IMG/VR virus record: IMGVR_UViG_3300030059_002339
Coordinates: 1 to 34,448 of that record
Origin: a virus
Lineage: Duplodnaviria > Caudoviricetes
Strand: one strand, 5' to 3'
Length of the DNA stretch: 34,448 nt
Part shown: positions 1 through 34,448 of the stretch, piece by piece
Layout: each line of letters starts with the position of its first letter
How positions within the stretch are numbered: the stretch's first letter is position 1
Translations under genes and position numbers: made by a program
Notes under the pieces: model-generated
Told to the model about the DNA's origin: nothing
Databases searched by the model: none
The model's input: only the letters and a program-made list of their open reading frames with translations

Positions 1-114
1 TTTTCCTTGCAGGGTGTTCGGTAAAGGCATGGGTGAGCAGGCAGGGGGTGTTCCGCTGTAACTCTTCGGATTAACCACAACCACAGAGGGGAATGAGCAA
101 TTAAATTGACTCAC
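1..114. repeat. Terminal direct repeat, copy 1 (identical to 34335-34448); contig circularises
   Basis: TTTTCCTTGCAGGG...AATTGACTCAC occurs verbatim at both ends (114 bp). Confidence 0.97.
72..96 (+). repeat. 25-bp direct repeat TAACCACAACCACAGAGGGGAATGA, copy 1 (contains RBS + ATG)
   Basis: Identical to 346-370. Confidence 0.95.
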
Positions 115-148
115 AGAATAGCCTTTTTAGACGAGAGGATTGATAAGA

Positions 149-370
149 ATGGAAAAGATTAAATTTAATGTTTATGAGTACGATTGCAAGGAAGGTAAAT
201 CCCTGTTTAGCGAAGGTGTTAAAAGAGAATTCGGAGAAAACAAAGTTGTAATCGTTGATGGTCATCAAATTATAGCAATCGTAAAGCCACTTCAAGATTC
301 TGGCGGCTTAAAATTAATAGGTTATTTGTACGATTATCCAACAAGTAACCACAACCACAGAGGGGAATGA
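149..370 (+). CDS. Hypothetical protein (73 aa)
   Basis: ORF 140-370; ATG at 149 follows a GAGAGGA RBS; lies between the 25-bp repeats. Confidence 0.7.
   Translation: MEKIKFNVYEYDCKEGKSLFSEGVKREFGENKVVIVDGHQIIAIVKPLQDSGGLKLIGYLYDYPTSNHNHRGE
346..370 (+). repeat. 25-bp direct repeat, copy 2
   Basis: Identical to 72-96; supplies the RBS of the next gene. Confidence 0.95.
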
Positions 371-636
371 TTATGAATAACTTAAAGTTTAAGGCTGATG
401 CCGAGGAATCTACAGACGGCCGCGAGGCGTCAGAGTGCAAATACTGCCATAAATCAAAGCATCCACCACAAATGTCTTCGCGTTATATTTGCCGCGTCTG
501 CTCAAATTCAGCGCAGAAGAAAACCCAGGCTAAATTAAGGGCCGCAAGGCGTGAGGACAGAGACGCCCGTGCAAGCGCAAAAATATACCCGCTTTCTCAA
601 AGTTGGTCTAACTTAGCCATTGTGGTCACTGCTTAA
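367..636 (+). CDS. Small putative zinc-binding protein
   Basis: CKYC...CRVC pairs; GAGGGG RBS; stop overlaps next ATG (TAATG); start may be 373. Confidence 0.65.
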   Translation: MIMNNLKFKADAEESTDGREASECKYCHKSKHPPQMSSRYICRVCSNSAQKKTQAKLRAARREDRDARASAKIYPLSQSWSNLAIVVTA

Positions 637-1205
637 TGGCGACTAAGTGCAGAGTTTGCGATGCTAAACGATCACAGCGGCAGGTTGATAGTATGAACCC
701 TTGTTGTGAAAGTATTGATTGCCAGGTGACGTACTCAATGCAATCTAAGCAGCAGGCCAAAGGTAAAAAATTAGCGGGGGCGGCATGGCGGGCAGATACG
801 GCAGCAAGGAAGAAAGCCGCAAAATCAAAAGGCGACTGGGCAAAGGAGGCTCAGCGAGAGTTTAATAGGTTTATAAGGCTAAGGGATGAGCCGGACGTTT
901 GTATAAGTTGCGGGCGGCATCATGCAGGCCAGTATCACGCAGGACACTATAAGACGGTTGGCGCTAACCCAGAGTTGCGTTTCAATGAGTTGAACTGTCA
1001 TAAACAATGCGCCCCATGTAATAATCATCTTAGCGGTAATATTGTTAATTATCGCGTCAGACTTATTGATAAAATAGGTCAGGATGATGTCGGTTTTATC
1101 GAAGGGCCGCACAAGCCAAAAAATTACATCATTAAAGATTTAGAGCGAATCAAATTAAAATACAAGGTTAAGGCAGATGAGTTACAAGCAAGGTGCAAAT
1201 TTTAA
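636..1205 (+). CDS. ninG: NinG/Rap-family recombination endonuclease
   Basis: [43 protein letters not shown] motifs typical of lambda NinG. Confidence 0.92.
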   Translation: [189 protein letters not shown]

Positions 1206-1305
1206 GCACATTTATAAGAAAAACAGCCTAGATTTGTTGTCTATAATGGGCGGCTTTGCGGGCTTAATCGTGTTTATGCTATTATTGAGCGACAATATAA
1301 ACTAA
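1177..1305 (+). CDS. Possible small single-TM protein (42 aa, MSYKQGANFKHIYKKNSLDLLSIMGGFAGLIVFMLLLSDNIN)
   Basis: Translated by hand; one hydrophobic stretch; weak RBS; overlaps the end of ninG. Confidence 0.35.
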   Translation: MSYKQGANFKHIYKKNSLDLLSIMGGFAGLIVFMLLLSDNIN

Positions 1306-1319
1306 CTGAGATAAATGCA

Positions 1320-1457
1320 ATGGCAGGCGGAAACCCTAAAAAGAGAGCAGCACCAAAAACAAAATCGCCAGAAAATAAAGCCGTAACTAAAGTGGTAAAA
1401 AAGAAGCCTGTCGCTTCAAAACCAATAAAGAAAGCGCGCCGTAAGCCGACATATTAA
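1320..1457 (+). CDS. Small very basic Lys/Pro/Ala-rich peptide (45 aa)
   Basis: Translated by hand: MAGGNPKKRAAPKTKSPENKAVTKVVKKKPVASKPIKKARRKPTY; stop is 1 nt before the next ATG. Confidence 0.6.
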   Translation: MAGGNPKKRAAPKTKSPENKAVTKVVKKKPVASKPIKKARRKPTY

Positions 1458-1458
1458 A

Positions 1459-1926
1459 ATGACTCTATACCTTTTCGCATTAATAATTGCATCAGCATTC
1501 TTGTCAAGCTCGGTATCAATGCTGATGTCTGGGCTTTTGTTTGCCATGCTTTCGATGCTGCACTTTATTGTATTTGGCAGGATTAGCGGGGAGGATTACG
1601 GGTATTATTATGCGGGAGCAGCGCTATTTGATATGATTTGCGTGATTTGTACTTGTTTAGCTGCGGTCGCCTTTGGTAAAGATTGGCACCTGTTCCCTTT
1701 GGCTATTGTTATGCTGGTTTCGATAGTTAATAATCTATTGGGGCTATTTGTTTGGTTTTATAGGCTGAACTCTGAATTGTATGTTATGGCTGGAGTATTT
1801 TTATACTTAATGGCGGCCTTTGTTTTGCTAGGGAGTAGGTTTAATGTTGGGGGATTACTTGGCCTTAATCGGTTTGGCCCTTTTCATTTTGTCCCAGCTG
1901 TTAATCGCGTATTGCTGGATAAGTAA
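1459..1926 (+). CDS. Multi-pass membrane protein (4-5 TM) upstream of the lysis genes
   Basis: Several long hydrophobic segments. Confidence 0.75.
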   Translation: MTLYLFALIIASAFLSSSVSMLMSGLLFAMLSMLHFIVFGRISGEDYGYYYAGAALFDMICVICTCLAAVAFGKDWHLFPLAIVMLVSIVNNLLGLFVWFYRLNSELYVMAGVFLYLMAAFVLLGSRFNVGGLLGLNRFGPFHFVPAVNRVLLDK

Positions 1927-1952
1927 AAGTCATTTGGATGTAATACAGGATT

Positions 1953-2273
1953 ATGCAGAGATTAGCAGTGACAGAGATTATGACGATACCGGCTACGGGC
2001 TACACGACAGCATTGATGACGGGTAGTGCGGCTTGGTCTACTTATTTTGAGAAAATTACTGTATATGTAGGTATATCGGCAACTTTGGTCGGCATCGTGT
2101 TGTCGCTAATTATAATCAGGGCTACGCTGACAAAACACAAGAACGATAAGCTATCTGAGCTGGATAGGCAGGCTATGAACGCGTTACAAATGCGAAAAAT
2201 TGAGTTTGAGTTTGAGCAAATAAAATACACTGCAAGAAAAGCTAAAAAGTGTCAACAGCAAGATGGCGCTTGA
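1953..2273 (+). CDS. Putative holin/antiholin-like membrane protein
   Basis: AGGA RBS; 1-2 TM segments plus basic C-terminal tail; directly upstream of the endolysin. Confidence 0.6.
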   Translation: MQRLAVTEIMTIPATGYTTALMTGSAAWSTYFEKITVYVGISATLVGIVLSLIIIRATLTKHKNDKLSELDRQAMNALQMRKIEFEFEQIKYTARKAKKCQQQDGA

Positions 2274-2326
2274 AGTTAGTTTTATTTTTGTAGTTTCAGC
2301 CTATGGCCTTATCAGGTGATTATTTT

Positions 2327-2704
2327 ATGACTACTTCAACTAAAAACTTTAACCCCGAAGTCGACATTAAGCTGCGATGTAATTGCGGACATGAGAAGTG
2401 CGACCGTCGAAGTGTTAGCCAAGATAAGCTTGATAAGGTTCAGCTTATTAGGGATGACGCCAAGCGCGGCTTGGTTATTACATCAGGTGGGCGATGCCCG
2501 AATCATCCTGACGAGGTAAAGCGAACAAAGCCAGCCGACCATCAAAACTGTGTCGCGGTTGATATTCGCGTTTATGGTGGTGTAGAGCGCATGGAATTAG
2601 TCAGACTTGGATTAAAGCATGGCGCTAATGCTATCGGAGTGGCCAAGACTTTTGTTCACCTTGGATGGCGTGAAGATTCTCCCCCTGTTATGTGGACATA
2701 CTAA
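2327..2704 (+). CDS. Endolysin, peptidase M15 (Zn peptidase) family
   Basis: CNCG, ITSGGRCPNH, H..CVAVDI and FVHL motifs; AGGTGA RBS before ATG 2327. Confidence 0.88.
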   Translation: MTTSTKNFNPEVDIKLRCNCGHEKCDRRSVSQDKLDKVQLIRDDAKRGLVITSGGRCPNHPDEVKRTKPADHQNCVAVDIRVYGGVERMELVRLGLKHGANAIGVAKTFVHLGWREDSPPVMWTY

Positions 2705-3108
2705 TGAGTTTGAACCCTTTAGATTCAGCTTTTAACTTTGGTAGCACACTGCTAGATAAGTTTTTCCCAGACAAAGACGCTGCAAACAAAGCAAAGCTTA
2801 TGCTTCTTGAAATGAGGCAGAACGGCGAGCTTACAAAACTGCAAACAAGCGCAGGCATAGTAACGGCAGAGGCTAACAGTGATCGTTGGTTGGCGGCTAG
2901 CTGGCGACCGATAACGATGCTTACATTCGTATTCATCATTGCTAATAATTACATTCTCTATCCCTATTTATCGTTATTTTTTGAAAAAGCGCCAAAGCTA
3001 GTAATCCCCCCTGACATGTGGTCATTACTTAAAATAGGCTTGGGTGGATATGTGGTGGGTCGCAGTGTTGAAAAGGCCGTCACTGGGCTAAATAAACCAA
3101 ATGGCTAA
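2704..3108 (+). CDS. 3TM holin (GTA-holin-like family)
   Basis: LDKFFPD, AEANS..WLAASWRP, GLGGYVVGRSVEK motifs; TAATG coupling to the endolysin. Confidence 0.85.
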   Translation: MSLNPLDSAFNFGSTLLDKFFPDKDAANKAKLMLLEMRQNGELTKLQTSAGIVTAEANSDRWLAASWRPITMLTFVFIIANNYILYPYLSLFFEKAPKLVIPPDMWSLLKIGLGGYVVGRSVEKAVTGLNKPNG

Positions 3109-3307
3109 TCATCTCGACAGCTTTCTTGAACAGGTACAGCGCCAGGGTATAGCGGTAACGCTGGTGGTCGCTGCTAGTTTTGGCGGCTATCACATAATGA
3201 CGAAAATGAATGATGATGGTGTGAAGGTTTTAAAAGACCATATCACCGAGATAAAAGCAGACAAAAAACTGCTATTTGCCGAGTTGTTAGAGTGTTTGAA
3301 GCAATAA
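3101..3307 (+). CDS. Small single-TM, coiled-coil protein at the end of the lysis cassette
   Basis: Hydrophobic GIAVTLVVAASFGGY followed by heptad-like C-terminus. Confidence 0.55.
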   Translation: MANHLDSFLEQVQRQGIAVTLVVAASFGGYHIMTKMNDDGVKVLKDHITEIKADKKLLFAELLECLKQ

Positions 3308-3346
3308 ATGCTATAGTGCGGCATGTAATTAACAGGTTGTAGCCCG

Positions 3347-4777
3347 ATGCTTAGAAATTTAGTTAGAAATGTATTGTCAGGCATTATAAGTGGCGTCATT
3401 AATGGGTCGAGTGGCGGCAACGTCCCACCACCGCTTAATGAACGCTATTTCACCCAGCTAGACGGTCAAAGTAAATACTGGCGCAGAATCGAGCCTGATT
3501 ATGGGCAGACTACCGCTGCCACATTAGAGTGCTTGTTTTATGGCGGGGCGTCAGGGTTTGAGTATTTGGTGGGTAGGAGTTCGGACAGGTTTTATCTAGG
3601 ATTATCAAACAATAATGTTACTTGCGGGAATGGCGGTAGCACTAATATTGGAAATACAGCAATAGACCCAACAAAGATAAATCACGCAAAACTTACAGCA
3701 GACGGTACAAGTGTCACTTTCTTTGTGAACGGCGTTCAGGTTGCACAAGTTGCACAGCTTTGGACTGGGCTGCTTGATGACGTTCAATTTGGCGGCAGCA
3801 ATAGCGGAACCAACAGCTACAGCGGCATTCTAGTTTCAGCAAGAGTTACAACTGACACAGTTGATAACATATACGGGCTAGATACCAATTTGCCTTATGA
3901 TTTGCCGAATGGCGAAGCGTTGGGCAGTGAGCTGTGGGACGGTACGCCTGCCATTGATGGGGGTTGGACTGATAATGGCGGCGGTAGCTTTACCTGCGAT
4001 GGGTCTAGTAACTCAGCTTTAACCCAAAGCATACCAGCGGGACTTACTCAAGGTGACGAAGTTGAAATCACTTTTGAAATCTCAGGCTATGTATCTGGTG
4101 GATTGAGAGGTCTAGTTTACTGTGACGATGGGTATGGCGTAGGCATAGCCCAGACGGCTGATGGTGTTTATTCTCAAATCGTAAGCCTAAGTAACACAGG
4201 GGGTTCAATTACTGACGCTGTGAGGTTACAGAGTTACACCGCCTTCATAGGCACAGTTAGTAATATATCCTTCAAAGAAATACCAACTTCAGCACTAATA
4301 TTCGAGAACGGTTCTATTGACGGCAGCGACAGGTTGTTAGTAACTGAGAGACAAGACAATAGTGGATTCTTAGGAGAGGACTTGTGGCCTGATGGTGTTA
4401 AAGCTATCGCAGGTAACGCTACAACTACGGGTATTAACTCGATAAGTATTAACGAAACAGGAACTGCATTGGCTGCGGTCGGTATAGCTGCACCGGCTGT
4501 GCCTGTCACTCTATCCGGTTTTGCTAATTTGGCAACTGGTCAAGTTGATATTAGCGTTATTCCCGCTTTCGCCGGTGTCGTAGTGTCAATAACGCAGAGT
4601 GGTGCATTCAGTTTCGATCTTGAATCACAGGGCGCTATAAATTTTAAGCGCTCATTTGCAAACGGCGCACAAGCCACGATAACCAATATTAAGGTTGAGC
4701 CAACCTATGATTACGCGGCGGGTGCTGCGCCCCCAGTAGATTCATATTCTGATTCATACACAGACTCATACGAATAG
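3347..4777 (+). CDS. Fibre/spike-like protein with LamG/ConA-like and carbohydrate-binding-like beta domains
   Basis: H-x-x-L-T-A-D-G...FFVNGVQV...QFGG...YSG pattern; repeated I(S/T)NI modules; Gly/Ser/Thr-rich. Confidence 0.7.
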   Translation: MLRNLVRNVLSGIISGVINGSSGGNVPPPLNERYFTQLDGQSKYWRRIEPDYGQTTAATLECLFYGGASGFEYLVGRSSDRFYLGLSNNNVTCGNGGSTNIGNTAIDPTKINHAKLTADGTSVTFFVNGVQVAQVAQLWTGLLDDVQFGGSNSGTNSYSGILVSARVTTDTVDNIYGLDTNLPYDLPNGEALGSELWDGTPAIDGGWTDNGGGSFTCDGSSNSALTQSIPAGLTQGDEVEITFEISGYVSGGLRGLVYCDDGYGVGIAQTADGVYSQIVSLSNTGGSITDAVRLQSYTAFIGTVSNISFKEIPTSALIFENGSIDGSDRLLVTERQDNSGFLGEDLWPDGVKAIAGNATTTGINSISINETGTALAAVGIAAPAVPVTLSGFANLATGQVDISVIPAFAGVVVSITQSGAFSFDLESQGAINFKRSFANGAQATITNIKVEPTYDYAAGAAPPVDSYSDSYTDSYE

Positions 4778-4785
4778 GTAACAAC

Positions 4786-5475
4786 ATGACAGATAGAACG
4801 GAAGCACAAACACTAGGCGTCACCGCCATTTCTGACAAGCAAAGTGTAGCTAATGGTATAGACCCTGATTACGATGCTGCGGCAAGGCAGGCCGTGATTG
4901 ACCGCACGCCTATGAAGGACGAGGTGATTGCAAAGTCAGATTTAATGGACATACTCAATACTCACTGCCAAATGGGAAACACTGCAAAAGTTAACGGGGC
5001 GATACCTATATCAATAACGGGTACAGGCAGCGAAGACCTATACCCACCAGACAACCCACAACCCACCACAGGTGGTGATTATAATGGGTTTGTGAAGGTT
5101 ACGGGGCTGCAAAAGATCTCAGAGAAGGGCGGTTTGTCAGTGGCAAACTCAGAGATTACGGTGGCAATAGCTGGCGATTACTACACAACCCACGCTTATC
5201 TCGATCTATCAACAGACATTAACGGCAATAGTGTTGGATTTATTTTTGCAGTTGAGCGAAGCGGTAATTATGTATTTGGAGACCGCACCATAGGCTCAAA
5301 AGTTTTTAACTCAGGTACGAACAGAAACAACATAGCAGGCGGAGGTTTTCTGCCGGAATTACTTGTTGGTGACAAAATAAGCGTCTGGGTAGCTAGTGAG
5401 CGGACCACAACGTTCAATGTATTTGACGCAAACGTGGGTTTAAATCTTCGCGCCCCAGCCTCTTTGGTGACATAG
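4786..5475 (+). CDS. Putative fibre/spike component with C-terminal C1q/TNF-like beta-sandwich
   Basis: ITVAIAGDYY...LLVGDKISVWV pattern; AGGT RBS. Confidence 0.5.
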   Translation: MTDRTEAQTLGVTAISDKQSVANGIDPDYDAAARQAVIDRTPMKDEVIAKSDLMDILNTHCQMGNTAKVNGAIPISITGTGSEDLYPPDNPQPTTGGDYNGFVKVTGLQKISEKGGLSVANSEITVAIAGDYYTTHAYLDLSTDINGNSVGFIFAVERSGNYVFGDRTIGSKVFNSGTNRNNIAGGGFLPELLVGDKISVWVASERTTTFNVFDANVGLNLRAPASLVT

Positions 5476-5477
5476 GC

Positions 5478-5810
5478 ATGAAAGTTCAACACAGAACGTT
5501 TATAAATAAAGACTGTAATAAGACTGTTTTCGGGCCGTTGTTTGACCGTAACCCGTATCATTTAAAAGTGGGTACAAGTGGCCACGCATTTTTTACCGAT
5601 ACTCTTCGCGAAATGGTTGGTGATTTAACTCTAGTCTACGACAATATAAACCTATTTCAGTATGACGACTGGACAGGGCAGGAGTTATACGAGTACATCA
5701 GCACAGAGATTGGCGAGAACAGTTACATGGGCGCAATAGAAACGACCGAGGCGCAGAGCGGCTTGATGGTTGCCTATTTTGCCACTATTTCACAACCTAT
5801 AGAGCCTTAG
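5478..5810 (+). CDS. Hypothetical protein (possible fibre chaperone)
   Basis: ORF coupled to the fibre-like gene; function inferred from position only. Confidence 0.55.
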   Translation: MKVQHRTFINKDCNKTVFGPLFDRNPYHLKVGTSGHAFFTDTLREMVGDLTLVYDNINLFQYDDWTGQELYEYISTEIGENSYMGAIETTEAQSGLMVAYFATISQPIEP

Positions 5811-5823
5811 GTTGGCTCTATAG
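5797..5823 (+). terminator. 10-bp perfect hairpin (CTATAGAGCC/GGCTCTATAG), possible terminator
   Basis: Inverted repeat spanning the stop codon; weak U-tract. Confidence 0.5.
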
Positions 5824-5870
5824 TTATCACAGTGTTAAAATTTAATTATGATTAAACAAGGGTTAGGGTT

Positions 5871-6218
5871 ATGACTGTAAACATTAGCAGGGTAGTTACT
5901 ACAATCGGTGAGAATAGCGATGGTATCACCGAAGATGGCGAGTATTTAATACTTAACGGACAGGCAGAAAAAACAGGCAAGATCAATGTGCGCTGTTCAG
6001 GTGAATTTGGCGGCTCAACTGTCAGCGTTGGTTATTTTGAGAAGGGTGTGTTTTCTACTCAGAACTTACCAAGCGAGAACCCTGCGGCATTTACCGAGTC
6101 ATTCGCTTTGCGCTTTGATTGCGGTACGTTTAATAACATTGGTTCAGGCCCAGCAATACAGATCGCAAGCGTTAGCGGTACAACTGATGCGGTGCTTACA
6201 GTCTCAAGTATTGACTAA
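5871..6218 (+). CDS. Small beta-rich virion protein (possible spike base)
   Basis: SGEFGGSTVSV motif; all-beta composition. Confidence 0.5.
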   Translation: MTVNISRVVTTIGENSDGITEDGEYLILNGQAEKTGKINVRCSGEFGGSTVSVGYFEKGVFSTQNLPSENPAAFTESFALRFDCGTFNNIGSGPAIQIASVSGTTDAVLTVSSID

Positions 6219-6219
6219 T

Positions 6220-6238
6220 TGTTATAATATAACATAAC
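6220..6238 (+). promoter_or_regulatory. Putative late promoter, extended -10 (TGTTATAAT), upstream of terS
   Basis: TGnTATAAT followed by TATAACATAAC, a motif shared with 12082-12092. Confidence 0.5.
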
Positions 6239-6281
6239 GGCCACACGGGCCTTAAACGAGTGCTAGAGAAGGAGTAAGGTT

Positions 6282-6587
6282 ATGGCGGCAACAGTAGCGG
6301 CTAAGAATAAAACAATCAGGCAGGAGGCGCTAAGAGACTTTCTATCTAATCAGAAGCTTGTTGAGAAAGTAATTGATAACGCTAAGAAAATGGAGGAGCA
6401 GGCGGTAACAATGGACGCCCAAGAGCTTCAGGGCTTAAAGTACGCAACAGACACGCGCTTAAAGCTTGTCGCTAAGTATCTGCCAGACCTTAAAGCTATG
6501 GAGCTAACAGGCGAGGGCGGTGGTGATATTGGTATAGATCAAGTGTTAACGGTGGAGTTTGTAACAGTTGAAAATAAAGCTACCTGA
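6282..6587 (+). CDS. terS: Terminase small subunit
   Basis: KLVAKYLPDLKAMELTGEGGG C-terminal motif; AAGGAG RBS; immediately before terL. Confidence 0.8.
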   Translation: MAATVAAKNKTIRQEALRDFLSNQKLVEKVIDNAKKMEEQAVTMDAQELQGLKYATDTRLKLVAKYLPDLKAMELTGEGGGDIGIDQVLTVEFVTVENKAT

Positions 6588-7953
6588 TAAATTCCAGCCA
6601 CTATTTAAACCTAAGCGCGTTAAGGTTTATTTCGGTGGCCGTGGCGGTGCCAAGACTGAGAGCATCATCAGGGCGGGCTTGATACTGGCAAAAAGTGAGC
6701 ATAAGAGGTTCTTATGCTTGCGGGAGTTTATGAACTCTATTGATGACTCTGTACACGCTGCCATTAAGGGTATTATTGCGTCTGACGGTTTTACAGGCTT
6801 TGAACAGTTAGCTAATAGGATTGATGGCCCCAACGGTTCGGGCTTTAAGTATGGGCAGTTGGCGCGAAACCTAAGCAGTATTAAATCAAAGTATGATTTC
6901 GATATTGCTTGGGTGGAAGAGGCTGAGACTATCACGGCTGAATCAATCGAGGTGTTAGAGCCTACTATCCGTAAGTCTGGCTCAGAGCTATGGTATAGCT
7001 TGAACCCAGCGCGTGAAGATGGGGCGGTATATTCTAAATACATTCTTCCACACATAGATGAGATTAATCGCACCGGCTTTTATGAAGATGACGACCTATA
7101 CGTCTGCAAGGTTGGGCTAGAAGATAATCCTTGGGCACCAGAGAGCCTATTAAAAGCCTCTGAAAAGATGAAGGACGATAATTACGACTTGTGGTGCCAT
7201 ATATGGGACGGGCAACCAAGACGCGATTTAGATGATGTTATTATCCAGCCTAAGTGGATTGATGCGGCGATAGATGCCCATAAGAAACTGGGCTGGGACG
7301 TTATGGGCGTTAAGAGTCTGGGGTTCGACCCTGCTGATGCCGGTAGTGATGCCAAGGCTATTGCCTTTCGACACGGCTCATTGATTGAAAAGGCTGAGAG
7401 CTGGACGAGCGGTGATATTACCAGCGCGATACCCAGGGCGTTTGATAGCGCTGATGATTGGCGAGCTGACCATATTGTATTCGATGCTGATGGATTGGGT
7501 GCTGCTGTAAAGGTGGGGCTGGACAAGCGAGCAATGAGCAATATGGTTGTGACGGCTTATCATGGCGGAGCATCTGTTGACAACCCAATGGTTAAGTATG
7601 AGAGCAATCGCAGCAATAAAGATACATTCAGAAACAAGCGAGCGCAGTATTACTGGTTATTAGCTGACAGATTCAGAAAGACTTATGACGCGGTTGTGGG
7701 CGGCAAATACTGCGACCCTGATGAATTGATTAGTCTGGACTCATCTATTCCAGAGCTAAAGCAGATTAAAAGTGAGCTATCCAGGGTGTTAAGGAAGCGC
7801 ACGAACAACAGTAAAATACAGCTAGAATCTAAGCCTGACATGGCAAAGCGGGGCGTTAAGTCGCCAAACTTAGCGGATGCCATAGTTATGTGTTTTGCAA
7901 ACCCTTTAACGGTAATTGATGCCCCATCATTAGAGTTTGACGAATTATGGTAA
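6568..7953 (+). CDS. terL: Terminase large subunit (PBSX-type)
   Basis: Walker A GGRGGAKT, CLRE...S, Walker B IAWVEEAE, SLNP, nuclease GFDPAD and SPNLADA. Confidence 0.96.
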   Translation: MKIKLPDKFQPLFKPKRVKVYFGGRGGAKTESIIRAGLILAKSEHKRFLCLREFMNSIDDSVHAAIKGIIASDGFTGFEQLANRIDGPNGSGFKYGQLARNLSSIKSKYDFDIAWVEEAETITAESIEVLEPTIRKSGSELWYSLNPAREDGAVYSKYILPHIDEINRTGFYEDDDLYVCKVGLEDNPWAPESLLKASEKMKDDNYDLWCHIWDGQPRRDLDDVIIQPKWIDAAIDAHKKLGWDVMGVKSLGFDPADAGSDAKAIAFRHGSLIEKAESWTSGDITSAIPRAFDSADDWRADHIVFDADGLGAAVKVGLDKRAMSNMVVTAYHGGASVDNPMVKYESNRSNKDTFRNKRAQYYWLLADRFRKTYDAVVGGKYCDPDELISLDSSIPELKQIKSELSRVLRKRTNNSKIQLESKPDMAKRGVKSPNLADAIVMCFANPLTVIDAPSLEFDELW

Positions 7954-10097
7954 ATTTTAAAGATCACGACAAAGCTTTGCAGATGCTTTCTAAGGCGCAA
8001 GATGCTGACAGTGATATGAGAGATCAGGTGCGGGAAACTAACGCATTCCTAACGGCTAGAGATGGCCAGTGGGAGGCTGGTTACTTGCCCGACATCAAGA
8101 TGCCTAAATACACGCTTGATAAGTGTAATCCCATTGTTGACTCAATAGCCTCGCAGATTGAAGAACAAGAGTTTGCCGTTAGGGTTAAGCCTGCTGATGG
8201 TCAGGCGTCCAAAGATACAGCCGTTATCTATGACGGGCTAATCCGCAACATACAGAACATAAGTAATGCGGTTGCTGTGTTCAACGGTGTGTCACGCCGA
8301 TCTATTGCTACAGGCTTGTCAGGTTGCCGAGTTGTTCAGGAGTACGCTAGCCCCGATTCATTCGATCAAGATTTGATGATTAAGCCGTTATCAGACTTTG
8401 AGAATCGTGTTTGGTTTGGCCCTTATGAGCTACCAGATGCCTCTGATGCCATGTACTGCTGGGTGTTTGAAGCAATGTCGCCTGATGACTATGAGGCTCA
8501 ATATCCAGAGGGTTCAAAGCAGGGATTAACTCAGGACTTTTGGGAAGATATTTGGTTCGATAAGCCTGATGTGATTATGGTCGCTGAGTTTATTTACAAA
8601 GAGTACAAGACTGTCGAGCTGGTGAAAATGTCAGACGGCGAAGTTTATGAGGACGATGATGACTTTAAGAAGGTGGTTGAAGAGCTGCGCGAAACTGGCG
8701 TAATGGAGGTTAATCGCAAAACTAAGCAAATTTGCGAGGTAAAGACTCGAATGATGGACGGCAAAGACTGGCTAACGCCTGTTCAAGATACCGTCTTTCG
8801 TGATTTGCCAGTAATACAATGCGCTGCCAACTTCCAGATAACACAGAACAAGCCTGTCTACTGGGGCGCTATTGATAAGCTGCTAGACCAGCAACGCCTA
8901 TACAACTACAGCTTCAGCAAACAAGTGGCTGAAACAGCCTTAGCGCCCACTGAAACTATTGTGATGACTAAGCAGCAAGCGGTGGGCAATGACTACAGCC
9001 GTATCAACAGCAACCCCAAGCCGATAATCACATATACGCACGTTGATGGGCAGCCAGCGCCCTATAAGCTACCACCACCAAACGTAAACCCAGCCCTAGA
9101 GGTTATTAAGCAGTCTACTTCTAACGACATTAATGTATCGGCCGGTCAATTTAACGCCAACATGGGCAATAATGCGGGGCTACAATCAGGGGCGGCTATT
9201 GGGTTACAAATTGATAAAGGTGACAGCTCCAACCTGAAGTATGTACAGGATAGAGAAGCTTTTGTTGGTCGTGTTGGTCAGATTCTGGTCAATGCCATTC
9301 CGTACACCTATGACGCAGAGCGACAGATTAGAATTGTTGGCGAGGACGGCACCGAGGATATGGAGACTATTAACACATCCATATTTGATAACGAAACTCA
9401 ACAGGTGGTCGAGCTTAACAACATGGCATCTGGCACTTACGACGTAGTTTGTAACGCACAAAAAACGTTTAAGAATCGCCAAGACACAATGAATAATACT
9501 CTTATGCAGTTTGCAGCGGTTAAGCCTGAAATCCTCGACTTTGCGGCTGACATTATCTTAAAGAATGCTGACGGTGCTGGCTTGGATGCAATCGCTGAGC
9601 GCTACAGGGCGCAGATGCTACCGCAGGGCATAATCCCACAAGAGCAATGGACAGATGAGGAGCTGGCTCAGGCGGAGGCAGCAAAGCAGGCGGCGGCGCA
9701 ACAACCTAAAGAGCCGACTATTCAGGAGCAGATGGCACAATCTCAGTTGATGCTTGGCCAGGCTGAATTGCAGAAAGTACAGGTGCAGACTGCAAACCTA
9801 CAGCAGGATGGGCAAATTGCGGCGGCGAAGCTAGACCAGTCTCAGCAAAGCATTGACATGAAGGGTGACGAGCAAGCATTCAGGCAGCAGCTAGACGTCA
9901 ACAGGCAGCTTACTGAACGCATGAACACAATGGCTGACACAATGAACAAGCTGGTCGAAGCAACGGGCTCAGAGGGCATTGCAGGGCCAAACACGATGCA
10001 GGCTGTATCTAATCAAGCTCAAATTATTACAGGTGAGCAGAATGATATGGGGGCTATGACTAATGAGCAGTTGATGGAGGTTGTGCGCAATGGATAA
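7947..10097 (+). CDS. Portal protein, P22 gp1-like, with long Gln-rich C-terminal barrel
   Basis: 716 aa after terL; GQW, NPIVD, D-Q-R-L-Y-N, SGAAI and YDAERQIRIVGEDG motifs. Confidence 0.92.
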   Translation: MVNFKDHDKALQMLSKAQDADSDMRDQVRETNAFLTARDGQWEAGYLPDIKMPKYTLDKCNPIVDSIASQIEEQEFAVRVKPADGQASKDTAVIYDGLIRNIQNISNAVAVFNGVSRRSIATGLSGCRVVQEYASPDSFDQDLMIKPLSDFENRVWFGPYELPDASDAMYCWVFEAMSPDDYEAQYPEGSKQGLTQDFWEDIWFDKPDVIMVAEFIYKEYKTVELVKMSDGEVYEDDDDFKKVVEELRETGVMEVNRKTKQICEVKTRMMDGKDWLTPVQDTVFRDLPVIQCAANFQITQNKPVYWGAIDKLLDQQRLYNYSFSKQVAETALAPTETIVMTKQQAVGNDYSRINSNPKPIITYTHVDGQPAPYKLPPPNVNPALEVIKQSTSNDINVSAGQFNANMGNNAGLQSGAAIGLQIDKGDSSNLKYVQDREAFVGRVGQILVNAIPYTYDAERQIRIVGEDGTEDMETINTSIFDNETQQVVELNNMASGTYDVVCNAQKTFKNRQDTMNNTLMQFAAVKPEILDFAADIILKNADGAGLDAIAERYRAQMLPQGIIPQEQWTDEELAQAEAAKQAAAQQPKEPTIQEQMAQSQLMLGQAELQKVQVQTANLQQDGQIAAAKLDQSQQSIDMKGDEQAFRQQLDVNRQLTERMNTMADTMNKLVEATGSEGIAGPNTMQAVSNQAQIITGEQNDMGAMTNEQLMEVVRNG

Positions 10098-11313
10098 AGG
10101 GCAGGCGGCTGATGAGTTAGCAAGGCGCGGCGTTACGCTTGAGGATATGAAAAACTATTTTCTAACGGTTGCCGAGCCTGTAGCGGCTATGGGTTCGGGC
10201 ATTGTTGCCGAGCCTTTGGCGGGATTTGCTGGATTAGCTGCGGCCCCTTTCGGTTCAGATGCGGCGGCTAACGCTGTTAATTATTACCGCGATAAACTGA
10301 CTTATTCGCCAAGGTCGGAGGCGGGTCAGTCTGGCATGGCTGCTATTGGTGAGGCGATGGCCCCAATAGGTGAGGCAATGGATTATGCAGCTAGTGGTGC
10401 TGGTGATTACGTCTACGACAAGACAGGAAGTCCGGCATTGGCAGCGGCGGCATACTCAGCACCAACGGCAGCACTTGAGCTATTAGGCTTGAAAGGCGTC
10501 AACCAGTTAAGCAAGTCAGGCAAGCTGGGCCAGCAGTTAGAGTTTGGCGATATAGGTAGCGGTGGGGTAGGCAACAAGCAACGCGGTATCTTTGCGGGCG
10601 TGAAGGCTAAGGCTATTGAGGAGCTAGAGAAGCGCGGCATATCTATGGATTATGACAGCCGCATGGCTAGGGCTAAAGAGCAGGGGCATGAAAGTGGGTG
10701 GTATCACGGTACAGGTTCGGACATAGAGGCTTTTGACCCCAGCAAGGCTGGCACTGCCACTTTATCAGAGAGCGCCAAACAAGGGACATGGTTGACAGAT
10801 GACCCAGAAATAACAGCCAATTCTTACGCTAACTATGCAGCCACAGACGCCAAGGTCGAGGGCAAGGTCAGGCAGGCAGACGCGGCAGGTGATAGGGGCG
10901 ACTGGGATTTATATGACAAGCTAACAAATGAGGCCGAGACTTTAGAGTCAGACTTTTATGACGACAGAAAAAGGGGACAAAACATTATGCCACTTTCATC
11001 AAGGGGCAAATTAAAAAAAATGGACGCCAAAGGTGAGTCATTTAGCTATGCGGAAAACAACATTAATGACTTTATACGCAAAGCCAAAAGCGAAGGGTTT
11101 GATGGCGTGGAGATTGCAAACCTTGATGACGCAGTGGGCAGGGTAGATGTGCCAGCCACCCATAGGTTAGTTTTCGACCCTGCAAACATTCGCTCAGTCA
11201 ACGCAGCGTTTGACCCCGCTGACATAGGCAAAAGCGGGTTATTGAAAAGTGTGGGCGGTGTAGGCTTAGGCTATCAATTCCTAGGCGGCGAAGATGAGCA
11301 GAATCAGCTCTAA
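10090..11313 (+). CDS. Fusion of an ejection-protein-like N-terminal module and an ADP-ribosyltransferase-like (ART-PolyVal type) domain
   Basis: WYHGT..FDP, GTWLTDDP..ANSYA, NIMPL, GFDGV, VFDPANIRSVNAAFDP; N-terminus resembles 20724-22538. Confidence 0.7.
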   Translation: MDKGQAADELARRGVTLEDMKNYFLTVAEPVAAMGSGIVAEPLAGFAGLAAAPFGSDAAANAVNYYRDKLTYSPRSEAGQSGMAAIGEAMAPIGEAMDYAASGAGDYVYDKTGSPALAAAAYSAPTAALELLGLKGVNQLSKSGKLGQQLEFGDIGSGGVGNKQRGIFAGVKAKAIEELEKRGISMDYDSRMARAKEQGHESGWYHGTGSDIEAFDPSKAGTATLSESAKQGTWLTDDPEITANSYANYAATDAKVEGKVRQADAAGDRGDWDLYDKLTNEAETLESDFYDDRKRGQNIMPLSSRGKLKKMDAKGESFSYAENNINDFIRKAKSEGFDGVEIANLDDAVGRVDVPATHRLVFDPANIRSVNAAFDPADIGKSGLLKSVGGVGLGYQFLGGEDEQNQL

Positions 11314-11343
11314 TTAAAGGGGTTGTAATGGCCCCTTAATTTT
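11314..11343 (+). terminator. Hairpin AAGGGGTT-GTAAT-GGCCCCTT plus AATTTT, overlapping a promoter -35
   Basis: Inverted repeat right after the stop codon. Confidence 0.55.
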
Positions 11344-11351
11344 GCCATAGT
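11323..11351 (+). promoter_or_regulatory. Putative sigma70 promoter of the moron (TTGTAA-17-CATAGT, TGn extension)
   Basis: Hexamers and spacing; GAGGGGAA RBS at 11370-11377. Confidence 0.5.
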
Positions 11352-11381
11352 ATTAAAACTAATTTTAATGAGGGGAATGTT

Positions 11382-11810
11382 ATGGGCTTTGTATTTTATC
11401 TAGCACTGGGGATGGCTGCCTCTTTTTGTGTTGCTGCAATCAGGGCTACAACTAGGGCGAACAGGTTACAGGTGGAGCTTAACGGGTATAAGCGCGAGCC
11501 TATACGGAACCAGCCAAGCGCAATAGAGAGCCAAGGTAGCGCCACTAACGGTTTAGGTGTTCAGGAATTTGGACATGCTGGCACGCAATCAACCCAAAAG
11601 AATAAATCAGTTATGGGAGCTAAGGCGTACCTAAAGGTGTTGAGGTTTAGCGGCGTTCGTATGGTGACGGGAATAATGAGAGGCAAGGGCAGTACTTATG
11701 AGACTTTGGCAACCACACCAGAAGGCTCTAAATTCTTATTTGACGAGAACGGCAAGCTTATATGTTCTCAGCCAAAGGGTAGAGAGCTGTCAGTATGGAG
11801 TCAATGCTAA
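11382..11810 (+). CDS. Moron-encoded protein with N-terminal TM/signal anchor
   Basis: MGFVFYLALGMAASFCVAAI hydrophobic start; strong RBS. Confidence 0.7.
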   Translation: MGFVFYLALGMAASFCVAAIRATTRANRLQVELNGYKREPIRNQPSAIESQGSATNGLGVQEFGHAGTQSTQKNKSVMGAKAYLKVLRFSGVRMVTGIMRGKGSTYETLATTPEGSKFLFDENGKLICSQPKGRELSVWSQC

Positions 11811-11998
11811 TGAAAACCTATAAATCCAGCGACCTAACCCACAAACGGGCAGAGGTATTAAAGGCAGCGCGTGAAGAGGGTGTAATAATCGAAGAGAGGC
11901 GCAGCAATGGCGAGGTTATTGAGACTTACAAGCTGGCAATTCATAAGCAGGTTAAGAACGCTGACGATATTATGAAAGGGGTGTTCTGGCATAAGTAA
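11810..11998 (+). CDS. Phd/YefM-like antitoxin or small DNA-binding protein (62 aa)
   Basis: MKTYKSSDLTHKRAEVLKAAREEGVIIEER fits the Phd N-terminal beta-alpha-alpha-beta pattern; GGAG RBS; TAATG coupling. Confidence 0.6.
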   Translation: MKTYKSSDLTHKRAEVLKAAREEGVIIEERRSNGEVIETYKLAIHKQVKNADDIMKGVFWHK

Positions 11999-12026
11999 GT
12001 GGCCGCCTAGCTTGACGGATTGAATC

Positions 12027-12049
12027 AAACCCCTTAATTGGGGTTTTTT
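12027..12049 (+). terminator. Rho-independent terminator AAACCCC-TTAATT-GGGGTTTTTT
   Basis: GC stem plus U-tract. Confidence 0.85.
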
Positions 12050-12060
12050 ATGCCTGTCAT

Positions 12061-12092
12061 TTGCCCTATTAGGTATTAAGTTATAACATAAC
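12061..12092 (+). promoter_or_regulatory. Putative promoter for head genes (TTGCCC-17-TAACAT)
   Basis: Hexamers and spacing; contains TATAACATAAC shared with the terS upstream region. Confidence 0.45.
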
Positions 12093-12141
12093 AGTTACAA
12101 GTGTACGCGACACAATTCGCGAGTTATCAAGAGTGTTATTT

Positions 12142-12990
12142 ATGAGCGAAGAGATGGAAGTGGCCGAAAGCCCAGTTGTTGAAAATGATATTACCCTAGA
12201 CGCTGAATCGCATGATTTGCCAGAAGAATCGGCAGAGCATCAAGAGAGTGAACAGGGTGAACTTGAAAATGATACAGCCTCAGATTCATCACCTGATATT
12301 GCGCCAGAGCAAGAAAAAAAGCTGGAGCATACCGCTAACGTAAAGAAGGCTATCAACAGCAAGCATCGACAGATGAAGGAAGCCCAAGAGAGAGCCGAGG
12401 CGTTGCAAAAGCGACTTGATGAACTTGAGGGAAATAAGTTGGCGGAGTCTACGGCTCTAGCTGATGTCCCAGCATTGCCCGATCAGTTTGATGATGACTT
12501 TGAAGCAAAGAGGCAGCGGCGTGAAAGTGTCTTAATTGAAAATGCAAGACGTGCGGCGATTGCAGAACATAATCACGCGCAAGAATTGCAGGCTCAACAG
12601 GCGGCGCAAATTAAGCAGCAAAGCGCATGGAACGAAAAGCAGGCGATATTTATGGCGGCGGGTGTTGATGCTGGTATTAGTGAGGACTCTATTCTTGAGT
12701 CGGCACAAACCATCAGCAACTTAGGCTTGCCCAAAGATGCTATTGCTATGCTGGTCGGTGAGGAGGACGGGGCAGTAATCATGGATTACTTATCTAAAAA
12801 CCCTGATCTAACTATCGAATTAGCAGGCATGAACCCTTATCAACAGGGCGCGGCTATTCAATCCAGAGTTCGCAATGCTGTTAAACCTAGTAAAAAGATG
12901 ACTAAAGCACCAGTTCCGCCAAAAACGGCGAACGGTGCGCCAGGCCACCAATCAGGCAACCCCTTATTAAAGGGTGCCACTTTTGAATAA
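12142..12990 (+). CDS. Scaffolding protein (P22 gp8-like)
   Basis: Acidic N-terminus, coiled coil, YLSKNPD and TKAPVPP motifs; directly before the coat gene. Confidence 0.85.
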   Translation: MSEEMEVAESPVVENDITLDAESHDLPEESAEHQESEQGELENDTASDSSPDIAPEQEKKLEHTANVKKAINSKHRQMKEAQERAEALQKRLDELEGNKLAESTALADVPALPDQFDDDFEAKRQRRESVLIENARRAAIAEHNHAQELQAQQAAQIKQQSAWNEKQAIFMAAGVDAGISEDSILESAQTISNLGLPKDAIAMLVGEEDGAVIMDYLSKNPDLTIELAGMNPYQQGAAIQSRVRNAVKPSKKMTKAPVPPKTANGAPGHQSGNPLLKGATFE

Positions 12991-13006
12991 CTCGGAGCAT
13001 TAAATC

Positions 13007-14269
13007 ATGGCTAACAATTTTGATAGCAACTTTACTAAAAAACTGGCTAAAGGCGTTTTAGGTTCTTTTGAATCTCAGCGTGTTCTGTCCAAAAACGTAA
13101 ACACTCAGAAGCTTGACGGTAAGTTTGACCCTACCACCGGTTCAACTACTCGCTTTAAGCGCCCAACTGATTACAAGAGCAAGCGTAGTGCAAACGGCGA
13201 TATTTCCGGTGGTGTTCGCTCGGACATTATTCGCGGCGAAGCGGTTGGTGAAGTTCAGGACTACATTACCGTTGATGTTGATTTCGACGAGGCGGTGCAG
13301 TCTCTTGAAATGGGCAACGATGAGCAGGAATTTTACGATGCAATGGCGCTTCGTATCGTTACCGATCTTGAGTTAGATTTCGCTGACTTTATGATGAAGA
13401 ACGCGGCGCTTCAGGCTGGTACTGTTGGCAGCGGTGTGGGCACTTGGGACGCAGTGGCCGAAGCTGGTGCTGTTCTACAGTCAACTGGTGTTCCAGCTGG
13501 CCCGTGGTGCTATGGCGTGAACTCTTACAGCCAGCGCAAGCTAGCAAGCGATCAGCGCTCACTTGGCGGCGAGACAGGCATGATGACAGCCAACGAACGC
13601 GCCACCATCACCGATAACTTCGCTGGTATGCGTGTTATGACTGCTACCACTATGGGCAGCTATACCACAGGCGCAGGCGCTACTCGCACAGGTGCTTTAG
13701 CATCTGCTCCAGTACAGACCTATACCTCTGTTAAGGATAGTTATACTCAGCAATTAGCTGTTTCAGGCTTCCAAGCTAACCTTGAAGTTAAAGCTGGTGA
13801 GCGAGTTAGTGTTGCAGGTCGCAACCGTCTGAATCTGTCTACTCGCCGCCCAATCTTGGACGATTTGGGTAATCAGATTTTGTTTACTGCCGTTGTTACC
13901 GAAGATGTAACGCTGGACGGTTCCGGTGGTGGTACTTTGACCATCTCAGGCCCAGCTGTTTTTGAAGCTAACGGTGCTTACAATACTGTTGATAGCGCCT
14001 TAGTATCTGGTGATGTTGTTGCATTGCTTGCAGCCGCAAGTTCAATTATTCAGCCTAATATGTTCTGGCATAAAGACGCTTTCTCTATCGGCTCTGTACC
14101 AATTAAGAAGCTGTTCAGCACTGATACCATTGGCACTACTAGCGATGGCTTGCAGATGCGCGTCAGTAAGTACGCAGACGGTGATGCCAACAAGCAAATC
14201 GTTCGTATCGACTTCCGCCCTGCTTACTGTGCGATGAACCAGTTCTGGGCTGGACACGGACACGGCTAA
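13007..14269 (+). CDS. Major capsid protein (P22 gp5-like)
   Basis: 420 aa; MANNF start, F-x-R-P, NMFWHKDAF, RID-x(3)-AY motifs; GGAG RBS. Confidence 0.93.
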   Translation: MANNFDSNFTKKLAKGVLGSFESQRVLSKNVNTQKLDGKFDPTTGSTTRFKRPTDYKSKRSANGDISGGVRSDIIRGEAVGEVQDYITVDVDFDEAVQSLEMGNDEQEFYDAMALRIVTDLELDFADFMMKNAALQAGTVGSGVGTWDAVAEAGAVLQSTGVPAGPWCYGVNSYSQRKLASDQRSLGGETGMMTANERATITDNFAGMRVMTATTMGSYTTGAGATRTGALASAPVQTYTSVKDSYTQQLAVSGFQANLEVKAGERVSVAGRNRLNLSTRRPILDDLGNQILFTAVVTEDVTLDGSGGGTLTISGPAVFEANGAYNTVDSALVSGDVVALLAAASSIIQPNMFWHKDAFSIGSVPIKKLFSTDTIGTTSDGLQMRVSKYADGDANKQIVRIDFRPAYCAMNQFWAGHGHG

Positions 14270-14289
14270 TAAAGCCTAACTAAATCATG

Positions 14290-14312
14290 GGGGGCTTCGG
14301 CTCCCTTTGTTC
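14290..14312 (+). terminator. Terminator GGGGGC-TTCG-GCTCCC-TTTGTT after the coat gene
   Basis: UUCG tetraloop stem plus U-rich tail. Confidence 0.8.
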
Positions 14313-14328
14313 GTTAAGGGGTACTGAA

Positions 14329-14619
14329 ATGATTACATGGTTACGACCTTGCGGGTCAACAATTACAACGAACGAAACGCCTGCCTCTATTGCTTATGCT
14401 GAGTTGCATAAATGGGAGCGTGAAGGGCAAAAGATTGTTAATGTTATTGAGGTGGAGATGGGTATCGACCAGACTATTGACTCTATAACAAGTAAAGAGG
14501 CGCTAAAGTCTCATTTAAACGATGTTCACGGCGTAAAAATAGATTTACGCGGAAGCATGGAGCACGTTAAAAGCAAAGCAAAAAAGGCGGTTGAAGAATG
14601 TCAACAGCAGCGCAAGTAA
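14329..14619 (+). CDS. Hypothetical virion-region protein
   Basis: AAGGGG RBS before ATG 14329; the upstream extension would run through the terminator. Confidence 0.7.
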   Translation: MITWLRPCGSTITTNETPASIAYAELHKWEREGQKIVNVIEVEMGIDQTIDSITSKEALKSHLNDVHGVKIDLRGSMEHVKSKAKKAVEECQQQRK

Positions 14620-15035
14620 TAAAAACAGCTCTACAACTAATTTTAGTTCAAGGCTCAGAGGTAGCACTAGAGGCTGACGAGTTCGCGTCTGGTGTTGAGT
14701 ACCTTAATGACATGATGGCCGAATGGGAAAGCAACGGCATAGGTTTGGGTTATACGCCAGTGGCAACTCTAGGTGATGAGGTAACTATTCCGGCTTATGC
14801 TAATCAGGCTGTTAAGCAAAATCTAGCGGTTAGGTTGGGGCCAGAGTTTGGGGGCTTAGTTTCTCCGCTACTCGATAGGAATGCCACAGAGTCTTATCGG
14901 TATATGCTTAATGCGGCGTATGAGATTCAAAGCACAACTTATCAGACAACTTTACCGATGGGTTCAGGTAATACCGCCACAGGGTTTAGCGTAGACCCAT
15001 TTTATCCTGCTGGAGTTACCAAGCCAGATGCCTAA
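14598..15035 (+). CDS. Head-to-tail adaptor / packaged-DNA stabilisation protein (P22 gp4-like)
   Basis: LNDMMAEW..GIGLGY, NLAVRLGPEFG, LPMGSGN motifs. Confidence 0.88.
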   Translation: MSTAAQVIKTALQLILVQGSEVALEADEFASGVEYLNDMMAEWESNGIGLGYTPVATLGDEVTIPAYANQAVKQNLAVRLGPEFGGLVSPLLDRNATESYRYMLNAAYEIQSTTYQTTLPMGSGNTATGFSVDPFYPAGVTKPDA

Positions 15036-16536
15036 GACTCAAATACCAATAGCTAACGGATTTTACCAATCCGCATCTTTGCCAATATCGGCGCAACGGT
15101 GTATCAATTGGTACCCAAACATCCCACAGGGCGACACTATAACAAATGCCAATTTATTTGGTACGCCAGGCATTGAGCAGTTGGTTGGCGGGTCGCCAGT
15201 TAAAACAACACGCGGTGCTATTGTGAGTGCTTCGGTTCCATATTTCGTTGTTGGTGATGAGCTTAGAAAGCTTATTAGCTCGATAGATTCGGAGGGTATA
15301 GAAACATTTACCGCCGTGGTTCTTGGCGTTATTTCGGGCGGTGGTCGGGTATCAATGGCCGATAATGGTAATCAGGTGTGCGTAGTTGTGCCAGATGGCC
15401 TTTCGTACATTTGGGATGAATCAGATGGTGCCTTTTACACTATTACAGACCCATCATTCGACGGCCCTGCTGACTCTGTTGTTTATATTGATGGTTTCTT
15501 TGTATTTACCACTTCAACGGGTAAGAAGTTTATCAATTCGCCCTTAAATGACGGTAGAGGCGCGGGAAACGGTACTGGTGTTGCCTATGATGCTTTGGAT
15601 TTCTCGGTGGCAGAGGGCGACCCCGACCAGATTAGAGCGGGTCACAGCTTTGGCGGTCGGTTGTTTATGCTTGGCTCAGAAACCACTCAGGTTTTTGTTA
15701 ATATTGGCCGTACACCTTCACCATTCCAGACTTACAATAAAACGCTTTATACCACAGGCATTTCAGCGCCTAATTCTATTATTGATTTCGGTGATACCTT
15801 CGCTTTTGTGGGTGCTGGCGTCAACGAATCACCTTCAATTTATGCCTTTACTGGTAACGGGTTTAAAAAAATCAGCACCACAGCTATTGATAATGTGCTA
15901 AATGAATTAACGGCGGCTCAGCTGGTTGATGTTTACAGTTGGTCTTATGCTAAAGACGGCGCTTTCTTTGTTGGCTTCCAATTGCCTGATACCTGTTTTG
16001 TTTACGAATCTATCACTGGCCTATGGCACGAGCGATTAAGTTACATAAACAAAAAGGACATTCCCTATCGTGTTGCGGCAATTATTACCGCCTATGGTCG
16101 CACTATTGTTGGCGATAACCTTGATGGCAGGATTGGAGCAATCAGGAACAATCTATATACCGAGTACGAAACGATTATTAGAAGAGTCGTTACCACAAAG
16201 CCGTTTGATAATTTAGGCAACAGGGTATTTTTATCCTCTGTTGAGGCGGTAATGGAAACCGGTGTGGGTGTTTCTGGTGGCGTACCTGTTATTCTTGGGG
16301 GCGCTTCAACTGTTGATGTTGGTCAAGACCCTATGATGATGATGGAGTACTCAGATGATGGGTCTAGGTCGTTTGGCAATGGCCGTTTTAGAAGCTTGGG
16401 CAAGGTGGGTGAGTATAATCGCCGTGTTATTTGGCGTAGAGTAAATAGTTTCCCTAGGTCGAGAGTTTTACGGTTCGTGTTTTCCGAGCCTGTAAAGCCT
16501 GTATTTATCAAACTGGAGGCTGACATAGTTGGCTGA
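15028..16536 (+). CDS. Tail hub / packaged-DNA stabilisation protein (P22 gp10-like)
   Basis: NWYP, VSMADNG, YIDGFFVF, AEGDPD, KISTTAID, SDDG..F..R..GKVGEY..RVIWRR motifs. Confidence 0.92.
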   Translation: MPKTQIPIANGFYQSASLPISAQRCINWYPNIPQGDTITNANLFGTPGIEQLVGGSPVKTTRGAIVSASVPYFVVGDELRKLISSIDSEGIETFTAVVLGVISGGGRVSMADNGNQVCVVVPDGLSYIWDESDGAFYTITDPSFDGPADSVVYIDGFFVFTTSTGKKFINSPLNDGRGAGNGTGVAYDALDFSVAEGDPDQIRAGHSFGGRLFMLGSETTQVFVNIGRTPSPFQTYNKTLYTTGISAPNSIIDFGDTFAFVGAGVNESPSIYAFTGNGFKKISTTAIDNVLNELTAAQLVDVYSWSYAKDGAFFVGFQLPDTCFVYESITGLWHERLSYINKKDIPYRVAAIITAYGRTIVGDNLDGRIGAIRNNLYTEYETIIRRVVTTKPFDNLGNRVFLSSVEAVMETGVGVSGGVPVILGGASTVDVGQDPMMMMEYSDDGSRSFGNGRFRSLGKVGEYNRRVIWRRVNSFPRSRVLRFVFSEPVKPVFIKLEADIVG

Positions 16537-16795
16537 TTTTATAGCGGTTGCTCCTGATTTCAGATACCCAATAGTGGACGAGTCAGGCAAGGCAACAGAG
16601 GACTTTCAGAGATTCGCGGCGGTAGCTGTCGAGCTATTAAACGCATTAAACCCCACTATTGGAACAGGTACGCCAGAAAGTGTATTATCTGAGGGTCCGC
16701 AATCAATTTATATTGATAGCTCCGCGCCAGTTGGCGAGGGTATTTATATCAAAGAATCAGGAACAGGAAAAACGGGATGGGTGAAGAGGTCATAA
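16529..16795 (+). CDS. Small tail protein at the gp26 (needle) position
   Basis: GTGTPE...IYID...IYIKESGTGKTGW motif; position after the gp10-like gene. Confidence 0.6.
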   Translation: MADFIAVAPDFRYPIVDESGKATEDFQRFAAVAVELLNALNPTIGTGTPESVLSEGPQSIYIDSSAPVGEGIYIKESGTGKTGWVKRS

Positions 16796-17352
16796 TTGAC
16801 AACTTCCTGAGCGGCTTTGAGTCGTTTCGGGATAGTTTGGATAGTCATATTTTTAGCGGCGTTAAATCGCCTGTTGATGACATTTTTTACTCAGGTGTAT
16901 CTGCTGACGTGCCTAAATCTGTATCTGATAATATAAAATCTAGGCTTGATTTATACTTTGGGGATGTTGAAATAAACTTTCAGTTTATGCGGATAAGTCA
17001 GGAGGGGGTTTTTGCACCACATGAAGCTCACAACGACACAAGCATGTCTGATTACAGTATGATGATTTACCTTAATAGGCTAGAGGATTGTCAGGGCGGC
17101 ACTTCCTTTGTGAGCCATATTGAGGAGGGCATGAAGTTTGGCCCAGTAGATGATGAGCAGTTTATTATCTGGAAAAACGACCATAAAGATCAAAGCAAAT
17201 GGTTTATTGATGATATAGCCGAAATGAAACCAAACAGGGCTGTTATATTTGAGTCTGACAGAATGCACAGGTCAGAACCTATAGGCGGCTTCGGCAAAAC
17301 AACAAAGGACGCCAGACTTGTGCTGGTGACGTTTTTTAATGCTAATCCGTAA
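16777..17352 (+). CDS. 2OG-Fe(II) oxygenase-fold protein
   Basis: HxD (HND), IYLN..GGTSF, PNRAVIF...H and RL...FF motifs. Confidence 0.85.
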   Translation: MGEEVIIDNFLSGFESFRDSLDSHIFSGVKSPVDDIFYSGVSADVPKSVSDNIKSRLDLYFGDVEINFQFMRISQEGVFAPHEAHNDTSMSDYSMMIYLNRLEDCQGGTSFVSHIEEGMKFGPVDDEQFIIWKNDHKDQSKWFIDDIAEMKPNRAVIFESDRMHRSEPIGGFGKTTKDARLVLVTFFNANP

Positions 17353-17788
17353 AGGTTCAAGCGCTGACGTTTCGCGCTGTGTAGAGATGGCGGAAGATTT
17401 TCATAAAATAGCTTATGGGCTTTTGGGTATTGAGTTTTGCCCAATATCAACAGCGGCATCATTTGAGCTATGTATTGAGCATGGATTGCTAAGTGTTGCC
17501 CAGATTGACGGCTTAGTTGTTGGAATGGTTGCAGGTGTTAAGGCTCCCTTAATGATGAACCATAGCTATTTGGTTGGCGCTGAGTTGGCGTGGTGGGTAG
17601 AGCCTGATCACCGCAAAACTTCGGCGGGTTTAAAGCTGCTTAAATTTGCTGAAAATCTAGCTATTGAGGCGGGTGTTAAAATGTGGTCTATGATGCTATT
17701 GGAGTCGAGCGAGCCAGAAAAGGTGGCTAAGATTTATGATAAAATGGGCTATAAACCAGCAGAACGAACTTATTTAAAGGTGTTTTAG
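17339..17788 (+). CDS. GNAT-family acetyltransferase-fold protein
   Basis: MLIRK...D, ELAWWVEPDHRKTSAGLKLL, IYDKMGY. Confidence 0.85.
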   Translation: MLIRKGSSADVSRCVEMAEDFHKIAYGLLGIEFCPISTAASFELCIEHGLLSVAQIDGLVVGMVAGVKAPLMMNHSYLVGAELAWWVEPDHRKTSAGLKLLKFAENLAIEAGVKMWSMMLLESSEPEKVAKIYDKMGYKPAERTYLKVF

Positions 17789-17790
17789 TT

Positions 17791-18531
17791 ATGGGTATAG
17801 CAACAGCGGCGGCGGTGGCGAGTGTTGCCGTCGGTGTGGGTTCGGTAGTATCGCAAAGAAGCCAAGCCAAGAAACAAGAGAGCGCGGCCAAGAAAGCGGC
17901 GGCTGGACAAGAGGGTGCGGCTATTGAGTCGGCACAATTCCTACAGCAGCAGGGTATCGAGGGTGAGAGACTTGTGCGCGAGGCGGCTATGGAAGCGGCG
18001 GAAACGGCTGGGCAGATACCAGAGCAGGCTATCCAGCCATTACAGCGAACGGCTGACCTTGGGCGCTCTGCTTTTAATAAATCATCTGCTGACATTCTAG
18101 GCGGGCAACCTAACAGCCAAGCGGCTCTATCTCGCATTATTGGCGACACTGCAATGGGTGGCTCCATGGGTGTGCCTACAGGGCAAGGCGTTAGCGACCC
18201 CGTTCAAGCTGAGCTGTTAAGGCAGGCAGGTTTTACAGGTGAGCTTGCGGGGCGTCAATTTAGCGGCGGCTTGGCTGACATGGGACGAATGGGCGTTTTA
18301 GCGGCTGGTGATATTGCTAACATCGAATCAAGAGGCGCAGCAAGAATGGGCGACCTAGCAACACAGCAGGCGTCTGGTCGGGCCTCTTCGCTGGTTGGTG
18401 CTGCGACACCGGCGGCAAATATGATTCAGGGTGCAGGTGAAGCTAGGCTATTATCAGACTTTGCAGGTAATCGACTTAAAACACAAAACGCTGAGCAGCT
18501 TGCACAGCTTGCCGGTAAATACTTGGGGTAA
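17791..18531 (+). CDS. DNA ejection protein, gp7-like (copy A)
   Basis: Ala/Gly-rich hydrophobic N-terminus, AAKKAA, QP motif; first gene of the ejection cluster. Confidence 0.72.
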   Translation: MGIATAAAVASVAVGVGSVVSQRSQAKKQESAAKKAAAGQEGAAIESAQFLQQQGIEGERLVREAAMEAAETAGQIPEQAIQPLQRTADLGRSAFNKSSADILGGQPNSQAALSRIIGDTAMGGSMGVPTGQGVSDPVQAELLRQAGFTGELAGRQFSGGLADMGRMGVLAAGDIANIESRGAARMGDLATQQASGRASSLVGAATPAANMIQGAGEARLLSDFAGNRLKTQNAEQLAQLAGKYLG

Positions 18532-18534
18532 TTT

Positions 18535-19527
18535 ATGGCTATTGATTTAGGGTTAAACAACAGATCAAGATATGCGGTTGGCGGCCCTGATGTTTATGAT
18601 GGAGCAGCTGGTTACACTGGGGCGGGAGCATCTAACGGGCCAAGATTGGGGCAACAGGCACAGCTTGGCCCAGCAAGTGCGGGAACCTTTAACGGCATAG
18701 ATTACGGCTCAACACCTAATCAAAGGGCTAACGCTCAGAACATTGATGATATTATCAAGCAATCCCAGCCTGTAGCAGAGGATATATTAAGGGCTGGCAC
18801 AGATTCAGCTCTTAACTTCTCAAGAGGTTCGCAGGCTAACGTAGAAGACTCGCTTTCTCAGTTCCTTAACCCGCAAGCGTTAGAAGAGCAGTCTGCTCTA
18901 TTGGGCGCAAGTGGCGCTGACGCTCAACAGGCGGCCATTGCCGGTATTCCAGTTAGTGCGGCACAAGTAGAGGCTGACAGGCGTGAAAGGGTGGGAATGC
19001 AACGCAGGGCGGCGGCCGGTGGTGAGCTTGGCGCAGGTTCAACTATGTTGGCATCTGGGCAGCTTGCAGGACAACAGCAAACCAATCGTGTGGCTAATCG
19101 AATAGAGCAATTAGAGCAATTGGCGGGCATTGATCGTCAGTTAATTGGTGATATTTCTCGCAATCGTGAATCTGAGCTGGCTAGGCAATCGGCATTACAA
19201 GCTGGGCTTGGTGGTCAGATTGCTAATGTTGGCTTTGGTCTAGCTGGCCCTGCTGTCGAATCTATTCAGACGCAGGCTGAAATCTCAGGCTTACGCGGCA
19301 TAGCATCAGCACAGCGGTCGGCTGATAACGCTAGCTCTATCGCTAACCTAGCAGGTCAGGTTTTCACGCCTAGCAATATCACAAGCGCAGCTAACTTTTT
19401 TAGCCCAACGCCGACACAGACAACGCCGACATACATACCAACACAAACAGGGCGGACAAACGTAAACTTTAGCCCAGCTGGTAGCGGTAACCTTAATTAC
19501 AGCCCAACCCCACAAATTCAGTTTTAA
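18535..19527 (+). CDS. DNA ejection protein, gp7-like (copy B)
   Basis: Ala/Gly/Gln-rich; ALLG..GADAQ..AI and RRAAAGG..GAG; C-terminal part resembles 17791-18531. Confidence 0.65.
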   Translation: MAIDLGLNNRSRYAVGGPDVYDGAAGYTGAGASNGPRLGQQAQLGPASAGTFNGIDYGSTPNQRANAQNIDDIIKQSQPVAEDILRAGTDSALNFSRGSQANVEDSLSQFLNPQALEEQSALLGASGADAQQAAIAGIPVSAAQVEADRRERVGMQRRAAAGGELGAGSTMLASGQLAGQQQTNRVANRIEQLEQLAGIDRQLIGDISRNRESELARQSALQAGLGGQIANVGFGLAGPAVESIQTQAEISGLRGIASAQRSADNASSIANLAGQVFTPSNITSAANFFSPTPTQTTPTYIPTQTGRTNVNFSPAGSGNLNYSPTPQIQF

Positions 19528-19536
19528 GGTAATAAC

Positions 19537-20724
19537 ATGGCTATTTCACAAGCAGTCGCACAGGCAATACTTAGGCAGAAAACCCCAGACATTATGGGAG
19601 CGTTTGAGCGGGGCCAAGAAACGGCTTTTAAGCGACAGGAACGCGACAGGCAGGAAAAGATAAGCGAATTGTCTGGAATGGCGATACAGGGCAGCGAGGG
19701 GGCTATGGGCGACCTTTCCGACTTAGATGCAACTGCTGCCCTAAAGATACAGGAGGCGCTTGGAGTTCGTGACAAGAGTGCTTTGGAGCGAATGTATATT
19801 GACGCAAAACAGGGTCTAAACTTGCTGACAGAAGGTCGAACGCAAGATACCCTGGCGCTTGTCAGGAATAGGTTGCGTTACCAGCGGCAAATGGGCGTAT
19901 TTGACAATTCGCAAACGGAAAATATTGAGCGATTGCTGTCAGAAGGTAAAGACAAGGAGGCGCTGGCTTCTCTGTCTAGCTTTGTTAGCTCAATAGATAG
20001 CCTTAAAGGTGGGCAGCAGGGCGCGACAAGCAGACAGCAAGAGTGGGCGCAGTTTGAAGCTATGCCAGAAAGCACCGAGCAAGAAAGGAAGAAGAAGCAA
20101 GAATATGGTCAACTTGTCGGCATTTACACAATCAAAAAAGATAGAGTGACACCTGACCAACTAAGGGATGAGGAGCAGGCAAAAGTTGAGGGTAAAATAC
20201 AGGGCAAAATTAATCTTGAGAGCGAACTCATAACTAAAATAAACCAGGCCGAAGCATTAGCGAAAGCGAAGGGCGAAACCTTCACTGATCTAGCTAAACT
20301 AGAGTCGGCCTTGCCGTTTGTGCTTGAGTCTGTCAGTGAATTGAAAGCTTTAGCACCAATAGCAACCAACACTGTTGGCGGCAAGGCTTGGGATTATGCG
20401 GTAAAACAGTCAGGCTTTGGGTCAACTAAGGGAGCGAATGCTAGGACTGGCTTTCAATCTATTGTCTCGAATCAGATTTTACCACTGCTTAAATCTACAT
20501 TTGGAGCGGCGTTTACAGAGACAGAAGGTGCAAAGCTAGAGGCGACTCTTGGCGAAGTAGATGCAACGCCAGAGCAAAAGATAATAGCTTTGGATGCTTA
20601 TATTTCGCAGCAGTACAGAAATATAAAATCTAAAAAATCGGAAGTTGATATTTTGGGTGGCGAACTATCAGCAACAACACAGCCGGATAGTCAGGTTGGG
20701 CGATTTAATGTGAGGGCTAAATAA
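19537..20724 (+). CDS. DNA ejection protein, gp20-like
   Basis: Helical; LKSTFGAAFTETEGAKL motif; position in the ejection cluster. Confidence 0.7.
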   Translation: MAISQAVAQAILRQKTPDIMGAFERGQETAFKRQERDRQEKISELSGMAIQGSEGAMGDLSDLDATAALKIQEALGVRDKSALERMYIDAKQGLNLLTEGRTQDTLALVRNRLRYQRQMGVFDNSQTENIERLLSEGKDKEALASLSSFVSSIDSLKGGQQGATSRQQEWAQFEAMPESTEQERKKKQEYGQLVGIYTIKKDRVTPDQLRDEEQAKVEGKIQGKINLESELITKINQAEALAKAKGETFTDLAKLESALPFVLESVSELKALAPIATNTVGGKAWDYAVKQSGFGSTKGANARTGFQSIVSNQILPLLKSTFGAAFTETEGAKLEATLGEVDATPEQKIIALDAYISQQYRNIKSKKSEVDILGGELSATTQPDSQVGRFNVRAK

Positions 20725-22538
20725 TGCCTGTATATGAAGTGACAGACCCTAAGACTGGGCAAACGCTAGAGCTAGAAGGTGACTCACCACCAACAGAGCA
20801 AGAGCTAATTGATATATTTTCTCAGTTTGATGGGGGCAAAGATGATGGTGGAATGGGTACAGGTGGCAATGCTGGCGATAATAATATGGCTCCTATGGTA
20901 GCAGAGCCATCATTTGGCCGCGAGATGCTATCAGGGTTAGAGCTTGCGGGTACTGTTGCTAGTGGTTTCGCAGCGGAGCCTGTCGCCGGCATTGCTGGTG
21001 GATTGGCAGCCCTGAACCCTTTCGCTGATGAGGGCGCGGGTGCTAGAACTGTAGAAACTGTCAGGGGTATGGCTTATAAGCCTAGAATGGCAGAGACAAA
21101 AAGAGCAATGCAGGGTATTGGCGGCGCTGCCTCTGATGTTGGTAAGTTTGTCACAGAGAATGTAACCAAACCTTTAGGCGTGGACGATTTGAGTGGTAGA
21201 GCACTAGAGGCCACAGGTAGTCCGGCACTAGCAACGCTTGTTGATGTCGTGCCTGTCGCTATTGCTTCGATGTTACCAGCTACCAGCGCAATTAAAAATG
21301 TTGTGGGTGGCACTAAAAACAAGATTGTAGATTCTAGGCGATACGCCAAAGAGTCTAAAAAATTAATTGCTGATGAGATAAGAAAGGGCAACCCGCAAAT
21401 AGACCTAGTAACAAAGGTGCTTGATGAGAATGGAAACCTCACAAGGAGTCCGGCATCCAAGTCGGCGGTAAACCAGTTAAGCCGCGTGATAAATAAGGAT
21501 AGGGTCAAGGGCGCAGTGGCTGTTATGGAAAACATGTCTACAGGCTCAAAGAAAATATTTAATGACATGCTTAATGATGTTAAGCGGGGCAATAATGAAC
21601 CGATGTTTAAGGGTTCAAACCCAATAAGCAATAGAGTTGGACAAGCTATTTCCGCTAGAGCGCAATCAGTAAAGGATATAAACGCTAAGGCTAGCGAGCA
21701 AATAGGAAAGATTGCAGAATCACTAGAAAACAAGAATGTTGATATTTCCGCACCAATAAGGCAGTTTGAAAATAAATTAAGGGAGTTTGGCGTAACCTTT
21801 TCAAGAGGTGACGACGGATGGATAACACCAGATTTTTCTCGGTCAAAGTTTAAGGGCGGAAACCAGAAGGACATGACTGTGCTGGTTAATGATCTGCTGA
21901 ACACAAACCCTAGCTTTTTAAACGCTCACGACTTGAAGAGAGAAATTAGGGGTAATCTTGACTATGACGTTGGCGGCAAAGATAAAATAACAGGCGACTC
22001 AGAAAGGGCTTTAAAACAATTATCCTCTGGTATAGATGAGGTTTTAGACTCAACATCCCAGACTTATAAAAAATCCAACGAGACATTTGCCGACACCATC
22101 GAGATTAAGGAAGATTGGCAAAAGCTGGCAGGTAAAGATGTGGATTTCAATAGCCCTATTTCTTCTGAAAAACTGGGATTAATTGGTAGGCGGCTTGATT
22201 CAAACGCCACATCATCAGCAGCAATAAGGGGTTTGATAGAACAAACAAACTCGACTCTAGGAAAGTACGGGAAGAAGCCGACTGATGACGTTTTTCATTT
22301 GAATTACATGTCAACGCAGCTGGAAGATTTGTTCGGTCTGACAAAATCAAACTCATTTCAGGGTGGTATCGAGAGAGCAAACCGAGGTAGCGCTGGCCTA
22401 GTTGGAGCCTTAGAGCCTGCGGCAATGGCTGCGGTGGCCGCTGATGCTGGTGTTGGCAAGTTGGCAAAAATGAGACAGCCAAGCTTCAATAAAAAAATAC
22501 AAATCTTGCGTGAATTAAACAAACAAAAGGCCAAATAG
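20724..22538 (+). CDS. Large DNA ejection protein, gp16 position
   Basis: MPVYEVTDP.TG..LELEGDSPPTEQEL N-terminus; 604 aa, largely helical. Confidence 0.7.
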   Translation: MPVYEVTDPKTGQTLELEGDSPPTEQELIDIFSQFDGGKDDGGMGTGGNAGDNNMAPMVAEPSFGREMLSGLELAGTVASGFAAEPVAGIAGGLAALNPFADEGAGARTVETVRGMAYKPRMAETKRAMQGIGGAASDVGKFVTENVTKPLGVDDLSGRALEATGSPALATLVDVVPVAIASMLPATSAIKNVVGGTKNKIVDSRRYAKESKKLIADEIRKGNPQIDLVTKVLDENGNLTRSPASKSAVNQLSRVINKDRVKGAVAVMENMSTGSKKIFNDMLNDVKRGNNEPMFKGSNPISNRVGQAISARAQSVKDINAKASEQIGKIAESLENKNVDISAPIRQFENKLREFGVTFSRGDDGWITPDFSRSKFKGGNQKDMTVLVNDLLNTNPSFLNAHDLKREIRGNLDYDVGGKDKITGDSERALKQLSSGIDEVLDSTSQTYKKSNETFADTIEIKEDWQKLAGKDVDFNSPISSEKLGLIGRRLDSNATSSAAIRGLIEQTNSTLGKYGKKPTDDVFHLNYMSTQLEDLFGLTKSNSFQGGIERANRGSAGLVGALEPAAMAAVAADAGVGKLAKMRQPSFNKKIQILRELNKQKAK

Positions 22539-22539
22539 A

Positions 22540-23130
22540 ATGCCCAGATTTATAAACCCAGTACCACAATATCTTAATAGCGCAGGCGACCCAATAGTTT
22601 CGGGTGAAATGTACTTTTATGAAATTGGCTCAGTTACGCCCAAAGATACCTATCTTGACGCTGAGCTGACGATACCAGCCTCAAACCCTGTGCTATTAAA
22701 TGCTGATGGACGGCTCCCTGATACCTATTTGCTTGGCTCTTATCGAACACGGTTAAGCGAGCCTTCAACGGGTCAGGTTTGGGAGCGTGACAATGTAGGT
22801 TCTGAGTTTTCGGAAGGTTACGGTTCAGGCTGGAATGATACGATCACATACAATATACCGGATGTTGTCTTATTTGACGGCAACTATTATCAGAGCTTAA
22901 CAAACAACAATTTAGGCAACCAGCCAAGCGCTGGCTCTAGTGATTGGGTTTCTGCCAACTATATACCAGATGACACTGGCGAAAATTTAAAAGGCAGCGA
23001 TTTAGCACAGCTAGGCAATACACCAAACTTTACAAACGGCATACAGATCGGCGGCGTTAGCTTAAGCATCGTTAACGGAAAGCTGGTTGTAGACTCTGAA
23101 ATAATAGCCGACGATTTTGGGATTGAGTGA
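22540..23130 (+). CDS. Short tail fibre: head/tail-binding N-domain plus CBM5/12-like motif
   Basis: GDP..SG.MYFYEIGS.TPKDTY...NPVLLNADGR; WNDTITY..DVV...YYQSL..N.GNQP...W. Confidence 0.75.
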   Translation: MPRFINPVPQYLNSAGDPIVSGEMYFYEIGSVTPKDTYLDAELTIPASNPVLLNADGRLPDTYLLGSYRTRLSEPSTGQVWERDNVGSEFSEGYGSGWNDTITYNIPDVVLFDGNYYQSLTNNNLGNQPSAGSSDWVSANYIPDDTGENLKGSDLAQLGNTPNFTNGIQIGGVSLSIVNGKLVVDSEIIADDFGIE

Positions 23131-23978
23131 TGCCAGTACCAAGTAACCCAAGATTAAGCGAGGTTCAAGATGAATTTAGCGCACCAGCATCAGCCAAGCT
23201 TTCGGCATTTTATCGCGGCGGTTCGTATGTGCCAGACACCTCGGTCAATAATGGCGTTCCGCAAAGCGGCGAGCTATATCTAAGTGACCTTGTTGGGGCT
23301 TCGGCATATACAGATATGACGCTTACAATCTCAGGAGATCCGACCCCAAACGGTTCGTGTACCGGCGCAAATGAGCCGTGCACAGCAACAACCGACTCAA
23401 TAACTTGCACCGTCTCGGGCGGCTCATCTCCTTACACTATAACCACGGAGAAGCGGCCAGGCTATACTGATTTTACTGTTATCGAGGGGGCTCAGGGCGC
23501 AGACTCAAGAACATTTGAATACAGAACAACAAACTCTGACAGCTCTATAACATACAGCTCACAGTATAGAATAAAGGTTGTTGATTCAACTGGGTCGGTT
23601 GCCCGCACAGCTTACTTTGCCGTTTCTAATGTCCACACTTACCAGTATTCAAATCTTATTCTTGGGGGGACAAGTTCAATATTCGCTGAGATGCCCCTTA
23701 CGGGTAGTGAGCAAGGTGTAGCTTATGGCGATTACACCGTAACCGGCGCGGGTGTTGGTGTTCCCTCCGTTAGCTTTGCGGTTTTATCTGGTAGCGTGTA
23801 TCAGTCGGCTACAACATCCATTATTGACAAGACGGCGAATGGTTTTCGTATAAAGCAAACGTCAGGCGTCAATACTGGGGGAGGTAGCTGGGACACAAGC
23901 TGGGTAATAAGGGTTACAGCGTCAAGAAATGGAAAGACAGACACAAAAGATGTGACAATAAGGGTCAAGGGACAGTAG
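23130..23978 (+). CDS. Putative receptor-binding tip/adhesin protein
   Basis: LSEVQDEF...LSAFYRGGSYVP...VPQSGELYLSDL N-terminus; Ig-like VSGGSSPYT; TGATG coupling. Confidence 0.65.
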   Translation: MPVPSNPRLSEVQDEFSAPASAKLSAFYRGGSYVPDTSVNNGVPQSGELYLSDLVGASAYTDMTLTISGDPTPNGSCTGANEPCTATTDSITCTVSGGSSPYTITTEKRPGYTDFTVIEGAQGADSRTFEYRTTNSDSSITYSSQYRIKVVDSTGSVARTAYFAVSNVHTYQYSNLILGGTSSIFAEMPLTGSEQGVAYGDYTVTGAGVGVPSVSFAVLSGSVYQSATTSIIDKTANGFRIKQTSGVNTGGGSWDTSWVIRVTASRNGKTDTKDVTIRVKGQ

Positions 23979-23988
23979 CGTTAAAGAT

Positions 23989-24015
23989 AAGGGGCTATTG
24001 CAGCCCCTTTTTTTA
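23989..24015. terminator. Bidirectional terminator AAGGGGCT-ATTGC-AGCCCCTT-TTTTT between convergent operons
   Basis: 8-bp stem, U-tract on + strand, convergent stops on both sides. Confidence 0.9.
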
Positions 24016-24026
24016 TATCCCGCTTA

Positions 24027-24539
24027 TTATCGCGGATTATTAAAAGGTATGTCGTCGTCAAACTGCTGTGCTTGCGGGTGCTGTGCTGCCTGTTGTGCCA
24101 GTGTTGGCATCTGTTGCATCTGCTGAGGTGCGAATGCTTGCGGCTGATGTGTGGCTTGCTGGGCTTGCTGAGTTAAGCTGTTATTTGTAAGACCTTGCGG
24201 CGTTTGTGGTGGCTGCTGTGGCGCGAATTGCTGCGGCGCTTGCTGTTGTGGTGGCGCTTGCTGGAAGCCCTGAGTTGGTGCTTGGCCTGCCTGCTGTGGA
24301 GCTTGGCCGCCTTCAACCCAGAAGACTTTGCCGTTACCCAGAATATTACCTTTAACGCCCTGCTCTTTTTCTTCCTTTTTTACGTCTTGGGTGATCATGC
24401 CGCTATTGCCGTATTGATCAAGCTCAGCAAGGTCGACAAATATCGTGCAATCCAGATAATTACCTTTTGCCCCGTTGAATAGTCGATTCATATCAATTTG
24501 CGATGTGTTGATTTTTAAACTTAATCCGATTTTACTCAT
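24027..24539 (-). CDS. Single-stranded DNA-binding protein-like (non-canonical N-domain, Gln/Pro linker, acidic tip)
   Basis: C-terminal FDDDIPF; last gene of the recombination operon. Confidence 0.7.
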   Translation of the reverse strand: MSKIGLSLKINTSQIDMNRLFNGAKGNYLDCTIFVDLAELDQYGNSGMITQDVKKEEKEQGVKGNILGNGKVFWVEGGQAPQQAGQAPTQGFQQAPPQQQAPQQFAPQQPPQTPQGLTNNSLTQQAQQATHQPQAFAPQQMQQMPTLAQQAAQHPQAQQFDDDIPFNNPR

Positions 24540-24557
24540 ATTCTAATGCTCTCTGTT

Positions 24558-25058
24558 TTAGTTAATTTTTAATGTGTCAGGGCCAGCAACTAACGCGGCA
24601 CCCTCGATTGTTTCACCGGCTTTAATAGCACGAGTGATTGCGGTCTTATCCGGCGCGGTTGTGGTTTTAGTCACAAGCCACTTTTCGGCCAAATCGCCAC
24701 TGATTTCACAATGCTTTGACCCCTTCTTTATCTTCGCAGTATGCAAGCCCTCGCCAGCTTCGCTGTGCTGAAGTTTAGCCATCTGATTGAGCAGATAGCC
24801 AGTGTAGAATTCTCGGCACTTACGCGCTGCCTTGGCGCGCCTTATAAGCTTGTCGGCCTCGGTTTTATACGTAGTCTCATTTGCTGCCAGATTCTTAATG
24901 TGAGCAATAACACCAACGGTTTTAACTTTGTGTTGATCTAGCACGGCGGCGAGGCTATCGTCATATTCTGCCTCAGTGATAACCTCATTGCCCAGCATCT
25001 CGGTCAAGCATCGCTGTGCTGCTGTTAGCTCATCAGTTAGCTCATATAATGAAGCCAT
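24558..25058 (-). CDS. Siphovirus Gp157-like protein
   Basis: MASLYELT start, IKNL....YK.EADKL..R, PDKTAITRAIKAGETIEGAAL; true start 25058. Confidence 0.8.
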   Translation of the reverse strand: MASLYELTDELTAAQRCLTEMLGNEVITEAEYDDSLAAVLDQHKVKTVGVIAHIKNLAANETTYKTEADKLIRRAKAARKCREFYTGYLLNQMAKLQHSEAGEGLHTAKIKKGSKHCEISGDLAEKWLVTKTTTAPDKTAITRAIKAGETIEGAALVAGPDTLKIN

Positions 25059-25216
25059 TATGCGAACCCCATCCAAATCATAAAGCCGTGGATTATCGCA
25101 ATAGGAAACAATATTGCACCAGAGACCAAGAAACCCCACGCGGCTGTACTCAGGCAAATGATCACATGAGTAACCCAGGCCGCCAAACATAAAAATACAA
25201 ATGCTACCTGAAACAT
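25058..25216 (-). CDS. Small 2-TM membrane protein (52 aa), absent from the ORF track
   Basis: Translated by hand: MFQVAFVFLCLAAWVTHVIICLSTAAWGFLVSGAILFPIAIIHGFMIWMGFA; AGGGG RBS; TAATG coupling. Confidence 0.75.
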   Translation of the reverse strand: MFQVAFVFLCLAAWVTHVIICLSTAAWGFLVSGAILFPIAIIHGFMIWMGFA

Positions 25217-25218
25217 AA

Positions 25219-25764
25219 TTAAACCCCTGCCTGTTCTTTAATGAATGCGCGATAATCGACATCTTTTATCTGATTTAAAAATGCCGAGTCGGTTCTTACA
25301 GCGCCAATCCAGTCTTTAGCAATGTCGTCAACCTCATAAACTACCGGCTCGGCAAACTCTGCTTTCATCTCCTCAACGTATTTATTGTCGTCAAATTTGC
25401 CAAGAAATACATCAGCGTTAAACCCCAGATGGCTTATCGCTTTTGTTAAGCCGTCAGTCATTGATTTTTTAGGCGCGTCAGTATCTAAGCGCTTGCTCGA
25501 CATATCCGCGCATCCAGCAAAAGGGCCAAACTTATTAATGCGATCACCGTGCCACAAGGTGACAAGGCAGATAACTACAGGGCCTTGAAATATGTACTCG
25601 CAATCATAACCCCACCCTATACCAACAGGTCCAAACTGCTTTGTCGCTGCCTGTATTTGATAGTGGGCATCAATAGCGGTAAAACCGCCTCGCTGGTTGA
25701 CGGTTTTTGTATGGCTTGGGTCGGTCTTATTAACAGAATCCCATAAAGTCATATTATCACTCAC
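25219..25764 (-). CDS. Rad52/Sak-like single-strand annealing protein
   Basis: TAIDAHYQI..AT.QFGPVGIGWG and DAPKKSMTDGLTKAISHLGFNADVFLG motifs. Confidence 0.8.
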   Translation of the reverse strand: MSDNMTLWDSVNKTDPSHTKTVNQRGGFTAIDAHYQIQAATKQFGPVGIGWGYDCEYIFQGPVVICLVTLWHGDRINKFGPFAGCADMSSKRLDTDAPKKSMTDGLTKAISHLGFNADVFLGKFDDNKYVEEMKAEFAEPVVYEVDDIAKDWIGAVRTDSAFLNQIKDVDYRAFIKEQAGV

Positions 25765-25910
25765 GATTTACCCTCTGTTAATGCTGTTAAGTTTTGTTCG
25801 TGCTGATGTTGGGAAGAGTAGCCCGCGTCATAATCAGCGCCTTTTCCCGCTTTATGCTCAACACCCATAATGCAATCATTCGCGCCCTGTAAAAACTCTG
25901 ATGTATTCAT
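25761..25910 (-). CDS. Hypothetical protein (49 aa, MNTSEFLQGANDC...)
   Basis: Translated by hand; ATGA/GTGA overlaps with both neighbours. Confidence 0.6.
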   Translation of the reverse strand: MNTSEFLQGANDCIMGVEHKAGKGADYDAGYSSQHQHEQNLTALTEGKS

Positions 25911-26020
25911 TTCTTCACCTGTGCTTGCATCCATTGCTCAGCCAATGCTTTCGCCTGTTGAACGGTGTAGTGGCGCATAACTAAATCACGCCCCTGAAAG
26001 TGGAATTTATGAAGTTTCAC
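25907..26020 (-). CDS. Hypothetical protein (37 aa, MKLHKFHFQGRDL...)
   Basis: Translated by hand; GTGA/ATGA overlaps; AGGGG RBS. Confidence 0.55.
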   Translation of the reverse strand: MKLHKFHFQGRDLVMRHYTVQQAKALAEQWMQAQVKK

Positions 26021-26331
26021 GACAATTCCCCTGCGACCTTGCCGATCTCGGAGGATACAGAGGTAAGAACAGCCACTTTGATCTCTGCAAAATCACCGGT
26101 TTTTATATCACGCTGGCAGTTGATCTTTTCACCTGTGCCGATGTTAAAAATAGCATTCCAGAAATCCTCGTTTTGAATCAGTGAATCAATAGCTATCGCC
26201 TTTATATCCTCGTCGCCATTGCTCAGGCTGTTAAATATTTGTTCTTTAGCCTCGCTGAATGCCTCGGTGGTGAAATGCTCTTTGTATGTCTCGTCGCCGT
26301 GTGTTGCATCGTTATTCTGTAAATCAATCAT
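26017..26331 (-). CDS. Hypothetical acidic protein, first gene of the leftward operon (104 aa)
   Basis: GAGGGGAAG RBS before ATG 26331. Confidence 0.7.
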   Translation of the reverse strand: MIDLQNNDATHGDETYKEHFTTEAFSEAKEQIFNSLSNGDEDIKAIAIDSLIQNEDFWNAIFNIGTGEKINCQRDIKTGDFAEIKVAVLTSVSSEIGKVAGELS

Positions 26332-26359
26332 TTTCTTCCCCTCGGTTGTCGATGTGTGA

Positions 26360-26388
26360 ATATTAAGCCTTAAATTCGATATGGTCAA
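26360..26388 (-). promoter_or_regulatory. Leftward early promoter TTGACC-17-TAATAT
   Basis: Hexamers read on the minus strand in the divergent intergenic region. Confidence 0.65.
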
Positions 26389-26392
26389 GGTA

Positions 26393-26420
26393 TTGCTAGA
26401 ATATTTATTTGTGCTATGAT
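26393..26420 (+). promoter_or_regulatory. Rightward early promoter TTGCTA-16-TATGAT with TGn extension
   Basis: Back-to-back with the leftward promoter. Confidence 0.65.
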
Positions 26421-26445
26421 TCGTAAAACTAAACGGGAGAACGCA

Positions 26446-26595
26446 ATGAGCGACACAAGAAAACTAGCACCATACAAACCCTATATAGGGCAGAGAGTGC
26501 AGATGGACGAACTACTAAAGCAGCGGGGCATAACTTACGCACAGCAACACAGGGACGCTATGAAGGCTTACTTAAAAAAGGAGCTGAGAAAATGA
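26446..26595 (+). CDS. Small basic protein, possible ribbon-helix-helix regulator (49 aa)
   Basis: Translated by hand: MSDTRKLAPYKPYIGQRVQMDELLKQRGITYAQQHRDAMKAYLKKELRK; GGGAG RBS; ATGA overlap. Confidence 0.6.
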   Translation: MSDTRKLAPYKPYIGQRVQMDELLKQRGITYAQQHRDAMKAYLKKELRK

Positions 26596-26786
26596 ATAAC
26601 TTAGTAGCAGGCGACATAATGACGGCGCGCATTAAAGAGCTTCAAAAAGAGCTGGCAGAACTGAAGGCTTCTATCCCGAAAATCCAGTATGACACGATTA
26701 TGGAGGCAGAAATAACAGACCATTACTTAATCGGATACGCCAAAAACTTACTCACACAAGCAAAGAAGCAAGACAGTGAGCGATAA
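26592..26786 (+). CDS. Hypothetical protein
   Basis: AAGGAG RBS; KELAEL coiled segment. Confidence 0.65.
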   Translation: MNNLVAGDIMTARIKELQKELAELKASIPKIQYDTIMEAEITDHYLIGYAKNLLTQAKKQDSER

Positions 26787-27069
26787 ATATGGGGTAGGTG
26801 ATATAGAAGAGTGGAATGGGCGCGTACTTGATCGGGTTATTAGCTATGAGGATTTTGCTGAGTTAGAAAAAGAGCTGGCAGAGTTGAATGCCAAGAATAG
26901 CGAAATCATAGAAGCGGCAAAACAAGCCCTTGGTGATATGCAAGGCTTACTCAACGATCAGCAAATAGATTTTCACACAGGCTGTCGTAAATATGACGGT
27001 CAATGTGCTGATGATTTGTCGCGGCTTGTATATCCACCACTCACAAAAGCAAAGGAGCAATCAGAATGA
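26776..27069 (+). CDS. Hypothetical protein
   Basis: Shares KELAEL and LTxAK segments with the previous gene. Confidence 0.6.
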   Translation: MSDKYGVGDIEEWNGRVLDRVISYEDFAELEKELAELNAKNSEIIEAAKQALGDMQGLLNDQQIDFHTGCRKYDGQCADDLSRLVYPPLTKAKEQSE

Positions 27070-27491
27070 ACCCTGTTAAGTTTAAAATGTTATCAGCTAC
27101 AACATTAATCCCCGAGCGTAGCAGCTCAGGCGCGGCAGGGTATGACATATACGCCGATCAGTCAGGCTATGTGATAGGCGGTGGCCGAATCGCTGTATCA
27201 ACAGGTTGGGCGATGGAAATGCCTGCGGGTTATTATGCCGAGATTCGCCCAAGATCAGGGCTGGCCGTAAAACATGGCATCGACACACTGGCGGGTGTTA
27301 TTGATTCAGATTACCGAGGCGAGGTAAAAGTGGTGCTAATTAATCACAGCGACAGCACATTTATTATCAAATCTGGCGACCGTATAGCACAGCTAGTATT
27401 TAGAAGGCATGAAACACCTGACATTATGCTAGTTGATGAACTTGGCGACAGTGTTCGCGGTGCTGGCGGATTTGGGAGTACCGGAAAATGA
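27066..27491 (+). CDS. dut: Trimeric dUTPase
   Basis: All five motifs: AGYD, RSGLA, GVIDSDYRGE, GDRIAQ, RGAGGFGSTG. Confidence 0.97.
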   Translation: MNPVKFKMLSATTLIPERSSSGAAGYDIYADQSGYVIGGGRIAVSTGWAMEMPAGYYAEIRPRSGLAVKHGIDTLAGVIDSDYRGEVKVVLINHSDSTFIIKSGDRIAQLVFRRHETPDIMLVDELGDSVRGAGGFGSTGK

Positions 27492-27715
27492 GTGAATCGA
27501 ATCCAGTAGAGCCGAGCCACTACGTTGATATGAAGTTATCACCTCTCGACTACATTATGGCCAATGAGGGTGATTTCACATGGTGTATAGCTAATGTCAT
27601 TAAGTATGTATCGAGGTATAAGAGAAAAAACGGGCTTGAAGACCTGAATAAAGCTAGATGGTATTTAGATCGACAAATACAAGAGCTGGAAAACCTAACG
27701 GACACAACCAAATGA
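27488..27715 (+). CDS. DUF3310-like (T7 gp1.7-related nucleotide kinase-like) protein
   Basis: V.PSHY...NVIKYVSRY..KNGLEDLNKARWYL. Confidence 0.85.
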   Translation: MSESNPVEPSHYVDMKLSPLDYIMANEGDFTWCIANVIKYVSRYKRKNGLEDLNKARWYLDRQIQELENLTDTTK

Positions 27716-27978
27716 AAAACCTGCACATAGAACTAGTTAAAAAATGGCTGGCCGATCCTAAATCAGTTAGCGCAGAAGAGTTAGAACGTGCTGATACTGC
27801 TGCTGCGGTTGCTGCTGCGGTTTCTACTGCGGTTGCTAATGCTGCCTCTTATGCTGCTCGCGCCGATAACACTAAGCACTGGGGTGAACAACATACCGCC
27901 GATGCTGCTGCTGCTCATGCTGCTCGTACCGCTCACGCTAAATACTGGCTGGAAAAATATGAGGAGCTAACCAAATGA
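27712..27978 (+). CDS. Ala-rich hypothetical protein
   Basis: MKNLHIELVKKWLADPKSVSAEEL, GCT-repeat Ala tract, YWLEKYEELTK; ATGA overlaps. Confidence 0.7.
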   Translation: MKNLHIELVKKWLADPKSVSAEELERADTAAAVAAAVSTAVANAASYAARADNTKHWGEQHTADAAAAHAARTAHAKYWLEKYEELTK

Positions 27979-28163
27979 GTCACGCAGACAACAAAACCCA
28001 CGGCGGCAAAGGTGTGTCACCTATCAAGCCCCGAAACTGGCGACAGGCAGACATCAACTGGGCCATACTGATGGAGAACAATAGGCGCGAACGATCAGGG
28101 CTACCGACAATGACGCCGGTAGAGGCTGATATTTTTATTATTTGCAACGCGGATAAAACATAA
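27975..28163 (+). CDS. Hypothetical protein
   Basis: GAGGAG RBS; ATGA overlap. Confidence 0.65.
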   Translation: MSHADNKTHGGKGVSPIKPRNWRQADINWAILMENNRRERSGLPTMTPVEADIFIICNADKT

Positions 28164-28170
28164 TTAGAAT
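28142..28170 (+). promoter_or_regulatory. sigma70 promoter TTGCAA-17-TAGAAT with no downstream ORF before a terminator
   Basis: Near-consensus hexamers with optimal spacing. Confidence 0.65.
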
Positions 28171-28175
28171 AACGC

Positions 28176-28240
28176 ATAGCAAAGCTTCCCCTCTGTCGTG
28201 TTGCTGCAACTAAGCCCAGCCTAAAAAACTGGGTTTTTTT
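28176..28240 (+). ncRNA. Candidate small RNA with anti-Shine-Dalgarno loop (CUUCCCCUCUGU)
   Basis: Promoter, AGCAA/UUGCU hairpin with C-rich loop, then terminator; no ATG-initiated ORF. Confidence 0.55.
28212..28240 (+). terminator. Rho-independent terminator AAGCCCAG...CTGGGTTTTTTT
   Basis: Stem plus 7-U tract. Confidence 0.85.
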
Positions 28241-28275
28241 GTGTCTGTAATTTGAGTAATAAATTAATTTCACAT

Positions 28276-28320
28276 AAGCGCACGAAACCGCTTGCAAGCG
28301 CATGAAACATTGCCTATAAT
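28276..28320 (+). promoter_or_regulatory. Promoter TTGCAA-17-TATAAT with 13-bp direct repeats AAGCGCA(C/T)GAAAC flanking the -35
   Basis: Repeats at 28276-28288 and 28296-28308. Confidence 0.75.
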
Positions 28321-28353
28321 TAACTTACTGAAACAAACAACAGAGAGAATATT

Positions 28354-28566
28354 ATGAAAGGCTTTAATCAGAAAGCGCTTAACAATGCCGTGCTTGCAAC
28401 AGCTTATTTAGTAGAGGAGGTCTTTGGAAAATTTTATCTTTCAAAACTAAAAAAACTAACAGCGAGGGATTTTGAAGAATACTTAGAGCTGGGAATAACG
28501 CAAGAGCAGCTGGACATAGCAATGTTTGACACCTGCAATCGCGTAAACATTACCGTCGATTGTTAA
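28354..28566 (+). CDS. Hypothetical protein
   Basis: First ORF after a strong promoter; GAGAG RBS. Confidence 0.65.
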   Translation: MKGFNQKALNNAVLATAYLVEEVFGKFYLSKLKKLTARDFEEYLELGITQEQLDIAMFDTCNRVNITVDC

Positions 28567-28608
28567 AACCTTCGGGGCTACGGCCCCACAATCACAACGG
28601 GGAATAAC

Positions 28609-28812
28609 ATGACAATAACGCAGATTTTAACAATGTCTGACAGGCTTAATCTAAAGGCAGGCACAGAGCTTGCTTGCCGACTGGTAATACTTGAAGGCTT
28701 AACTTTCTACGCTGCTGAGAAACAAGTCTGGGGTCGCAGAACAGGCACAATCGGCAAAGCCTGCAAACGATTGCGCGATGAATTGGAATACTGCAAAAAG
28801 GTAGCGAAGTGA
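28609..28812 (+). CDS. Small HTH-type regulator (TrfB/PapB-like), paralogue of 34031-34261
   Basis: ACRLVILEGLTFYAAEKQ...TIGKACKRL. Confidence 0.6.
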   Translation: MTITQILTMSDRLNLKAGTELACRLVILEGLTFYAAEKQVWGRRTGTIGKACKRLRDELEYCKKVAK

Positions 28813-29000
28813 GTAGGCGCAAATTTAACAGTATTGAGCAGGCCGCCAAAGCATCAAGGCTAGCTACTATCGAGCTGGCAGCACAACGGGCAGCATTCAA
28901 GGCTAACGGCGGCGCAGTGGAGTTTTTCGGCGTTACACGGTCGCATACTTTTACCATTGGGCAGCAAGTATCAATTGTAATGAGCAGCGAGGGCAAATAA
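28809..29000 (+). CDS. Hypothetical protein
   Basis: GTGA overlap; F.ANGG.V motif. Confidence 0.55.
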   Translation: MSRRKFNSIEQAAKASRLATIELAAQRAAFKANGGAVEFFGVTRSHTFTIGQQVSIVMSSEGK

Positions 29001-29122
29001 TGAATAATATCGACTGGGACGACATAGAGACTTGCGTGGGTTGTGATAATCAATTCGACATAGCAGAGCTGCAAGAAGTTAACGGCGATCTAATGTGTGA
29101 GTGTTGTATTAAAAAGGGGTAA
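29000..29122 (+). CDS. Small zinc-finger-like protein (40 aa), absent from the ORF track
   Basis: Translated by hand: MNNIDWDDIETCVGCDNQFDIAELQEVNGDLMCECCIKKG; TAATG coupling. Confidence 0.6.
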   Translation: MNNIDWDDIETCVGCDNQFDIAELQEVNGDLMCECCIKKG

Positions 29123-29125
29123 GAA

Positions 29126-29362
29126 ATGAAAGGCATTATATTAATATTATTAGCGGTAACTTTGTCGGCTTGCACAGCCAAAGAGAGTGATCAAGAGATA
29201 CAAAAGCGCGGAAAACCTATAATTGTCGAGAGTAAAGGCAGGATTATGGGGCAGCGTCACTTGTGGAATTACGACACAATAACCACGGTTAGGCTTGAGG
29301 ACGGAACAAGATGCGCTGTTTATTTTTACAACGGCGGGATTGATTGTGATTGGCGCAAGTAA
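29126..29362 (+). CDS. Small lipoprotein
   Basis: Signal peptide MKGIILILLAVT with lipobox LSAC; AAGGGG RBS. Confidence 0.8.
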   Translation: MKGIILILLAVTLSACTAKESDQEIQKRGKPIIVESKGRIMGQRHLWNYDTITTVRLEDGTRCAVYFYNGGIDCDWRK

Positions 29363-29459
29363 ATTATTTTCAATCCATTAAAGGCCGTTACAGGCCAATC
29401 AATAAGTTTCTTATTTAGGTTGTATTTGTTTTGGTTTACACTGAAAAAAAGGGGAAATT

Positions 29460-29756
29460 ATGAGCATAGAAATAATGACAGACTTTAAATTATCCGAGCT
29501 GCTTATTAAGTCGGGGCAAGCATTTTACCTATCAAGCAAATCGCAGCAATCGGACGGCCTATTCTATATTGTAGATAATGGCGAAACCGCACTGATTTAC
29601 GCATCAACTAGTAGGTTCACGCTTGACGGTGAGTTCCACCTTGATAGTGAGATAGCGCTTGAGAGCGGCGCAGAACTTCCCTGTGTGGCTGTTGAGCATG
29701 TATTAAACCAAATGCCAGAGGGTAGCGACTGGGTAGAGGGCAGGTTGAGCAAATAA
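29460..29756 (+). CDS. Hypothetical protein
   Basis: AGGGGAA RBS. Confidence 0.65.
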   Translation: MSIEIMTDFKLSELLIKSGQAFYLSSKSQQSDGLFYIVDNGETALIYASTSRFTLDGEFHLDSEIALESGAELPCVAVEHVLNQMPEGSDWVEGRLSK

Positions 29757-29785
29757 AGTTGATACAACAATAATCAAATAAAAAC

Positions 29786-29820
29786 GGGCCTTTGACATGG
29801 CCTTTTTTTACCTATAATAT
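29786..29820 (+). promoter_or_regulatory. Overlapping terminator (GGGCC-TTTGACAT-GGCCT-TTTTTT) and promoter (TTGACA...TATAATAT) for the replication operon
   Basis: TTGACA 29792-97 lies in the hairpin loop; TATAAT at 15 bp or TAATAT at 17 bp. Confidence 0.7.
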
Positions 29821-29852
29821 GTGGGTTAAATAAACATAAAGGAGGTGGTAAG

Positions 29853-30104
29853 ATGATTACAGACCCAATGAAATATAAGGCTTTACTGGCTTTGTCTGAT
29901 GGCCCAAAGACTTCAACAGAGCTTTATGACCTTTTTAAAAGTAGAGGTTCAGATTATAGGCAGGCAATGGCCAAATGGTTGGAGGACAAAATGGCCGCAA
30001 AATACAGAGTGCCAGCAATAGGACGACCGGCGTCTATTTACTCCATAGAGCCTAAAGGTGTTAGGGAGCTGGAAAGATTAAAGCTTTTGATGGTGGAAAA
30101 CTAA
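29853..30104 (+). CDS. Winged-helix DNA-binding protein (PadR/ArsR-like fold)
   Basis: LLALSDGPKTSTEL...GRPASIYSIEPKGVREL; AAGGAGGT RBS. Confidence 0.7.
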   Translation: MITDPMKYKALLALSDGPKTSTELYDLFKSRGSDYRQAMAKWLEDKMAAKYRVPAIGRPASIYSIEPKGVRELERLKLLMVEN

Positions 30105-30829
30105 TGGCAGATTTTTGGATAAAGATAGAAAAAAGCACACCAGACAAGCCAGAAGTATTTGAAATGGCAGAGATTTTAGGTGTAGACCCTGATGCTATTT
30201 TAGGAAAACTGATTAGGGTTTGGGCTTGGATGGATAGCAATTCCGATAATGGTCACATAAAAAGTGTGACAAATGTCCTTATTGACCGCGTAACTATGTC
30301 ACAAGGTTTTGCGGATGCTATGAAGCGTGTAGGCTGGCTTGGTGATGGTGAGATACCCAACTTTGAGCGCCACCTTGGCGAATCGGCTAAAAAACGAGCA
30401 AAAGACGCCGAAAGGAAGCGGAAGTCACGCAATTCATCCGATAAGTGTCCGCAAGAAAGTGTGACAGAAAGCGGACTAGATAAGAGTAGAGTAGATAAGA
30501 GTAATAAAACACTTACGTCACCAGCTTTCGCTGACGACAACTCTCAGGTGCCTTATCAGAAAATATTAGATTCCTACCATGAGAAGCTACCGGCACTACC
30601 TAAAGTTCAAGTGATGACCGAGAAGCGGAAGAAGTGGCTCAAGTCTCGCTGGAAAGAAACATCAACAATGCAAACTGTCGAGCGGTGGGCTGAGTTCTTT
30701 GGGTATGTTGGCAGTAGTGATTTTCTAATGGGCAGGACTTCTGGTGATCGTGTATGGTCTGCCGATTTTGAATGGCTGATTAACGCTAGTAACTTTGTGA
30801 AAGTAATTGAGGGGCAGTATCACCAATGA
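30104..30829 (+). CDS. Replication initiator (lambda O-like)
   Basis: WIK...PDKPEV, LGKLIRVWAW, IPNFERH; C-terminal ADFEWLINASNFVKVIEGQY; precedes the helicase. Confidence 0.85.
   Translation: MADFWIKIEKSTPDKPEVFEMAEILGVDPDAILGKLIRVWAWMDSNSDNGHIKSVTNVLIDRVTMSQGFADAMKRVGWLGDGEIPNFERHLGESAKKRAKDAERKRKSRNSSDKCPQESVTESGLDKSRVDKSNKTLTSPAFADDNSQVPYQKILDSYHEKLPALPKVQVMTEKRKKWLKSRWKETSTMQTVERWAEFFGYVGSSDFLMGRTSGDRVWSADFEWLINASNFVKVIEGQYHQ
30252..30503. repeat. Candidate origin iterons inside the initiator gene
   Basis: AAAGTGTGACA at 30261 and 30456; GTCACA/TGTGAC inverted pair; TAGATAAGAGTA at 30477 and 30492. Confidence 0.5.
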
Positions 30830-32184
30830 TAAACAGAATTAATCTACACGCAGAACAGGCGGCGGTCGGCGCTGTAATTGTAAACTCTGAGACGCTTGAT
30901 GACGTTTTAGATATTGCGAGCATTGACGACTTTACTTCGCCGCAACACCAGCGCATTTTGAGAAAGGCGCAAGAATTAAGGGAAAAGGTCGGCAGTGCTG
31001 ACGAGCTTAGTATTTGTATGGGCTTGGCTGATGGCTTCCCTGATGATGTTGCCTATGCTGTCGAGCTTGCACAGAACACCTCAAGCTCTGCCAACCATAA
31101 AGCTTATGCCACTGTTGTACGCGATAGAGCGCAATTCAGAGCTATCGACTCGGCAATAGGCGAGGCTGGCGAGGCTGTCGGTATGGCTGAGACTCCACAG
31201 GAGGCGGCAGAGGCAGCGCAAGCCAAGATAACAGCTATTGACCTAGCTAAAGGTGACTGCGCCATACAGAGCGCAAAGCAGGCCGCCAAGGAGATGATAA
31301 AAAACCTAGAGGATAGATTCGAGTCAAGAAATAGCGGGAAACTTGGCGGATTGGCCACTGGCTTTAAGGACGTTGATGATAGGCTTGATGGGTTGCGAGC
31401 TGGAGCGTTGATAGTTGTCGCTGGGCGTCCAGCTATGGGTAAATCAGTTTATGGTGTTCAAGTTGCTCAGAATGCCGCAATAGTCGAGGGTAAGAATGTT
31501 TTATTCTTTAGTTTGGAAATGCCATCGTGTGAGGTAATTGAGCGTATGGCGGCAAGTGTTGGGCGTATACCTTACAGTAAAATAAGGGATGCCAGTCTGT
31601 TTGAGAACTACACGCCAAACCTGCAAGCAGCGGTTGGTAAGATAAACAACTCAAAATTAAAAATCATTGATACGCCATCAATCCATATAAACCAGATCAA
31701 AGCTTACAGCCGCAAGGTACACAGAAAGTCACCGGTTGACCTTATTGTAATTGATCACATATCGATTGCTGTTGGTGATGGGCATTCACGCGAGCGAGAA
31801 ATGGCGAGCATTACGGGAGGGCTTAAAGCTTTATCAAAGGAGCTTAAATGTCCAGTAATGGCGCTCTGCCAGCTAAACCGATCAGTTGAGCAAACACCAG
31901 ACAAAAAGCCAATGATGCAACACTTGAGAGATTCAGGAAGTATTGAGCAGGACGCCGACATAATTCAATTTCTATTCAGAGAAGAATATTACTTTCCCGA
32001 CACTGATAACAAAGGCATTTTGCAGGTCAACACGGCTAAATTCCGAGGTGGTGAGGGTGGTGTTGATTACCTACACGCCGACTTTGCTCACATGAGTATT
32101 GGAAACCTAGACAATTACAGGCCGCAAGATGTTGACCAGTCAGGCTCATATAACCCAAAAGGCGGTTTTAACATTGCGGGGTGA
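30826..32184 (+). CDS. dnaB: Replicative DNA helicase, DnaB family
   Basis: AGRPAMGKS Walker A, FFSLEM, IVIDH, LCQLNR, LRDSGSIEQDAD, KFRGG. Confidence 0.97.
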   Translation: MINRINLHAEQAAVGAVIVNSETLDDVLDIASIDDFTSPQHQRILRKAQELREKVGSADELSICMGLADGFPDDVAYAVELAQNTSSSANHKAYATVVRDRAQFRAIDSAIGEAGEAVGMAETPQEAAEAAQAKITAIDLAKGDCAIQSAKQAAKEMIKNLEDRFESRNSGKLGGLATGFKDVDDRLDGLRAGALIVVAGRPAMGKSVYGVQVAQNAAIVEGKNVLFFSLEMPSCEVIERMAASVGRIPYSKIRDASLFENYTPNLQAAVGKINNSKLKIIDTPSIHINQIKAYSRKVHRKSPVDLIVIDHISIAVGDGHSREREMASITGGLKALSKELKCPVMALCQLNRSVEQTPDKKPMMQHLRDSGSIEQDADIIQFLFREEYYFPDTDNKGILQVNTAKFRGGEGGVDYLHADFAHMSIGNLDNYRPQDVDQSGSYNPKGGFNIAG

Positions 32185-32350
32185 ATGGGTAAGCGGTAGA
32201 CGTAAAGCGGCAAAGGCTGGCATTGCTGATATTAGGGCGATGCTAGAGACATAACCAAATGGAATACCTACGGCTTAACGGTATAACCAAAGTTCACTAC
32301 CCTGTTAATCAGCAGGGTTAGATAATAGCAGCACATAAGAGGGGGGAATA

Positions 32351-32626
32351 ATGAATAAGGCCGAGAAATTTATAATTCTATACCTGGGCAAATGGCCCGA
32401 CAAAGTTAAATCTGTGAACGACATCGAGCTTGAATCAAGGCTTTACGGCATTAGTCACATAAAGTTGGTACAAGCTTTTAATTCTCTTGAGTACAGAGAG
32501 GACGCAAAGAAAAACCGTACTGATTTAATCAGGCAAGTCGACGGCATGGGGCAGGATGGCAATTTTGGGTTTAAGTTGACGCAAATGGGCAGGCTCGAAA
32601 ATAAGCGATTGAGGGGTAAGGTATGA
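32351..32626 (+). CDS. Hypothetical protein, possibly winged-helix
   Basis: GAGGGGGG RBS; FKLTQMGR ending. Confidence 0.6.
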   Translation: MNKAEKFIILYLGKWPDKVKSVNDIELESRLYGISHIKLVQAFNSLEYREDAKKNRTDLIRQVDGMGQDGNFGFKLTQMGRLENKRLRGKV

Positions 32627-32937
32627 GAGATATTAAATTTAAAGTTTGGAACACGATTGATAAACACTATTTAATCCCGAAAACATCGTGGTTTTTCTCA
32701 GTGCTACAAGAGGCGCTTAAAGGTAGTAAATACTACGAGGCGTATCAATACACAGGGTTAAAAGATATAAACGGCGTTGAAATATACGAGGGCGATGTTG
32801 TTTACCTTGCAGGGTACGGAAATTATCACGCCGAGTTCCCGTTTATAGAGTTGTACGAGGCGCAATATGAAAATGATATTGGCGCTATTCTCGGCAATAT
32901 ACACGAAAACCCTGAATTGCTGGGCGGTGACTTATGA
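32623..32937 (+). CDS. YopX-family protein
   Basis: MRDIKFKVW, QYTGLKDINGVEIYEGDVV, GNIHENPELL. Confidence 0.92.
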   Translation: MRDIKFKVWNTIDKHYLIPKTSWFFSVLQEALKGSKYYEAYQYTGLKDINGVEIYEGDVVYLAGYGNYHAEFPFIELYEAQYENDIGAILGNIHENPELLGGDL

Positions 32938-33149
32938 GTCAATGCAAAAGAATATTAGCCTACCTGAAAACAGGTAAAACATTGACACGCCGAATCGGTT
33001 TAGATGAGCTTGGCATCTGGGAATCACCGGCGAGAATATCAGAGCTAAAAAGACGTGGTGTTAATATTGAAAAGCGGCCTGTTAATGTTATTGATAAGTA
33101 TGGCCAGCCTTCGGTAATAGCCCATTGGACGCTTGGGGGTGATGTGTGA
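32934..33149 (+). CDS. Small winged HTH protein
   Basis: QCKRILAYLKTGKTLT...ARISELKRRGVNI. Confidence 0.75.
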   Translation: MSQCKRILAYLKTGKTLTRRIGLDELGIWESPARISELKRRGVNIEKRPVNVIDKYGQPSVIAHWTLGGDV

Positions 33150-33535
33150 AGCGCAAAAAACCATTATTAACGCCCGTTAAAGGTTTAATCATAAATTGGA
33201 AAGATAGGTCCAGAGATTTAGATAGGGCGGATGTTTTTGAGCATAAAACGAATCACAAAAACCCAATTTACCGGCTAATGTCGCAGGAAATCTTTGACAG
33301 GGTTCACGACCTTATAGTTAAAAAACAGCGGCTATTCTGGCACATTGACGTGTCCGTGGTTTTCGTTTATCCAGACAGGACAGAGCAGCGATCTAGCGGC
33401 GAGTTTGAGGCTTGGACAACCTTCGAGGAAATAGCGCCAACTTGCGTCCAGATACATCAGGAGGGGCTTAGAGAGGGTAATATTGAGCATTACAAATATA
33501 CTGAGTTCACGGCCACTTGTTTAAAAGTCGCATGA
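33146..33535 (+). CDS. Hypothetical protein
   Basis: GTGA/ATGA overlaps with neighbours. Confidence 0.6.
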   Translation: MKRKKPLLTPVKGLIINWKDRSRDLDRADVFEHKTNHKNPIYRLMSQEIFDRVHDLIVKKQRLFWHIDVSVVFVYPDRTEQRSSGEFEAWTTFEEIAPTCVQIHQEGLREGNIEHYKYTEFTATCLKVA

Positions 33536-33939
33536 AAACTCAAACGCTAGTGATTGATAACGAAATAGCCAGACAACACGCTATTAATCTAATTATGAAT
33601 AGCACCGATGTCACAGTGACAATTCAGAAAACCAAGCGCAAAAGAACCAACGCACAAAACGCCGCAATACATAAATACTTTACGCTATTGGCTGACCAGC
33701 TTAATGATGCTGGGCTTGATATGCGTAAAGTACTTACGAAGCGGCCTGATATACCGTGGAGCAGCGAAACAGTAAAGATTCATATATGGCGAGAGGTTCA
33801 AGCGGCGATGGGGCTAGGCGAGTCTACAGCAGGGTTAAACAGCGACCAGATAACAAAGGTTTATGAAGTTGTGGCGCGTTTCCTCTCGACTAGGTTCGGA
33901 GTCTTTGTGCCTTTCCCGTCAGATGATAAATTAATTTAA
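33532..33939 (+). CDS. NinB/YbcN-like protein
   Basis: KRTNAQNAAIHKYF..LA.QL, ESTAGL motifs; ATG 33532. Confidence 0.7.
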   Translation: MKTQTLVIDNEIARQHAINLIMNSTDVTVTIQKTKRKRTNAQNAAIHKYFTLLADQLNDAGLDMRKVLTKRPDIPWSSETVKIHIWREVQAAMGLGESTAGLNSDQITKVYEVVARFLSTRFGVFVPFPSDDKLI

Positions 33940-33958
33940 TTAAATAGCTATAATACGC

Positions 33959-33986
33959 TTTACATATAGCGGTGACTTGCTATTAT
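33959..33986 (+). promoter_or_regulatory. Promoter TTTACA-16-TATTAT with TGn extension
   Basis: Intergenic hexamers upstream of 34031. Confidence 0.55.
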
Positions 33987-34030
33987 GTACTCAAGCAAAG
34001 GGGCAACCCAAACAACTTTAGGGCGACAGT

Positions 34031-34261
34031 ATGAACGATAAGCAAAAATCCATAATGCGCCGCAAGCTCGACATGGCTTGTAAAAGCGCCAGAGTATCGG
34101 GGCTAGTTTCAGAGGCGGTGCAGCACGTTATCATCGAGGGTATAACGCCAGCACAGGCCGAGAGAGAGTGGTTAGGCGGCGTGACAAACACGGTAGGCAG
34201 GGCGCTTAATAAAGTTAAAGCCGAGCTTCTTAGATTTGAGGCTTTCAAAGCTATCAAGTAA
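34031..34261 (+). CDS. Small HTH-type regulator, paralogue of 28609-28812
   Basis: AVQHVIIEGITPAQAERE...TVGRALNKV. Confidence 0.6.
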   Translation: MNDKQKSIMRRKLDMACKSARVSGLVSEAVQHVIIEGITPAQAEREWLGGVTNTVGRALNKVKAELLRFEAFKAIK

Positions 34262-34267
34262 TAACAA

Positions 34268-34404
34268 TTTGAGGGGTTACAGCGAAGCGCCTGACTCGCA
34301 ATTATGCAACGCGCATAACTCACAGCCGAGCCGATTTTCCTTGCAGGGTGTTCGGTAAAGGCATGGGTGAGCAGGCAGGGGGTGTTCCGCTGTAACTCTT
34401 CGGA
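34268..34404 (+). ncRNA. Candidate structured RNA (~137 nt, long closing stem, internal hairpins)
   Basis: 17-bp stem 34268-84/34388-404 with G-U pairs, 7-bp extension, two inner hairpin domains; no ORF in the track. Confidence 0.6.
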
Positions 34405-34448
34405 TTAACCACAACCACAGAGGGGAATGAGCAATTAAATTGACTCAC
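34335..34448. repeat. Terminal direct repeat, copy 2
   Basis: Identical to 1-114. Confidence 0.97.

What the first reader, a model, noticed from the sequence alone, without database searches (positions are those of the whole stretch)
28142..28240. Stand-alone small RNA with an anti-Shine-Dalgarno loop matching the phage's own GAGGGGAA ribosome-binding sites
Seen: a TTGCAA-17-TAGAAT promoter (28142-70), ~65 nt with no ATG-initiated ORF, then a strong terminator (28212-40). The 5' part can fold AGCAA/UUGCU, exposing UUCCCCUCUGUC in the loop. That loop is the exact complement of ACAGAGGGGAA (11 nt) in both 25-bp repeats (83-93, 357-367) and of GAGGGGAA before the moron gene (11370-77). It also matches GAGGGGAAG before the first leftward gene (26335-43), where pairing can extend (UGUCG/CGACA, UGU/ACA). 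Partial matches (GGGGAA) precede 28609, 29460 and 32351. Major late genes (terS, terL, coat) use GGAG-type RBSs instead. Established: C-rich anti-SD loops are how sRNAs such as RsaE, RNAIII and AbcR repress translation. Inference: a phage-encoded trans-acting sRNA that shuts down a set of early/accessory genes, in a phage with no visible CI repressor.
Basis: partly seen in the sequence, partly recalled or inferred. Interest (0 to 1): 0.85.

Follow-up and report, generated by a model that had tools for sequence, protein, structure and literature searches.

The report
Phage small RNA masking early ribosome-sites
A family of uncultured marine phages conserves a 65-70-base non-coding unit with a predicted promoter and terminator, whose predicted open loop is complementary to the ribosome-binding sites of several of the phage's own early genes, so it likely acts as a small RNA that turns those genes down, though neither its expression nor its pairing has been shown.

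Summary
Promoter, hairpin with C-rich loop and terminator recur at the same map position in 15 phage contigs (9 distinct versions counting the window). The stem changes on both sides and keeps pairing, two different terminator hairpins occur, and the seed is predicted 87-92% unpaired. Two RNA-target positions vary compatibly across relatives, each only weak support (chance about 0.1 and 1/3). No Rfam match; no CI or integrase. Limits: no expression data, host unknown, 14 of 15 loci were found by the core itself, and repression is inferred. This scan noted the same kind of arrangement before in other phages, on other DNA. Verdict: a new sRNA family that likely works like c4 or C-rich-loop sRNAs.

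The parts
28142..28170 (+). Predicted sigma70-type promoter of the RNA (TTGCAA-17-TAGAAT)
   Evidence: In 9 versions the spacer is 17 nt, -10 varies only at position 3, -35 only at position 6, and 10 of 17 spacer columns vary. In relatives the -35 also lies in coding sequence of the upstream ORF.
28176..28240 (+). Predicted small RNA, about 65 nt (start inferred from the -10)
   Evidence: no transcript data
28177..28206 (+). 5' hairpin: 6-bp stem (28177-82 with 28201-06) closing an 18-nt loop
   Evidence: 5-7 of 7 anchored pairs form in 9 of 9 versions; one pair changes A-U to G-C in L018 and L029
28186..28193 (+). Seed UUCCCCUC, complement of GAGGGGAA
   Evidence: Mean unpaired probability 0.87-0.92 in 9 of 9 versions
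28212..28240 (+). Predicted intrinsic terminator; would also end the upstream rightward operon
   Evidence: hairpin plus U tract in 9 of 9 versions, in two different sequence types
26335..26353 (-). Predicted target 1: 5' leader and RBS of the first leftward early gene, behind promoter 26388-26360
   Evidence: two conserved blocks, variable 1-5 nt linker, in 6 of 6 versions; base 26350 faces RNA base 28197
26017..26331 (-). First gene of the leftward (recombination) operon; 104 aa, acidic (pI 4.3), function unknown
   Evidence: 28 metagenomic relatives; model pLDDT 47, unusable
32326..32348 (+). Predicted target 2: leader and RBS of gene 32351, after the DnaB-like helicase
   Evidence: Best of 62 starts; base 32327 is A with RNA U28205 here, G with RNA C in L029 and L026
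346..370 (+). Predicted target 3: 25-bp repeat copy 2, RBS of gene 373-636 (11-nt perfect complement at 357-367)
   Evidence: no relative covers it
72..96 (+). 25-bp repeat copy 1 (11-nt complement at 83-93), before a 3-codon ORF only
32604..32621 (+). Weaker predicted target: RBS of the YopX-family gene 32623
11370..11377 (+). Seed-only match before accessory gene 11382 in the head cluster
   Evidence: -9.0 kcal/mol net, rank 10 of 62; gene absent from relative L133
27975..28163 (+). Conserved 62-aa ORF whose end overlaps the RNA's promoter
   Evidence: 73-85% identity in 6 relatives; last 5-7 residues differ by a frameshift

Best explanation
The unit at 28142-28240 is a conserved, non-coding phage element predicted to make a 65-nt small RNA that likely base-pairs in trans over the ribosome-binding sites of a subset of the phage's own early genes and so likely represses their translation. 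Shown: the sequence anatomy, its conservation, and the complementarity. Inferred steps: host RNA polymerase transcribes it from DNA entry on (and the rightward operon ends in the same terminator); the stable RNA accumulates; the unpaired C-rich seed nucleates on GAGGGGAA/GGGGGGAA; pairing extends, into a second leader block for the leftward gene and into the 3' stem arm for gene 32351; the 30S subunit is excluded. Because the main targets are first genes after intergenic gaps, polarity could carry the effect downstream. The net result would be a delayed shut-down of recombination and accessory early genes, sparing GGAG-type starts such as the RNA's own operon, terminase and coat.
For: Syntenic conservation in 14 of 18 metagenome pattern hits plus one contig found by protein alone. 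Stem pair A-U to G-C, two terminator types, -10 varying only at its loosest position. Minus-strand ORF not conserved. Top-4 leaders: -26.6 against -21.7 +/- 1.4 kcal/mol with the CCCCUC core fixed, 0 of 500 shuffles as good; best single leader 6 of 500; loop-only version 26 of 1000. Early starts pair better than late ones (Mann-Whitney p = 0.002). The leftward leader keeps both pairing blocks while the linker, the -35 and the downstream genes change. Target 2: own RNA-leader pairs beat crossed pairs by 2-4 kcal/mol in both directions. A C-A mismatch at the variable loop position occurs in 0 of 6 versions.
Against: No transcript evidence. The core was the search pattern for 14 of 15 loci, so its invariance is largely circular. 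Each trans-covariation is one evolutionary event: about 1/3 by chance for target 1, about 0.1 for target 2 (background 14 of 93 and 19 of 93 differing columns). The window's C allele is no improvement: the U allele pairs the window's own leaders better (-24.4 against -22.9; -34.2 against -30.4). For the leftward leader alone, 45 of 1000 core-fixed shuffles pair as well. The loop also reaches -20.9 on 1 of 56 starts of phage H6/1, which lacks the RNA. GATAAT just above target 2 could be a -10, which would put the extended pairing outside the mRNA. Host mRNAs could not be ranked.
Confidence: 0.65

Rival explanations
1. The RNA is real but its main targets are host mRNAs with G-rich ribosome-binding sites (host takeover); the matches to phage leaders are secondary.
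For: Any C-rich loop matches many SD sequences; phage sRNAs such as PreS and VpdS act on host RNAs (PMC12197685).
Against: Pairing with phage leaders extends beyond the anti-SD core more than core-fixed shuffles give (0 of 500), and two phage leaders are conserved in the pairing blocks. Host unknown, so not tested directly.
Confidence: 0.12
2. The RNA is the immunity or carrier-state repressor of a non-integrating phage, in the manner of P4 CI RNA or P1 c4: it silences lytic early genes in a plasmid-like or pseudolysogenic state.
For: No CI or integrase among 61 ORFs; predicted constitutive promoter; targets head early operons.
Against: No partition genes found; the replication initiator 30104 and the rightward operon are poor targets; no relative found in 185,579 prokaryotic genomes with two marker proteins.
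Confidence: 0.1
3. It is only the 3' end and terminator of the rightward operon; the C-rich loop is a relic inverted leader or a structural element with no trans action.
For: The terminator is needed after ORF 27975 anyway; the -35 lies in coding sequence in relatives; core conservation is biased by the search.
Against: The -10 and 17-nt spacing persist in non-coding DNA, the -35 survived a frameshift in the window, the stem covaries around an open loop, and the protein-found relative L017 keeps the seed.
Confidence: 0.1
4. The motif is the ribosome-binding site of a translated minus-strand ORF starting at 28177.
For: GAGGGGAA lies 8 nt before an ATG that opens 65 codons in the window.
Against: Of 15 loci, the 65-aa ORF exists only in the 2 identical to the window; the ATG is lost in 7, the frame ends after 25 aa in 5, 1 is cut by the contig end. 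An alternative TTG gives 46-67 aa in 5 loci but 7-14 aa or nothing in the rest, the window included. No minus-strand promoter match nearby.
Confidence: 0.02

Closest known systems
c4 antisense RNA of phages P1 and P7
   Same: Phage RNA of similar size (77 nt, from a reference title in PMC8546580) acting in trans on its own phage's mRNA around the ribosome-binding site, with pairing sequences in loops (PMC12197685, passage; PMC8546580, passages).
   Different: c4 is a processed RNA of the immI operon and controls antirepressor synthesis. This unit has its own predicted promoter and terminator, no Rfam match, no antirepressor gene in view, and several scattered predicted targets.
CI RNA of satellite phage P4
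   Same: Small RNA as a phage's own repressor, pairing with short complementary sites (PMC4825925, passage).
   Different: CI is cut from the leader it regulates and pairs with seqA and seqC on either side to cause termination; here the targets lie 1.8-6.5 kb away, on both strands.
C-rich-loop sRNAs of bacteria (6C of M. tuberculosis; RsaE, RNAIII, AbcR)
   Same: Unpaired C-rich loop binding several mRNAs (6C: abstract of PMC6486639; RsaE, RNAIII and AbcR recalled, not read).
   Different: Those are chromosomal regulators of host genes; no sequence-family match; one loop here, aimed at a phage's own leaders.
Start-associated sequences (SAS) of cluster K mycobacteriophages
   Same: An asymmetric motif at the RBS of a subset of genes after intergenic gaps, with a single copy in the opposite orientation not tied to a gene start (PMC3203893, passages).
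   Different: SAS is a different 13-bp motif in 11-19 copies with unknown function; the paper does not describe the reverse copy as an RNA gene. Here there are 4 exact sense copies per genome, and the reverse copy has a promoter, stem and terminator.

Membership tests
c4 antisense RNA (P1/P7) | Match to the Rfam c4 model | tested here: not met
   No Rfam family matches the window at E <= 5
c4 antisense RNA (P1/P7) | Encoded in a c4-icd-ant operon and processed from its transcript | tested here: not met
   No antirepressor family among 61 ORFs; own promoter and terminator matches
c4 antisense RNA (P1/P7) | Blocks translation by pairing at the target's ribosome-binding site | not testable with these tools
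   Complementarity shown; repression needs an experiment
P4 CI RNA | Complementary seqA and seqC sites flank the RNA in the same transcript | tested here: not met
   Best complementary sites are at 26335, 32326, 357 and 83, none flanking
P4 CI RNA | Causes premature transcription termination and immunity | not testable with these tools
   Needs infection or reporter data
C-rich-loop trans-acting sRNAs (mechanistic class) | C-rich motif unpaired in a conserved hairpin loop | tested here: met
   Predicted unpaired 0.87-0.92 in 9 of 9 versions; stem covariation
C-rich-loop trans-acting sRNAs (mechanistic class) | Several mRNA targets complementary at the SD region | tested here: met
   Computational only: top-4 leaders beat 500 of 500 core-fixed shuffles
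C-rich-loop trans-acting sRNAs (mechanistic class) | Discrete expressed transcript | not testable with these tools
   No RNA holder listed; no RNA reads could be examined
RsaE, RNAIII, AbcR, 6C (sequence families) | Match to the family covariance model | tested here: not met
Cluster K SAS | 13-bp SAS consensus in 11-19 copies | tested here: not met
   Different motif, 4 exact sense copies per genome against the paper's description
Cluster K SAS | Single copy in the opposite orientation, not at a gene start | tested here: met
   28186-28193; its minus-strand ORF is not conserved

The most novel reading that the evidence does not exclude
A repressor-less, integrase-less lambda/P22-type phage runs its early-gene shut-off with one small RNA. 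The phage marks a class of early genes with a G-rich ribosome-binding site and silences that class with a single complementary loop, with RNA and leaders evolving together. This would be an RNA timer (or copy-number sensor) doing a job known mainly from protein repressors and RegB-type nucleases, and it would offer a testable explanation for SAS-like motifs with a lone reverse copy.
Probability: 0.45. Interest if true: 0.8.

Novelty: new variant of a known kind. Interest (0 to 1): 0.62.

Why it matters
Known phage antisense RNAs that act on their own phage (c4, CI, sar, OOP, aQ) each control one lysis-lysogeny gene or operon, and the trans-acting ones described recently act largely on host RNAs (PMC12197685). 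A free-standing RNA that addresses a class of the phage's own early genes through their shared RBS type would be a different control logic. This example is small (99 bp with promoter), self-contained and comes with natural RNA-target variants, so it can be tested directly with reporter fusions without isolating the phage.

Tried and rejected
Rfam: 0 matches. blastn of 27900-28620 against cultured phages: 19 short chance matches only. Exact 16-mer in IMG/VR: 8 of 8 unrelated. Replication-protein relatives L010-L014 and phage H6/1: no RNA by covariance model. Loose promoter-plus-CCCCTC pattern: 93 loci, only 1 related, already known. Target-2 pattern in IMG/VR: 1 hit, unrelated. Prokaryotic genomes: no relative for two markers, so no host. 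L036 carries the leftward leader but its contig ends before the RNA. Sequencing runs: no RNA holder listed, which says nothing on expression; DNA contigs laid on the region were short and the difference table was cut, so it gave no unbiased view of the core. The pair count is discounted: it included 2 spurious rows and misaligned L018 and L029; RNAalifold on the MAFFT alignment failed for the same reason; the anchored count is used. The promoter column counts are void (L018 mis-anchored); one search is used. Third-position bias of the plus ORF (115 against 46 and 22) does not discriminate, because the minus frame shares third positions. 104-aa protein: no family, no Atlas hit, AlphaFold pLDDT 47, so no fold search. 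Energies are ViennaRNA duplex plus opening terms, not IntaRNA; start codons are my own picks, and the set of 62 includes the 3-codon ORF at 93.

Full report
Context. The window is a complete virus record with a 114-nt terminal repeat. It has P22-like head genes, a lambda-O-like initiator with a DnaB-like helicase, NinB, NinG and a leftward recombination operon; no CI-type repressor, integrase or antirepressor family was found among 61 ORFs scanned against PHROGs. The nearest cultured phage by coat protein is Pseudoalteromonas virus vB_PspP-H6/1 (66%). Runs that hold this DNA are marine. The host is unknown.

The observation. Promoter match, hairpin, loop and terminator are at the stated coordinates. 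The promoter match alone is what chance gives (20 against 17.6), and the fold is modest (z = -2.3). The motif count is not chance: GAGGGGAA occurs 6 times against 0.8 expected, that is four sense copies per genome plus the reverse copy in the RNA and one terminal duplicate. Three of the four sense copies sit at gene starts; the fourth precedes a 3-codon ORF.

Conservation. A neighbouring protein led to one relative, L015/L017, which keeps both hexamers, the seed and the terminator with 7 differences in 99 bases, 4 of them in the promoter spacer. A scan of metagenome contigs with the 19-base core gave 18 loci; 14 are syntenic phage contigs and 4 are chance. Two of the 14 equal the window. With the window there are 9 distinct versions. 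Because the core was the query, its invariance in these 14 is not evidence; what lies outside it is. The spacer is 17 nt throughout, the -10 varies only at position 3, and 10 of 17 spacer columns vary. The stem forms 5-7 of 7 anchored pairs in every version; in L018 and L029 one pair changes from A-U to G-C, the next from U-G to U-A, and a further C-G pair appears; this is probably one event. The terminator comes in two sequence types that both fold. The seed is predicted 87-92% unpaired in all 9.

The minus-strand ORF. The 65-codon frame behind GAGGGGAA exists only in the window and its two identical contigs. Of 15 loci, 7 lack the ATG, 5 end after 25 residues and 1 is cut off. The plus-strand ORF 27975 is the conserved gene. 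This rival is rejected.

Targets. Against 62 starts of the window, net energies (duplex plus opening) rank 32351 (-19.4), 373 (-17.3), 26331 (-17.0), 32623 (-15.1) and repeat copy 1 (-13.5), median -3.5. With the anti-SD core CCCCUC held fixed and the rest shuffled, the top four beat 500 of 500 shuffles for the 28-nt domain, the single best is matched by 6 of 500, and the loop-only test gives 26 of 1000. RGGGG-type sites precede 11 of 32 early and 1 of 30 late starts; GGAG does not separate the classes. Against this, the leftward leader alone is matched by 45 of 1000 shuffles, and 1 of 56 starts of H6/1, which lacks the RNA, reaches -20.9.

Target conservation. The leftward leader has 6 versions; all keep CATCRACA and CGAGGGGAA, separated by 1-5 variable bases that would bulge out, although the -35, the divergent small regulator and the downstream recombination genes are exchanged in some relatives. 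At the one variable loop position the pairs are C-G (window), U-A (4 versions) and U-G (1 version), never C-A. That is compatible with pairing but expected by chance one time in three, and the U allele pairs the window's leader slightly better than the window's own C allele. The 32351 leader is conserved behind unrelated replication genes in L029 and L026 while the protein behind it has no BLAST alignment. Its base 32327 is A where the RNA has U and G where the RNA has C, in 2 of 2 relatives holding both; own pairs beat crossed pairs by 2-4 kcal/mol. Background divergence there is 15-20%, so one event has a chance of about 0.1. A possible -10 just upstream could exclude this stretch from the mRNA.

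Mechanism. Shown: anatomy, conservation, complementarity. Inferred: transcription, accumulation, seed nucleation, ribosome exclusion, and a delayed turn-down of recombination and accessory early genes (confidence 0.65). That some RNA is made from the unit I put at about 0.85. An immunity role is possible but unsupported: the initiator and the rightward operon are poor targets. The function of the 104-aa first leftward gene stayed unknown.

Comparison with what is known. It works like c4 of P1/P7 and like C-rich-loop bacterial sRNAs, and is a member of neither family. Papers seen: PMC12197685, parts 1-2 of 6 and passages; PMC4825925, passages; PMC8546580, passages; PMC3203893, passages; PMC6486639, abstract and outline. 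RsaE, RNAIII, AbcR and RegB are recalled. No supplements were read; the review's table of 38 undescribed phage sRNAs could bear on novelty. Searches for a comparable phage system returned 2, 0 and 0 papers in a library that lacks most subscription journals. The scan's own notes describe similar anti-SD loops in other phages (223 findings matched the words, 8 shown); none matches this sequence or this genome. They are unchecked notes and not support.

Verdict. Real, conserved and previously uncatalogued; new variant of a known kind; interest 0.62.

Noticed in passing
window 34266-34406 (continuing over the terminal repeat into 1-72): A strongly folded non-coding stretch of about 140 nt with a 19-bp closing stem (z = -4.5, 0 of 200 shuffles), between ORF 34031-34261 and repeat copy 1; no Rfam match. 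Could be a second RNA, an antiterminator leader or an RNase III site. No relative covers it.
   Followed up: partly
window 28809-29000 (+): 63-aa protein with a weak match to the SutA RNA-polymerase-binding domain (PF20661, E = 0.024, below cut-off), conserved at 71-78% in 6 relatives, no match in cultured phages. Possible phage transcription factor.
   Followed up: partly
window 28609-28812 and 34031-34261: Two paralogous small proteins (37-42% over 38 residues via relatives), each downstream of a promoter match; helix-turn-helix-like by eye only.
   Followed up: no
window 32300-32320; L029 and L026 equivalents: Conserved inverted repeat (6-bp arms, 8-nt spacer) just above the 32351 leader, within about 95 bp of conserved intergenic DNA behind exchangeable replication genes: operator, hairpin or promoter element.
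   Followed up: partly
window 26390-26595; L018, L029, L035: The small regulator divergent from the leftward operon is replaced by a different 48-aa protein in some relatives, together with the promoter region, while the leftward leader is kept.
   Followed up: partly
window 72-96 and 346-370: The 25-bp direct repeats flank gene 149-370 like an exchangeable cassette; copy 1 is followed by a 3-codon ORF and a small hairpin and could act as a decoy for the RNA.
   Followed up: no
L017 8701-9021: The first leftward gene keeps its first 16 or so residues but has a different body (27% identity), so leader and N-terminus travel together.
   Followed up: partly
window 27712-27978; L018, L024, L030, L035: Ala-rich ORFs with a shared N-terminus occur in one to three tandem copies in relatives.
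   Followed up: no
L019 1570-1625: Short duplication around the RNA's promoter giving two -10-like sites.
   Followed up: no

Follow-up and report, generated by a model that had tools for sequence, protein, structure and literature searches.

A putative early operon and its cassettes

The element described here lies on the + strand, as do all features of the operon given below, in a window of 34,448 nucleotides (the whole stretch of DNA analysed, a complete virus record, IMGVR_UViG_3300030059_002339), within an operon whose order is promoter, HTH gene, element, a CA-rich repeat, two small genes and ninG. The last 114 bases of the window repeat bases 1–114, giving a circle of 34,334 bp, and since the end of the window thus duplicates its start, the downstream context of the element was read at window 72–1205. 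The putative early promoter is sigma70-like (TTTACA-16-TATTAT with an extended -10; 33959–33986) and is placed by consensus match, at 10 of 12 positions; the same motif is also found upstream in the relatives L036–L039 and L043. This promoter overlaps a short inverted repeat, an arrangement reminiscent of acr-aca operons. It is followed by a KorA/PapB-like HTH gene of 76 aa (34031–34261), for whose product Atlas features gave 0.92 to PapB/KorA clusters and Foldseek returned KorA as its top matches, weakly (E 0.26). A paralogous gene of the same kind is found at 28609–28812, each of the two standing in a small-gene operon with a sigma70-like promoter, and members of the family in P0006 and P0029 carry an additional N-terminal domain which, by eye, resembles GIY-YIG. 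The first-pass annotation, made from the letters of the window, had placed the element downstream of an HTH gene and directly before the CA-rich repeat, and this is indeed its position: the HTH stop codon stands 4 nt before the closing stem, and the repeat, here called repeat B, starts at 34406.

Repeat B (34406–34430, identical to 72–96) is CA-rich, carries a Shine-Dalgarno (SD) sequence, has a second copy at 346–370 and heads variable gene cassettes. Between its two copies lies a 73-aa cassette gene (149–370), which differs among relatives, and the array is closed by a NinG/Rap endonuclease gene (636–1205). After the element, the repeat B SD is followed by a 3-codon ORF (92–103, equivalent to 34426–34437), and the 73-aa gene starts 57 nt further on with another SD. 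A different SD-bearing cassette head, repeat A (34260–34278, with GAGGGG at 34271–34276), overlaps the 5′ arm of the closing stem, such that the outer half of this arm is formed by a cassette RBS repeat that leads into no reading frame. A second copy of repeat A, in L047, heads a 151-aa gene that lies between the HTH gene and the element, with one copy of the repeat on each side; in L035 three genes lie in this interval, and the genes 3′ of repeat B also vary among relatives. From these arrangements, the element behaves like one cassette, occupying a slot between two RBS repeats independently of the genes that flank it. Cassettes headed by exact CA-rich RBS repeats are shuffled among the relatives (the window, L043, L044, L046 and L047), with a third repeat type in L044. 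Repeat B and some of the cassette genes also occur in phages of a different genome layout (L145–L147), which suggests a shared host and gene pool.

The remainder of the genome gives matches to portal, capsid, head-closure and P22 tail-accessory proteins and to NinB, NinG, an O-like initiator and a DnaB-like helicase, and on these matches the phage is assigned to the P22-like podophages. Among cultured phages, Pseudoalteromonas phage H6/1 has the nearest capsid (66%), and the sequencing runs that match the window best are marine metagenomes; judged by its gene content and matches, this is a circular, marine, P22-like podophage. Comparison of the 54 window proteins to PHROGs gave no match to the N or Q families, in agreement with the first-pass annotation, which had seen neither gene, and none to an integrase or a CI-like repressor; the replication and nin genes are lambdoid. 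Two further proteins are of note. One, of 410 aa (10081–11313, between portal and scaffold), has an ART-PolyVal ADP-ribosyltransferase domain (Pfam E 1e-10), unusual for a P22-like head module, and the other belongs to a family of small alanine-rich proteins (27658–27978) with tandem copies in L146 and L147.

Fold, conservation and distribution

The element spans 34266–34406 (141 nt) and folds as a 27-bp closing stem, P1, around a three-way junction. The G-U-rich 5′ arm of P1 (34266–34292) pairs with the 3′ arm (34380–34406) over 27 positions, with one A·C mismatch in the window. All helices quoted in the first-pass annotation are present where it placed them, though the outer pairing, which it gave as 17 bp, is real but longer than that. 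Inside P1, the 5′ strand of P2, CU(C)GC (34295–34299), forms 4 bp with 34375–34378 leaving a bulged C, and is invariant, so that P2 has no support from covariation. P3 is a hairpin of 6 bp with a 5-nt loop (34302–34318) in which three pairs change on both sides, and the P4–P7 arm (34319–34371), interrupted by three internal loops, is the most sequence-conserved part of the element. By eye, the P3 loop could form a kissing contact with GUGU at 34348–34351 in four of five homologues.

Folding against shuffled sequences, a check that had been proposed with the annotation, gave a z-score of -4.15 for 34268–34404 (none of 200 shuffles was as stable) and -5.6 for 34266–34406. The inner domain of 87 nt is unremarkable when folded alone (z -1.1 to +0.1), and the z-score therefore stems from the outer stem. 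P1 has a pairing probability of 1.0 in a long sequence context, and genome-wide, considering both strands, it is the sole closing stem of at least 22 bp (21 of 22 positions paired, loop of up to ~320 nt).

Across eight distinct rows of the alignment, pairing is kept in 97.5% of 356 cells, compared to 38–46% when the partners are slid. Both partners differ at four pairs, of which three lie in P3 and one in P1, and a single partner differs at ten more, mostly via G-U; P2 and P4–P7 have no both-side change. As the rows form approximately two lineages, the four changes correspond to roughly four independent events. Pairs that change on both sides are no more numerous than the shuffle control gives (119 of 500). 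Among alternative pair states, 16 of 20 keep pairing, and in contigs derived from sequencing runs all four differences at paired sites keep or restore a pair; one diverged contig carries G34392T, which would break a P1 pair unless its unseen partner also changed. On the + strand the fold z-score is -3.3 to -5.8 in five homologues, whereas on the minus strand it falls to -0.06, -0.19 and -1.09 in the three most diverged ones (L040, L044 and L046). This loss of the minus-strand fold while the plus-strand fold is kept settles which strand is used and favours RNA, and agrees with the earlier argument, made from the many G-U pairs, against a DNA palindrome.

The core of the element differs from the window at 3–11 of 70–71 sites in its homologues, compared to 10–21 of 62–69 synonymous codons of the HTH gene (Fisher P 0.0004–0.045). 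It is thus more conserved than neighbouring synonymous sites and probably has a role of its own, though this apparent conservation could be inflated if, through shuffling or recombination of cassettes, the element were younger than the HTH gene. A coding role is unlikely: the overlapping frames of 40 and 45 codons are broken by indels in relatives.

Relatives were sought with the HTH protein as query, which retrieved 16 metagenome loci. Leaving out L034, which is identical to the window, and L049, which ends inside the HTH gene, there remain 14, and our model R1 finds the element in 10 of these, four of them cut by contig ends. L037 and L038 are without it throughout the stretch that starts at the promoter and ends with the last cassette gene, and L036 and L048 end too early for its presence to be decided; no locus searched has more than one copy. 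Contigs from five of eight sequencing runs, belonging to three studies, also cover most of the element. No RNA data set was among the sequencing runs listed as containing it, which has no bearing on whether it is expressed. In run X12, record 7 holds what appears to be a diverged 3′ half (over window 34362–34423, with 9 differences in 62 nt and an apparently longer apical stem-loop); only this 3′ part is visible, and the copy was left out of the count.

Wider searches returned no homologue, and the family therefore looks narrow. Five DNA patterns run against viral contigs identified no genuine homologue, their outcomes being 8 matches judged after folding to be due to chance, none, none, one coding match, and 5 loci with repeat B but without the element; one pattern run against genome contigs gave no match. 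Searches by blastn of phages, plasmids and E. coli genomes gave only short matches (E 0.8–10). Model R1 returned no copy from 49 related virus records, from Pseudoalteromonas phage H6/1, from 10 MAGs with capsid relatives (where it picked up one repeat hairpin at E 0.07) or from two samples of 151 bacterial genomes, with just 21 candidates scored in each genome. Neither the window nor L034 has a match in Rfam 15, which includes C4, SRP, ribozymes and riboswitches, and for L043 the only ones are mir-722 at 20.8 bits (gathering score 81) and a CRISPR repeat at E 4.5. The suggestion that the motif is an undescribed one thus holds against the Rfam search that had been proposed for it. Literature searches listed no report of it, and six words from the element were absent from four of six supplements of PMC10690425, among whose ~10,000 candidates it may still occur.

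A predicted RNase III site and its product

According to PMC3867540, an RNase III site measures 22 bp from box to box, a span that P1 exceeds with its 27 positions and one or two mismatches per copy. With the box geometry given in PMC1540722, checked against the T7 R1.1 cut at 5887, the best register places the cuts after 34283 and 34390, the 5′ cut falling before column 19. This register scores 9.2 compared to at most 3.3 for the 8 others (column-permutation P = 0.001), using weights of our own that were set after the register had been seen by eye and that did not single out the cut register of the lambda stem. Position 2 of the proximal box (D, D′; columns 14 and 21) is A-U in all six full-length homologues, and the outer distal box is U-A/U-G. 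At position 4 of the proximal box the outer half-site is likewise A-U in all six; the inner one is G-C in the window and L039 and A-U in the other four, and G-C at this position is described in PMC3867540 as allowing binding without cleavage.

A matrix derived from cleavage in vivo (PMC6212723, Table S4) gives this register -21.5 to -25.8 and places it best in five of the six homologues; the cut-offs given there are -25.5 (strict) and -33.8, and in our implementation the mapped dicF-dicB site has a similar score of -22.7. Permutation with this matrix gives a P no better than 0.06, so that the score mostly reflects the long stem, and the true dicF-dicB register is ranked third of 17, so that the predicted cut position is soft. 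Mapped sites are approximately 90% paired between the cuts (PMC6212723), and five of the six homologues have a mismatch between the predicted ones. By rules that are those of E. coli, and may not be those of the phage host, the likeness of the outer stem to a substrate is well supported and the exact register 34283/34390 moderately so. RNase III processing was among the options raised in the first-pass annotation, and as a prediction it fares well: by its score, the stem resembles real E. coli substrates.

The reading that we prefer, with a probability of about 0.6, is that the element is a conserved + strand fold whose 27-bp stem would act as an RNase III site, splitting the mRNA and releasing a 107-nt three-way-junction RNA (predicted at 34284–34390). 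Transcription from the promoter at 33959 would carry the element, host RNase III would cut both strands of P1 after 34283 and 34390, and the polycistronic mRNA would be split in two with the 107-nt RNA set free. The mRNA halves would keep a 16-bp duplex, shielding the new ends while the next SD stays open, and in our folds this SD is largely open after the predicted cleavage. More weakly, the released core may be a small protein-binding RNA, because the sequence of the core and one internal hairpin are under selection, which a bare cleavage stem does not need. Taken further, the excised RNA would be a new class that acts early in host takeover or counter-defence by binding a host protein, and the element a swappable ncRNA cassette in which an RBS repeat has been turned into a release stem; this extension is tentative, and we consider it somewhat doubtful.

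Several known systems share parts of this design. The lambda N-leader stem is cleaved by RNase III. Its rIII site is a 121-nt fold whose closing stem of ~22 bp encloses two inner arms and which stops a little ahead of an SD, the same layout as here; it differs in that we find no nut site or N gene, that the downstream gene is variable and that the inner arms are unlike. The RNase III site between dicF and dicB of the Qin prophage has the same long closing stem and multibranch interior, and lies in an early phage operon with an SD just after it; its mapped cuts are 130 nt apart (PMC6212723, Table S5a), and the processing of DicF is described in 10.1101/2023.04.14.536235. There, however, DicF lies upstream of the stem, while the RNA that is conserved here is enclosed by P1; furthermore, the element has no sequence match in E. 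coli genomes by blastn and is an optional cassette. The early sites of T7, R0.3 to R1.3, are likewise described as processing stems of the early mRNA, placed between genes and ahead of RBSs, but as short, simple hairpins repeated along the genome, with R1.1 cut on one strand, whereas the element is single and encloses a junction domain. By analogy, the element would work in the way of the RNase III stems known from lambdoid early operons, with cleavage a prediction; what is new is the sequence family, its place in a slot for gene cassettes and an interior that is conserved.

Competing readings and wider meaning

The whole 141-nt fold might instead be a stable, uncut ncRNA or a decoy for a protein (RNA polymerase, RNase III or a defence protein), with P1 a mere scaffold for the junction. 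The inner domain is unstable alone while its sequence is conserved, the element is located among small unassigned early genes, and the G-C pair that the window and L039 have at position 4 of the proximal box would be compatible with binding without cleavage, all of which would suit an uncut RNA. Such an RNA has no promoter or terminator of its own here, however, and some nuclease must free it. Though the element and E. coli 6S RNA have short words in common, the likeness is marginal, post hoc and not collinear (P 0.02–0.29 for the longest word and 0.47–0.90 for global alignment), and the Rfam 6S family (RF00013) gives no match at E up to 10. On balance we find an uncut RNA unlikely. Also to be considered is a cis-acting antiterminator, suggested in the first-pass annotation, that would modify RNA polymerase in the manner of HK022 put RNAs, which act in cis through the β′ zinc-binding domain, such that the downstream lysis and structural genes are read through. 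The lack of an N or Q match would leave room for one, and the position, ~270 nt after the promoter and just past the HTH gene, recalls that of putR after cro (PMC9378689), as do two inner stems covering ~70 nt. This suggestion is weakened by the absence of the element from L037, which keeps the holin/endolysin block, and from L038, an absence that argues against an essential antiterminator. The distance from promoter to element also varies from ~270 to ~1600 nt, there is no excess of terminators downstream, and local alignment shows no similarity to putL (P 0.05–0.52, a low-power test with putL only). In the passages on them in PMC9378689 the put RNAs are two stem-loops, with no long stem mentioned as enclosing them, whereas the element is enclosed by 27 bp; antitermination thus seems to us quite improbable.

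A conformational switch, riboswitch-like or coupled to the ribosome, would use alternative pairings to control the SD of the next cassette, and had been suggested from a pairing of GUGAG(CAGG) with an upstream CCUG-A-CUCGC. The CUCGC:GUGAG part of this pairing does form, with a probability of 0.23 in the window; neither CUCGC nor CUCAC varies and either can pair with GUGRG, and the 3′ arm holds an anti-SD-like CUCUUC. The CCUG/CAGG extension is lost in relatives, however, and the switch is not conserved: the alternative helix ranges in probability from 0.002 to 0.57 across five homologues, while P1 stays at 1.0 in the long context. Removal of the 5′ arm captures the SD fully in one of six contexts (the window only), and the gene that would be controlled varies among relatives, leaving little likelihood for a switch. 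Smaller still is that of a hairpin acting at the DNA level, or a small mobile element (MITE- or attC-like), that moves between cassette slots. Its patchy presence, the different genes that it follows and the resemblance of L037 to an empty site could point this way, but each locus searched has at most one copy, the strand asymmetry and the retention of G-U pairs favour RNA, and the arm motifs are in the reverse order to the attC consensus. The L037 junction, moreover, keeps the GAGAT gene start seen in L047, and is better read as the result of a deletion than as an empty site.

Known RNA classes were also compared. Retron msr-msd RNA, which is marked by a conserved branching G next to its closing stem and by a linked reverse transcriptase (RT), was rejected, as column 28 may be G, A or U and no RT family was found among the proteins scanned, and for the hammerhead, HDV-like ribozymes, group II domain V, Y RNA and phi29 pRNA the key residues vary (judged by eye). 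For a C4/CI-type antisense RNA, which would have complementary targets among the transcripts of the phage itself, the longest exact match outside the locus is 10–11 nt. T4 RNA C (species 1, 139 nt) is of similar size and a small stable phage RNA, but it lies in a tRNA cluster, has a T-loop-like hairpin end and is without a long closing stem; the element is unlike it, and a likeness to T4 RNA C/D is unsupported.

The accessory early regions of phages are usually read as arrays of small proteins, and here one slot of such an array holds an RNA that moves with the RBS repeats of genes. If a functional RNA is released by RNase III, as in our preferred reading, host-takeover arrays may carry RNA effectors that protein-based annotation has missed, and a long closing stem between RBS repeats would be a signature by which to search for them. 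If the element is a processing site only, it would add an unrelated marine lineage to those that use the lambda N-leader/dicB design. The position just 3′ of the HTH gene is occupied in L035 (630–660), L036 and L038 by a short alternative hairpin, with a GCC/GGC stem and an A-rich internal loop, that precedes the SD of the cassette replacing the element there.
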